In this document: piece after piece, positions 1 to 64,000 of the stretch
Numbering within the stretch: position 1 is the stretch's first letter
Layout of the letters: every line of letters starts with the position of its first letter
Origin: Eledone cirrhosa
Taxonomy: Eukaryota
Length of the DNA stretch: 64,000 nucleotides
Assembly (NCBI GenBank): GCA_964016885.1
Contig: OZ024757.1
Span: 25,420,001 to 25,484,000 of the forward strand
Direction of reading: 5' to 3'
The notes under the pieces: generated by a model
Told to the model about the DNA's origin: nothing
Databases searched by the model: none
Seen by the model: the letters and a program-made list of their open reading frames with translations, nothing else
Translations under genes and position numbers: made by a program

Positions 1-557
1 TGTATGTGGTGTCAGTGTATGTGTTTGTATCTGTGTGTGAGGTGTCAGTGTATGTTTGTATCTGTGTGTATGAGGTGTGTGTGTTTGTATGTGTGTATGT
101 GGTGTCAGTGTGTGTGTTTGTATCTGTGTGTGAGGTGTCAGTGTATGTGTTTGTATCTGTGTGTATGTGGTGTCAGTGTGTGTGTTTGTATGTGTATGTG
201 TTTGTATCTGTGTGTGAGGTGTCAGTGTATGTGTTTGTATCTGTGTGTATGTGGTGTCAGTGTGTGTTTGTATGTGTGTGTGGTGTCAGTGTGTGTGTTT
301 GTATCTGTGTGTATGTGGTGTCAGTGTGTGTGTTTGTATCTGTGTGTGAGGTGTCAGTGTATGTGTTTGTATCTGTGTGTATGTGGTGTCAGTGCATGTG
401 TTTGTATCTGTGTGTATGTGGTGTCAGTGTATGTGTTTGTATCTGTGTGTATGTGGTGTCAGTGTGTGAGGTGTCAGTGCATGTGTTTGTATCTGTGTGT
501 ATGTGGTGTCAGTGTGTGTGTTTGTATCTGTGTGTATGTGGTGTCAGTGTGTGTGAG
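1..557. repeat. GT-rich minisatellite (about 32-36 bp unit)
   Basis: repeats of GTGTATGTGGTGTCAGTGT..TTTGTATCT. Confidence 0.9.
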
Positions 558-2595
558 GTTAGGTGATATTCAATGAATATTAATGAATCATCGTTAGTCG
601 AGAGAATACCTTGATTGGATTTGCTAGAACTTGCTTCAAATTTTCTAATGAAATCATTAATATATTTATCAATGCTTAACCATTATCATTAATCATAAAT
701 AAGTATTGCTTTGTTCAGTCAACCATGAAGAGCTTGGAGGAGAGACTTTTAAGCAAACGAAAGTAAATTACTATCTTCGTTTGGAAACATATTGATTAGA
801 TTCTTCTATTGATTTATCTTTGATTTGGTACAAGGCCATAATATTTTAGTTAATCGGGTGTAATCAACAGATTTTACCCTGTTCCACTTCAATGCCTTTT
901 GTGTTCAAATTACGCCTCCGTATTGAATTGGGAACAAACAAAGGAAAGTAGAAAAAATGCAAATAATAATAATAATAACCCTAGAAAAATACAAAAAGAA
1001 AATAAAAACCTTCGAAAAATAAAAAAATAAAAACCCTAGAAAAATATAAAAAAAAATAAAAACCTAAGAAAAATAGAAAAGAAATAGAAAATAAAAACCC
1101 TAGAAAAAAAAATAAAAATCCATAGAAAAATAGGAAAAATGTAAAAAAAACAAAAATCCCTAGAAAAACATTGACATGATAGGATTGAAGCTGTAATCCT
1201 TAAAATATCCAAGAGATTGTTTATAGGAGGCAAAAACTGAAGTGCCTCTTAAGTTTTCCCCCCCTACAGGGTAGACTGGGTGCTTTTTGTCCTTGAAAGC
1301 AGACATATAAATATGATAATGATGATGATGATGACGATGATTCAAGAAACGAAAACAAAAACAAACAGACAAAAAAATATTAAAAAGAAGAAATTCAAAA
1401 CTTTTATTAGGAATCATAAATAACATTGTGTATCATCAAAGAATTAATTTATCATTATTGAGCATTACAAATTGACTTTTAGTTAACCCTTTAGTATTTA
1501 AACCGGCCATATCTGGCCAGAATTCCCTCACCTCTTTCTGTCCAAACTGGCTGTATCCGGCCAGAAGTCTCTCACCTCTTTCTCTTTAAACTGGCTGTGT
1601 CTGGTGAGAATTCCCTCACCTCTTTCTGTTTAAACCGGCTATATCTGGTCAGACCCACACCTCTTTCTGTTTAAACCAGCTATATCTGGTCAGAATTCCC
1701 ACACCTCTTTCTGTTCAAACCGGCTATATCTGGTCAGAATTCCCACACCTCTTTCTGTTCAAACTGGGTGTATCCGGCCAGAATTCTCTCACCTCTTCCT
1801 GTTCAAACTGGCTGTAACTAGCCACTCATACAGATGTTCAGGGACTGTTCATAAAATAAATATCAAAATCTCATAGATTCGATATTATATGAGGTAAAGC
1901 CTTCACCATGAAACTATGATAGTAATTATAGAGTAATGTAAATGCTAAAGGGTTAAGGATGTGAGCAATACTCTTCTCTGTAAATATCTACTTTTACTAC
2001 CTTGTGTCATTTCATTTTATTTAACAGGTTTTTTTTTTTTTTTTTTCCATTAGAAGCTAACAATTTCTCGCAACCATATCAGAGATGGGCTTTTTTTTCT
2101 CTCCTCTTGGTGATCGTAATATAAATAAAAAAAAATATATATTATATAATTTGCAGCTCACACCTTGGTGTTTTAATGATAGGGACCTCCATTCCTATCA
2201 TGTTGTAACAGCTCACACCTATATAGGTTTAACTGGACACCTATGTTGTTGTATCTCGTAAGAGGTGTCTTGGGTGTTTTAAAATAGGGTCCCCCAGTCC
2301 TATCTTACTGTTGTTGTAACACCTCAAACCTATGCAGGTTTAGCTGGCTTCCTACAAGGTTGTATCTCATGAGATTTCTTGGGTGTTTTAAAGATAGGGG
2401 CCCCAGTCTTATAAATATACATATGTATGTTGTAACAGCTCACACCTATGCAAGTTTAGCTGATCTCCTACATGGTTGTATCTCATATGAGATTTCTAGG
2501 GTGTTTTAAGGATAGGGTCACCAGTCCTATCATGTTATTGTCACAGCTCACTTTTACATGGTTGAATCTCATACGAGATATATTGGGAGTTTTAA

Positions 2596-2803
2596 CCCTT
2601 TAGCATTTAAACTGACCGTATCCGGCTAGAATTCTCTCACCTCTTTCTGTTCAAACTGACCGTAACCAGCTTCTCATACTGATGTTAAGGTATTGTTCTC
2701 AAAATAAACAGTATCAAAATCTCATAGATTTGGTATTATGTGAGATAAAGCCTTTACCATGAATATACAATAGTAAATATAGAGTAATTTAAATGCTAAA
2801 GGG
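2596..2803. mobile_element. piggyBac-like MITE (representative copy)
   Basis: TTAA|CCCTTTAGCATT...AATGCTAAAGGG|TTAA. Other copies: 1487-1952, 12840-13060, 33518-33723, 46976-47194, and fragments near 21k, 23.7k, 24.6k, 33.0k, 44.6k, 45.5k and 60.2k. Confidence 0.8.
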
Positions 2804-4196
2804 TTAAGGATAAGGACCCCAGTAGTATCATGAAATGTACACAAATCACCACCCATTACAAGACTTGAACACATAACCTTATGATTGCGAGTTAAACACC
2901 CAAACATCCTAACCACTAGGCCATAGGCCTATTATAAATTTAAAAATAAAAAAAAAAAGAGGTTTCTTTTTTAAAATCACCAGTGGTAGCAAAAGCAGTA
3001 ATCTGAAAACCAGAGGACGCTTCAAAATTTCTACAAATGTCAGCAATTTTAAAATTTCATTACCACTTTTTTATTACTAGGAATTTTTTTAAACACGCTG
3101 ATGCGTATGTATGCATATGAATGCGTTTATATGTATGAGTATATAAATATAAACGTGCAAACACAGACACACTTACAAAAATAAACACTCACAGACATTA
3201 CATTCACACAGGCGGCAGGCGTAAAGAAAGAGGAGTAGTATGAGGTAGTCAAACTGCTCCTCTCTCTTTACGTGTTGTGACAGAATCACAGAAATTTATA
3301 TATAGATAGACCCCCCCCCCCCCTTCCTTCCTTCCTTTTACACACCACACATACATTCACGCAGGCAGCAGACCTAAAGAAAGAGGAGTAGTATGAGGTA
3401 GTCAAACTGCTCCCCTCTCTTTATTATAGTTGTCTCAGGAAAGAATCGCTGGACAGATTTTATGGGGCAAAACCAACCAGCAGGAGACCCACCCAGGGAT
3501 AGAATCCGAGCAAGATGGTTGGATAACATCCATGAGCTTGGGCTGGTCCCACTTTAGGGGACCCAGCCGGATCAGTTGGAGACGGTTGCTTCTGACAGGA
3601 CCCGCTGGAAGGAGTGTTTGAGGACTCTGCCCCGCCACAACCTTCCCAGGAATAAGTGAGAGGAGAAGGAAGAGTAGAAGTATCCTATCTGTCGTTTTAA
3701 TGACTGTTATACCGTCACCCCTATCATAGGGGGCCCCCCTAGCTTTAGAAGGGAATATTACCCTGGCCTTAAGAAAAAAACACACACACACACACACACC
3801 CTGTAATAATTCAACAACTGAAGAAGATTAACAGTGACGCTGTCATAGGCTACAGTGATGATGATGATGATGATGATGATGGTGGTAATGATGATGGTAA
3901 TGATGATGATGTTGAAGCTGGCACTGGCTACAGTGCTGATGGTAATGAAGATGATGATGATGGCAATGATGATAGTGATGATGATGATGATGGTAATGAT
4001 GATGATGGTGATGAAGCTGGCACTGGCTACAGTGATGATAATGATGGTGATGAGTTAAGTCCAGGTATCTTCAGCGATATCCGACTGACTGTAGCAAATT
4101 TGGAGAGATTGCCCCAAAAAATGTTACTGTGTCTACGTGAGCAATTCAAGATGTACTGGGTGGTGTTGGTGGTGGTGGTGGACGTCCACTTAAACA

Positions 4197-4287
4197 TCAC
4201 TTCAGTCCATAGAGGTCAGTTAGTTTACTCACATGGTCGTATGCGTGAATGTTCATGAGCAGTTTACAAATTAGAGCAATGTGTTCC
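4197..4287 (-). CDS. PAXBP1: PAXBP1 exon 19, terminal (EHIALICKLLMNIHAYDHVSKLTDLYGLK*)
   Basis: poly-T+CCAG acceptor, phase 2, TGA at 4199-4197. Confidence 0.85.
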
Positions 4288-4378
4288 CTGGAAAAAAAAA
4301 AAAATCATATTGTATATATATATATATATGCCTATTTTAAGTTGACCGTATGAGGTCTATTTTATATATCAAATATTG

Positions 4379-4438
4379 TATTTTATCTGATGAGAGCATA
4401 CTATAAATTAGTATCCTAGAAATATGTATAATGAAATA
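4379..4438 (+). ncRNA. Hammerhead motif (same family as 62387)
   Basis: UAUUUUAU-CUGAUGA-..AUACUA/UAGUAU..-GAAA-U(AUGU)A-UA/AUGAAAUA. Confidence 0.55.
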
Positions 4439-4546
4439 AATATGATGCTATAGTGATATATTTTCCATTTATTACTATTATTATATATATATAGAAGATA
4501 CTAAGCAGGCTTTGTTTATAAACAGCGGAGATTTGGAAAATAGCTA

Positions 4547-4888
4547 GTAAATAGTGCTTAGGCTGTATTTTGACTAAGTAAATTAGTCTATTAGCTGGGA
4601 TGATAAAAAAAAAACCCACAGAATGGAAAAAAGGGGATGAGCATTGATGTACATGGGATACAAACCTACTTCTTTGGTTATCCAGACCACTGTACTACTG
4701 TTTACACCAATACGCCACGGTAGTACAGTGGTCTGGATAACCAAAGATGTGAGTTTCTGCCCCCATGTACATGGGGCAGAAACTCACATCATGATCATTC
4801 CTTTTTTTTTAACCATTCTGTGGGTTTTTTTAAATCCCAACTAATAGACTAATTTACTTAGTCAAAATACGGTGTAGGCACTATTTAC
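4547..4888. repeat. Imperfect foldback element with nested palindrome
   Basis: GTAAATAGTGC...GCACTATTTAC ends; inner palindrome 4746-4790. Confidence 0.8.
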
Positions 4889-5126
4889 ATGAAAGAAGGA
4901 GGAGGAGGAGGCGAAGAAGAAGGAAAGAAGAAGGAAAAGAAAAAGGCAAAGAAGAAAAAGAAGGAAAGAAGGAGGCAAAGAAGAAGAAGAAAAAGAAGGA
5001 AAAGAAGGAAAGAAGAAGGGAAAAAAAGGCAAAGAAGAAGAAGAAGAAGAAGAAGAAAAAGAAGGCAAAGAAGAAATCAAAGAAGGCAAAGAATAAGTCA
5101 AAGAAGAAGAAAAAAAACTGCTGTAC

Positions 5127-5278
5127 CTTATTTCTTTGTCGCTCTCTTTCGACATATCTCTCTTTTTCCAAAAGGACTCAGCAGCAATCATCAGGAATCG
5201 GGAGAAATTCTCCAAAAGGGGGATGGTCTTGTCTTCTCCAAGATCAATAAACCATTGTTTCGGAAATGTGGAGACGAT
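5127..5278 (-). CDS. PAXBP1: PAXBP1 exon 18 (IVSTFPKQWF...LENFSRFL...DKEI)
   Basis: FPKQWF motif; phase 0->2. Confidence 0.9.
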
Positions 5279-5304
5279 CTGCAAACAAATGTAAAAATAA
5301 ATAA

Positions 5305-5757
5305 TTAATAATAATAATAATAATGCTTTCTTTATTGACCACAAAGGGTTTACATCAAGAAAAACATTATGACAGTACAGGATGAAAACAGAGTGTGTGT
5401 ATGTGTTGGTTTTCAAGGTAAACAAATTAAAAAAAAAAAAAAGGATAAAATTCAAACAAAGAAGGTTCCTCAATAGAGAGGAGACTTTCGAGGGTCATTC
5501 GTGGAAAAACACCCCATAAAACCATGGATACTCTGATCTTCAGGGTCAGTGCCGTGTCCCAGTTGTACTCCTCCAATCTACAGGCTCTCACTCAGAGCAA
5601 GCCCATTCACCCGGGCCATGCTCACTTCTCTCACCCACCTTTCAACAAATTGCTGGGAAAGCAACACTTCTCTCTCTACCCTTATTTTCCTCCTCAAGTG
5701 GAATCTGAAGAAGTTAATCAGGTCTTCTCCAAACCTTTCAAGTGTGTCCACCATACA
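5305..5757 (-). mobile_element. L1/Tx1-like 3' end
   Basis: VWWT..LINFFRFHLRRKIRVERE..FVERW*, AATAAA and (ATT)n tail. Confidence 0.45.
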
Positions 5758-6436
5758 TAATAATAATTGTTTCTACTTTTGGCACAAGGCCAGCAATTAT
5801 CCCAGTGTATTACTGGTGCTTTATTTTATCGATCCCGTAAGGATGAAAGGCAAAGTTAACCTCGGCGGGATTTGAACTCATATCGTAAAGGCCCGTAACT
5901 CCATGCTGCAAAGATATGGCGTCCGACCCTCTAACGATACTGCCATAATAATAATAATTGTTTCTACTTTAGGCACAAGGCCAGCAATTACCCAGTGCAT
6001 TACTGGTACTTTATTTTATCGACCCCGTAAGGATGAAAAGCAAAGTCAACTTTGGCGGGATTTGAACTCAGATCGTAAAGGGACGTAACTATGCTGGATA
6101 CCATATTTCTAATGGAAGGCACTAACTTATGGTTTTGAAATAATTTCCAAATTAATCAAGAATTTGGAGGGATTTAGTAATATATAACTAACTTTCTCAA
6201 TATTAAGCTGGTATTTGGAACATAGCTAGCTTAACAAAGGTTCTTATATATATATATATATACATACACATATATATAAAATATATTTATGTTATATTGT
6301 GCTGAATAAGACCCGTCCCACCCTTGGAAGCAGGGAAAAGCTGACGTAAAATGATGATGATGATGATGATTGTCTGGGATCCAGAAACTTTGCTAATGGA
6401 GTAGTTAGATTTTATGTTGTTCACTTTCTAATTAAA

Positions 6437-6771
6437 TCATCATCATCATCATCATTTTACGTCCGCTTTTCCCTGCTTGCAAGGGTGGGACGGGAACTGA
6501 TTCTGGCTTGATTTCTACAGCTGGATGCCCTTCCTAACACCAACTTTATTTACAGTGAGTGGTGGATGCTTTTTTGCCGTGGCACCTCCACGATCACTTT
6601 GCAGTGGAATGATAGGGACCCCTATCATCTCATTTTTACAGCTGAGTAAACTGGAGCAATGTGAAATAAAGTGTCTTGCTCAAAGAAACAACACATCACC
6701 CGGTCTGAGAATTGAACTCACAACCATTCGATTGCAAGGCCAATGCTCTTACCACTAAGCCATGTGCCTTC
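6437..6771 (-). mobile_element. tRNA-derived SINE family A with RTE-type tail (representative copy)
   Basis: A/B-box-like head (TGGCTTAGTGG..GAGTTCAATTC) and (GAT)n tail. Near-identical copies at 11050-11393, 14207-14556, 18084-18401 and 30733-31084. Confidence 0.85.
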
Positions 6772-8509
6772 ATTACTAAATATATATATATATAGATATA
6801 TGAGGGGCTCATTCTACTGACATGGCTTAAAAGAGGCTGTTTGCATAATTGCAAACGAATCGAATATTATTATTAATATTCCAAAAACTCAGATTACATT
6901 TATTGTATTTGCCATGTAGAGCGATGACCTTTTGTTATATATATATATATATAACAAAAAGTCATCTTTTATATATTATATAAATATATAAAAGAATCTA
7001 ATTCTCTACCCAGACAAAATCCCTTTTCTCACTATTCAACGTAGTAGTGTGTACACTCTGTTTTCATTTGGTTGGTATCTTAAAGATACTAGCTTAATTA
7101 GAACATCGAGTGAGTGGGAAAACAATCAAAGATGTTTCAGTCTTATCAGAAGACTTCATCTTAGCATTATTATATTGTGTATACATATATATATATATAT
7201 ATATATACTGTATAACAAAGTGCAGGGCAATAAAGATAGATGGTAGCCACGGAGTAGGCAGACCCAGAAAAACCTGGGACGAGCTGATAAATTCCGACCT
7301 CACACACTTACACCTCTCCAAGACAATGTCACTGGACCGAGACCTTTGGCGGTATTCAGTAACAGAGAAGACCCGCGTTACCTAAATACAAAGTAAAACC
7401 TACTACAGTCAGTAGGCATCTCTAACAAAATACACCCCCGTCCCACCACCCCCACCCCATCCACACCGCCCCTTTCAATGTAAAGTTATGTTGGTGCCAC
7501 AAAATCCAGGCCGAAACAAATGAGATCGTGTAGGTGTCACGACAAAAAAACACACAGTCCACGCTATAATGTGACCATGTAGGCAACACGGTAAAAACGT
7601 CCCAGTCCCACACTGTAAATGTGGTTGGTGTTAGGAAGGGCATCCAGCTGTAGAAAACCTGCCAGACAGTCCACGCTGTAATGTGGCCGTGTAGGCAACA
7701 CGGTAAAAACCTCCCAGCCCCACACTGTAAATGTGGTTGGTGTTAGGAAGGGCATCCAACTGTAGAAAACCCGCCAGACAGTCCTATGCGAGCAAGACAA
7801 CCACTCTTGCCTCAAGTGGGAAAACTCCCGTCCAAACCCATGCAAGCATGGAACACGGACGTTAAACGATGATGATGATGATGATGATGATGATGTAATA
7901 AAAGTTTGGTAGAAATATCCAAGGGTAAGAGCACTCAGTCTATAGGATGAGTTTAGTATGAATAATATATCGAGATCGTGTAGGCGTCACGACAAAAAAA
8001 CACACACAGTCCACGCTGTATTGTGGCCGTGTAGGTAACACGGTAAAAAGTTCCCAGTTCCACACTGTAAATGTGGTTGGTGTTAGGAAGGGCATCCAGC
8101 CGTAGAAAACCTGCCAGATAGTCCTATATGAGCGAGACACGGTCACCCGACCAGCCTTTCCTCAAGTGGGGCAACTCCCGTCTAACCCATGCTAGCGTGG
8201 AAAATGGACGTTAAACGAAGATGATGATGGTGATGATGATATATAGACACACATACAAGGGCCAGCCGTCAAAGAAACAACACCACGCGTTCGGCCGGCC
8301 CCCTGTATCAAGAAAAGAAAATCTTTTTCGAGGAAATTATTGTTTTTTTTTTTCAAATTTAAAGGCTTTTTTTAAAGAAACTTTCAATGTTTTCAAGTTT
8401 TTAAAGGTTTTGCTGTCTGAAGAACTAAGGCTGTCTTAACTGCCAGTCCTCGGTGGAATATGTATAACAGAGTTTTAAATAAACCTGAATTAACCTCCGA
8501 TCTTTTATT

Positions 8510-9001
8510 AATATATATATACAAATATACACACACACACATACATACATATATATATACTTATATACACATACATACATATATATATACTTATATACAC
8601 ATACATATATACACATACATATATATATATATATACACATACATATACATATATATACATATATACACATACATATACAAACATACATATATATATTTAT
8701 ATACACATACATATATATATATATACTTATATACACATACATATATATATATACTTATATACACATACATATATATATATATATACATATATACACATAC
8801 ATATATATATATATACATATATACACATACATATATATACTTATATACACATACATATATATATATATATACATATACATACATACATTATATATATATA
8901 TACATATATACACATACATACATATATATGTACATATATACACATACACACATATATATATACACATATATACACACATATATATATATATATATATACA
9001 T

Positions 9002-9050
<49 letters not shown>

Positions 9051-9343
9051 TACACATACATACATATATATATATATATATACACATACATACATATATA
9101 TATATATATACACATACATACATACATATATATATACACATACATACATACATATATATATACACATACATACATACATATATATATATATACATATATA
9201 CACATACATATATATATATATACATATATACACATACATATATATATATATACATATATACACATACATATATATATATATATATATACACATACATATA
9301 TATATATACATATATACACATACATATATATATATACATATAT

Positions 9344-9386
<43 letters not shown>

Positions 9387-9498
9387 CATACATACATATA
9401 TATACATACATACATTATATATATATATATAAATATATACACATACATACATATATATATATATACACATACATACATATATATATATATACACATAC

Positions 9499-9531
<33 letters not shown>

Positions 9532-9928
9532 CACATACATACATATATATATACACATACATACATATATATACACATAAATACATACATATATATATAT
9601 ATACACATACATACATATATATACACATATACATATACACATACATATATATACACATATACACATACATATATATATACACATATATACACATACATAC
9701 ATACATATATATATATACACATACATACATATATATATATACACATACATACACACATATATATATACACATAGATACATACATATATATATACACATAG
9801 ATACATACATACATATATATATACACATACATACATACATATACATATATATATATACACATACATACATACATACATATATATATATATATACACATAC
9901 ATACATACATATATATATATATATACAC

Positions 9929-9961
<33 letters not shown>

Positions 9962-10358
9962 CACATACATACATACATATACATATATATATACACATAC
10001 ATACATATATATATACACACATATACACATACATATACATATATATACACATACATACATATATATATACACATACATACATATATATATACACACATAT
10101 ACACATACATATATATACACATATATACATACATATATATATATATACACATATATACACATACATACATACATATATATACACATACATACATATATAT
10201 ATATACATACATACATATATATACACATACATACATATATATATATATACATACATACATATATATATATACATACATACATATATATATATACATACAT
10301 ACATATATATACATACATACATATATATATATACATACATACATATATATATATACAC

Positions 10359-10393
<35 letters not shown>

Positions 10394-10442
10394 CACATAC
10401 ATATATATATACACATACATACATACATATATATATATACAC

Positions 10443-10473
<31 letters not shown>

Positions 10474-10754
10474 CATATACATACATATATATATACACAT
10501 ACATACATACATATATATATACACATACATACATACATATATATATATATATACACATACATACATACATATATATATATATACACATACATACATACAT
10601 ATATATATATATACACATACATACATACATACATATATATATACACATACATACATACATACATATATATATACACATACATACAGATATATATACACAT
10701 ACATACATACATATATATATATACACACACATACATACATATATATATATATAC

Positions 10755-10785
<31 letters not shown>

Positions 10786-10851
10786 TACATACACATACAT
10801 ACATATATATATACACATACATACATATATATATACACATACATACATACA

Positions 10852-10903
<52 letters not shown>

Positions 10904-10920
10904 CATACATACATACATAA
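8510..10920. repeat. About 2.4-kb compound (TA)n/(TACA)n microsatellite
   Basis: seen directly. Confidence 0.97.
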
Positions 10921-11457
10921 ATGTGCATAATCATCAATTAACAGGTATCTTCCATGCTAGCATGGGTTAGACGGGTTTGTCCCATTTAGAGGCAAGTTAG
11001 GTCGGGTGACCGTGTCTCGCTCATATAGGAGAGTTTCTCGGTGTGTATATCATCATCATCATCATCATCATCATTTCATTTTACGTCCGCTTTTTCCCTG
11101 CTTGCAAGGGTGGGACGGGAACTGATGGTGGCTTGATTTCTACAGCTGGATGCCCTTCCTAACACCAACCTCATTTACAGTGAGTGCTGGGTGCTTTTTT
11201 GCCGTGGCACCTCCACGACCACTTTGCAGTGGAATGATAGGGACCTCAGTCCCTATCATCTCATCTCTACAGCTGAGTAAACTGGAGCAATGTGAAATAA
11301 AGTGTCTTGCTCAAGGAAACAACACATCACCCGGTCCGAGAATTGAACTCACAACCTTTCGATTGCAAGGCCAATGCTCTAACCACTAAGCCATATATAT
11401 ATATATATATATAAAAATATGAAAACATGGCGTGCTGCGTGGTTGCAAATGGGTTAC

Positions 11458-11744
11458 ATATGAATAAATTTAGTCCTTCATCAGTGATCTCCCAGCCTTC
11501 ATTGGTATTTCATCGCTTTAAAGGCCATATACCTCTGGTTAGTGCGAGCAATGGCTAAAGAAAGTCGTTGGGAGACGTAAGTAGGGGGAACGAACGTTAC
11601 TGTCTCGCTCGTTCCCCCTATTTACCTGTCCCAACGACTTTCTTTAGCCATTGCTCGCACCAACCAGAGGTATATGGTCTTTAAAGCGATGAAATACCAA
11701 TGAAGGCTGGAAGATCACTGATGAAGGACTAAATTTATTCATAT
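11458..11744. repeat. Near-perfect inverted repeat (arms about 135 bp)
   Basis: seen directly. Confidence 0.92.
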
Positions 11745-11984
11745 ATATATATATATATATATATATACGTGGTTGGTGTTAGGAAGGGCATCCAGCCGTA
11801 GAAAACCCGCCAGACAACCACTCTTGCCTAAAGTGGGAAAACCCCCGTCCAAACCCATGCAAGCGTGGAAGATGGACGTTAAACGATGATGATGATGATG
11901 AAATGGCTGACTGAATACGCACGTGTTTTTTTTCTCCCTGTTCTTTCCTCTTCTCACTCTCTATCTTTCTATTTCTCATTCAAA

Positions 11985-12018
11985 CTTCTGATGAAGGATT
12001 AGTATCCGAAACATTAAG
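11985..12018 (+). ncRNA. Degenerate minimal hammerhead (37184 family)
   Basis: CUU-CUGAUGA-A-GGAU(UAGU)AUCC-GAAACAUU/AAG. Confidence 0.5.
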
Positions 12019-12268
12019 ACTCTTTTCCTATTATTTCAAACATTAAACTAATATATTTCTTCAATGTACTGTGTCATTTGCTTTGTTATTTCTGTTTACT
12101 TTTTACACACATACACACATATATATATATATATACTGTTATCAACTATGCTTGTCTCTCTCTGTACGTAAAATTAGCCCTGTACCTAAGCCATCTTCAG
12201 TATATTCTCATGCACAAACAGTCGCCAGGGAGTCAGGTTCACCGAAATTCCAAGTTAAGTCACCTTAC

Positions 12269-12415
12269 CGCTGAGCATTTCTGCAAGACCTCTGCATTCA
12301 GTGGAGAAGTCTGCAGACCCAAGAGAATATATCGATTGAGTAAACCTTCCAATGCAAGGCTGTGTAACATTTTCGTAGCCAATACTCTATACCAGCTCAG
12401 AATATTTCCTAATAG
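12269..12415 (-). CDS. PAXBP1: PAXBP1 exon 17 (LLGNILSWY...EGLLNRYILL...QKCSA)
   Basis: GLLNRY motif; phase 0->0. Confidence 0.92.
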
Positions 12416-13089
12416 CTGTAAAAAAAAAACAGTGAAAAGAAAATACAATTTGGTCAGAAAGGAACATAAATAATTCATCACAAGATCAAATAAGGTTAGT
12501 TTTACTGACTAGCAGTAATACCTGGCCTTGCCCGGGTGTTTTAAACACTTAACCCATTAGTATTTACGTTATATACTATTATATTTTCACGGTAAAGACT
12601 TTCCTTCACTCCTTCACATAATATTGAATCTATGACATTTTTATGTTAGTTATTTTGAGAGCAATACCTTAACATAAGTATGAGTGGCTGGTTACAGCCA
12701 GTTTGAACAGAAAGTGAGAGAATTCTGGCTGGATATTGTCGGTTTAAATGCTAAAGGGTTAAGTTAAAGTTTGGAACTTAACAAATGTTCTTGCATGAAA
12801 TTACAACAAAAGGTTTTAAGATTTATATAAACACTTTAACCCTTCAGCATTTACATTACTCTATGTTTGCTATTATATTTTCATGCTAAAGGCTTTACCT
12901 CATATAATTTTCTCACATAATATTGAATCTATGACATTTTGATGTTATTTATTTTGAAAACAATACCTTAACATAAGTATGAGCGGCAGGTTACAGCCGG
13001 TTTGAACAGAGAGAGGTGAGAGAATTCTGGCTGAATACGGCCGGTTTGAATGCTAAAGGGTTAATAAACTTTAGAGAGGGGCCACTTAC

Positions 13090-13156
13090 TTTAATGCAAC
13101 TCCAAGATTGTCGATGGAAGAACACAGCTGGTCCGCTGGACCTGTTTTCCAGGATG
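13090..13156 (-). CDS. PAXBP1: PAXBP1 exon 16 (ILENRSSGPAVFFHRQSWSCIK)
   Basis: conserved motif; GTAAGT donor; phase 2->0. Confidence 0.91.
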
Positions 13157-13301
13157 CTGAAAAGGGACAAAGAATATAACAGAATTAATCCAACTCTTGC
13201 TGGCCAGGAAAAAAAGAAATGGACATTAACCATCCTAGTTGTCATGGTGGCATATACTGGTGGAAAAATGCTCATCATTACCATTTAATGACCATTTTGA
13301 C

Positions 13302-13303
<2 letters not shown>

Positions 13304-13377
<74 letters not shown>

Positions 13378-13383
13378 CAGAAA

Positions 13384-13433
<50 letters not shown>

Positions 13434-13783
13434 CAGAAAGAGAGTGTGACAGAAAGAGGGAGAGTGAAAGAGAGTGTGACAGAAAGAGGGAGAGTGAAAG
13501 AGAGTGTGACAGAAAAAGAGAGAGTGACATAGAGAGAGAGAGAGAGTAGCTGAAAGAGAGAGAGAGTGAGAGTGGCTGAAAGAGAGTGAGAGTGGCTGAA
13601 AGAGAGTGAGAGTGACAGAAAGAGAGAGTGAGAGTGACAGAAAGAGAGAGTGAGAGTGACAGAAAGAGAGAGTGAGAGTGACAGAGAGAGTGACAGAGAG
13701 AGAGAGTGACAAAGTGAGATTGACAGAGAGAGAGAGTGACAAAGAGAGAGAGAGAGAGAGAGAGAAAGTGACAGAGAGAGAGA
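13304..13783. repeat. (GA)n-rich compound repeat
   Basis: seen directly. Confidence 0.95.
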
Positions 13784-13876
13784 GGTGTTAGTTAAAACTA
13801 GAGTGAAAAGAAGAATGAGATGTAAAAGATATGAAGTGGGGGTGGGTGGGGTTATAAAGAAACAGATTAAACTCAC

Positions 13877-13953
13877 GATCTGAGGTAAAGTGGCATAAAG
13901 ACATCGTCATCTAATGTTTTCTTCATCCTCTCAACCACAGCCCGCAACAATGC
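13877..13953 (-). CDS. PAXBP1: PAXBP1 exon 15 (ALLRAVVERMKKTLDDDVFMPLYLR)
   Basis: conserved motif; GTGAGT donor; phase 0->2. Confidence 0.92.
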
Positions 13954-15084
13954 CTGTAGTGAAGGGAAAGAAGAACATTTTAAATTAACTTCTTAACTCT
14001 TTAGCATTTACATTACTCTATCATCATCATCACTGTTTTACGTCCATTCTTCCATGTTAGCATGGGTTAGACGAGTTGTCCTGTTGTGGGCAATATTAGC
14101 GTCCGAAACGTTAAGACACTCTTCCTACTCTATCAAGCGTAAAACTAATGATATATTTCTTCATTGTACTGTGCCGTTTGCTTTGTTATTTCTGTTTACC
14201 TTTTGCATCATCATCATCATCATCATCATTTCATTTTACGTCTACTTTTCCCTGCTTGCAAGGGTGGGACGGGAACTGATGGTGGCTTGATTTCTACAGC
14301 TGGATGCCCTTCCTAACACCAACCTCATTTACAGTGAGTGCTGGGTGCTTTTTTGCCGTGGCACCTCCACGACCACTTTGCAGTGGAATGATATGGACAC
14401 CAGTCCCTATCATCACATTTCTACAGGTGAGTAAACTGGAGCAATGTGAAATAAAGTGCCTTGCTCAAGGAAACAACACATCACCCGGTCTGAGAATTGA
14501 ACTCACAACCTTTCGATTGCAAGGCCAATGCTCTAACCACTAAGCCATGTGCCTTCATATATATATACTGTACATCGTCATTATCATCACCATTTAACAT
14601 ACATTTTTCCATGCTAGCATGGGTTAGACAAGTTGCCCTGTTGTGATGAAATAAGTCAGATCAGGTGACCATGTCTTGCTCATACAGAACTGATTTTGGC
14701 TTGGTTTCTACAGCTGGGTGCCCTTCCTAACGCCAGCCTCATTTATAGTGAGTACTGGGTGCTTTTTTTTTTATCATGGCGTCTACACAACCACTTTACA
14801 GTGTGGGCTGGGTGTTTTTTGTTGTGGTGCCTACACAACCACTTTACAGTGTGGGCTGGGTGCTTTTTGTCGTGGCGCCTACACGACCACTTTACAGTGT
14901 GGGCTGGGTGCTTTTTGCCGGGGCGCCTACACGACCACTTTACAGATTCCATAACACCTTGTAGAGTTGTAGAGGCACTGTCATATGAAGTGTCTAGGGC
15001 ACTTTTAAACCTGGTGGAGCCCAACCCTCTCCATGTCTGAACACAGCTGATTTTTTTCTATAGAGTAAGAATCGACCCCAGTAC

Positions 15085-15750
15085 TGGACAGAGTGTACTG
15101 GGTGCAGTGTATTGTGGCAGCAGTATTACCGAGAGTACTGAGTATATTTTATCATGATAGTAGCACTAACACTTTACAGAGTGTACTGGGTGTAATATAT
15201 TGTAGTACCAGCAATACCACTTTACAGAGTGTACTGGGTGTAGTGTATTGTGACACCAGCACTACATTACAGTGTACTAGGTGCATTATATCATAGCACC
15301 AACACAACTTTACAGAGTGTACTGGGTGCAATATATCACGGCACCAGCACCACTTTACAGAGTGTACTGGGTGCGATATATCACGGCACCAGCACTACCA
15401 CTTTACAGAGTGTACTGGGTGTAGTGTATTGTGACACCAGCACATTACAGTGTACTAGGTGCATTATATCATAGCACCACTACAAATTTACAGAGTGTAC
15501 TGGGTGCGATATATCACGGCACCAGCACTACCACTTAACAGAGTGTACTGGGTGCGATATACCACGGCACCAGCACTACCACTTTACAGAGTGTACTGGG
15601 TGCGATATACCACGACACCAGCACGACCACTTAACAGAGTGTACTGGGTGCGATATACCACGGCACCAGCACTACCACTTTACAGAGTGTACTGGGTGCG
15701 ATATACCACGGCACCAGCACTACCACTTTACAGAGTGTACTGGGTGTAGC
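15085..15750. repeat. Minisatellite of about 48 bp (ACCACTTTACAGAGTGTACTGGGTG...)
   Basis: tandem copies related to the SINE-A internal repeat. Confidence 0.9.
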
Positions 15751-15779
15751 TATAACATAGATTAAATGTGAAGACGTAC

Positions 15780-15898
15780 CTGTGTGTTTTTACTTTCACC
15801 ATGTACAGTGGGGTAGTCTTGACACAACCGCTGTACCAAGTTGACAAACCTGGATGTCTGTGATGTTGACAGAGGATCCCAAACGTCAATGGCTATCA
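15780..15898 (-). CDS. PAXBP1: PAXBP1 exon 14 (IAIDVWDPLSTSQT...ESKNTQ)
   Basis: WDPxST motif; phase 1->0. Confidence 0.92.
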
Positions 15899-15954
15899 CT
15901 AGAAACAAAAACAATATCTTGTTACGTAAAGGATTGTTTAGAACAGCAATTCAA

Positions 15955-16170
15955 CACATTCTCTCATTCTCCTTCTTTTTTGATGAGTTGTGGTGCACCT
16001 GGGCACTGTACACAATATTTCATTATTGTTATTGTTATTATATCATGACTCATACACTGTTTATTTTCCTGACATTTGTACATTATTCTATGTACTATAC
16101 ATGCACCTTTGATGAGTTGTAGTGCACCTGAGCACTGTACACAATAATTTCATTATTATTATTATTATTA
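15955..16170 (+). mobile_element. CR1 3' UTR fragment
   Basis: near-identical to 55430-55620. Confidence 0.8.
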
Positions 16171-16385
16171 TATATATTCTTTTTTTCCCAATCTCATATA
16201 TCCATCATATTTTATCTTTAATATGTAGATTTAACACTTCACTGGTCGCAAGTGTTTTTTAAACTTCATATCATGCCTCCCTACTTTATCTGATGAGAAC
16301 GCAAATATCATCCCATGATGATATTTGTTTTTGAGATGCGCATAATAAAATACATGGAACTCTTTTAACCATCTTTTGATCTTAT

Positions 16386-16420
<35 letters not shown>

Positions 16421-16450
16421 AATATATTTAGTCTTCACATTTATTATTAT

Positions 16451-16489
<39 letters not shown>

Positions 16490-16685
16490 TATATATAGTT
16501 GTTATATAGTAAGGTGTATTATTGGTTGTGTCATACGGTCCAATAAGTTTTTGTTAGCAATATTAAGTTCTCCACACTTTGTATATCTCCAATTCCATTT
16601 ATGGGAACAGCTAGATGATGTCAAACGGAGTATTTGTATCAAAATAAAGATCCAAAGGCATGGTATAAATTTCCAATCATTTTAA

Positions 16686-16759
16686 TCACGACACATGTTT
16701 CAATAAGAGATAGATCGATCGTGTAGCCATGATCGATTATCACTGATCTCGTCAGGTGA
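16686..16759 (-). ncRNA. Hammerhead motif with long stem II
   Basis: UCAC-CUGACGA-long imperfect stem II-GAAAC(AUGU)GUC/GUGA. Confidence 0.65.
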
Positions 16760-17305
16760 AAATGAATTGCCTTCAAATCCTTGATATGAGGGAGAAAATT
16801 AACGATGTTCACTCACTAGAGTTTAATCCCTCACTATTTTGATATATATATATATATATATATATAGAAGCGGTTACACAACAGTTAGTTCACCATACCG
16901 AGAACAATTGTTTCACCTTAGCGGATCCTCAGCTTGACTGAGTGCTCTACCACTACGGATATTACCTTCCAGTGTTCTACCACTATATATATATATATAT
17001 ATATATATAAGTAAGTAGAAGGGATATTTAATTTGTTGGAAACCCAACAAATATAAATGTTTATAACTGATTCAGAGCACTAGACAGATTTCTGGATATT
17101 AAATAAATGGAAACTATATTTATAAATATGGTTTTATAAATATAGTTTCCATTTATTTAATATCATTGTATATATCATCATCATCATCATCGTTTAACGT
17201 CCATCTCCTACGCTTGCATGGGTTTGGATATATATATATAGTAGTAATAAATGTGAAGATCCTGTTACGGGTGAAAGCAGCGATTCTTTGCTTAAACTTT
17301 AATCT

Positions 17306-17341
<36 letters not shown>

Positions 17342-17815
17342 ACCACATATTTACACCCTCAGCCTCCTGATTCCTCTCCCCCCACCCCCCTATCCACACA
17401 CGCACAGACACTCCGACCCACAAAAACACCCCCCACACACACCTTCCTGAACATGCAACCCCGTTCTTCCCCCAACCCTCACTTTCACATACACATGCAC
17501 ACCTAACCACACACACCACCTTCAGCCCTCCCCGCTCGGACACCCCGTCTCCCTCTCCCCACTCCACCCGCCACCACCCCTACTCACCCCACACCCTTCC
17601 ACCACCTGTTACCCCCCTTTTAATTTCAGTTTATTTTGATCATGCCTTTATTTTTAAATTTTCTCATTCCTTGTATTTTGATCATGCTTTATTTTTATTT
17701 ATTATATTTTTTGTCTTTATTTGTTAATTTTTCATTCGCACCGTTTCCTTTCGCTATATGTCTCTCCACCACTCCCCTACACACCTTTTGAACTCTGTTC
17801 CCACACACTTCTCAC

Positions 17816-17843
17816 CTGAAGAAGGGCTTATGCCCGAAACGTC
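17816..17843 (+). ncRNA. Hammerhead core lacking an obvious stem I
   Basis: CUGAAGA-A-GGGC(UUAU)GCCC-GAAACGUC. Confidence 0.45.
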
Positions 17844-17931
17844 ATCCCCCACCTACCCCCCACTCTCCTGAGCGTGAATTTAATAAACATTTATTGTACT
17901 GCCTCTCTGTTCTGTCCCTGTTCAATTTTTC

Positions 17932-17970
<39 letters not shown>

Positions 17971-18779
17971 TCAGTTGTCCCCCGGTATTTGAGGGAGTTA
18001 CGTTCCTAAAGCACCGACGAAGAGTGAAAAACTGAATATTGGACGTGGTCCATAAAAATGCTTATAAATGTCAAAATATAATCATTCATCATCATCATTT
18101 TACGTCCGCTTTTCCCTGCTTGCAAGGGTGGGACGGGAACTGATGGTGGCTTGATTTCTACAGCTGGATGCGCTTCCTAACACCAACCTCATTTACAGTG
18201 AGTGCTGGGTGCTTTTTGCCGTGGCACCTCCACGACCATTTTGCAGTGGAATGATAGGGACCCCAGTCCCTATCATCTCATTTCTACAGCTGAGTAAACT
18301 GGAGCAATGTGAAATAAATAAAGTGTCTTGCTCAAGGAAACAGCACATCACCCGGTCTGATTGCAAGGCCAATGCTCTAACCACTAAGCCATGTGCCTCC
18401 ATGTAAAATATAATTTAAAAAAAGGGAGTGTCTTATGCAAAGAGGCGTCCAATAGGCCAGCAAATACGGTTTATTGTTATTAATAATTTAGTGTTAAAAA
18501 AAATATACATTGCCATCAAAAAAGGCATTAAAAAAATTACGGAAAATGTTTATGATTCCGTGAATAGGCTGTGGTTTCCACGGACAATTATTAGTTAGGT
18601 TCTAAGGAAAATCCAGCCACACATGCGTCCACCTTGACCCCTGTCCATTATTTCCATGCAAGGCCTAATGGTTACAATGCTTAGCATAGGATCATAATGT
18701 CGTCAGTTCGATTCCTGGACAGGCAGTGTTGTGCTGTGTTCTTGACCAAAACATTTTATTTCACATTGCTCCGATACAT

Positions 18780-19870
18780 TCAGCTGAGATGAGAGAAACC
18801 AGCAGTAGCTGAGAAGAGAGTTAATCCTGTGATAGACTAACGTCCCATCCAGGGAGAGTCTTAGTTCCAGTACACTCAGCTGAAAATGAGTACCAACAGT
18901 AGCTGAGAAGAGAGTTAATCCTGTGATAGACTAACGTCCCATCCAGGGAGAGTCTTAGTTCCAGTACACTCAGCTGAAAATGAGTACCAACAGTAGCTGG
19001 GAAGAGAGTTAATCCTGTGATAGACTAGCGTCCTATCCAGGGAGAGTCTTAGTTCCAGTACACTCAGCTGAAAATGAGTACCAACAGTAGCTGGGAAGAG
19101 AGTTAATCCTGTGATAGACTAGCGTCCTATCCAGGGAGAGTCTTAGTTCCAGTACACTCAGCTGAAAATGAGTACCAACAGTAGCTGGGAAGAGAATTAA
19201 TCCTGTGATAGACTAGCGTCCTATCCAGGGAGAGTCTTAGTTCCAGTACACTCAGCTGAAAATGAGTACCAACAGTAGCTGGGAAGAGAGTTAATCCTGT
19301 GATAGACTAGCGTCCTATCCAGGAAGAGTCTTAGTTCCAGTACACTCAGCTGAAAATGAGTACCAACAGTAGCTGAGAAACGAGTTAATCCTGTGATAGA
19401 CTAGCGTCCTATCCAGGGAGAGTCTTAGTTCCAGTACACTCAGCTGAAAATGAGTACCAACAGTAGCTGGGAAGAGAGTTAATCCTGTGATAGACTAGCG
19501 TGCTATCCAGGGAGAGTCTTAGTTCCAGTACACTCAGCTGAAAATGAGTACCAACAGTAGCTGGGAAGAGAGTTAATCCTGTGATAGACTAGCGTGCTAT
19601 CCAGGGAGAGTCTTAGTTCCAGTACACTCAGCTGAAAATGAGTACCAACAGTAGCTGGGAAGAGAGTTAATCCTGTGATAGACTAGCGTCCTATCCAGGG
19701 AGAGTCTTAGTTCCAGTACACTCAGCTGAAAATGAGTACCAACAGTAGCTGGGAAGAGAGTTAATCCTGTGATAGACTAGCGTCCTATCTAGGGAGAGTC
19801 TTAGCTCCGGTACGGTACACTCAGCTGTAGCTGGGAAGAGAGTTAATCCTGCAATAGACTGGCGTCCTAT
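18780..19870 (+). repeat. 94-bp tandem array (about 11 copies) inside a SINE
   Basis: period 94 (18875, 18969, 19063, 19157...). Confidence 0.93.
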
Positions 19871-20058
19871 CCGGGGAGAGCCTTGTACTCTCAGTCGCTT
19901 AACACCAAAGAAACCGGGGGATAAGCTACAACAACCTGATGAGCCTTCAGCTTAGAAACATACTGAGTGGTGGCTGAGCAGCCGTAGGAGCTGATGGCAG
20001 CACAGGTTAGAGCGAGCTGATCAATATGTAACACCACTCCTCTCTCTTCTCCTCTTAC

Positions 20059-20203
20059 CTGTTAGCTTAGGTAGAATTACCTTCTCCACAATACTTGGAA
20101 TGAACTTCAGGCTGTCTTCGTCTTGAAGGCTGCTTTCGTCTTGAGAGCTATAAAGGGCACAACACTCATACCAACGACTGTCTTCAAAATCTTTAGCATT
20201 TTC
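20059..20203 (-). CDS. PAXBP1: PAXBP1 exon 13 (ENAKDFEDSRWY...IPSIVEKVILPKLT)
   Basis: conserved motif; GTAAGA donor; phase 0->1. Confidence 0.92.
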
Positions 20204-20544
20204 CTGTAATGAGAGAAGAAGAAAAATAATAATCGTTTCTACTTTAGTAGAGGCACGTGGCCTCGTGGTAAGGGTGTTGCACTTACAATTTTAATGGTTT
20301 GGGACTGTGACAAATGGAGAGATGCTGTGCTGAAGAGGACCAGTCCTACCCTTGCAAGCAGGGAAAAGTGGACGTAAAATGAAGATGATGATGATGATGA
20401 TGATGGTGACGATGATGATGATGATAGATAATACTAGACACAGACCTTGTTAGCAGGGAAAATGGACATCAAATGATGATGATGATGATGATAGATAATA
20501 CTAGACACAATTCTTGCTAACAAGAGGATTGTACATCAAATGAA

Positions 20545-20577
<33 letters not shown>

Positions 20578-20706
20578 ATCTTGATGATGATGATGATAGA
20601 TAATACTAGACACAGTTCTTGCTAACAAGAGGATTGTACATCAAATGAAGATGATGATGATGCTGATACCGATGATGATGAACTCTTCATAAGAAAGTTT
20701 CCTAAC

Positions 20707-20906
20707 CTGGAGTAGATCCCAATCTAGCAACTCAATTCTCACGAAAGGATTAAATAACTTTGGTAAACAAAGTCCAATGTAGGCCTCCTGGTAAGACTCA
20801 GAGTTCTTAGACTTCCATTCCTCAAAGAGCCTCTTGATCTTATACAAATCGCAGAAATCTTCCGCAACATCATCGAACAACCTCTCGGTCAGTTGCAATA
20901 TTTCCG
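20707..20906 (-). CDS. PAXBP1: PAXBP1 exon 12 (GCF C-terminal domain, ...YQEAYIGLCLPKLFNPFVRIELLDW...)
   Basis: within ORF 20641..20934; phase 1->0. Confidence 0.94.
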
Positions 20907-21496
20907 CTGGAGAAGAAAAAAGAAACAAGATCAACCCTTTACCATTTACATTACTCTATATATGCTATTATATTTTCATAGTAAAGGCTTTGCCTCACAT
21001 AATATTTTGAATCTATGAGATTTTGATATTATTTATTTTCAGAACAATACCTTAACATCAGTATGAGCAGCTGGTTACAATCGGTTTGAACAGAAACGGG
21101 TGAAAGAATTCTGGGTTAACCCTTTACATTACTCTATATTTACTATTATATTTTCCTGGGAAAGGCTTTATCTCACATAATATCGAATCTATGAGATTTT
21201 GATATTATTTATTTTCAGAACAATACCTTAACATCAGTATGAGCGGCTGGTTACAACCAGTTTGAACAGAAACGGGTGAGAGAATTCTGGGTTAACCCTT
21301 TAGCATTTACATTACTCTATATTTACTATTATATTTTCCTGAGAAAGGCTTTATCTCACATAATATCGAATCTATGAGATTTTGATATTATTTATTTTGA
21401 GAACAATACCTTAATATCAGTATGAGCGGCTGGTTTCAACAGAAAGTGATGAAAGAAGTCTGGGTTAAATGATGATTATGATGGAGGATAACTGAC

Positions 21497-21609
21497 CTTT
21501 TTCTGAATTAAATTTTGTTATTTCAGACTGGTTTTCTTCATCATCCGATGACAAACCTTCATGATGTCCAGAAAGGTCTTTGCTTTCGCGAGCCCTTCGT
21601 CTACGAGAC
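21497..21609 (-). CDS. PAXBP1: PAXBP1 exon 11 (SRRRRARESKD...HEGLSSDDEE...FNSEK)
   Basis: EGLSSDDE motif; phase 2->1. Confidence 0.92.
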
Positions 21610-22389
21610 CTGAAATAAAGTACAAAAAATATATATTATTTCATAGAACCGGCACTCCGTCCGTTACGACGACGAGTGGCCCAGCATTCCACAGACACGT
21701 ATACTCATAACATAGTTCTCAGGGAGATTCAGCGTGACACAGAATGTAACAAGGCTGGCTTTTTGAATTACAGGTACAACTCACCTGTGTTTAGGATTGC
21801 TTTTTTAGAGTCTGGTTGGGGATGGGATGATGATGGTGTTGATGACAATCATAATATAATAAAGTAAGGAGTGAGCGACTGTGTCCAGAATATATTGTTT
21901 TATCCCGTTAGTAAAATAAGTTGGAATACTTTGAACAAATAGTGAATGAATGTTACATAATTTATGTACTAAATTTCGTAACTCTTGATTAAATATAAAT
22001 AATTTTATTGCTTATTTCAAGATTCACTTCTTTAAAATTTTCCAATGTCAACACTTCTGGTTAGCACCTGTTATATTATAACACTTATTACATTGCTTAA
22101 ATAAACATTCCTATATTTCCATCACTAATTTTCTCCTAATGTAGTTTAAATATAATATCGTCTTTTTTAATGTATCATGGATTACGTTACTGATTGCAGA
22201 AGAGAGTGAAATGCAGTCTTCGTTCAATTTCTGTGTATATTGTCAATTATGATTTTATTTGATGTATCATATCTACATGTATATATACTTGCGTATAATA
22301 TCAATGTACACATTACACATGCTAGCAGAAAACCACCCGAACTAGTGACTATAAAGGAGAGAGAGAGCGAGATGAAAGCAAATTTTTAC

Positions 22390-22459
22390 CTGCGTGCCTC
22401 CCTCTCTGCAACCCGTCTCTGCATGGCTTCAGCAGCATCGAAGACTACTTTCACTTTAC
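22390..22459 (-). CDS. PAXBP1: PAXBP1 exon 10 (KVKVVFDAAEAMQRRVAEREAR)
   Basis: RRxAEREARR motif; phase 1->2. Confidence 0.87.
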
Positions 22460-25228
22460 CTGCAAATGACATAAATAAAGAACTGAATTAAGAAACAGCC
22501 CAGGTGTGAAAGAAAATCGTTTTTACACTAATTAAATAAACCTTTTATATTTTCGGGAACAGAAAAACGACAACTGCAACAAAAAAGAAAAAAATATATC
22601 TATATATAAATTTCTGTGATTCTGTCACTACACAGAGAGAGAGAGAAGTAGTTTGACTACTTCATACTACTCCTCTCTTTTTACGTCTGCTGCCTGCGTG
22701 AATTTATGTGTATGTATAAGAGGAAGGAAGGGGATGGTGATAAAAAAAACTATGCTGTGTGTGAGAGTATGTGTGTTTGTGTAAATGTATGTGTTTGTGT
22801 GAATGAATGTGTGTGAATGTGTATTTTCGTAAGTCTGTCTGTTTGCACGTTTATATTTAGACACTCATACATATAAATGTGTGCATATGCACATACACGC
22901 ACACATATATACACATATGCGTCAGCATATGGAAAAAAAATTCTAGTAAATAAAAGAAAAAAAAAAAAAGAAGTAGAAATCAAATACACAAAAATGAAGT
23001 TTATTGAGAAACGCGATCTCAAGACGCTCGAGCGAAAATAACAATCTTGCTCGAGTGAAAATAACAATCTTTAGCATGCTAGAAATTTTTATGAATTGCC
23101 TCCCTTGACATTGCATTATGTATTAAGGAAAGATTACTCTATCGGTGACATAATGCGCTTATAGCATCCAGAAGGTTAACTACACCATGGACAATGTTTC
23201 GACCAACTAAAACTAAAAAAAAAAAATGTGGCTATGTTATTTATTGAAAAGAAAAGAAAAAAAACCTTTGGAGAATGTAAAGGGCACGTTGATGAAATGA
23301 ACACACAGTGAAAGTAATTATGTAGACCAGGGACTCCTAAATGTTGATGACCCCTTTCATGAAATCTTTGTAAAAATGAGAAGACTAAGAACTGACTGCA
23401 GCACAACACAAGCAAAACAGCCATTATTATAGGCCGGTGGATTGGCAGTATCGGTAGAGGGTTGGACGCCATGCTTTTCAGCACAGTTACGTCCCTTTAT
23501 GGAATGAGTTGAAATCCCGCCGAGGTTGACTTTGCCTTTCATCCTTACGGGGTCGATAAAATAAAGTACCAGTAATACACTGGGATAATCGCTAGCCTTG
23601 TGCCAAAAGTAGAAACAATTATAGAATTAACCCTTTTGTGACCGAAACCAGAACTTGGTATTATGACACAAAGCTGCTTGATTTAACACTTGAGCATTTA
23701 AACTGGCCATATCCGACCAGAATTCTCTCACCTCTTTCTGTTCAAACCGGCTGTAACTGGCCACACATACCAATGTTAAGGTATTGTTCTCAAAATAAAT
23801 CACATCAAAATCTCGTAGATACGATATTATGTGAGATAAAGTGTTTACTGTGATAATACAACAGAAAATATAGAGTAATGTAAATGCTAAAGGGTTAAAG
23901 TGTTTATATTTATCCTAAACCCTTCCATTACACTTCTATGTAACAACGTTTGTTATTTTCTAAACACCAGCTTAATAATGAGAAAATTAGTCATGTTACT
24001 AAATCCCTTGAAATTCTTGATCGTTTTTTAAAATACTTTCAAAATCCTAGGCAGAGTTTTTCATTAGAAATATGGTAACAAAAGGGTTATGTAATGCCCC
24101 GATCATATTAAGAGATGGTGTGTCTTGGTCACTTTAAACTTGGCGGATCCTATCCCCTCTACAGGTTTGAGTACAGCCCAACAGAGAAGTATAGAGAGAG
24201 TGATAGGGAGAGAGTGAGAAAGAGATATAGAGGAAGAAGAAAAAAAATCGACCTCCACAGTACAGGACCAGTTCTTTCTTTTATCGATCTTAAATGGATG
24301 AAAGGCAAAGTTGACTTCAGCAGGATTTGAACTCAGACAACAGGGAGTTGGAACGAATACTGCAAAGTAGATATTCTAACGATGCTGCCAAATCACCGCC
24401 ATTAATGAAAATGTTACAATAGGTGTAATTGTAGTATCATCATCATGGTTTAACGTCCATTTTCCAAGCTAGCATGGGTTAGACGGTATCATAAAGTGGA
24501 ATCCAGCAAACCATTTCAAGCTATTTGCTTTCCTTTAGAAGAACTCCAAACGATTAACTCTTTAATAGTTGTGCAAAATGATTTAACTCTTTAGCATTTA
24601 AACCAGCCATATCTGGCCAGAATTCTCTCACTACTTTCTGTTCAAACTGGCCACTCATGCTGATGTTAAGGTATTGTTCTCAAAATAAATAATATCAATA
24701 TTTTGTAGTTTCGATATTATGTGAGAAAGCTTTTCCCGCAAAAACACAATTGTATATATAGAGTAATGTAAATGCTAAAGGGTAAATGGTTGTGCAAAAT
24801 GATTTAAATAAAAAAATAAAATGAAAAACATATTACAGTGGAAAAAAAGACAAAGTCCTTCCAACAGTGTTTTTTTTGGGGTCTTTTTTTTCCTAGAACC
24901 AACAACATAACCAAACTTTTTGAATTTTAGTTTAGCTTCAATACCCATCCTTCTCCCCACACATTATTTAAAACAAAGCAGAACACTGAAAAACAAAACA
25001 TTATTTTTAATGTACAATAAGCACATCTTTCTCTCATATTCTCTTAACAACCTTCGAAACGGGGCATTTTTACCCGAAATATATCAGAACCAATCAAATA
25101 ATCCCTAAGGGTTAATATTTCATCGTTAAAACATTAACATAACAAAGTGGAATTGTATGAGTAAGATTAGGAGGTGTAGGACGAGAAACTGCTCTCCCAA
25201 TGGGAAATGGGAAGAGGGGGAAGAGGGG

Positions 25229-25275
<47 letters not shown>

Positions 25276-25364
25276 CATTTAACAGAGTGTGAAAGATGTT
25301 AGAGCAGTGAAGGCATGCTGTCACACCTACACTGTTTGCAAGGAGGAGACACAGGAATACCGAC

Positions 25365-25482
25365 TTGAAGTGTAGTCCTGACACTGATCTCTGACATCTT
25401 GCTGTCGACGTAAAGTCAGTTTCTCGGCACGCTGTTTTAGTAAAGAGGCCATGCGGGCTTCCAACTCATGAATAAGGGGCAC
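25365..25482 (-). CDS. PAXBP1: PAXBP1 exon 9 (VPLIHELEARM...RRQQDVRDQCQDYTS)
   Basis: Conserved motif. Donor GTCGGT was chosen because it gives the phase 1 required by exon 10, so this boundary is less certain. Confidence 0.8.
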
Positions 25483-25801
25483 CTGAAAGAAAGAAATGCA
25501 CAAGTGAGGACATCGAACTCTTCAAGATCCCTTACCTAAGAGAATGATCAGAACAAAATGGCTATGAAACACCATTGTTGTATCAGTTTACATATAATCA
25601 CCATCATTATCAATTTTAAGTAGGCTTTTACATGCTGGCATGGGTCGGATGGAACTTTTTAAGGCGATATTTTACAGCCAGATGTCCTTCCTGATGCCAA
25701 CCCATTTAGTTGCCTCTTTCGACATGCAGGGATATAGTGTACCTATTCTAAACTAGATTCACATGTATGTGTATATGTATGTATATGTATATGTGTATAT
25801 A

Positions 25802-25873
<72 letters not shown>

Positions 25874-27006
25874 TAACAGATTAAAGTTTAAGCAAAGAAT
25901 CGCTGCTTTCACCCTTAACGGAATCTTCTGAAACTAAAAATGTCAATCTGTGAACACAGAAGTAAATATTTCAAAAAACGTTGCAACCGAATTATCTGAT
26001 ATATATTTATCCTTATCGAGCCCTCTTTGGATTTTAGTCTTCAAATTTATTATTATTACTATATATATAAATATAATTGTTTCTACTTTTGGCACAAGGC
26101 CAGCAATTATCTCAGTGTATTTATCGTGCCCATAAGGATGAAAGGCAAAGTTAACCTTGGCGGCATTTTATATATATATAAATATAATGTACGAGAAACG
26201 TATATATATATATGAATACATATTTGTGTGTATATATATATATAAATATACACACATATAAATTGGTAGTCATTAGAACATCAGATAGAATGCTTTATGG
26301 TATTCTTTCCAGCTCTCTGAGTTCAAATTTTCCTTTCCTCCTTTTGAAGTCGATAAAAAAAGTACCAGTCTAATACTGGAGTCAATTCTTCCTCTATATC
26401 TCTGGAAGAAACTGACTGTACTCAGGCCTAGAGGGGGATGAATTCTGCTAGGCTTAAAATGCCCAAGAAACGCTGTATGTCAATACGGAGCCCCTACGAT
26501 TATCAGGAGTTACAGGACCATACATACATATAAATATATACATATATATATATATATTGTCCAACCTTTGCTAAAAGTTAAACAATGATGATGATGATGA
26601 GTGGGTACATTAAAAAAACAACAGTTTTGTATATTCAGGTAGTTTAATATGAAAATGGGTAATTAAGAAATAAAATATTTAACCCTTTTTATATTAAACT
26701 ACCCCTGGTTCCTACACAAAGCTGGTTGTTTTAAAATATTTATATTTATCTAAAAACCTCCCCTCATAATTTTATGTAAGAACATTCATTATGTTCCAAA
26801 CACCAGCTTAAAAATGAGAGTTATATTATTAAAATCTTCCAAATTCTCTACTTTCAAAATGATTTTAAAAAAAACAACAAAACATAGGCGGTGCCTTTTA
26901 TTAGAAATATAGTAAAGGAAGGGTTTAAAACAAATTATTTTGTGCTGATCAAACTCTGAATAAGGTATATTATTATTAAATTTCAATGAAAAAAAGATAA
27001 TGTTAT

Positions 27007-27215
27007 ATTGAATACATATAAAAATGAGAAAACTCATCCCTAGAACAGCTGTAAAAACAGCTAAAAGTTCTTAAAGACAGCAAAAATGCCTCAGAGGATT
27101 GTTGACCACTGGTCGCTGGTCTCTGTCCATTTTTGCCCTTTGTTGTCTTTGACAGCATTTAGCTGTTTTAGCAGCTGTTTGTTCTAACGTTTTCTCATTT
27201 TTATATGTATTCAAT
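27007..27215. repeat. Imperfect foldback (MITE-like)
   Basis: ATTGAATACATATAAAAATGAGAAAAC...GTTTTCTCATTTTTATATGTATTCAAT. Confidence 0.78.
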
Positions 27216-27799
27216 CAAATACACTCTCGCTTCGTCTCGATCAGAGACATTGTTTTAATAATGTTTTATATTAAAATGAAACACCTTTGAAGACCCACTT
27301 CTAAACCCCCCCCCCCCCATCCCCATATGTTTAGAACATGTACCAACACGATAAAGCTAAAGAATACATCTTCCCATTATCTGGACAATAATAGACTTGC
27401 TGAATACATTAGAAGTAAACAGACTTATATTTTGTCTCTCACTCTTCTCATATCAAGCATAGAACTAATAATATATTTCTTCATTGTACTGTGTCATTAG
27501 CTTTGTTATTTCTGTTTGCCATTTGAATATATATGTATATGTGAAGGTGTGTCGCTTAGTGGATAGAGAAATGGATTCGCAATCGTGAAGTTGCGTGTTC
27601 AATTCTCGGACCAGGTAATGCGTTATGTCCGTGAGCAAGACACTTTATTTCATGTTGCTCCTTCTGCCAGGAGTTGCAACTGATAGATAGTATTAGCAAT
27701 TGGAAAGACCAATGGAATCATTGATTCCTTGGTCCGATTTGACGAGATCCACCCCACTCGTTAAGCGAATGAGATCTGGATCTTGTCGATCCATCAAAG

Positions 27800-27853
<54 letters not shown>

Positions 27854-28421
27854 GAGTTGGAACCCAAAGACTGAGCTCTTGCCGTTTCAACAGCTAGTTC
27901 CAGACTCTTTCTCATACAGTCACACACTACTAGTCCAAGTATTAAGTACTCTGTTGAACAATGGTCTAACTGGTTTAATACTGGTTCAATCCTGATATAT
28001 ATGTATCTGGCTAGAATTCTCTCACCTCTTCCTGTTCAAACCGGACACTCATACTGATGTTATGGTATTGTTCTCAAAATCTCATATATTCAATATTATG
28101 TGAGGTAAAGTGTTTACCGTGAAAATATAATAATATATATAGAGTAATGCAAATGGTAAAGAGTTTAAAAATATAAAGGAAAAAAAGAATTAAAAAAATA
28201 AAAATTCAGACCATGATATTCAACAAAGGAGCTGGGTTTGCTCCCATAAACTTGGCATGAAAAAAAAAGTTGTTTTAAAAACAATACCATAATAAAACAA
28301 AAAGAGACATAAAAAAAAGATTTATAAAACATTTTTTCTTTTGTTTCAGATAGTTTCAAAAACCTGATTTTTTTTTTGTGAGGGGTGCGGGGGTAGAAAT
28401 TGTAAATATATATACACCCAC

Positions 28422-28611
28422 CTTCTCGTTAAGACACTCAACCAAGTCCCTCACATACCCTCTTGTTTCCTGAAAGAATTTGAACCGTTCTTCCAAGACG
28501 CTAGAACTTTTCTCAGCTTCCTCAATCTCTTTGTTAGATTCCTCCAAGTGGACCAACAGCGTGCCACGTTCATTCACATGGCTGTGGTGGACTTCCGTTA
28601 TTGAATCTAAG
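28422..28611 (-). CDS. PAXBP1: PAXBP1 exon 8 (LDSITEVHH...RFKFFQETRGYVRDLVECLNEK)
   Basis: conserved motif; phase 2->0. Confidence 0.92.
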
Positions 28612-28714
28612 CTGCATAAACCAAAATCAGAAACAGTTTGTTTTTCTTTTTAGTAAAACATGTTAAGATATTAAAAGCAAAAAAAAAAAAAAAATGCGTA
28701 CTGTATTTGATGGC

Positions 28715-29060
28715 ATACAAGACCCACAACGGAACAAACCCCATAATTACACAAGACCCACAACTGAACAAACCCCAAATTACACAAGACCCACAACAGA
28801 ACAAACCCCATAATTACACAAGACCCACAACTGAACAAACCCTAAATTACACAAGACCCACAACTGAACAAACCCCATAATTACACAAGACCTACAACTG
28901 AACAAACCCCATAATTACACAAGACCCACAATTGAACAAACCCCATAATTACACAAGAACCACAAACATACAAGACCCATAATCATACAAAACCCATAAC
29001 GATTCAAGACCCTCAAGCAAATAAGAACCATAATAATACAAGACTCACAAGTATACAAGA
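28715..29060. repeat. 33-34 bp minisatellite
   Basis: ACAAGACCCACAACTGAACAAACCCCATAATTAC. Confidence 0.88.
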
Positions 29061-29726
29061 CTTCCCCTTCTAATATAGTAGGAAATATAAACCCTTTTGA
29101 TACAAACCCACCTAATTTAAAGGGTTCCTATTAACTTATCTTCCTAATCTTCCAACATAATTTAATATAACAAACATATGTTAAATTACCTTCAAATATG
29201 ATAGTAATAATGAAAATTCTGCCCCCTCATGACCCTCAAGAAGTGAGAAGGAAAAAGTAATCAAATACAGCAGGTTTCATTCGAAAGACAGTAAAATGTT
29301 AGGAAAATATGTGTGTATATATAAGGGCATCCAACTGTAGAAAACCTGCCAGACAGTCCTATGCGAGCAAGACAATCACTCTTGCCTCAAGTGGGAATAC
29401 CCCCGTCCAAACCCATGCAAGCGTGGAACACGGACGTTAAACGTTGATGATGATGATGATGATGATATATACACAGTGTGTTCGCTTTTTGCGCAAAGAT
29501 GCGTTTGTGAATGTGGCGCATGAAGCAAATTGACGTAATTCAAGTCTAATACAGTGAAATTCTGTTATATTAAAATTCATGAGGGTATGAAAGAAATTCT
29601 TTGTAACGAAAAATTCTTTATAACGAGATCGACCAAAACAAATCGAGCATTTATTTATTACCTAGGGGATTGAAAAAAATTTCATTATACTGAAAATTTT
29701 GTTATTCATTATAACAGAATTTTATC

Positions 29727-29758
<32 letters not shown>

Positions 29759-30335
29759 GTGTGTTCTCATTATACGTAAAGATGCGTTTGTGAATGCACA
29801 TTTGCATGGAGCAAATTCGTGTAATTCAAGTCTAATATTTCTGAAGAATGAACAAATTAAAACCCACATGCATTATTCCTGCAAAGTAAATATTTAATAA
29901 TATTCTTTCAAGACACATTAAATCGAATTCATGTAATTCAAGTTCGCGTAAAAAGCATACAGACTGTATTTAAATTCACACACATAGTAAAAAAAACTTG
30001 ATCAGTGGAAGTTGCTGTGGTGACTAAAACAGCAATTCTTCTTGACCATTCACCAAGATATACCTACCTTTAGCTGTGTGTATCGTATAATAATAGCTGT
30101 ACCATGTTCAGTGCAGTTCGTTTCAGTTCAGCGTGTCAGCCATTGAATTGAAAACACACACACACACACATGGAGAAAACCTCCAAAACAGAAGCTTCTT
30201 TGGAAGGGGCTTGAACATCAGCTTGAAGAAACTACTATATGCCATCTGGGGGTCACGGATACATTGGTTTTACTTACCCAACACTGCGCTGACAGTTAGG
30301 TAAGGGCAGGGGCCAAATAAAGCAAACAGACTTAC

Positions 30336-30526
30336 CGCTCCTTCAGTTTCTTTTGTATCAGTTCTAGAGTTAACTCATTACAGCCCTTGGAAGTTAGGGA
30401 AAAGGGTTGGAAATTGGATTTCACAGCTTGGTTAATATAGGACACTTGGTCGGTTTTATAGTTTGAATCTCCTTTCTCAGTGGGGGGTATCGCATACTGT
30501 GTTGGTTGATCTTCATCTCGGTTCAC
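30336..30526 (-). CDS. PAXBP1: PAXBP1 exon 7 (VNRDEDQPTQY...LELIQKKLKE)
   Basis: AAG acceptor, GTAAG donor, phase 0->2. Confidence 0.82.
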
Positions 30527-31967
30527 CTTGATGTTTAAAAAAAAAACAAATATATATATATACACTTTGATATGTATAGGCAATATTTATTAGAATGCTG
30601 TTGAAGTGTGTGTATATTTTTTGGAGACACCCTGTATATATGTATATATATATATATATATACTATATGTAAGGGCGGAAGAACTGATAAGAGTCAATGG
30701 CCATCCAAAAATGTGAAAATATGTATATACACATCATCATCATCATCATCATCATCATCATTTTACGTCCGCTTTTCCCTGCTTGCAAGGGTGGGACGAG
30801 AACTGATTCTGGCTTGATTTCTACAGCTGGATGCCCTTCCTAACACCAACCTCATTTACAGTGAGTGCTGGATGCTTTTTTGCTGTGGTACCCCCACGAC
30901 CACTTTGCAGTGGAATGATAGGGACCCCAGTCCCTATCATCTCATTTCTACAGCTGAGTAAACTGGAGCAATGTGAAATAAAGTGTCTTGCTCAAGGAAA
31001 CAACACATCGCCCGGTCTGAGAATTGAACTCACAATCTTTCGATTGCAAGGCCAATGCTCTTACCTCTAAGCTATGTGCCTCCATATGTATGTGTATGTA
31101 TATACGTGTGTATATGCCTGGGGAGTCAGGGAGGGGCATGTACCTCTGTAGGAGGGGCTAGCCATGCCCTTTTCAGGACAGCTCGTCCTGCATTGGGTCC
31201 CACCTGACACTCAGCTCTCACCTGTGGCCCCAAGAAGCTGTAGCATGCGACAGCGACCACACCCCAGTAAACCGCCTTGGCTGGCGGACCGAACCAGGTT
31301 GAGGGTAGCCGGACGGGTCTGAACCCCCCCCCCCCCCCCCCGTGAGTTAGATAGGGGATGCCTGCCCCTGCATGTGGAGACTGGACCCGGCGGAGTGAGT
31401 GGAGGAGGACAACATCGTCCCAACAGTCACAAAGGTGGCGACAGCAAGCGGTCTGGAGCCCTAGGGCACGGCAAGGCACTACAGACATCGTGGCCATCCA
31501 CTGCAGCCAAGGAAGTCCCTGGTCGGGACGGTCCTCCGTACCACCGGATTCTGGCTTCTACGGCCGAGTGAGTGGGACCGTCACTGTGCACTGGCCCTCC
31601 CACTATAAACCTTTCCTGCACAGTTTTCTTCTTTAGCGTGCACTCCTAAAGCCCGGCCCCACAGCAGACGGGAACTAAAATAAAGATGTCATCATCGTTT
31701 ACGATGGACAACCAAGATATATATATATATATGACAACAAAAAGCACCCAGTCCACGCTGTAAAGTAGTCGTGTGGGAGACACGGTAAAAAGGCTCCCAG
31801 TCTACACTGTAAATGTGGTTGGTCTTAGGAAAGGCATCCAGCCGTAGAAAACCTGCCAGAAACACTTCCATACGAGCGAGACACGATCTCCCAACCAATC
31901 CCGCATCAAATGGAACAAAATCGTCTAGTCCATGCTAGCGTTGAAGATGGACATTATATGATGATGA

Positions 31968-32010
<43 letters not shown>

Positions 32011-32333
32011 ATAGTATATTTACTACATATACTTGAATATAAGCTAACCCCATTATTAAATGAGAAAAAAATCTCCAGACCTTATTTATGTATAAATTTG
32101 AAGTGGTGAAAATTGTTAAAATATTGACCAGGAATATAAGCCAGATCAGTTCCTGTATGAGCAAGGCATGGTCAGCCGACCAAACACTGCACACAACAGG
32201 ACAACCCGTCTAACCCATGCTAGCGTGGAAGAACGGACGTAAAATGATGATGATGATGATGACTGCTTCTACCATACTAGTGTGGAAAATGGACGTTAAA
32301 CAATGATGATGAGATATATATATATAAACTTAC

Positions 32334-32410
32334 TTGTAGAAGATTCACAGCTTTTCTAATTTGCTGTTCTTCCCATCCACTTTCTAGGTCACTCCCTTCT
32401 TGATCACTGC
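32334..32410 (-). CDS. PAXBP1: PAXBP1 exon 6 (SDQEGSDLESGWEEQQIRKAVNLLQ)
   Basis: WEEQQIRK motif; GTAAGT donor; phase 1->0. Confidence 0.9.
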
Positions 32411-32543
32411 CTAGAGAATAAAATGGTATAAAATTTAACCTTTTAGCATTTAAACTGGCTGTATGCGGCCAGAATTATTTCACCTCTTTCTGTTCAAACT
32501 GGCCATAACCAAGCAAACAAATGACCATATAACCATGCGATAA

Positions 32544-32579
<36 letters not shown>

Positions 32580-32633
32580 CATACATACACACTGTATATA
32601 TATATATATATATAATAAAAAGCAGTATCTAAC

Positions 32634-32752
32634 CATGTTCAGCTGCTAAGAATTCATCTTTCATCTTCTGGCGTTCTCTGGCTTCCCTGTTGACAGAGAA
32701 ATCTATTCTGCCTTCTTCATCATCATCATCTGATTTATCATGGTCATCATCC
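32634..32752 (-). CDS. PAXBP1: PAXBP1 exon 5 (DDDHDKSDDDDEEGRIDFSV...AAEH)
   Basis: acidic tract plus RIxF motif; phase 2->1. Confidence 0.88.
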
Positions 32753-33760
32753 CTAGAAGGAAAAATAATTAAATATTAAAGTCTTTAGTTTATACTGTAC
32801 ATTTTCACAACAATCTGTCCACTAGTAAATACACTATAAACATTTCAATTAACAAACATTAAAAAAAATATTTTCTGCTAAATCATTACAGGATGTTAAG
32901 AGATAACACTGCACATTTCCACAATGATCTGTCCACTAGTAAAGATACTATAAACATTTGAATTAACAAACCTTTTTTTATATTTTCTGCTAAATCATTA
33001 CAGGATATTAAGAGCTAACCCTTTAGCATTTAAACTGGCCACATCCGGCCAGAATTTTCTCACCTCTTTCTGTTCAAACTTGCTGTAACCGGCTACTCAT
33101 ACTGATATTAAGATATTGTTCTCAAAATCTCATTGATTCAGTATTATGTGAGATAATTATGTAAGATAAAGCCTTTATTGTGAAAATACAAAAGTAAACA
33201 TAGAGTAATGTATATGCTAAAGCATTTAAACCTGCCATATTCGGCCAAAAATTCTCTCATCTCTTTCTGTTCAAACTGGCTGTAACTAGCCACTCATACT
33301 AATGTTAAGGTATTGTTCTCAAAATAAATAATATCAAAATCTCATAGATTCGATATTATGTGAGATAATTATGTAAGATAAAGCCTTTACCGTGAAAATA
33401 CAATAGTATATATGCAAATTTTCACAACAGTCTGTCCACTAATATCAAACCTGTTTTTTTTTTTTAAATATATTTTCTGCTAAATCATTACAGGTGGTTA
33501 AGAGTGAAATTCATTAACCCTTTCACATTTACATTATTCTATATTCACTAACGTATTTTCACACTAAACACTATCTCACATAATATTGAACCTACGAGAT
33601 TTTTATATTATTCATTTTGAGAACAATACCTTAACATAAGTATGAGCAGCCACTTATGGCAGGTTTCAACAGAAAGAGGTGAGAGAATTCTGGCTGGATA
33701 TGGATAGTTTAAATGCTAAAGGGTTAAAATAACAAAAATCATATCAATAATTTTGCACAC

Positions 33761-33893
33761 CTGACGAGGCGAGAGTTAGAATTCTCAGCTTTAGCCCCCG
33801 CTTCATCCAAGGGAATAAAATCTCCCATCTCTCGGGCCAGCTGTCGCTTCTTCCTTATCATATGTATCATAGTAGCATCGGGGATTTCACCCT
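33761..33893 (-). CDS. PAXBP1: PAXBP1 exon 4 (GEIPDATMIHMIRKKRQLAREMGDFIPLD...)
   Basis: conserved family motif; phase 1->2. Confidence 0.9.
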
Positions 33894-34204
33894 CTGAAAC
33901 AAACAAAAATATGTTGCAAGTAAATTACAGAACACCCCCATTTTGTTTCGTTTCATGATCATCACCCTTCACCCTAGAGTCCATCACCCTCCCCATTTTT
34001 TTGCAACCCTAGAGTCCTTGCCTTTCCTTCCATTTTCATAATCACAAAAGTCACTTGAATCTTTTACAATAAGCTGCAAGAAACATTGCACTCGATATTG
34101 CGCAGCAACCATTCCATTGTTGTTTGATGATAGTTTATGATCGAGATGTACAAACTCTACGGCCAAATAAAAAGATCAACTCGTGGTGTGAGTAGGTTAT
34201 GCCA

Positions 34205-34972
34205 GGAAGGAAGGTTGGCTGGTAAGAGAAGCCAGCAACCAAAATGATGGCTTGATAATGTCAACTTATGGACTGGACTTGATCTTTACTCTTTAAACTC
34301 TGCTGTTGATGATTGAAATGTATTATATATTCCTGGAAGGAAGGTTGGTTGGTAAGAGAAGCAGAGGCCGGCAGCCAAAACGATGGCTTGATAATGTCAA
34401 CTTATGGACTGGACTTGATCTTTACTCTTTAAACTCTGCTGTTGATGATTGAAATGTATTATATATTCCTGGAAGGAAGGTTGGTTGGTAAGAGAAGCAG
34501 AGGCCGGCAGCCAAAACGATGGCTTGATAATGTCAACTTATGGACTGGACTTGATCTTTACTCTTTAAACTCTGCTGTTGATGATTGAAATGTATTATAT
34601 ATTCCTGGAAGGAATGTTGGCTGGTAAGAGAAGCAGAGGCCGGCAGCCAAAAACGATGGCTTGACAATGTCAACTTATGGACTGGACTTGATCTTTAAAC
34701 TCTGCTGTTGATGATTGAAATGTATTATATATTCCTGGAAGGAATGTTGGCTGGTAAGAGAAGCAGAGGCCGGCAGCCAAAAACGATGGCTTGACAATGT
34801 CAACTTATGGACTGGACTTGATCTTTAAACTCTGCTGTTGATGATTGAAATGTATTATATATTCCTGGAAGGAATGTTGGCTGGTAAGAGAAGCAGAGGC
34901 CGGCAGCCAAAACGATGGCTTGATAATGTCAACTTATGGACTGGACTTGATCTTTACTCTTTAAACTCTGTT
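34205..34972 (+). repeat. 130-136 bp tandem array (6 copies) of an RTE 3' coding segment
   Basis: units start at 34205, 34335, 34471, 34607, 34737 and 34867; encodes EG..GKRSRGRQPKRWLDN. Confidence 0.88.
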
Positions 34973-35119
34973 GCTGGTGATCAAACTTTGCGGAGAGAGC
35001 TATCACATGTTAAGGCGCAGTCTGCAACTGGTGGAGTTTAACGTCACAAGATACATTGCACTCAATGCAGAGCTATAGGAATTTAGCTGAACAGTAATGT
35101 TATAATGTGACTAACTTAC

Positions 35120-35234
35120 TTTTCAAAACTGCCCTCAACATCTTTCGATCTTTAGGAGTTTCTTCATCACTTTCAGGCTCTTCATTTATAAGGGCATCAT
35201 CACCGTTTAGGGTACACAGCTCTTCCCGCAGTCG
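35120..35234 (-). CDS. PAXBP1: PAXBP1 exon 3 (RLREELCTLNGDD...MLRAVLK)
   Basis: polypyrimidine+CAG, GTAAGT donor, phase 0->1. Confidence 0.85.
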
Positions 35235-35676
35235 CTGAGGGGAGAAGAAAATCAAAATGATAATAATGATATTGAGATAACAATAATAATGGTTTCTGAT
35301 TTAGGTAAAAAGCCTGCAATTTTTTAGGGGGGAGGAAAGTCGATTAAATTGACTCCAATGCATTACTGGTACTTTATTTTATCAACCTCGTAAGGATGAA
35401 AAGCAAAGTTAACCTTGGTAGACTAGCTTTGCCTTTCATCCTTACATTGGTAAGAATAATAGCTTTTGATTTAGGCACAAGGCCAACAATTCTCAAGGGA
35501 GGGAGGTCAAAGTCGATTAAATCGACTCCAGTGCGTTAACTGGTACTTTATTTTATCAACCCCGTAAAGATGAAAAGCAAAGCTAACCACAGAGAACAGG
35601 ACAGCCTAGTATCTCTCATTAGAAATACGTTAACAAGAAAATGGGCTGTTAACGAAATCAACCCTCAACAACTTAC

Positions 35677-35873
35677 CTGTAGCTTCTCTTCGGTATTTAC
35701 CACAGGTGTGGCCTCGGCAGGTGGGGTTGCTGCTACTGCTGCCTTTGGTGCGACTGGTTCTTCTTCTTCGGTCTTCTTTCGTTCCTCTTTCTCTTTCAAA
35801 CTTTCCTTCTTCAGCTGTTTCGCTATTCGCTTGCTGTGACTAGATTTTTTCACTTGGAAGATTTCAGCATCAC
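35677..35873 (-). CDS. PAXBP1: PAXBP1 exon 2 (GDAEIFQVKKSSHSKRI...EEKLQ)
   Basis: tttag acceptor, GTAAGT donor, phase 1->0. Confidence 0.9.
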
Positions 35874-35959
35874 CTAAACAGATATTGTACACCGTTAGAT
35901 GTAAGTTAGAGGTATATATTGGTGAGAGCATATACACAGGAAGTATAAAAAATGCTATG

Positions 35960-36616
35960 CAGTTGTCCCCCGGTATTCATGGAGGTTACGTTTCTAGACC
36001 ACCCGTGAAGAGTGAAATACCGCGAATATTGGATATGGTGAAAAAAATACCTATAAACGTCAAAATATAATGTGTTGTTTCCTTGAGCAAGACACTTTAT
36101 TTCACATTGCTCCAGTTTACTCAGCTGTAGAAATAAGATGATAGGGACTGGGGTCCCTATCATTCCACTACAAAGTGGTCGTAGAGGTTTCACGGCAAAA
36201 AAAGCACCCAGCCCACACTGTAAAGTGGCTGTGTAGGCGCCACGGCAAAAAAGCACCCACCACTCACTGTAAATGAGGTTGGTGTTAGGAAGGGCATCCA
36301 GATGTAGAAATCAAGCCAGAATCAGTTCCCGTCCCACCCTTGCAAGCAGGGAAAAAGGGGACGTAAAATGGTGATGATGATGATGATGATAATAAAAAAA
36401 AAAAAGAGGGAGCATCTCATGCCAAGCAGTGTATAATAGGCCAGCAAATACAAATTAATAATTTAGCGCTAAAAAATATATATATTGCCATGAAAAGAAT
36501 TGCAGAAGATATTTATGATTCTGCAAATATGAGCTGGTTTCCTCAAGCAATTATTAGTTAGGTTCTAAGGAAAATTCTGCAAATAACCAGGACTGCGAAT
36601 GCCAGGAGTATACTGT
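35960..36616. mobile_element. Tigger/pogo-like MITE with a nested SINE
   Basis: CAGT...ACTG-TA ends; related copy from about 17967. Confidence 0.5.
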
Positions 36617-37183
36617 ATTTCAAAAGGCTATATTTTTTAAACAAATGACCATATACATGCGGTAACTTGTACAATACATGACTGAATATAAAATCGCATG
36701 ATTCTGTTTCACACACCCTGTATATTTGTGTGTGATAGGGAAAAATGGAGGGAGAAGGTTGTCATGGGTCTTGAAAGGCTAATTCCTGGGTGATTCTTGA
36801 AAAAATACAAAACTGCACAAAGAGTGTATTACATGGGTTTAAGCCACACTGTAAAGTGGTCGTGTAGGTGTCACGACAAAAAGCACCCAGTCCACACTGT
36901 AAATGTGGTTGGCGTTAGGAAGGGCATCTAGCCATAGAAACCAAGCCAGAAACAGTTGTCAGGGCAAGACATGGTCACCTGATCTGACTTATCTCATTAC
37001 AACCGGACAACTTGTCTAACCTATGCTAGCATGGAAAAATGTACGTTAAATGGTGATAATGATAATGACGATGTACAGTATATATATATATATGCAAAAG
37101 GCAAACAGAAATAGCAAAGCAAACGACACAGTACAATGAAGAAATATATTATTAGTTTTAGGCTTGATAGAGTAGGAAAAGGG

Positions 37184-37219
37184 TCTTAACGTTTCGGACG
37201 CTAGTCCTTCATCAGAAGA
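37184..37219 (-). ncRNA. Minimal Penelope-type hammerhead motif
   Basis: UCUU-CUGAUGA-A-GGAC(UAGC)GUCC-GAAACGUU/AAGA. Confidence 0.68.
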
Positions 37220-37737
37220 TAGAACGAGAAATTAAAGAAGAAACAAAAAGGAGACGAGCAGTGTGTAACAACGACGACAACTGAAACGAACGTGTACCTG
37301 ACCTGTTTAGGCGCCTACGAAAGCGAAAATAAACGAACTCCGCCACGGAAACTATCGATGCCATTGTTTACATAATGTAGACCTACGACGAAGCATCACC
37401 TACCAAAATGTGTTTGGGTTTTGTCGTAACGTTTTAAAATAGTTTATTTTTTTCATAAATTACTACATTGTTTTTGTCATTAATGAGTTAACTTGAGAGG
37501 AATACGATGACACCCCCACCCCACACACTGAAATATACAACCATGTACGTGATTAGATACGAGTCTGGAACTAGCTGTTGAAACGGCCGGAGCTCAGCCG
37601 TCGGGGATTTTTCATATATATATATATATATATATATACACAAATGTAATGAATCAAAACATATCTAATGTTAGAATTTTGTGTTTCTCAGTAAGCAAGC
37701 TCAACAGACTTCGTCCAGAGCCATAATAAATCAAATG

Positions 37738-37773
<36 letters not shown>

Positions 37774-38080
37774 CATTTGATTTATTCAATTTCCGTTATT
37801 GTAATCAATTTTGATTGTTCAACAAGAATCAAAGACCGCTTACAGTAGTGTGGATTGTGGTGTTTTAAATAATAATTTTGTAAATTTATATATAAACAAC
37901 CAAGACAACTCCAATAGATCTTTTCTCAGGGGTATATAAATATTCGTGTGTAAAGCTCTGTGTTGACCCAGTGCTATATATATATAAAGTGTCCCCCAAA
38001 AATGTATACACTTCAACAGCATTCTAATAAATATTGCCTGTACAAGTAATCAGTGTGTACACATTTTTGGGGATACCCTG

Positions 38081-38112
<32 letters not shown>

Positions 38113-38209
38113 CTGTGTATATATATATATATATATACAGTATGTACATATTACGTATGTATGTGTGTATATATATATATATATTAAAGAGTTAAACAAG
38201 ATTCAATGA

Positions 38210-38244
<35 letters not shown>

Positions 38245-38467
38245 CATTATATACGTGACGATCAAACTTAAGACGAAATAGATTTCCCACTTTGCCATCA
38301 AAATGGTGTAAGCTTGATCGTTGAGCATTCGAGCTTTTACTGTCTACACAATATTTTCCTTAGGTATGAAGTACTAAGTTGAACAATAATGGTCTTAAAC
38401 AGTAACATCTTATATATATATATATATATGGTTATATGTGCGTGTGCATTAAACGTCTATAAATTAC

Positions 38468-38669
38468 CTTCCTCTGAATCAACGAAACTAAGGAGGCTGG
38501 GAACGTCTCGCTTCTTCTGTTTTTCTTTAATTTTCGAATCATTGTTCCCATTATTAAGCGAATCCTTTACGTGTGCTTCCTCCTTTTCACCATCATTTTC
38601 GTCCTCGGAATCACTTGTCGCAATTTTTCTCCTGAAATTTCTCCGAGGTTTTTTAAACATGGTAGCCAT
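38468..38669 (-). CDS. PAXBP1: PAXBP1 exon 1 (MATMFKKPRRNFRR...FVDSEE)
   Basis: ATG at 38669 with in-frame ATG at 38660; donor GTAATT; phase 1. Confidence 0.88.
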
Positions 38670-38768
38670 TTTGGAAATGTTTCTGTTGCATTCTGGGAAA
38701 CCTAATTTACTGCAATGTATGATGTGTGCATGACTGTGTGTATGTATGTATCTCTCTCTCTGTATATA

Positions 38769-38824
<56 letters not shown>

Positions 38825-39049
38825 GAGAGATACATGCACACACACACATATATATATATATATATACCATGCTTGCATGGGTTTGACGAGTTGTCTTGTT
38901 ATGTGGCTAACCAGGTCGGGTGACAGAGCAATTTTGGGGTTTGGCTCTCTACGGCTTGATGCCCTTCCTAATATCAACCACATTGCAGGGTTAACTTACA
39001 GCCACTATTGCTGGCACTCGTTCTCATATATATATGTATATATATATAA

Positions 39050-39390
39050 TTGTCAGAAGAAACCGTCTCCAACTGGTCAGGCTGGATCCCGCCAAGCGAG
39101 ACCAGCCAATCTCAAGGATGTTATCCAACCATCTCGCTCGGGGTCTACCCCCGGGTCCTCTGCCAGTTGATTTTGCCCGTAAAATCTGTCCACCGATTCT
39201 TTCCTGAGACATTCTGACCACATGTCCATAGTATCGGAGCTGTGATCACCCAATTCGGAGAAGTAGCGGCTCTACTTGGAGTGACTCTCTGATCTCCGAG
39301 TTACGCAAGACACTTCGGAGAAACCCCATTTCGGCAACTTGCATTCACGATCGTATGCTTTCGGTCGTTACCCAAAATGCCCATAGGTAA
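39050..39390 (-). mobile_element. RTE LINE 3' fragment in the divergent promoter region
   Basis: GHVVRMSQER...GRPRARWLDNI; related copy at 3430-3660 (+). Confidence 0.7.
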
Positions 39391-39497
39391 GTGTTGGTAC
39401 TATTTCTGAATTAAAAAAAAATTAAAAAAACAAAATGAAAATTTCAAGGGAAGTAAATCCGTCATATTATTTTTATGAGTTACCTACCTTGATCAGG

Positions 39498-39512
39498 GTT
39501 GTTGTTGGTAAC
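39498..39512 (+). promoter_or_regulatory. Candidate RFX X-box
   Basis: GTTGTTGTTGGTAAC with a perfect RGYAAC half-site about 100 bp upstream of the ATG of a ciliary gene. Confidence 0.4.
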
Positions 39513-39609
39513 AGATACACAATATGGCCGATTGTATTTGCGTGTGTATATAGTTCGGATATATTAAATAAATATATATTTATATATATTTCTAGCCATC
39601 ACATTAAAA

Positions 39610-39729
39610 ATGCCACCTTTTGAGAGAATGCATCCGATGTTTTATGCTTTAAGCAATTTCAGACGAAGAAAATTCAAGGAATGCGCCGAATTATGTACTA
39701 GTATTCTAGAAAAGACACCTTATGACGAG
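39610..39729 (+). CDS. TTC8: TTC8 exon 1 (MPPFERMHPMFYALSNFRRRKFKECAELCTSILEKTPYDE)
   Basis: ATG at 39610; GTAAGT donor. Confidence 0.9.
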
Positions 39730-40498
39730 GTAAGTAATGTTAAATATATATTTTATAATGAACGGCGAAGATGTTTTTAACTGTCGCCAGAGTTAATTTC
39801 ATGTGTGTGTTTATTATTTCCGTTATGTTCTATAGTATTTGGACACTAAACCTAGTTAATGACAAGGGGTTAGTTACATGTACGAACGAGGAAAACTTTT
39901 AAACACACACACAACGAAGCAACAGGAATACAAAAATATTGAATTTCGATGTAATTGTTTTTACTGAAGAAAATAATTTGATAAATTTTGCGGTTATCTT
40001 GAACTTTCTCGCGTTCAATTATTTTCTTGTTTTTTTTAAAAATAATTTTAAGAAAAGTAAATAAGAAACATAAATTATAATATATAAAAGTGTCTTATTA
40101 TACATCATAATAATTGTTTCTACATTTGGCACAAGGCCAGCAAAATATGCAGTACATTACTGGTACTTTATTTTCTCGACCCCATAAGGATGAAAGGCAA
40201 AGTTAACCTCGGCGGGATTTGGACTCAGTCTGTAAAGGGACGTAACTAAGCTGGAAAGCATGGCGTCCGACTCTCTACCGATACTTCCAATCCAAATGTA
40301 TCCAATACACAATATTGCCGAAAATGTTTTCTTGAACAGGAACTCCTGGATGGAGAGTGCCAAAAAGTGCCTCGTTTGATCTCCCCATGGCACGGAATTT
40401 GACTTTGCAAAGCCCTTCCACACACTTTGTGGGGATTGGGTTAGGGTAAATTGAATAATTTAAAATTTAATTATGAAAACGAAGCTACCGAATAAATA

Positions 40499-41122
40499 TC
40501 TATATATATAAAACTGAGGATGTCTGTCTGTGTCTGTGTCTGAGTTTGAATCCCTAAAACTCGAGAAGTACCCAACCGATTTTTTTCAAACTTTACATGT
40601 GTATTACTTATGTTTCAGGGAGTGTTAGGCACATAGCAAAATTGAACTTTTTGATCCCATAGAGCCCGCATTAGGTGAAAAACTGTGTTTTTTTCCAGCT
40701 TTTTAGGGGGTTTTTGAGGCATTACGTCAGAACGATCTCCTTGAAATTGTAACTATGTATTCGTCAGTCCCTTCTTCATACCGTGAGCAAAGAAAATCCA
40801 ACTTTTTTTATTGCCTAGGGCCCGCATTAGCTGAAAAACTTCATTTTTGAGGCGTTACATCTAGCCGATTTTCCAGAAATTTCAAAGCATATTATGCACA
40901 TAAAAAAAATTCATTTTCTTGATCCCCTAGGGCCCACATTAGGTGAAAACCTGCATTTTTCCTGCTTCATCGAGGAAAATCTTAAAGATCATCCAGCCAT
41001 CAGAGTATACGGTTTATTTTCTTTACATATTGTCCAGGCATGCAGTTTTTTCACGATTAGGTCTGTTGGCGGCCCGCATTCCAAATTACCTTATCCCGTG
41101 CAACGCCGGGTACCACTGCTAG
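40499..41122 (+). mobile_element. Non-autonomous Helitron
   Basis: 5' TC, 3' hairpin CCCGTGCAACGCCGGG followed by CTAG, inserted at A/T, no TSD. Confidence 0.8.
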
Positions 41123-41329
41123 TAATTCAATAAAAACACAATATTATTTATTCAATGTTAATATCTTTCTTACATTGAAAAAAACCAATAACGAAATTTT
41201 AACCAATAACAAAATTTTATTGTAAGTGATTAATATTTATACAGCAGCTAGAGAATCTAATAAATACATGTATTTATTTTATCAAGGTGTATAAATATAT
41301 AATAATATAATTCATTGAACATCTGGATG

Positions 41330-41595
41330 CTGCGATTAGGACGAGAACCACAGCTTCCGCAGCTGAGCGGAGTAAGACCCTCAAATACTGTGATCTGTCG
41401 GCCAGCTACATTTTTCAGCCTGTGGCTTTCGAGACGTTTGGGGGGAGTCGGGCCGGTGACTGCAAGGTTCCTCTCTTCATTGGTGGCTCGCCTAATAGAG
41501 GTAACTGGCAAATCTTGCGAGGGCGCTTGGTTGTTTCAGCGCATCAGCTTCGCCATCACCTGAGGCAATGCTGCGAGTGTGCTGGCTTGCCTAAA
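41330..41595 (+). mobile_element. Fragment of an RLE-bearing (CRE-like) non-LTR retrotransposon C-terminus
   Basis: AAERSKTLKY..YIFQPVAFETFG / RLIEVTG..WLFQRISFAIT*GNAASV; one frameshift and one stop. Confidence 0.65.
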
Positions 41596-42487
41596 AAATC
41601 ATTGGCTCGGTTGTTCACCCCTTCCTTTACATTTTCTTTAATATTGCAACATTAAAAGAATATATCCTTCTGAGGGAATCGCGAACGATTTATAATGTTA
41701 TCTAAGCATGTGTAATGTTATTTATGTATATATTTAAAACATATTTGTTATGTTATTCTACTATAAATTTATTTATATGCTTTGTATAGTTTTAATACAC
41801 AAACCAATATTGCAGATAATGATAAAGGAATGAGAAAAAGTGTTTGTGTGTGTTAAGGCAATTCACCACCAAGTGCGACAATCGGCCATACCTCACACTT
41901 TAGGGGTTAACTACACACTTTGAGGCAAGCCAACACGCTCGCAGCTACATTAAAACAAACAAACAAAACATTTTATATGACAAAAAAAAAAAGAACATTA
42001 CAATAAATTCCATATTTACGAATGTACACTATACAATTATCCCCCCCCCCCTCTGATAAGAGTTTAAGTCTACCACCATCACCTCCATTATTTGGGATCT
42101 GAGAGTAGCTGGGGAGGGTGGGGATAAATGATAAAGAATAAAGGATAAATATCCCATAACTCCTTGTGGAGTGTCTAGGGCACTTTTATTTTAAACCTGG
42201 TGGAGCCCAACCCTCTCCAGGTCTGAACACAGCTGATTTTTTCTATAGAGGAAGAATCGACCCCAGTACTGGACTGGTACTTTTTTCATCCACCTCAAAA
42301 GAATGAAAGGTAAAGTTGACCCCGGCAGGATTTGAACTCAGAGCGCACAATGAGGTGGGACAAGTACCGTAAATCATTCTATCCGACGTCTTAACGACTC
42401 TACCAGTTCGCCCCCTATAAACAATGAAGGTAGCTTTTTAATATCTAGCCATATTTTCTTTTCTTTTTTTCCTTTTTTGCTATTTAG

Positions 42488-42675
42488 GCAGCCTGGTCTT
42501 TGAAGACCCGGGCCCTTACAGAGCAGGTTTATATTGATGATGCAGATATGGAAGAGGAAACTATCGCTGAAGGTATTCTAGATGAAAACGCTCTCGCTCA
42601 GAATGTCCGCCCTGGCACTTCTTTACAGACAAATTTATTGGAATGCAAGCCAGATGGAATAAGTCCTGCCATCAG
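42488..42675 (+). CDS. TTC8: TTC8 exon 2 (AAWSLKTRALTEQVYIDD...RPGTSL...PAI)
   Basis: TTTAG acceptor; phase 0->2. Confidence 0.93.
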
Positions 42676-42699
42676 GTGTGTTTTGTGTTTTATTCTTTC

Positions 42700-43560
42700 T
42701 TGGCAGTATCGGTAGAGGGTCGGACGCCATGCTTTCCAGCATAGTTACGTCCCTTTACGATCTGAGTTCAAATCCCGCCGAGGTTGACTTTGCCTTTCAT
42801 CCTTACGGGGTCGATAAAATAAAGTACCAGTAATGAACTGGTGATTGCTGGCCTTGTGCCTAAAGTAGAAACAATTATTATTATAAAGGCGGTGGATTGG
42901 CAGTATCGGTAGAGGGTCGGACGCCATGCTTTGCAGCATAGGGTTACAGCCCATTACGGTCTGAGTTCAAATCCCGCCGAGGTTAACTTTGCCTTTTATC
43001 CTTACAGGGTCGATAAAATAAAGTACCAGTAATATACTGGGATAATTGCTGGCCTTGTGCCAAAAGTAGAAACTCTATTATCCAGCATAGTTACGACCTT
43101 TTCCATTCTGAGTTCAAATCTCGTTGAAGTTAACTTTGCCTTTCATCCTTACGGGGTCAATAAAATAAAGTACCAGTAATGTACTGTGTAATTGCTGGCC
43201 TTGTGCCAAAAGTAGAAACAATTATTATTATTATTAGTAATAATTGTTTCTACTTTTGGCACAAGGCCAGCAATTTGAAAGGGGTGGGGAAAGTCAATTA
43301 AATCGACGCCAGTGCATTACTGGTACTTTATTTTATCAACCCCATAAGGATGAAAAGCAAAGAGCCTAACCTCAGCAGGATTTGAACTCAGAACGTAAAG
43401 GGCCATAACTCTCTGCTGCAAAGCATGGTGTCTGACGCTCTACCAATTACTGCTAATACACCACTTTAATAATAATAATAATGGTTTCTGATTTAGGCAC
43501 AATACCAGCAAATTTTTTGGCGGGTGGGTGAGGGGGGAAAGTCGATTAAATAGACCCCAG
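42700..43560. mobile_element. Cluster of tRNA-derived SINE family B copies (tandem, then inverted)
   Basis: GAGTTCAAATCCCGCCGAGG...GCCTTTCATCCTTACGGGGTCGATAAAATAAAGTACCAG with (ATT)n tail; also at 5.8k, 23.5k, 40.2k, 59.8k and 60.8k. Confidence 0.8.
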
Positions 43561-43693
43561 TGCATTGAATAAGAGGAAAAGAGTATGAATGTTTCAGATA
43601 CTAGTCCTTCATCAGAAGATAGGATGAGAAATAAAAGATGAAATGGAAAGTGTGAGGAAGAAGGAATGCATTAAAAAATGAGAAAAAAATACA

Positions 43694-44138
43694 AGAGAGA
43701 GAGAGACAGAGTATGAGAGAGGGAGAGAGAGACAGAGTGTGTAAGAGAGAGACAGAGTGTGAGAGAGAGAGAGAGACAGAGTGTGTAAGAGAGAGAGAGA
43801 GAGACAGAGTGTGTGTAAGAGAGAGAGAGAAAGACAGAGTGCGAGAGAGAGAGAGAGACAGAGTGTGTGTAAGAGAGAGAGAGAAAGACAGAGTGTGAGA
43901 GAGAGAGAGAGAGAGAGAGACAGAGTGTGTGTAAGAGAGAGAGAGAAAGACAGAGTGCGAGAGAGAGAGAGAGACAGAGTGTGTGTAAGAGAGAGAGAGA
44001 GAGACAGAGTGTGAGAGAGAGAGAGAGAGAGAGAGACAGAGTGTGTGTAAGAGAGAGAGAGAAAGACAGAGTGCGAGAGAGAGAGAGAGACAGAGTGTGT
44101 GTAAGAGAGAAAGAGAAAGACAGAGTGCGAGAGAGAGA
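43694..44138. repeat. (GA)n/GT compound minisatellite
   Basis: seen directly. Confidence 0.92.
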
Positions 44139-44192
44139 TTGTTAATTAATTGTGTTTTATTTGAATGTTTTTTTTTTCTGTGTATTTGACAG

Positions 44193-44352
44193 ACCGGTGA
44201 CACAATCCGGTCGTCCGGTGACAGGTTTCATACGTCCAGGAACTCAGTCCAGTCGTCCAAATACCATGGAGACAGCACTTCAGACTGCCCGCACTGCACA
44301 CACGGCTCGTCCTGTCAGCTCAACTTCCGCTAGATATGTCCGACTAGGAACA
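44193..44352 (+). CDS. TTC8: TTC8 exon 3 (PVTQSGRPVTGFIRPGTQ...RYVRLGT)
   Basis: GTAAGG donor; phase 2->0. Confidence 0.94.
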
Positions 44353-45209
44353 GTAAGGAGATTTTGTCTTTTTAAAGTTTTTCATTTCATTTCATTTTCA
44401 TTTCATTTCATTTTTCATTTCATTTTTTATTTTTCATTTCATTTTTTATTTTTCATTTCATTTTTCATTTCATTTCATGTTTCATTTCATGTTTCATTTC
44501 ATTTCATTTTTCATACCAATGTTCAGGTATTGTTCTCAAAATAAATAATATCAAAATCTCATATTTTGTGAGATATTATGTGAGATAATTATGTGAGGTA
44601 AAGCTTTTACTGTGAAAATACAATAGTAAATATAGAGTAATGTAAATGCTAAAGGGTTAACCCTTTACCATTCAAACCGGCCATATTCGGCCAGAATTCC
44701 CTCACCTCTTTCTGTTCAAACTGGCTGTAACTGACCAGTCATACTGATGTTGAGGTATTGTTCTCAAAATAAATAATATCAAAATCTCATAGATTCGATA
44801 TTATGTGAGATAATTATGTGACGGAAAGCCTTTACCATGAAAATATAATAGTATATATAGAGTAATGTAAATAGTATGTGAGATAATTATGTGAGGGAAA
44901 GCCTTTACCATGAAAATATAATAGTATATATAGAGTAATATAAATAGTATGTGAGATAATTATGTGAGGGAAAGTCTTTACCATGAACATATAATAGTAT
45001 ATATAGAGTAATGTAAATAGTATGTGAGGGAAAGCCTTTACCATGAAAATATAATAGTATATATAGAGTAATGTAAATAGTATGTGAGATATTATGTGAA
45101 ATAATTTTGTGAGGTAAATCCTTTACCGTGAAAATATAATAGTAAATATAGAGTAATGTAAATGCTAAAGGGTTAAAATTAAGTATCTTTTTGTGTTCTT
45201 TTGTGACAG

Positions 45210-45344
45210 GCATCTATGGTTTCTTCTCCTGGTGGTGCTTTCATCAATTTGGCACGTTTGAATTTAAATAAGTACTCACTTCGTCCAGAGCTGTCCAAGT
45301 CTCTCTTTGAATATATTTTCTACCACGAGAATGACATCCGAACA
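45210..45344 (+). CDS. TTC8: TTC8 exon 4 (ASMVSSPGGAFINLARLNL...LFEYIFYHENDIRT)
   Basis: conserved BBS8 segment; GTAAGA donor. Confidence 0.94.
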
Positions 45345-46007
45345 GTAAGAAACTAACTCCCTGTTTTTTTATTTTTACTTTTTTATTTTATTTTTATACT
45401 AATTAACCCATACAAGCATGGAAATCATCATCATTGTCATCATCATCATCATCGTCATTACTGTTTAATCCTTTAGCATTTACATTACTCTATATTTACT
45501 ATTGTATTTTTACGGTAAAGGCTTTACCTTATATAATTATCTCACATAATATCGAACCTATGAGATTTTGATATTATTTATTTCGAGAAAAATACCTTCA
45601 TTTCTTCATGAGTGGCCAGTTACAGCCAGTTTGGACAGAAAGAGGTGAGAGATTTCTGGCCAGTTTAAATGCTAAAGAGTTAATGTCCATTTTTCCGTGC
45701 TAGCATGGTTTAGATGAGTTGTCACATTGTGAGTGAAGTCAGATCAGATGACCGCAGTAGAAGGTGACCAAGAAAGACCTTGGAAGAGGAGATGATGAAG
45801 GAACGCGATGTGTGGAGAGATGCTGTGCTGAGAAGGACCCATCCAATCTAAGCAAGCAAGGAAAAGCAGATGTAAAAACCACGACGACATGATGATGATG
45901 ATGGTGGTGAGGAAGATTAGCATCAGGAAGAACATCCAGCTTTATAAAAAAAAAAACTGCCTCAAAAACGTCTTGTCTGACCCATGCCAATGGTATACCA
46001 GTGTTAA

Positions 46008-46560
46008 TAATAGTAATAATAATGAAAATTATTGTGTACAGTGCTCAGGTGCACTACAATTCATCATAGGTGCATGTATAGTACTTAGAATAATGTACAA
46101 ATGTCAGGAAAGTGAACAGTGTATGAGTCATGATATACACACAGATACATGCGGGCGTGTGTATGGAGGGGAAATATCAGGTGTAGTGTTGGCGAATTTC
46201 AGGAAGTTTTGAAGGATGCAGTGTCCAAACAGCTAACAACTGATGCAGGTAGTTTGGTCCATGCTTCAACAACTCTGAGCGTGAAAAATCTTTTCCGAAG
46301 ATCATGGGGGCTGTGCTGTTTTCTGACTTTGTAGGCATGTCCATGTGTGTTAGACACATGGAATTCAAAAAGGTGCTCAAAGTTGTTGTTGGCAAGATGG
46401 TTAATAATTTTGTGGGTGTCTACCAAGTCAGTTGCCAGACAGTCGGAGCTTTACTGTTTTCTGATTTTGTAAGCATGTTCATGTGTGTTAGACATGTAGA
46501 ATTGAAAAAGTTGCTCAGGGTTGTTGTTGGACAGATGGTTAATAATCTTGTGAGTGTCTC
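46008..46560 (-). mobile_element. CR1 3' fragment, partly duplicated
   Basis: homologous to 55050-55620. Confidence 0.8.
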
Positions 46561-46561
46561 A

Positions 46562-46930
46562 TCATCATCATCATCATCCTTCAACTCCTCTGTGGGCAGT
46601 CAGAACTCCCTTTGCAATCCCTTTCCACACTGTTCGGTCCTGCATTGTTGTCCCCAGATCCCTTATGTCTAACCTTGAGTCCCGAGCTATGGTGTCTGGG
46701 AAAGTCAGTTTTCGTGAATAGACACATCCAGAGCGATGCCACAAAAGGAGAGATGAAATGATTTCTTTGTTGGCTTGATGACAGTGACCAGCAAACTGTA
46801 GTCATTTTTTGCCTGAGTCTGAGGGATATTGGAATCAAATCTCCGTAGATGGTTTCAAGTGTTGTGTGTGATCTCCAGCTTAAGTTTTTGATTCTGAGCA
46901 GATTTGTATATGCTCCATCCATCCAGCCGT
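46562..46930 (-). mobile_element. RTE-like LINE 3' fragment nested in the CR1 fragment
   Basis: MDGAYTNLLR..NLSWRSH..IYG; (GAT)n tail; cttgtgagtgtct appears on both sides. Confidence 0.65.
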
Positions 46931-47295
46931 CTTGTGAGTGTCTACCAAGTCAGTTGCCAGACGTCGGAGCTTTAACCCTTTAGCATTTAAACCAGCCATA
47001 TCCGGCCAGAATTCTCTCACCTGTTGCTGTTCAAACTAGCCATAACTGGCCATTCATACTTATATTAAGGTATTGTTCTCAAAATAAATAACATCAAAAT
47101 CTTGTAGATTCAATTATATGAGATAATTATGTAAGATAAAGACTTCACCACAAAAATACAATAGTAAATATAGAATATTGTAAATGCTAAAGGGTTAATG
47201 TATCTATGCCCAGGGAAGCAAGGCATTCAAAGTATGGTAGATGTTTTTTTTTTGTTGTTTTTTTTTGCCTTATCTTATCTATGATTCTTTGACAG

Positions 47296-47580
47296 GCTTC
47301 AAGATTTGCAAACATGGCTTTAAAGAGCCACAAAGACCAAGCTTGGTGGTGGCAGTTCCATTATGCCAAATGTTGCTACAGAATGAGCCTGTATCGTGAT
47401 GCTGAGGTTTACCTGAAGCAGGCCTTGAGTGAACAGGAGACGGTGGCTCTCTATCACTACATCAGTAAAGTTTACATCAAGCTTGACCAACCTCTCAATG
47501 CCATTGGCATGTACAAAACCGGATTAAACAGGTTTGCAGGGGAGGTAACTCTGCTGGTCGGCATTGCCAGGATTTATGAA
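47296..47580 (+). CDS. TTC8: TTC8 exon 5 (ASRFANMA...WWWQ...KLDQPL...GIARIYE)
   Basis: TPR repeats; GTAAGT donor. Confidence 0.94.
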
Positions 47581-48202
47581 GTAAGTTTCGTATTTTTTTA
47601 AATGATTTAACTTTGTTTAGTGGTTTCTTTTTTTGGGGGTTTTTTTTTTTTCTTTCCCCCAACTTGAAATGAAGGAAGGGGAAAGTAAAATGTAAAATAA
47701 CGGGCCTCGGGCTTTTGATGGAATCGTATGGGCGCCATCTTGACATTTAAATCAATGTCTGATGACTTCCAGAGAGAAGGAGAGAAAGGGAGTGATAGAG
47801 AGAGAGAGAGAAAGGGAGTGAAAGAGAGAGGATAATATATTAGCATGTTCTTTTTCCTTGTTGTTATTCTCTTTCTTCTTCTCCTCCTTCTGGATCTTCA
47901 TTGCTATCATCATCAACTGAACTCCTCTCATCCTCCACTTTTTCTTTTCCTTCTTCTCTCCTCCTCCTCCTCCTCCTTCAATTCCCCTCCTCCTTCAGTT
48001 CTTCTCCTTCTCTCCTTCCTCTCCCTCCACATTCTCCTTCAGTTCTTCTCCTCCACCTCCTCCTTCAGTTCTTCTTCCTCCTACTACTTTTCTCCTTCTC
48101 CCCTTCAGTTCTTCTCCTCCTCCTTCAGTTCTTCTTCATCAATTTTTCTCCTACTACTACTCCTCCACCTTCATCTACCACCATCTTCCCCTCCATTGCC
48201 AG

Positions 48203-48342
48203 AGTCTGAACCAGCTGGAGGAGTCTGTCAGCTACTACCGTAAGGTGCTGGAGCTGGACAGCATGCAGGTGGAGGCCATCGCATGTATTGCTACCAACCA
48301 CTTCTACAACGACCAGCCTGAGGTAGCCCTCAAGTACTTCAG
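48203..48342 (+). CDS. TTC8: TTC8 exon 6 (SLNQLEESVSYYRKVL...VEAIACIATNHFYNDQPEVALKYF)
   Basis: conserved segment; phase 0->2. Confidence 0.94.
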
Positions 48343-48709
48343 GTAAGGCAGAGTGGGGGGGGGGGGCATGGGGGGAAGTAGGGAGAGAGAGAGGTGAACA
48401 GAGAGAGTAAGTGAGTAGGGAGAGAAAGAGTGAGTAGCAAGAGTAGGGAGAGAGGAAGAGATGAACAGAGATAGAGAGAGGAAGAGACGAACAGAGAGAG
48501 AGTGAGAATGAGCGGGAGCTTGGAATAGCAGAGAGTGAGAAAGAGAGGTGGACTGGGAAAGAGAGAGAGAGAGGGGTAGTAGGGAGAGAAAGAGGGAGAA
48601 GCAGAAAGAGAGAAAGGGGTAGTAGAGAGAGTGGGCTTAAAATAGCAGAGAGAGAGAGAGAGAGACATAATGCCCACATCTAAGGAAACAATTCCTTTCT
48701 CACCTGCAG

Positions 48710-48884
48710 GCGACTCCTTCAGATGGGTGTGTACAAGTCGGAGCTGTTCTGTAACATGGGCCTGTGTTGTTTCTATGCCCAGCAGTTTGACATGGTGATG
48801 GTATGCTTCACTAAAGCCCTCGCTTTGGCTGACGACAATCTCGTTCTCGCAGATGTTTGGTATAATGTCGGACATGTAGCAATA
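48710..48884 (+). CDS. TTC8: TTC8 exon 7 (RLLQMGVYKSELFCNMGLCCFYAQQFD...VWYNVGHVAI)
   Basis: conserved segment; phase 2->0. Confidence 0.95.
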
Positions 48885-49074
48885 GTAAGTTGGACGTTTC
48901 TAATCTATTCTTCTCTCTTGGCCTTTTTCTTCTTTTTTCTATTTGTTATTTGCAATGTTTATTTTTTCCTGATGATTTTTGTAACCTCCCGATTGCAAGC
49001 TCAATGCCCTAACCACTAAGCCATGTGCCTTCACACACACGCACAAAATAGGAAAGGTTTCTAAGTGTGTGTGT

Positions 49075-50357
49075 ATCATCATCATCATCATTTTACGTCC
49101 GCTTTTCCCTGCTTGCAAGGGTGGGACGGGTCTTATTCAGCACATCATCTCTCCACTCGTCATCTCCACCATGAGCTTCAATGATCTGAGGTCTGTTCTC
49201 ACCACCTCCGCCCATGTTTTTCGTGGTCTACCTCTACCGCGTCTTCCTTCAACTGGCATTTCCTGGCACTTCTTCATCCATCGGTCATCCTCCATGCGCA
49301 TCACATGTCCATACCACCTCAGTCTCCTCTCCCGTACACTACATTCTATCCCTCTCAGACACAGTTTCTCTCTCAACACATTTATGCTGGGTCGTTCACG
49401 CACATTTACACTGCATATCCAACGGAGCATGCTTGCCTCATTTCTCTCCAGCCGTCGCATATCCTCTGCAGTTGCTGCCTATGTCTCACTACCATGCAGC
49501 ATCGCGCTCCTCACACAGGCATCATACAACCAGCCTTTCGTACGCAGGGAGAAACCCTTCTTCGTCAGTAGAGGAAGCAGCTCCCTAAACTTCTTCCAAC
49601 CCGTCCTTATTCTAGAAACTATGGCCTCGGAACACCCTTCCTCCCATGCTAATCTGATCTCCTAGGTACCAGAAGCTATCCACCACTTCTATAGCGCCCT
49701 CCTGCATTTGAAAAATGTGTCTATCAATGCAACTTCTACTGTCTAATTTCCCTGTACATCTACTGCATACATATTTCTCCCTACCTGTTAGTTTGCCTGC
49801 TATCCCGCTACATCTCTTGTGTACCCAGGATCTGCATTGTGTGCATTTTATAGAATTTATGCCAGTTCCTTTTCTGCATATCGTACATGGCCATTTCCCT
49901 GACGGAATCAGAGTTTTGTCCTCTTTTCTACTCATCAACACTTTTGTCTTAGCGAGGTTCACTCTCAGTCCTCTTGCTTCCAACTGCTGTTTCCATAGCC
50001 AGAATTTATTCTCTAGCTCCTCTACTGATTCTGCTATAAGAACCAGATCATCAGCATAGAGAAGTTCCCATGGACAGCCAGTCTTAAACTCCTCTTGGAG
50101 GACTATAATGAACAAGAGCGGGCTGAGGACCGAACCTTGATGTACTCCTACTTGTATCTGGAATTCCTCACTAAACTCCATTCCTACCCTGACTTTACTG
50201 AGAGTACTTCTGTACAAAGTTTGCACTGTCCTCACAAGCCATTCCTCAACACCTAGCTTCCTTAGGGACCACCAGATGACAGATCGGGGTACCCTATCAA
50301 AGGCCTTCTCTAGGTCAACAAAGGCTAAGTATAGTGGCTTATTTTGGCTTATTTTTT
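49075..50357 (-). mobile_element. 5'-truncated RTE-clade LINE (RT, Cys-rich finger, 3' end with (GAT)n tail)
   Basis: AFVDLEKAFDRV, GVHQGSVLSP, LLYADDL, RLRWYGHV...GRGRPRKTW; frameshifted. Confidence 0.9.
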
Positions 50358-50677
50358 GTATGTATGTATATATTTTTTTATTGACAGTCGATCGACTTTC
50401 GTCGAATTGGACCAAGGAAACAATGTTTCCATTGGTCTTTCCAATTGTTAGTACTATCTATCGGTCACAACTCCAGGTAGAAGGAGCAACGGGAAATAAA
50501 GTGTCTTGCTCAAGGACATAACGCATCACCCTGTCCAGGAATCGAACTCACAACCTCACGATTGAGAATCAAATTCTCTAACCACTGTGTGTGTATATAT
50601 ATGTGTGTGTTTGTGACCAGTATATATAGGTCACAGACACCCACACACATATATATATATATATACACACACGCACG

Positions 50678-50710
<33 letters not shown>

Positions 50711-51154
50711 GGGCCTTCTAATTTCATTTTACATTATATACATGTCTGTATATATTTTAATTATTTAAAAAAATATTTTTAAGTGAATGTGACCCAATGG
50801 AATCACAGGTGGTCCAGTATATATACAGATATTTCCACTTAACTTTTACTTCAGTGCTATTTTTCATTCCTATATGCTTTCCCCTTCACTGTGACCTGTC
50901 TTTTTCTCTTCCCTTACTGCTATCCTCTTTCTTTCTCCCCCTTCTCTCTCCTCCCTCTTACTTTCATTCACCCCCTCTGCTAGTCACCCTCTCTCGGCTA
51001 GCCTCTTCCTCACACTTTCACTCACTCTCTGCTACTTTAATGTCTGTTTACATATATATATATATATCATGATTTAATGTTTATTTTCCATTCTTACATG
51101 AATGTGTCTACCATGGCACCAGTATTAAAATTAGTTCAACTGTTGTTGTTGTAG

Positions 51155-51277
51155 GGAATTGGAGACCTTGATCTGGCCCACCAGTGCTTCAGAATGGCCC
51201 TGTCCAATAACAACGACCATGCTGAGGCCTACAACAACTTTGGGGTTATTGAATTGAAAAGGGGACACTTAGAAATG
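51155..51277 (+). CDS. TTC8: TTC8 exon 8 (GIGDLDLAHQCFRMAL...HAEAYNNFGVIELKRGHLEM)
   Basis: TPR; GTAAGG donor. Confidence 0.94.
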
Positions 51278-51453
51278 GTAAGGAAAACAGTCTAACATTC
51301 AATAGCCCTTATTGTTGTTGTTGTTGTTTTGTTTTATTTAATCTTGCTCTATTTTTTTAACAGTAAAAAATGTGTTATTCTCCTTCTTTCTTTCTTTTCT
51401 TCCTTCCTTCTTCCTTCCTTTCTTTTCTTCCTTCTTTCTTTCCTTCCTTTTAT

Positions 51454-51533
51454 ATATGTCAAACAAGGTCATTGTATCAATTCTGCCATTGCTCTGGCTC
51501 CTCACATGTCCGAACCATACTATAACTATGCTG
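51454..51533 (+). pseudogene. Degenerate tandem duplicate of TTC8 exon 9 (pseudo-exon)
   Basis: Aligns to 51611-51689; acceptor TAG changed to CAA; 1-nt insertion. Confidence 0.85.
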
Positions 51534-51619
51534 TGGCAGGGCAGACGTTTTACATGATAGGTACACCAGCTTCAATACAATAACTTCTTTTTCTCTTTCC
51601 TTTGTTATTTATATGTTAG

Positions 51620-51703
51620 GCAAGGTCATTGTATCAGTCTGCCTTTGTTTTGGCTCCCCACATGTTCGAACCACACTACAACTATGCTGCACTCAACGAG
51701 AAG
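51620..51703 (+). CDS. TTC8: TTC8 exon 9 (ARSLYQSAFVLAPHMFEPHYNYAALNEK)
   Basis: TTAG acceptor; 84 nt; phase 0->0. Confidence 0.92.
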
Positions 51704-52332
51704 GTATTTATTATATTTGTATGACTCTCTTAAATATCACGTGACTAATACATCTATCTATCTGTTTGTCTGTCTATCTATCTATCTATCTATCTGTCTA
51801 TCTATCAATCTATCTATCTAACTATTTGTCTATCTATTTATCTGTCCCTCTATCTATCTATCTATCATCATCATCATTTAACATCTATGTTCCACGCTAT
51901 CATGGTAAGATTGGTCGGGTGACTGTGTCTCGCTCGTATAGGACTATCTGGCAGGTTTTCTATGGTTGGATGACCTTCCTAACACCAACCACATTTACAG
52001 TGTGTACTGGGAGCTTTTTACTGTGTTACCTACTCGACCACATTACAGCGTGGACTGTGTTTTTTTGTTTTTTCTCTTTTTCTCTTTCTCTCTTTTTTCT
52101 TTCTTTCTCTTTTCCCTTCTTTTTTCTCCCTGTCTATCCATCCATGCTTTTGTCTTTCTTTCTCTCTCTCATCATCATCATCACCATCATCTAGCAGGTT
52201 GAATAAACAAGTATTTTATCTATTAATTCCTCAATGTATTTTATCTATTAATTCCTCTTATTGTGGTCCTATACATCCAACACCTTTAATAGCAGTTTCG
52301 ATCAACATCGTTTCTCTTCTTCTCTCAAACAG

Positions 52333-52449
52333 CTGGGTGATCTGCAAGGTAGTTACAATGCTGTACAGAAGGCACTGAAGGCCTTCCCACAACACACAGA
52401 GTCGAAGGAACTGTTACAGCAGCTGTGTCAACACTTCTCACTTCTTTGA
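52333..52449 (+). CDS. TTC8: TTC8 exon 10, terminal (LGDLQGSY...FPQHTESKELLQQLCQHFSLL*)
   Basis: conserved BBS8 C-terminus; TGA. Confidence 0.93.
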   Translation: MGDLQGSYNAVQKALKAFPQHTESKELLQQLCQHFSLL

Positions 52450-52724
52450 TGATTTATATGCAGCAATAGCAACGCGAGCAGCAGCAGTAGCAACAACAAC
52501 AACAACAGCACCAGTAACCACATGAGCGGCAACAACAACTGTAACAATACGAGTAACAATAGTGACATCAACGTTAGTAGCAACACGAGCAGCAGCAGCA
52601 GTAGTAACAACACCAGTAGCAACGGCAGCAGCAGCAACAACAACAACGAGAGCAGCCCCAGATGTATCAATAGTAGCAATTCAAATGTGCCATGCTGTAT
52701 CTTCCTAAGAACTACATTAAGAAT

Positions 52725-52783
<59 letters not shown>

Positions 52784-52860
52784 TATGTAGAGGAAAGAAG
52801 AGTGCTCTATGTATTGTACAAAGCTATTTAATTATATAATAAACAACACAATATTTAGAT

Positions 52861-52932
52861 ATTTCATTTGATGAACGAACTGGACATTTCTGTTAGAATC
52901 GTCTAACTTTGTGAAACCTTGGGTAATGGAAT
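52861..52932 (+). ncRNA. Type I hammerhead ribozyme motif (U3 variant), tandem unit 1
   Basis: AUUUCAU-UUGAUGA-stem II-GAAA-CC(UUG)GG-UA/AUGGAAU. Confidence 0.6.
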
Positions 52933-53072
52933 AATTATATTGTGTTGTTTATTATATAATTATATATATATTGTATTTATACATCATCATCGTTTAACGT
53001 CCATCTTCCACGCTACCATGGGTTTGGACGGGACCTATATATATATATGTATATACACATATATATATATAT

Positions 53073-53113
<41 letters not shown>

Positions 53114-53190
53114 TATGTAGAGGAAAGAAGAGTGCTCTATGTATTGTACAAAGCTATTTAATTATATAATAAACAACACAATATTTAGAT

Positions 53191-53262
53191 ATTTCATTTG
53201 ATGAACGAACTGGACATTTCTGTTAGAATCGTCTAACTTTGTGAAACCTTGGGTAATGGAAT
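53191..53262 (+). ncRNA. Type I hammerhead ribozyme motif, tandem unit 2
   Basis: identical to 52861-52932 (+330). Confidence 0.6.
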
Positions 53263-53402
53263 AATTATATTGTGTTGTTTATTATATAATTATATATATA
53301 TTGTATTTATACATCATCATCGTTTAACGTCCATCTTCCACGCTACCATGGGTTTGGACGGGACCTATATATATATATGTATATACACATATATATATAT
53401 AT

Positions 53403-53443
<41 letters not shown>

Positions 53444-53520
53444 TATGTAGAGGAAAGAAGAGTGCTCTATGTATTGTACAAAGCTATTTAATTATATAAT
53501 AAACAACACAATATTTAGAT

Positions 53521-53592
53521 ATTTCATTTGATGAACGAACTGGACATTTCTGTTAGAATCGTCTAACTTTGTGAAACCTTGGGTAATGGAAT
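53521..53592 (+). ncRNA. Type I hammerhead ribozyme motif, tandem unit 3
   Basis: identical to 52861-52932 (+660). Confidence 0.6.
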
Positions 53593-53732
53593 AATTATAT
53601 TGTGTTGTTTATTATATAATTATATATATATTGTATTTATACATCATCATCGTTTAACGTCCATCTTCCACGCTACCATGGGTTTGGACGGGACCTATAT
53701 ATATATATGTATATACACATATATATATATAT

Positions 53733-53773
<41 letters not shown>

Positions 53774-53784
53774 TATATATATGT

Positions 53785-53816
<32 letters not shown>

Positions 53817-53870
53817 GTAGACATATATATATATATATATATACACATATATATGTAGACATATATATAT

Positions 53871-53923
<53 letters not shown>

Positions 53924-54291
53924 TCAACATATGTTGATTTAAAACTGCACTATTCACAAGTTTGTTTTAACCTTCATATCATGTCTCCCTATTTTATCTG
54001 ACGAAAACGCAAATGTTATTGCATGATGATATTTGTTTTATAAATGCGCATAATAAAATACATGGAACTCTTTTAACCATCTTTTGATCTTATATATTAT
54101 TTATACTCCAGTCCTACAAACTGTAGAGTGCTACTTATCCGATATCTGCATTGCTTTATTGTACTACAATAAAACTCACCTCCTACATATAATATATATA
54201 TATATATATCATCATCATCATCATCATCATACGTCCGCTTTTCCCTGCTTATATATAATAAAATACTTATACGTAAATATATATATATATA

Positions 54292-55620
54292 AGACTTTTG
54301 GCAAAACGCTCTGCAATGGGTGTGAGGGATGATCTTTTCGACTGGCTGAAATCCTTCATTCTCAGCCGAAAGGAAGTAGTCACGGTTCTAGGACAGCATT
54401 CTTCACCATATGAGATGTCATCTGGTGTACCACAGGGATCTGTTCTTGGTCCTCTTTTGTTTGTGGTATATATTAATGACATAGATGCCAACTTACAGAA
54501 TGCCACGGTACTAAAATATGCAGATGACATCAAGCTGTACCTTGAAATCAAAAGGACTGATCCTGAAATTTACAACTCTTTCCTACAATCAGACCTGGAC
54601 ACAATGCAGCAATGGATCACAGACTGGCAACTGAAGCTGGCTGTGGACAAGTGTACCACCATGCATTTTGGAAGGAAAAATCCAGCGTCCACAAACTCCC
54701 TCCACAACACTGACATCAAAAAGTCCTCTTGTGAACGTGACCTGGGCATTACTGTCAGCAACGATTTGCGTTGGACAAAGCATGTCTCTAAGATTGTCAA
54801 GAAGGCCGAGGGTGTCTTGGCATCACTCAGCAAGACCTTTGTTAGCCGCTCTCCAGCCATCTATTTAAAACTGTATACAGCTATAGTGCGACCACACTTG
54901 GAATTTGCATCATCAGTCTGGAACCCCTATCTTGCTCGGAACATTGACCTCCTGGAAACTGTTCAGAGACGTGCAACCAAGCGCATACCCTCCATCAGAC
55001 ACCTACCATACTCTGAACGCCTTGCTTCCCTGGGCATGGATTCATTGAAGCTCCGACGTCTGGCAATGGACTTGGTGAATACCCACAAAGTTTTTAACCA
55101 TCTCGCCAACTGCAACCCTGAGCGCCTCTTTGATCTCCATGTGTCTAACACACGTGGACATGCCTACAAGATAAGAAAACAGCACAGCTCCCATGACTTT
55201 CGCAGACATTTTTTCACGCTCAGAGTTGCTGAAGCATGGAACAAACTGCCTGCGTCAATTGTTAGCTGCCGAGACACTGCATCCTTTAAGACACTCATGC
55301 TTCCCGAAATACGCCAAAACTACACCTGATGTACCCCTTCCATACACATGCACACATGTGTGTATCATGACTCGTGCACTGTTCATTTTACTGATGTTTG
55401 TGCATTGCCCTATGTACTGTACATGCACTTTTTTGATGAGTTGTGGTGCACCTGGGCACTGTACACAATATTTCATTATTGTTATTGTTATTATATCATG
55501 ACTCATACACTGTTAATTTTCCTGACATTTGTACATTATTCTATGTACTATACATGCACCTTTGATGAGTTGTAGTGCACCTGAGCACTGTACACAATAA
55601 TTTCATTATTATTATTATTA
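54292..55620 (+). mobile_element. 5'-truncated CR1-clade LINE (343-aa RT ORF, 3' UTR, (ATT)n tail)
   Basis: GVPQGSVLGPLLF, KYADD, RPHLEFASSVWNP, TRGH...RHFFTLRV..AWNKLP. Confidence 0.9.
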
Positions 55621-56117
55621 TAGTCTACTAGTAATTATACTTTCTAGTATTGTTGTAGTTCCCCTTGAACGTATATTTTAATTCCATCATAATCTACATA
55701 GGTTAATACGTATCTGTTTGAAATTTCGACGAAAAATGTGCTTTACTAAGAAAGTTATGGGACAACGATATCTATGATTGTGGAGACAGCGGTGGGGAAG
55801 CATTTTTTTTTTTTTATTGATTCTTCTCAAGGGAGATAATCTGACTAAAGTCAGCCTCACTTCTCAGATTATCTCCCTTTGACTATAAAATGCATGTGAA
55901 GCATCCATACATTGGCCCTGCTTGGGAATTTTAACCTATTTGCTAGAAATAGCAGCCAATGACAAAACAATCATGGATAAGAAAAAAAGCCAAATTTTCC
56001 TCAAATTACTCTTCCAAATATTTTATAAAATGCTAGATATTAAAATGGAAACATGATGTTTAACTGTATCTTTAATTTATTTTCAAGCTAACATTATACA
56101 GACACACACATATACAC

Positions 56118-56222
56118 AATTTAATATAGAAATAGCTTCTACAGGACTAGAACTGTTTCATTCGAAAGAAATCATCGAATGAAACAGTTCTAGTCCTGTA
56201 GAAGCTATTTCTATATTAAATT
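56118..56222. repeat. Perfect 48-bp-arm hairpin
   Basis: seen directly. Confidence 0.92.
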
Positions 56223-56445
56223 TGATGTTTACACTCTACTTGCTGTAGTTATATATATAGTAATAATAATTGTTTCTACTTTTGGCACAAGGCCAGCAAT
56301 TACTCAGTGCATTACTGGTACTTTATTTTATCGACCCCGTAATAAATTTGAAGACTAAAATCCAAAGAGGGCTCGATAAGGATAAATATATTAGAACCGT
56401 AGAGCAAATATTTATTAAAATAACAGATTAAAGTTTAAGCAAATA

Positions 56446-56480
<35 letters not shown>

Positions 56481-56603
56481 GTTCACTAGAAAATAAATTA
56501 AATATATATAAATAATAATAAGATATCGCTTAGGGTGAAATCAGATATTGTTTGTTTACACTTATAACCTGTGTTAACAATATACGTATATATATACATA
56601 TAG

Positions 56604-56678
<75 letters not shown>

Positions 56679-57688
56679 CACACACACACGCATGTATATC
56701 GATCTACGTATCATTTTATCGACCTGATTTCTCTCCAACCGATAAGTTACTGGACATAAACAAAGACAGACGAAAGTTAAGAAAATTCGTTGAAAGGCAG
56801 ACGACACATAAACTCTCTTCCTTTATAAACAGATATAAAAGGATAAAGACGTCTTTTGATCACGAATGACGATGAGATTTGCACCTAGAAAGTTTCCTCT
56901 CCGAGGCACAAGCCTGGGCAAGGTTGTTTGTGGGAGACAGAGCAGTTTCTCCTCTCCACACCACCGATGTCGTCCAAGGGAAAGGCAATGGCCGATACAG
57001 CTTGGAAACTGTGATGTCACAACTTATTTCTATAGCTGAGTGTTACTGGAGCAAAGTGAAATAAAGTGACTTGCTCAAGGAGAAAACAGACAGAGACACT
57101 GACACATACATATATATATAGACACAGACAGAGGCATTCACACATACACACACATATATAAACATACATATACACACAGGCAGAGACACTCATATGCATA
57201 CATATATACACACACAAACACAAACGCATACACATATATAGAAACAAGATACGCAGACATATACAGAAACGCATACACACACATACAAACACATATAAAC
57301 ATATACACACATTCGTGCTCAGGTTTGTTTACGTTTGTGCGAGCGTGTGTATGTTTATACTTTGGTAGAGTAACAGTGAGAGAGGGGGAGAGAAGAGGAA
57401 GACAACGAGAGAGAGAGAGAGAGAGACCACCACACACACACATATATATGTATATATACATATACGTATGTACATATATGTATATACATATATATATGTA
57501 TAAGTACGTATATGTATAGAGATTCAATCGATGATATCGACTTACGTATTATTTTATCGATCTGTTTTCTTTCAACCGTTAAGTTGAGGGACATAAACGA
57601 AGACAGACAAAAGTTAAGAAAATTCGTTAAATGCAGACGACACATACAAACACACGGGCTCTCGTCATATATACATACATACAAATAC

Positions 57689-57759
<71 letters not shown>

Positions 57760-57760
57760 A

Positions 57761-57820
<60 letters not shown>

Positions 57821-58086
57821 TATTCAGTTGATGAAAGTTGGTAGATCCACCGATGCTTTTGTAAACAGACGTAAATATATAGAATTATGTAATAAAAAGA
57901 TGTACGAACAAAACCGTCTCTCTTATTTATATTATATATATTTAGATGTATACGTATATATATATATATATATTTTATATGAGATTCCGAAGTTGTGTCC
58001 GAAGGTAACCACAGTTAAATAAGGCACACAATACATTGGTAGAATATAGGCATCTTTATTATTTATATAGAAATCAGTTCTACCGG

Positions 58087-58123
58087 ATTAGAACTGTTTC
58101 ATTCGTATGAAATCATCAGTAAT
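58087..58123 (-). ncRNA. Minimal hammerhead motif
   Basis: AUUA-CUGAUGA-UUUC(AUAC)GAAU-GAAA(CAGU)UC/UAAU. Confidence 0.55.
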
Positions 58124-59526
58124 GTCCACCCCTAAGCTCTTGAATCTTCAATTCAAACTACCACTACAGCAATTGAAGTTTCAATTTCTTAAGGGTTATG
58201 TCGTATAACCAATCTCTTATATATTTTATCTGATAAAATATATACTTTGGTTATGATAATATTTCTCATTGATTAATATTTTTAATAATATTATATATAA
58301 ATATATATATATACGATTAGTTAATTATGATTTTATTCAAGATATTCACACACCTATTGCAGCCGTCCTTCAGGTTTTTAAGCCCTGTAAAAAGAATTTT
58401 TACAGGAGGTTTGGACCTAGTCTGTAGCAGCGATGAAGCCATGAAGTTTTCGAATGTGTGTGTATGTTTTGTGTTGTGTGCGTATGCTTGTGTGTGTGTG
58501 TGTATGTGTGTGTGTATTTTTGTATATGTGTGTATGTATGTGTGTTGGTGTGTGTGTATGTATGTTCGCGTACGCTCGTGCCTGTATGCGTGTGTGTTAT
58601 AAATTCTCAACACCGACTGTAAAATTCATGTATGTGTTTATGTATCTATGTAGGTGTCAATGTGACTATGTATGTGTCTATATGTCTATGTATGTGTCAA
58701 TGTGACTATGTATGTGTCTATGTATCTACACATATATATATATTATTCACATTTTTATGTGTATATTAAGTTTAACAGGTGGTGTTCGTGGTGGGTTCTA
58801 TTATTAAATTTAATATGGCCTGGATCAATACTAATCGAACCCTATCAAAGTTAGAATCTATTATAAACTCTTTTTACAAAAGAACATACAAAAATTATCT
58901 GATCTTATCAATTACAACACACAACTGACTTCAACATCTCTCTGCATTCCGACCTTGGATATTTCCCGCCTCTCACAATATATTCTGAATTGGAAAGATG
59001 CTGGTAAGTTGACGTTGCATTTATTTACATCAGATATTCACAGTCTTTCACTTTATTATATCGTAAACTTAACTTTGTTTTATTTTGTAACAGATGTATA
59101 AGAATATAATACTTGCAGAACGAAAACATAAACAAATATAGCGAAATACATTTAAATTAGTATATATTTTATTGTGTATCGATTTAATAACTTAAATATA
59201 TTATAAATACGTTTAATATATATATAACAGTTTACAACACATTAGGAAAAATGTGGTTTTAGGTATTTTTAATAAAGTTAGGGTAATGAAAATTTAACTA
59301 CTGATAGAACATATAATGAGGCATTTAATGATACAATCATATTTTTAAAAAAATAACAAGGAAATAACTCATGAAGAAAAATCAATATTTTTATCACGCA
59401 AAAGTTTACAACACATTTTATATTTATCGCTTTTTTTCAAGAAAATTCTTAAATTTTCAGATTTAAAATTGGGTATGGCTCTCTCCTGTATTATATAGTT
59501 ATGTAATAAACAACATAAGGCAATTA

Positions 59527-59586
59527 TTCCATTTACCAGTGGTTTCTTAAAAGCAAAAGATTTTGCTTTCAATCATCAGAATGAAA
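59527..59586 (-). ncRNA. Type I hammerhead ribozyme, intact core
   Basis: UUUCAUU-CUGAUGA-UUGAAAGCAAAA/UUUUGCUUUUAA-GAAA-CC(ACU)GG-UA/AAUGGAA. Confidence 0.78.
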
Positions 59587-61078
59587 AAATCCTGGAATAA
59601 TTGCCTTATGTTGTTTATTACATAACTATTAAGCTCTGTTACCTACATAGAACACTCTTTTTTCCTTAACTTTTCCGACGGAATTACTTCATTTATACAG
59701 CTCCAACCGAGATTGATTGAAGCATATTCTATATTACATATACGATTGGCACTATATATATATATATAATTGTTTCTACTTTAGGCACAAGGCCAGCAAA
59801 TACCCCAGTGCATTACTGGGACTTTATTTTATTGATTCTGTAAGGATGAAAGGCAAAGTTAACCTTGGTGGGATTTGAACTCAGAACGTAAAAGGCCATA
59901 ACTCTATGCTGCAAAGCATGGTGTCTGACGCGTTACCGATTCTGCCAATCCACTGCCCTTATGTATATATAATACGCAGGGACATGGAAATACTCGGTTT
60001 GATGCCCAAGCGCATTGTTAGCCCACTGGAAGTGAGAGACCCCTAGTTAGGACATCATTCTAGGAGAAGGATAATTCTGATGTTGATCTGTTCTTCTGTT
60101 TGGATACTAGTCACTGTAGTTCAGAGAGTGTTATTGGTCCAATGCAAGGCTTTTTTATACTTAACCCTTTAGCATTTACATTACTCTATATATACTATTA
60201 TATTTTCATGGTAAAATTTTTATCTCACATATCGAATCAACAAAATTTTGATGTTACTTATTTTGAGAACAATACCTTAACGCCAGTATGAGTGGCTTCT
60301 ACAATACACAACTGCTTATTTTAATGTTTATCTTTATCTAAAGACTATTATAAGTTTATATAAAAACCTTTGTTATCCCTTTAGTAGTTACATTACTCTA
60401 TATTTACTATTGTATTTTCATGGTTATCTCACATAATATCGAATCTACGAGATTTTGATATTATTTATTTTGAGAACAATACCTTAACATCAGTATGAGT
60501 GGCTAGTTACAGCCAGTTTGAACAGAAAGAGGTGAGAGAATTCTGGCCGGATATGGCTGGTTTAAATGCTAAAGTTTTGAGTGTTAAGAAAGCTTCAAAC
60601 ACAGGCATCAGTTGATCTAAAGAACTTTCACGTGTGTTGCGTGAGCATGGCCTTTTCTCTTTTCTTTTACTGCAGCATACACAGAAAAGAATCTAAGTCT
60701 TTGGCGGGGCTAAAAATGTTATGTTCGCACCACCCTTGTATTAGAAAATGGCAATTTTCGAAACTGAGATGTTGCCATTCTGAGTTAAATCCCGCCGAGG
60801 TTAACTTTACCTTTCATCCTTACGGGGTCGATAAAATAAAGTACCAGTAATGAACTGGGTAATTGCTGGCCTTGTGCCAAAAGTAGAAACAATTATGTAT
60901 ATGCATATCATTTTACGTTCACTTTTCCCTGCTTGCAAGGGTAGGACGGGTCCTATTCAGCACAGCATCTCTCCAGTCCTTCGTCATCTCCTCCGTGAGC
61001 TTCAGTGATCTGAGGTCTGCTCCCACCACCTTCGCCCATGTTTTTGTGGTCTTACTCTACTGCGATTTCTTATATATA

Positions 61079-61129
<51 letters not shown>

Positions 61130-62210
61130 ATCATCATCTTCGTTTAATGTCCATTAATGTCCATCTTCCACGCTGGCATGGGTTATGTATATATATATAT
61201 ATATATATAATGTGTGTGTGTGTATATATTAAAAAAAATCAAAACTAACCCAGTATATCTGTAATATTTATTTTATTTCATCTTTTTTTTTTTATCTTAT
61301 TTTATTTGTGGGGTTTCTTGTTTCTTCAGCAAGATAATTTTCGTCACAATATGAAATAAAATCTCCAAACTTATTTCTTTCAATAACGTAGAACCAAGAA
61401 CAAATGTATTTCATCTCCTAATCTTTTATTCTGACCACCCGTCTCCATTCATTTTTTCTTTTCTTTTCTTAAACAACTTGAGAACCAAGTGAGAATGACA
61501 AAATGAATTTATTAAAGATCTTACATGAAAATCTGAGTTTTTTTTCCTCAAGCCAAAAACGAAAAAAACTAAACAAAATTAAACAAAACAAAACAACAAA
61601 AGATAAACAAAAACAAATATAAACCAGGAATGTATTTATGCTCCCATTTCATCTCACATATTATAATCTCTCTCTCTTTCTACACACACACACACATATA
61701 TATATGAAGGAGTCAGGACTTATTCATATAACTATACTCTAGTACCCCAAGTATCAAGTACTCTGGTGAGTCTAACAGGTTTTTACTGCATCCATTCTGA
61801 TATATATACATATATATATAATGAAGGAGGTGTGGTGAGGAACCAGATGGACCATAATGCACCAGAAATAGCCGTCGAAACGGCTTGAGTTCTGCTGCCG
61901 GGGTCAAACATTTTCCTATATATATATAATTCGATTTTGAATTTTTGCGAGATTTCTTATCTGAAAACGTGTGTTGAAACAGATATTGTTATACTTTGGA
62001 AGGGTCATGTTGCCAATAAAACTTTATTGGGAACATGACCCTCCCAAAGTATAACAATAAAAAAAATATATATATATATATATATAAGCAAACGGTATAT
62101 TCAATTTGTTGGTAATTCAACAAATATATATGTTTATAACTGATTCAGAGCACTCGACAGGTTTTCTGGAGTATAATATTCAATGATATTAAATAAATGG
62201 AAACTATATT

Positions 62211-62271
62211 TATTCTATTATATATATTTCAAGGGTACCAAAACTTTGATATGCTTTCATCAGATAAAATA
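62211..62271 (-). ncRNA. Type I hammerhead ribozyme (left arm of palindrome)
   Basis: reverse complement of 62387-62447. Confidence 0.7.
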
Positions 62272-62386
62272 CAAAATTTGTTTTATAAATTTTGACATAA
62301 CCAAGAAAAAGATACCTTACTGGTTCAAGTTTTCCTTGGATAGTATCTTTTTCTAGGTTATGTCAAAATTTATAAAACAAATTTTG

Positions 62387-62447
62387 TATTTTATCTGATG
62401 AAAGCATATCAAAGTTTTGGTACCCTTGAAATATATATAATAGAATA
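62387..62447 (+). ncRNA. Type I hammerhead ribozyme (right arm of palindrome)
   Basis: UAUUUUAU-CUGAUGA-AAG..CUU-GAAA-U(AUAU)A-UA/AUAGAAUA. Confidence 0.7.
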
Positions 62448-62708
62448 AATATAGTTTCCATTTATTTAATATCATTGAATATATATGAAAGAGTCAGGAC
62501 CCCGATAGCTGAGCTTTGGCCGTTTCAACAGCTGGTTCTGGAACTAGTTGTTTAAATGGCAGGAGCTCAGCTATCGGGGTCCTGATTCTTTGATATAACC
62601 ATACTCTACTACTCCAAGTATGGAGTACTCTGGTGAGTAATGGTCTAACCAGTTTCTTACTGCATCCATCTTGATTTTATTTATTTTTATATATATATAT
62701 ATATATAA

Positions 62709-62751
62709 ACCGAGCTGAGGATCCGAATAAGGTGAAACATTTGTTCTCGGT
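62709..62751 (+). ncRNA. Hammerhead motif (U.U-closed stem II)
   Basis: ACCGAG-CUGAGGA-UCCGAAUAAGGU-GAAAC(AUUU)GUU/CUCGGU; homolog at 16897-16938 (-). Confidence 0.6.
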
Positions 62752-62808
62752 ATGAGGAACTAACCGTTGTGGAACTACTTCTATCTATCTCTATATATAA
62801 ATAAATAT

Positions 62809-62863
<55 letters not shown>

Positions 62864-62864
62864 T

Positions 62865-62899
<35 letters not shown>

Positions 62900-64000
62900 A
62901 TAGTGATAATGACAATATAGTTAAGTTGAGTATTAAAACATTATCAGATGGTTAGAAGCTCAATGCAATGGGGTTCACACAGAATATACTATTTACAAAA
63001 AATCGCCAAAGAATCAATGCATTTTTAAACTGACATGAAACACGATAGTTTGAAAATGCATTGATTCTCTGTTGTTTTTATAAATAGTATATATATATAT
63101 ACACACATTTCTTGAATGAATGTCACAACAAACTCAGCTGAAAAATACCTGAATCTTACATAAGTAGAACCAATTTATATACCTTCTAGGATGTATGCGT
63201 TGTGGTTTTCTGATGCCCTAAAATACACATCTAGATAATACCTACTTATTACATAATATAACCAAACTATATCTAATCTACTATGATGAACGTGTTATTG
63301 TTCTCAAATGCCCCTGAAACATGTCTAGCTTACATAGAGCTATGATGTATGTCTTGTGGTTTCTCAGATCTTCTAAAACACACTAGAAAACTGCTTGCTT
63401 CTTTTATAAATATAGCCACCTTATATCCCCTTTAAAGCACAACTGATTCTTACATTAATAGAACCATTATGTGTATATATATATCATCATCATCATTGTT
63501 TTCACATCTGCTTTTCCATGCTTGCATGGGTTGGACATATATATAACAAATTTAATATAGAAATGGTTTCTACAGGACAACAACAGTTTCATTTGAAGGA
63601 TGGTTTAAATGCTAAAGAGTTAAACTGGTGTTTAGAGCATAAACCATAGAACTAGAAACCAGTACCATAGTGAGAACTATTATTCTAAATTAACTAGTTG
63701 TTTCCTACCTCATATCAGAACTAGTTACCTCAGACCCATACAAGACATCTGTCTCTCTTTCATTACTTCTATTGTTTTAATGTAAGGCCATTACATGACA
63801 CAATGATAGGTTTTTAGATAAATATAAACACTTTTAAACAGTTTTATATAGTGAGAACTAGGAGGCAGTTTGATGTGAAAATAGTTAAGTTGATTTTAAA
63901 ACCAACATTGTATTAATAATTACTTTTCCTAACATCTAAAGATGGAGTTTTTTTAGTAGAGAATTAAACGTATTCTTTTACAAACAACACAACTGGATTC

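Follow-up and report, generated by a model that had tools for sequence, protein, structure and literature searches.

The 64,000-nt stretch of Eledone cirrhosa DNA analysed here (the window; contig OZ024757.1) carries three tandem 330-bp units behind the stop codon of TTC8, each with a hammerhead motif. This raises the question of whether the array is a retrozyme, a ribozyme acquired by the 3′ end of a host gene, or a remnant of another element. A preliminary description had called it retrozyme-like, with the caveat that an ordinary duplication might have captured a Penelope-type module. In our analysis the caveat became the best-supported reading: most probably, a decayed end of a Penelope-like element (PLE), joined to a SINE-like fragment, was tripled locally via flanking microsatellites and is carried as a passenger with weak or no cleavage activity. 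The array is likely a recent passenger.

Anatomy of the tandem array

Self-comparison of the window assembly sequence showed that the period-330 identity spans exactly 52775−53737. The three reported units are present in the assembly; they start at 52787, 53117 and 53447 and differ by 0 and 1 base, the sole mismatch (53738) lying within a microsatellite. TRF returned 3.2 copies at 98%. The GC content of the array is 25%, and approximately one quarter of the 330-bp unit is microsatellite. Each unit contains one TTGATGA core (52868, 53198 and 53528), one AATAAA (52838, 53168 and 53498) and one GAAACCTTGGGTA, the 3′ ends of which (52925, 53255 and 53585) agree with the cleavage sites predicted earlier.

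The previously described anatomy of the unit (hammerhead, U3, inverted repeat, AATAAA and SINE tail) held in every part. To the left of unit 1 lies the compound microsatellite M0, (AC)6(AT)18(AC)3(AT)4 (52725−52786). Unit 1 opens with an inverted copy of a PLE pLTR tail (52787−52854, minus strand), which forms the left inverted-repeat arm and carries the AATAAA at 52838 on the plus strand; its reverse complement aligns to the pLTR tails of the full-length element L110 and the intact sister element L140. A 5′-truncated PLE pLTR with the hammerhead follows on the plus strand (52859−52965), as identified by the fold and the family alignment, and ends in (TA)n without a tail. Its ribozyme comprises stem I (52861−52867/52926−52932), the core with U3 (52868−52874), stem II (52875−52912), GAAA (52913−52916) and stem III (52916−52924), with the cut predicted after A52925. 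The bracketing inverted repeat results from the overlap of the two PLE arms, the inverted tail and the truncated pLTR. Further along, on the minus strand, blastn revealed a 54-nt end piece of an abundant repeat unrelated to PLE (52982−53035), which we term SINE-like from its (ATG)n tail and size; it gave 37 blastn hits in the window and the fetched loci, with 12 others within the window. The microsatellite M1 (53036−53116) completes the unit. Unit 2 (53117−53446, plus strand) is identical to unit 1, with its predicted cut after 53255, as is the non-microsatellite part of unit 3 (53447−53695, plus strand; predicted cut after 53585), and the compound TA/CA microsatellite M3 (53696−53924) flanks the array on the right. 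Since an inverted tail and a truncated pLTR are joined to a SINE-like end and a microsatellite, each 330-bp unit is, judged by its sequence, a chimera of three unrelated pieces: a PLE end, a SINE-like tail and a TA/CA microsatellite.

Both ends of the array lie in TA/CA microsatellite and not at PLE ends, and consequently no TSD is readable. The internal microsatellites M1 and M2 are each a hybrid, with a 5′ part corresponding to the right-flank tract M3 and a 3′ part corresponding to the left-flank tract M0. This is the pattern predicted by unequal exchange, although a misjoin could mimic it. The hybrids bear on the possibility that a single real insertion was written three times in the assembly owing to the long TA tracts. 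The identity of the units down to the mutable (AT)n lengths, together with the location of both ends in low-complexity tracts, would suit such an artefact, but the internal tracts are clean hybrids of the two flanks, and near-identical local tandems are common in the window. Indeed, 10 further non-microsatellite arrays with a period of at least 90 bp occur in the same 64 kb. On this evidence, we consider an assembly artefact unlikely; the contigs of four sequencing runs stop short of covering the whole array and have no bearing on its copy number. Among the tandems elsewhere in the window, the array at 18798−19813 (94 bp × 10.8) is 97% identical, and that at 34198−34981 (136 bp × 5.9, 94%) resembles a LINE fragment.

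The hammerhead fold and its parent element

The MFE structure of 52828−52962 is a three-way hammerhead junction with a closing helix of 26 bp, and none of 200 shuffles was as stable (z = −6.95); the stability of the bare 72-nt motif was like that of its shuffles (z = −0.04). The topology is that of a type I hammerhead, with three helices round the core and an opening at helix I. All elements of the core (C3 U4 G5 A6 N7 G8 A9 / G12 A13 A14, A15.1-U16.1 and H17) are present except C3, which is U. The Rfam hammerhead model gave no match at its gathering score over the whole window, and hammerheads were absent among the 90 Rfam matches at E ≤ 10 over 52700−53800.

Family copies gave further support for the fold. 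We aligned 56 distinct copies from 63 hits (alignment A1; L101, which has an internal duplication, was left out), and 88% of the cells were paired in the three-helix structure, compared with 31−49% in the slid-partner controls. The covariation score of these copies was 0.164, against 0.140 ± 0.005 for shuffled alignments, and 0 of 500 shuffles reached it. The 56 copies are related, and since the pattern used to select them prescribed part of the core and of stem III, invariance at those positions is circular. For the window copy in its natural context, the predicted stem I probability of 0.95 was the highest of the 56; values above 0.5 were predicted in 3 of the 9 copies with an inverted arm and in 4 of the 47 without. 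The linear and circular 330-nt predictions gave probabilities of 0.95−1.0 for stem I, approximately 0.75 for stem II and approximately 0.48 for stem III, and the 330-nt circle is predicted to be 72% paired.

Several structural observations accompany these results. In A1 columns 17−19 and 54−56, the two basal pairs of helix II are weak or open in several subfamilies (for example C-C, C-U or A-A), ahead of a G-C pair that is conserved; such a hammerhead variant is unusual. The 26+7-bp AU-rich duplex at 52829−52961, which contains the AATAAA, may be a candidate substrate for A-to-I editing if transcribed. Just downstream of the array, 53998−54052 (plus strand) preserves the remains of another minimal hammerhead, unrelated to the first and present in high copy, with a palindromic TGCGCA stem III, in which G12 is T here and G in approximately 99% of the family read depth. 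Another minimal hammerhead-like motif from a repeat family (CTGATGA, 4-bp stem II, GAAACG) lies at 37215 on the minus strand. Owing to lazy matching, a generic hammerhead descriptor applied to the window failed to recover the motif of the array itself, and these motifs are accordingly no census.

The motif belongs to a large dispersed family. A tight motif pattern had 790 exact matches genome-wide and none for its reversed control. With the 249-nt non-microsatellite unit as the query, 3159 first-look candidates were obtained; the 40 that were scored showed 79−100% identity on many contigs, and among them the three window copies alone matched at full length and 100%, the others mostly covering bases 1−198 at approximately 80−89%. 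From 84 fetched loci, 3 duplicates were dropped. A second hammerhead on the same strand was found at 1 of the 81 distinct loci (867 bp away, with other repeats between), an opposite-strand match at 19, an inverted tail upstream at 33 (a count biased upward by the 249-nt-unit query) and a tail on both ends at 3. Both in the window and in most of the copies examined, the ends border on (TA)n/(CA)n, in line with a microsatellite target. RAD reads of two runs sampled other family copies only.

Loci with coding sequence connected the motif to its element. Among 20 ORF loci, L110, L123 and L126 have a hammerhead arm and tail that continue into a 5′ UTR and the start of the ORF (in L126 with only the stem II−III part of the arm), and in L121 the tail does so. 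L127 has RT, endonuclease and UTR parts with the hammerhead behind them on the same strand, and L107 likewise has it behind the ORF, with an internal deletion; in an upstream walk, L104 showed an RT fragment between two opposed ends. The family end is therefore found both upstream (L110, L123 and L126) and downstream (L127 and L107) of a single putative RT-endonuclease ORF, as a pLTR would be. In addition, an intact, young sister family with many 714-aa ORFs, 76% identical over a 102-aa RT stretch, has a homologous C3 hammerhead approximately 260 nt before the ORF and again approximately 4.3 kb later in all five regions fetched. Its downstream pLTR ends in (TA)n without a tail in 3 of the 4 copies read far enough, as does the window arm. 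The anatomy in the window, an inverted copy beside a 5′-truncated one with a tail at one end only, corresponds to the published PLE layout, in which partial tandems are accompanied by an inverted 5′ copy and only one end bears the tail (PMC8557442; PMC3846280), and PLE pLTRs are known to harbour hammerhead motifs (Cervera and de la Pena 2014, PMC4209133). Taken together, alignment and architecture indicate that the window motif is the pLTR hammerhead of a dispersed PLE.

The 714-aa ORF contains FDIVDFYPS, YRDD and a C-terminal VVYEA..YVGMT, which we take to be RT and GIY-YIG endonuclease motifs. It had no match in Pfam or the PDB and matched a Neptune-type ORF only weakly (E 0.0076, probability 5%), and its atlas neighbours carry RVT_1/GIY-YIG. 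The PLE status of this ORF, which rests on the motifs, the architecture and these neighbours, falls short of full certainty. A PLE ORF that adjoins a family hammerhead at locus L004 was considered as the parent and rejected: it belongs to a different, Neptune-type family with its own 3′ end, is nested in a TA tract, and the family hammerhead was in none of its other copies examined. The young, intact family with the 714-aa ORFs (L137−L141) has near-identical copies, 4.3-kb tandems and inverted pairs and an identical pLTR hammerhead with a short stem II, and would serve well in assays of PLE ribozymes and transposition. A second PLE family (L071, L072 and L074−L076) is very abundant, with 16074 first-look candidates and ORFs of more than 1000 aa in which a long Asn-rich stretch occurs; its 3′ UTR carries a minimal hammerhead-like motif.

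The TTC8 3′ end and predicted ribozyme activity

The gene before the array is TTC8 (BBS8), as previously proposed. Its last coding exon (52333−52449, plus strand; stop codon TGA 52447−52449) matches the C-terminus of TTC8 in the PDB (E 6e-07), and the exon at 48720−48893 matches with E 5.6e-20. Ten exons, from 39514 to 52449, were mapped via a retrocopy on contig C4 (L145/L146, G000:C4:371552250-371554150). This locus is an intronless, processed TTC8 copy with a 5′ inversion: four 3′ exons are in the sense orientation and six upstream exons are joined and inverted. The outer end of the inverted arm and the beginning of the sense arm nearly abut in the mRNA (approximately window 48715/48719), a twin-priming-like layout with microsatellite flanks. 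The retrocopy aligns to 52331−52755 joined to the upstream exons and thus includes the CAG/CAA-rich 3′ UTR (52450−52755, plus strand), which extends to a CA/TA tract, indicating that spliced TTC8 RNA reaches approximately 30 nt before unit 1. It ends in this tract at approximately 52755 and lacks the PLE arm; possible reasons are that the mRNA ended or was primed at this point, or that it was older than the insertion. Neither AATAAA nor ATTAAA occurs between the stop codon and 52838, a stretch with just the variant AATACA (52722), and the first AATAAA after the stop is that of the PLE arm. Reads from another organism, which we guess to be RNA, cover the last exon plus 48 nt and nothing more.

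The window ribozymes would likely cleave weakly or not at all, as suggested by departures from the family sequence. C3 is present in 702 of the 790 pattern matches and U3 in 38, scattered over subfamilies. A U3-G8 combination is expected to reduce hammerhead activity. In stem II, the window copy has lost one G-C pair of the family majority and changed another to G-U, both at CpG sites. Position 3 deviates from C in 11% of 55 copies, and C columns deviate in 12% on average; C3 is thus lost about as often as other C columns, as neutral decay would give. The C3-G8 core pair covaries to U3-A8 in nature (PMC3088659), and our literature search for measured rates of C3U ribozymes returned nothing usable. 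Poor cleavage in vitro has been reported for PLE hammerheads (PMC4209133), and 8 of 9 Xenopus dimers tested did not cleave (10.64898/2026.07.22.740005). In the structural model, the inverted arm clamps stem I, so that cleavage during read-through would be possible, and with its 3-bp stem III the hammerhead might not require a dimer; this clamp would also hold the cut products paired (7+26 bp, approximately 33 bp).

These features could be read in another way, in which the array has the same origin but is a retrozyme at birth within a host 3′ end. TTC8 would act as the promoter and its read-through would transcribe the array; the inverted tail of the PLE would clamp each hammerhead into an active fold that cuts despite U3, and the triplication would add the second and third cut sites. 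As a consequence, 330-nt monomers or circles would be released, or the TTC8 mRNA would be destabilised or given a ribozyme-made end. The retrocopy UTR that comes close to unit 1, the first canonical poly(A) signal at 52838, the sense orientation of the array and a fold predicted in both linear and circular contexts are consistent with this scheme. There are also published precedents, as a preprint proposes a birth route from a PLE end to a local tandem (10.64898/2026.07.22.740005) and a Clec2d 3′ UTR hammerhead reduces reporter output by 80% (PMC2950038). However, U3 against G8 breaks the core pair, stem II has two further losses, the AATAAA at 52838 lies before the first ribozyme, the retrocopy stops short of the array, the cut products would stay paired, and approximately one quarter of the unit is microsatellite. 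We therefore judge a retrozyme at birth to be rather improbable. If this reading were true, the locus would give rise to its own 330-nt circle, the transposon would also supply the poly(A) signal of TTC8, and the proposed step from PLE end to retrozyme would be directly testable at one locus.

The reading that we prefer, a decayed and locally tripled passenger, can be set out as a series of steps. A short two-armed PLE end, whose motif is the pLTR hammerhead and whose left arm is the inverted tail, would have inserted into a (TA)n tract in the 3′ region of TTC8, with a SINE-like end arriving next to it. The copy has drifted from the family majority at C3 and the two stem II pairs. After this decay, unequal exchange or slippage involving the flanking TA/CA microsatellites M0 and M3 would have duplicated the patch at the DNA level, and one further round would have left three identical units. 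TTC8 transcripts would terminate no later than the PLE-borne AATAAA, or continue beyond it with little cleavage.

Relation to retrozymes and other hammerheads

The description of the array as retrozyme-like found no support in the sense of family membership, as the hammerhead belongs to the PLE pLTR family. A tandem of the motif at 315−345 bp gave only 2 matches genome-wide, both within the window array; the genome-wide test covered these periods, and other periods were covered in the 81 loci and the first matches listed. That the array is an inserted member of a mobile family, produced by reverse transcription running around a 330-nt circle, is highly improbable and already largely refuted: its unit size, GC content and single type I motif per unit fit published retrozymes (PMC7229834) and the genome has an intact PLE able to supply RT, but the 330-bp tandem has no second locus, the 249-nt unit occurs at 100% only here among the 40 scored of the 3159 candidates, and the inverted arm and foreign SINE-like piece in each unit, with a right array end that is not a PLE end, fit poorly with circle copying.

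The array nevertheless shares several properties with metazoan non-LTR retrozymes (Cervera and de la Pena 2020, PMC7229834; Li, Clavereau and Pollet 2026, 10.64898/2026.07.22.740005), namely head-to-tail units within 150−450 bp that each hold one type I motif, a low GC content and descent from PLEs, and it matches the birth step proposed in the latter study. In contrast to those retrozymes, it is a single locus, known here from DNA alone, with no multi-locus family of the same unit; its units are chimeric, with a SINE-like tail and microsatellite, and the array ends in microsatellites; and consensus ribozymes in at least two consecutive units are lacking, as U3 makes the core non-consensus in all three.

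The closest likeness is to the pLTR hammerheads of PLEs (PMC4209133, PMC8557442, PMC3846280), which have a type I motif in the pLTR with a long helix II, occur mostly solo or as opposite-strand pairs, and share the inverted 5′ copy, the tail on one end only and insertion at (TA)n. The window hammerhead differs from the known PLE type, as described in these papers, in a helix III of 3 bp with a non-palindromic UUG loop, which is not minimal, in a helix II base of A-U (weak or open in subfamilies) in place of G10.1-C11.1, in U3, and in having been tripled together with flanking foreign DNA. The Clec2 3′ UTR hammerheads (PMC2950038) likewise lie on the sense strand behind a stop codon, but they are conserved across mammals and were shown to be active, whereas the window hammerhead is a transposon remnant with a core change. 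Our literature search found no paper on cephalopod hammerheads, although the supplements of PMC4209133 and 10.64898/2026.07.22.740005 may list mollusc PLE hammerheads; octopus PLE families are given in PMC13282606, whose text at hand does not mention ribozymes.

On the best reading, then, the TTC8 array adds to the known PLE pLTR hammerheads and exemplifies the step of local amplification put forward in 10.64898/2026.07.22.740005. A PLE family of this genome is defined together with the hammerhead of its pLTR, and the case illustrates that a screen for tandem repeats with hammerheads can label locally duplicated PLE debris as retrozymes. If the array were transcribed and cutting, it would show at a single locus the birth step by which animal retrozymes have been proposed to arise, and the 3′ end of a BBSome gene would be under transposon-derived control.

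Follow-up and report, generated by a model that had tools for sequence, protein, structure and literature searches.

A hammerhead ribozyme motif within a head-to-head repeat stub of Eledone cirrhosa, most likely a Penelope-like pseudo-LTR end

The locus at 59.5 kb of the analysed window (a stretch of 64,000 nucleotides of Eledone cirrhosa DNA) carries a minus-strand hammerhead motif enclosed by a perfect hairpin. We consider it highly probable that this locus is a stub formed by head-to-head, 5'-truncated copies of a high-copy hammerhead repeat, in all likelihood a pseudo-LTR end that derives from a Penelope-like retroelement (PLE) or from a non-autonomous derivative of one, the hairpin being likely a by-product of insertion. 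The feature is real and represents a further member of a kind of element already known. The window as a whole consists of AT-rich animal DNA with many microsatellites and repeats; the coordinates of the features discussed are given in Table 1.

Table 1. Features of the 59.5-kb stub and of the related stub in the 330-bp tandem unit (positions in the window).
Feature	Positions	Strand	Description
Direct 5'-truncated repeat copy	59495..59595	-	Hammerhead with 13-16 nt before its core and 39 nt past the predicted cut
Arm	59593..59629	+	Initial 37 nt of the second copy, which is inverted and 5'-truncated; complements 59495-59531 exactly; starts at +3 after the predicted cut
3-nt microhomology	59593..59595	.	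Common to the 5' ends of the direct and inverted copies
One-sided tail	59630..59752	+	Family sequence of 123 nt that the direct copy lacks
Tail hairpin	59633..59653	+	7 bp, AC-rich 7-nt loop
(TA)n run	59753..59768	.	Outer end of the tail; likely target
Stem I	59586-59580/59533-59527	-	7 bp, one G-U
CUGAUGA box	59579-59573	-	
Stem II	59572-59562/59557-59547	-	11 bp, one G-U, 4-nt loop
GAAA box	59546-59543	-	
Stem III of the 59.5-kb motif		-	A-U, C-G, C-G; 3-nt loop
Helix III and loop	59535..59543	-	Odd palindrome
GUA	59536-59534	-	Predicted cut between 59534 and 59533
Sister-subfamily stub, first 330-bp unit	52787..52962	+	Repeats at +330 and +660
Sister stub arms	52829-52854/52937-52962	+	26 bp; arm starts at +12 after the cut
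Sister stub hammerhead core	52868-52925	+	U at core position 3; 38-nt stem-loop II

The type I hammerhead motif spans positions 59586-59527 of the minus strand, where the original prediction had placed it, and harbors the CUGANGA, GAAA and NUH core boxes in the type I order, surrounded by three helices of 7, 11 and 3 bp. A strict descriptor (stems of 7/10/3) retrieved this single site in the window and no site in 200 out of 200 block-wise dinucleotide shuffles; a relaxed descriptor retrieved eight sites versus a null mean of 0.33 and a maximum of 3. The 10.1-11.1 pair is U-A, the usual G-C closing pair being absent. The G10.1-C11.1 pair is highly conserved, not invariant, in type I hammerheads; natural compensatory changes at these two places are described for Dolichopoda (PMC2837043), and the accessible part of PMC544870 contains nothing on the effect of a U10.1-A11.1 pair. 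The Rfam hammerhead models did not match anywhere over the window at the gathering score, and at E up to 10 no hammerhead family appeared among the 119 matches over 52.7-60 kb or among the 6 over 59.5-59.6 kb; an Rfam match is a library criterion and not a mechanistic one.

According to the folding predictions, the isolated 60-mer is moderately stable (z -1.7), with stem I pair probabilities of 0.25-0.60 and an active fold lying at most 0.1 kcal/mol from the MFE. Its helix III palindrome gave a predicted 8-bp intermolecular duplex of -8.2 kcal/mol and no hairpin when folded alone. An odd palindrome is found in helix III of both subfamilies described below (A-U vs. U-G beside the centre), and by analogy with the metazoan PLE hammerheads, for which the available text reports a large helix II, a palindromic helix III and weak activity as monomers (PMC4209133), it would favour a dimeric ribozyme. 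The minimal hammerheads of that study share with ours the CUGANGA/GAAA/GUH core, the large helix II and the palindromic helix III, and likewise occur mostly as solo truncated copies, with several families per genome. They differ in stem I, which is of 4-5 bp in those ribozymes and of 7 bp here, where helix III has 3 bp; moreover, two traits of the metazoan PLE consensus described there, i.e., the extra base after A9 and the G10.1-C11.1 pair, are missing from the 59.5-kb ribozyme.

The inverted repeat said to enclose the hammerhead proved exact over 37 bp (59495-59531 vs. 59593-59629) and begins at position +3 relative to the cut. The locus is made up of two copies of one family, with their 5' ends joined via a 3-nt microhomology and their 3' ends pointing outward; the inverted copy is 123 nt longer on its 3' side, where it ends at a (TA)n run, and at the left end there is only a short TA stretch, no (TA)3 run being present outside the arm. 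The same organization is known from endonuclease-positive PLE insertions, which likewise have an adjacent inverted copy, 5'-shorter and head to head, with a microhomology junction. PLEs are reported to leave 5'-truncated copies, each beside an inverted one, with a tail of 30-40 bp at one end and a bias for (TA)n (PMC8557442); the copies are mostly head to head, and microhomology junctions occur among them (PMC3846280). At 59.5 kb the tail is also on one copy only, being 123 nt long in comparison with the published 30-40 bp, and AT-rich or (TA)n ends are found at 59753 as well as at 59492 and 59697, where records of the family run into (TA)n. A type I hammerhead with a palindromic helix III in the pseudo-LTR and an AC-rich stem-loop in the tail region are further traits in common with PLE insertions. 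The copy of the anole element ends inside the tail hairpin, whereas the copies studied here end beside or beyond it, at several points. Furthermore, unlike for the Penelope/Poseidon, Neptune, Nematis and Hydra elements, no RT/GIY-YIG ORF could be linked to the 59.5-kb stub, in which, being truncated, none is to be expected; none was found near it among the ORFs of at least 90 aa at 40-64 kb. Like the length of the tail, the position of the copy ends and the two missing consensus traits, this speaks against the PLE reading.

By analogy with the anole Poseidon element, which is reported to cut both strands of AT-rich DNA and to start cDNA synthesis at two internal sites in an AC-rich stem-loop (PMC11167929), an RT/GIY-YIG protein would nick both strands of an AT-rich target, and cDNA synthesis would start at two different internal sites of the RNA, which would explain the one-sided tail. 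Each nicked strand would prime one short cDNA, and the two products would then be joined by microhomology. The hammerhead belongs to the element and would process its precursor RNA, probably as a dimer via the palindromic helix III or with the help of a protein. In the available text of the anole study, the hammerhead cuts only with protein present, and cleavage is unnecessary for insertion in vitro (PMC11167929).

One pair of the tail hairpin is broken in the 59.5-kb copy; the letter that closes it makes up 99.7% of the depth at 59652 in sequencing run X1 (see below) and only 26% in run X4, and the 330-bp unit has an intact counterpart of the hairpin (52824-52804, minus strand). The tail is also open in one frame for 43 codons (59626-59754, plus strand), and by our own count eight of the nine variant places in it fall at codon positions 1 or 3, which is not significant. 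As the start of a PLE ORF this frame was rejected, since a weak search with 11 candidates gave no protein match at E up to 10. A second repeat of lower copy number (59200-59470; X1 depth up to about 1e4) adjoins the left end of the stub, and strand-switch joints within it are present in X4 contigs.

A different origin of the arm could be, in principle, a local replication template switch after insertion, or the stub could be a MITE-like element with terminal inverted repeats. Exact inverted repeats of at least 20 bp are indeed common in the window (23 rows), and microhomology junctions also mark repair-type switches. Nevertheless, the 123 nt of the inverted copy are absent beside the direct copy and so were not copied locally, which rules out a simple local fold-back; both arm lengths and one-sided tails vary between loci, unlike the fixed terminal repeats of a MITE. 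We therefore regard this pair of explanations as very improbable in comparison with the joining of two truncated PLE copies.

The abundance and the boundaries of the family were assessed on contigs matching 58760-59760 at 80% likeness in four of the ten listed sequencing runs (X1, X4, X6 and X7), no RNA run being among the ten; runs X2, X3 and X5 as well as three raw RAD-seq runs were left out of the comparison. The family is present in all four runs, which bear four organism labels and come from three studies, with 2768, 491, 37 and 8 matching contigs, respectively. In X1, which may be the source sample, the summed depth over 59508-59677 is 3e5-9e5 versus 8-50 for single listed contigs, a figure that, according to the warning of the tool, is no copy number. 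The family is abundant. Pattern scans of viral contigs, and two of metagenome contigs, gave no matches.

Other copies diverge from the reference at 59595, in at least 39 X1 records (agreement 0.78) and in one record each of X4 and X6, and one X7 record diverges at 59588, its loose letters including 59593-59595. All of these records enter one shared body, whose AATAAA box precedes the core by about 20 nt. The arm does not belong to the element; other copies have the element body in its place. Toward the other side, the X1 depth of the tail is 3e5-4e5 at 59610-59677, 8e4 at 59678-59711 and 5e3 at 59712-59745, and X1 records 7 and 8 extend to 59751-59752. Loose ends running into (TA)n were retrieved at 59492 (at least 43 records) and at 59697 (at least 19), where some other copies end. 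A further loose end at 59546 (at least 20 X1 records) corresponds to copies with a different stem II, and its reverse complement agrees by eye with the last 30 nt of the stem II of the 330-bp unit at 20 of 30 positions, ungapped. Neither an empty allele nor a target-site duplication was seen; no contig joins across the 59.5-kb site, the TA repeats mask a duplication, and 58760-59065, in the unique left flank, is mostly uncovered in all four runs.

The comparison of the family copies gave six variant places within the 60-nt ribozyme, two of them in loop II and none in the 12 core places (P 0.245, not significant). Three of the four stem variants keep the pair (G-U to A-U, G-U to G-C and A-U to G-U, all one-sided), and the one at 59562 (12% in X1) breaks the loop-closing pair. 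Taken at the level of the sequence, these data may represent modest signs of constraint on the ribozyme.

The outer hairpin overlaps stem I, as had been anticipated, the arm covering five of the seven bases of its 3' strand. In the minus-strand transcript of the 59.5-kb copy the arm is predicted to pair with this strand: the predicted stem I probability is 0.00 with the arm versus 0.33-0.50 without it, and the arm-paired state lies about 8 kcal/mol below the fully active fold. Since the arm is predicted to abolish stem I, this transcript would be inactive, and on the basis of the folding model the copy is probably a silent genomic fossil. The same overlap, together with the fact that the sister stub of the 330-bp unit is likewise armed, might be read as an evolved folding switch, in which the arm would keep the ribozyme inactive, and thereby control a host transcript, until stem I is released by a helicase, by antisense RNA or by a shift of the transcription start. 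However, several aspects are at odds with such a switch: (i) other copies have the element body and not the arm; (ii) the length and the start of the arm vary by locus (37 bp from +3 vs. 26 bp from +12), and the arm of the sister stub, starting at +12, does not contact stem I; (iii) a perfect 37-bp duplex represents a trap rather than a poised switch; and (iv) no minus-strand host exon was found nearby among the ORFs of at least 90 aa. Moreover, inverted arms with a one-sided extension are found at five loci of the window (11.4-11.75, 17.0-17.2, 52.8-53.0, 59.5-59.75 and 62.1-62.5 kb), and the one at 17.0-17.2 kb has the hairpin architecture without a hammerhead core, which implies that the hairpin is independent of the ribozyme. 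Nothing suggests selection for a switch at 59.5 kb, and we consider this explanation extremely unlikely, the least probable of those weighed here. Hence, the original prediction, which left the choice between a folding switch and a Penelope inverted pseudo-LTR, is upheld in its second part by the truncated head-to-head copies, the microhomology, the tail, the (TA)n and the high copy number, and not in its first, as far as an evolved feature is meant. Perfect hairpins round such ribozymes call for caution, as they mimic switches and compensatory change without selection.

The homology between the 59.5-kb locus and the 330-bp tandem unit was also recovered: the arm with its flank matches each unit over 61 nt at 78.7% (E 2.5e-9), and the whole stub matches the unit at 67% (E 9e-11). 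The two loci represent two subfamilies with unrelated stem II (26 and 38 nt). The sister stub has a tail of about 40 nt, close to the 30-40 bp of PLE insertions, and (TA)n at both ends. It had been proposed that the two loci share their architecture with a different stem II and compensated arms; the shared architecture holds, both stubs being armed, whereas each arm turned out to be a copy of the 3' end of its own element. Covariation between the arms is thus rejected.

This array is also the place where the main alternative concerning the nature of the family can be evaluated, that is, whether the 59.5-kb copy is a lone representative of a non-LTR retrozyme. Such retrozymes are tandem repeats without a protein of their own, and their hammerhead resolves multimers to monomers, which then circularise as rod-like RNAs; under this reading the hairpin would belong to the rod, and the 330-bp array would be an active locus. 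The animal non-LTR retrozymes (PMC7229834; 10.64898/2026.07.22.740005) are likewise described, in the portions available, as AT-rich, non-coding repeats of an invertebrate-like genome that occur in many copies and carry a type I hammerhead, and as being tandem; here, three related, hammerhead-like units in the retrozyme size range lie 6 kb away, and no ORF was found (ORFs of at least 90 aa at 40-64 kb, and the tail frame). Furthermore, according to a preprint (10.64898/2026.07.22.740005), animal retrozymes derive from PLE pseudo-LTRs, so that retrozymes and PLE stubs grade into each other. Unlike those elements, the 59.5-kb copy is solo and head to head instead of consisting of head-to-tail units with complete hammerheads, its arms are missing from other copies, and arm lengths vary between loci. 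As for the tandem, it is a triplicated patch whose core is changed and whose flanks are foreign: each unit has a U at core position 3 and contains TA microsatellite sequence as well as part of an unrelated repeat that occurs at 17 other places of the window. Over 243 non-microsatellite bases the three units do not differ, an identity pointing to a local triplication or an assembly duplicate. From its sequence we read the unit as a decayed stub of the sister subfamily, triplicated with its flanks, and the array as a recent local triplication or assembly duplicate and not as an active retrozyme, a candidate that the changed position 3, the foreign flanks and the identity of the three units disfavour. 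On the whole, we judge the retrozyme origin of the 59.5-kb copy improbable, and a truncated PLE end remains the preferred reading.

The units (52723-53776) lie about 300 nt after the apparent stop codon of TTC8, on the same strand, and may be located in its 3' UTR. The exon at 47293-47592 matches BBS8/TTC8 (E 8.8e-28), and 52331-52450 was read by eye as a putative last TTC8 exon. Two frames of 350 and 281 aa (54277-55329 and 49612-50457, both on the minus strand) are, as we presume from their motifs, LINE-like reverse transcriptase fragments; neither adjoins a hammerhead stub. A bacterial promoter and terminator scan remained at chance level, bacterial models being not apt for an animal genome.

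A further possibility concerns the position of the junctions. The family junctions might record self-cleavage in vivo, with the cleaved 3' RNA fragments serving as templates, so that many copies would start at the cut, and with the head-to-head joining burying the ribozyme in an inhibitory hairpin; we regard this as an unlikely, although conceivable, extension of the PLE reading. The inverted half at 59.5 kb starts at +3, two bases short of the 5' end of the cut product. Two of the four X1 joints listed diverge at 59532, 0-2 nt from the cut (rough P 0.012, open to mapping bias), and one of them has two ambiguous letters that include the exact cut site. Position 59532 is the first base outside the duplicated arm, and mapping may therefore favour it. 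The three junctions within 0-2 nt of the predicted cut site are a weak hint. Against cut-site templates, the start of the sister stub is at +12, the loose ends listed include none at the cut site, and the accessible part of the anole in vitro study has no reads ending there (PMC11167929). The role of PLE hammerheads is described as unclear in the text available (PMC8557442). If the junctions do record cleavage, this role would become testable by a genome-wide count of copy starts; a family of this abundance has the statistical power needed to see whether its copies begin at the cut.

Searches of titles and abstracts on octopus hammerhead ribozymes retrieved no such family among the papers listed, which Repbase or Dfam may already hold, and those on cephalopod Penelope elements and on truncation at the cleavage site retrieved none either. 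A 2026 Octopus repeat annotation lists Penelope-like families, its main text being without mention of a hammerhead or ribozyme (PMC13282606). The 59.5-kb stub represents ordinary retroelement debris; its value for annotation lies in a high-copy hammerhead family with two stem II subfamilies missed by the Rfam models.

Other hammerhead and hairpin loci were observed in the window. A head-to-head stub of another family (62100-62490) has 140-nt arms at 99%, a one-sided tail of about 70 nt and a hammerhead core in both arms (62263-62219 on the minus strand and 62395-62439 on the plus strand), with relatives at 4361-4443 and 17057-17164. To the same family belongs the core-less hairpin stub at 17020-17170 (32-bp arms, 6-nt spacer), both of whose arms resume the sequence of the family near +6 relative to the cut predicted there; three non-family bases are common to both arms, which suggests fold-back copying.

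Two related textbook minimal PLE-type hammerheads lie at 37188-37215 (minus strand) and 11988-12015 (plus strand). Both have the extra base after A9, the G10.1-C11.1 pair and a helix III that is short and, at 37 kb, palindromic; the sequence following each of them ends in (TA)n. At 11414-11760, a 142-nt inverted repeat (94%) between TA runs is extended on one side by a tail of about 41 nt; close to either outer end lies a CUGAUGA box, for which no GAAA partner was found. Finally, CUGANGA...GAAA motifs that fail the relaxed descriptor were seen by eye at 58083-58120 (minus strand) and 62712-62750 (plus strand), and they are possibly decayed hammerheads.
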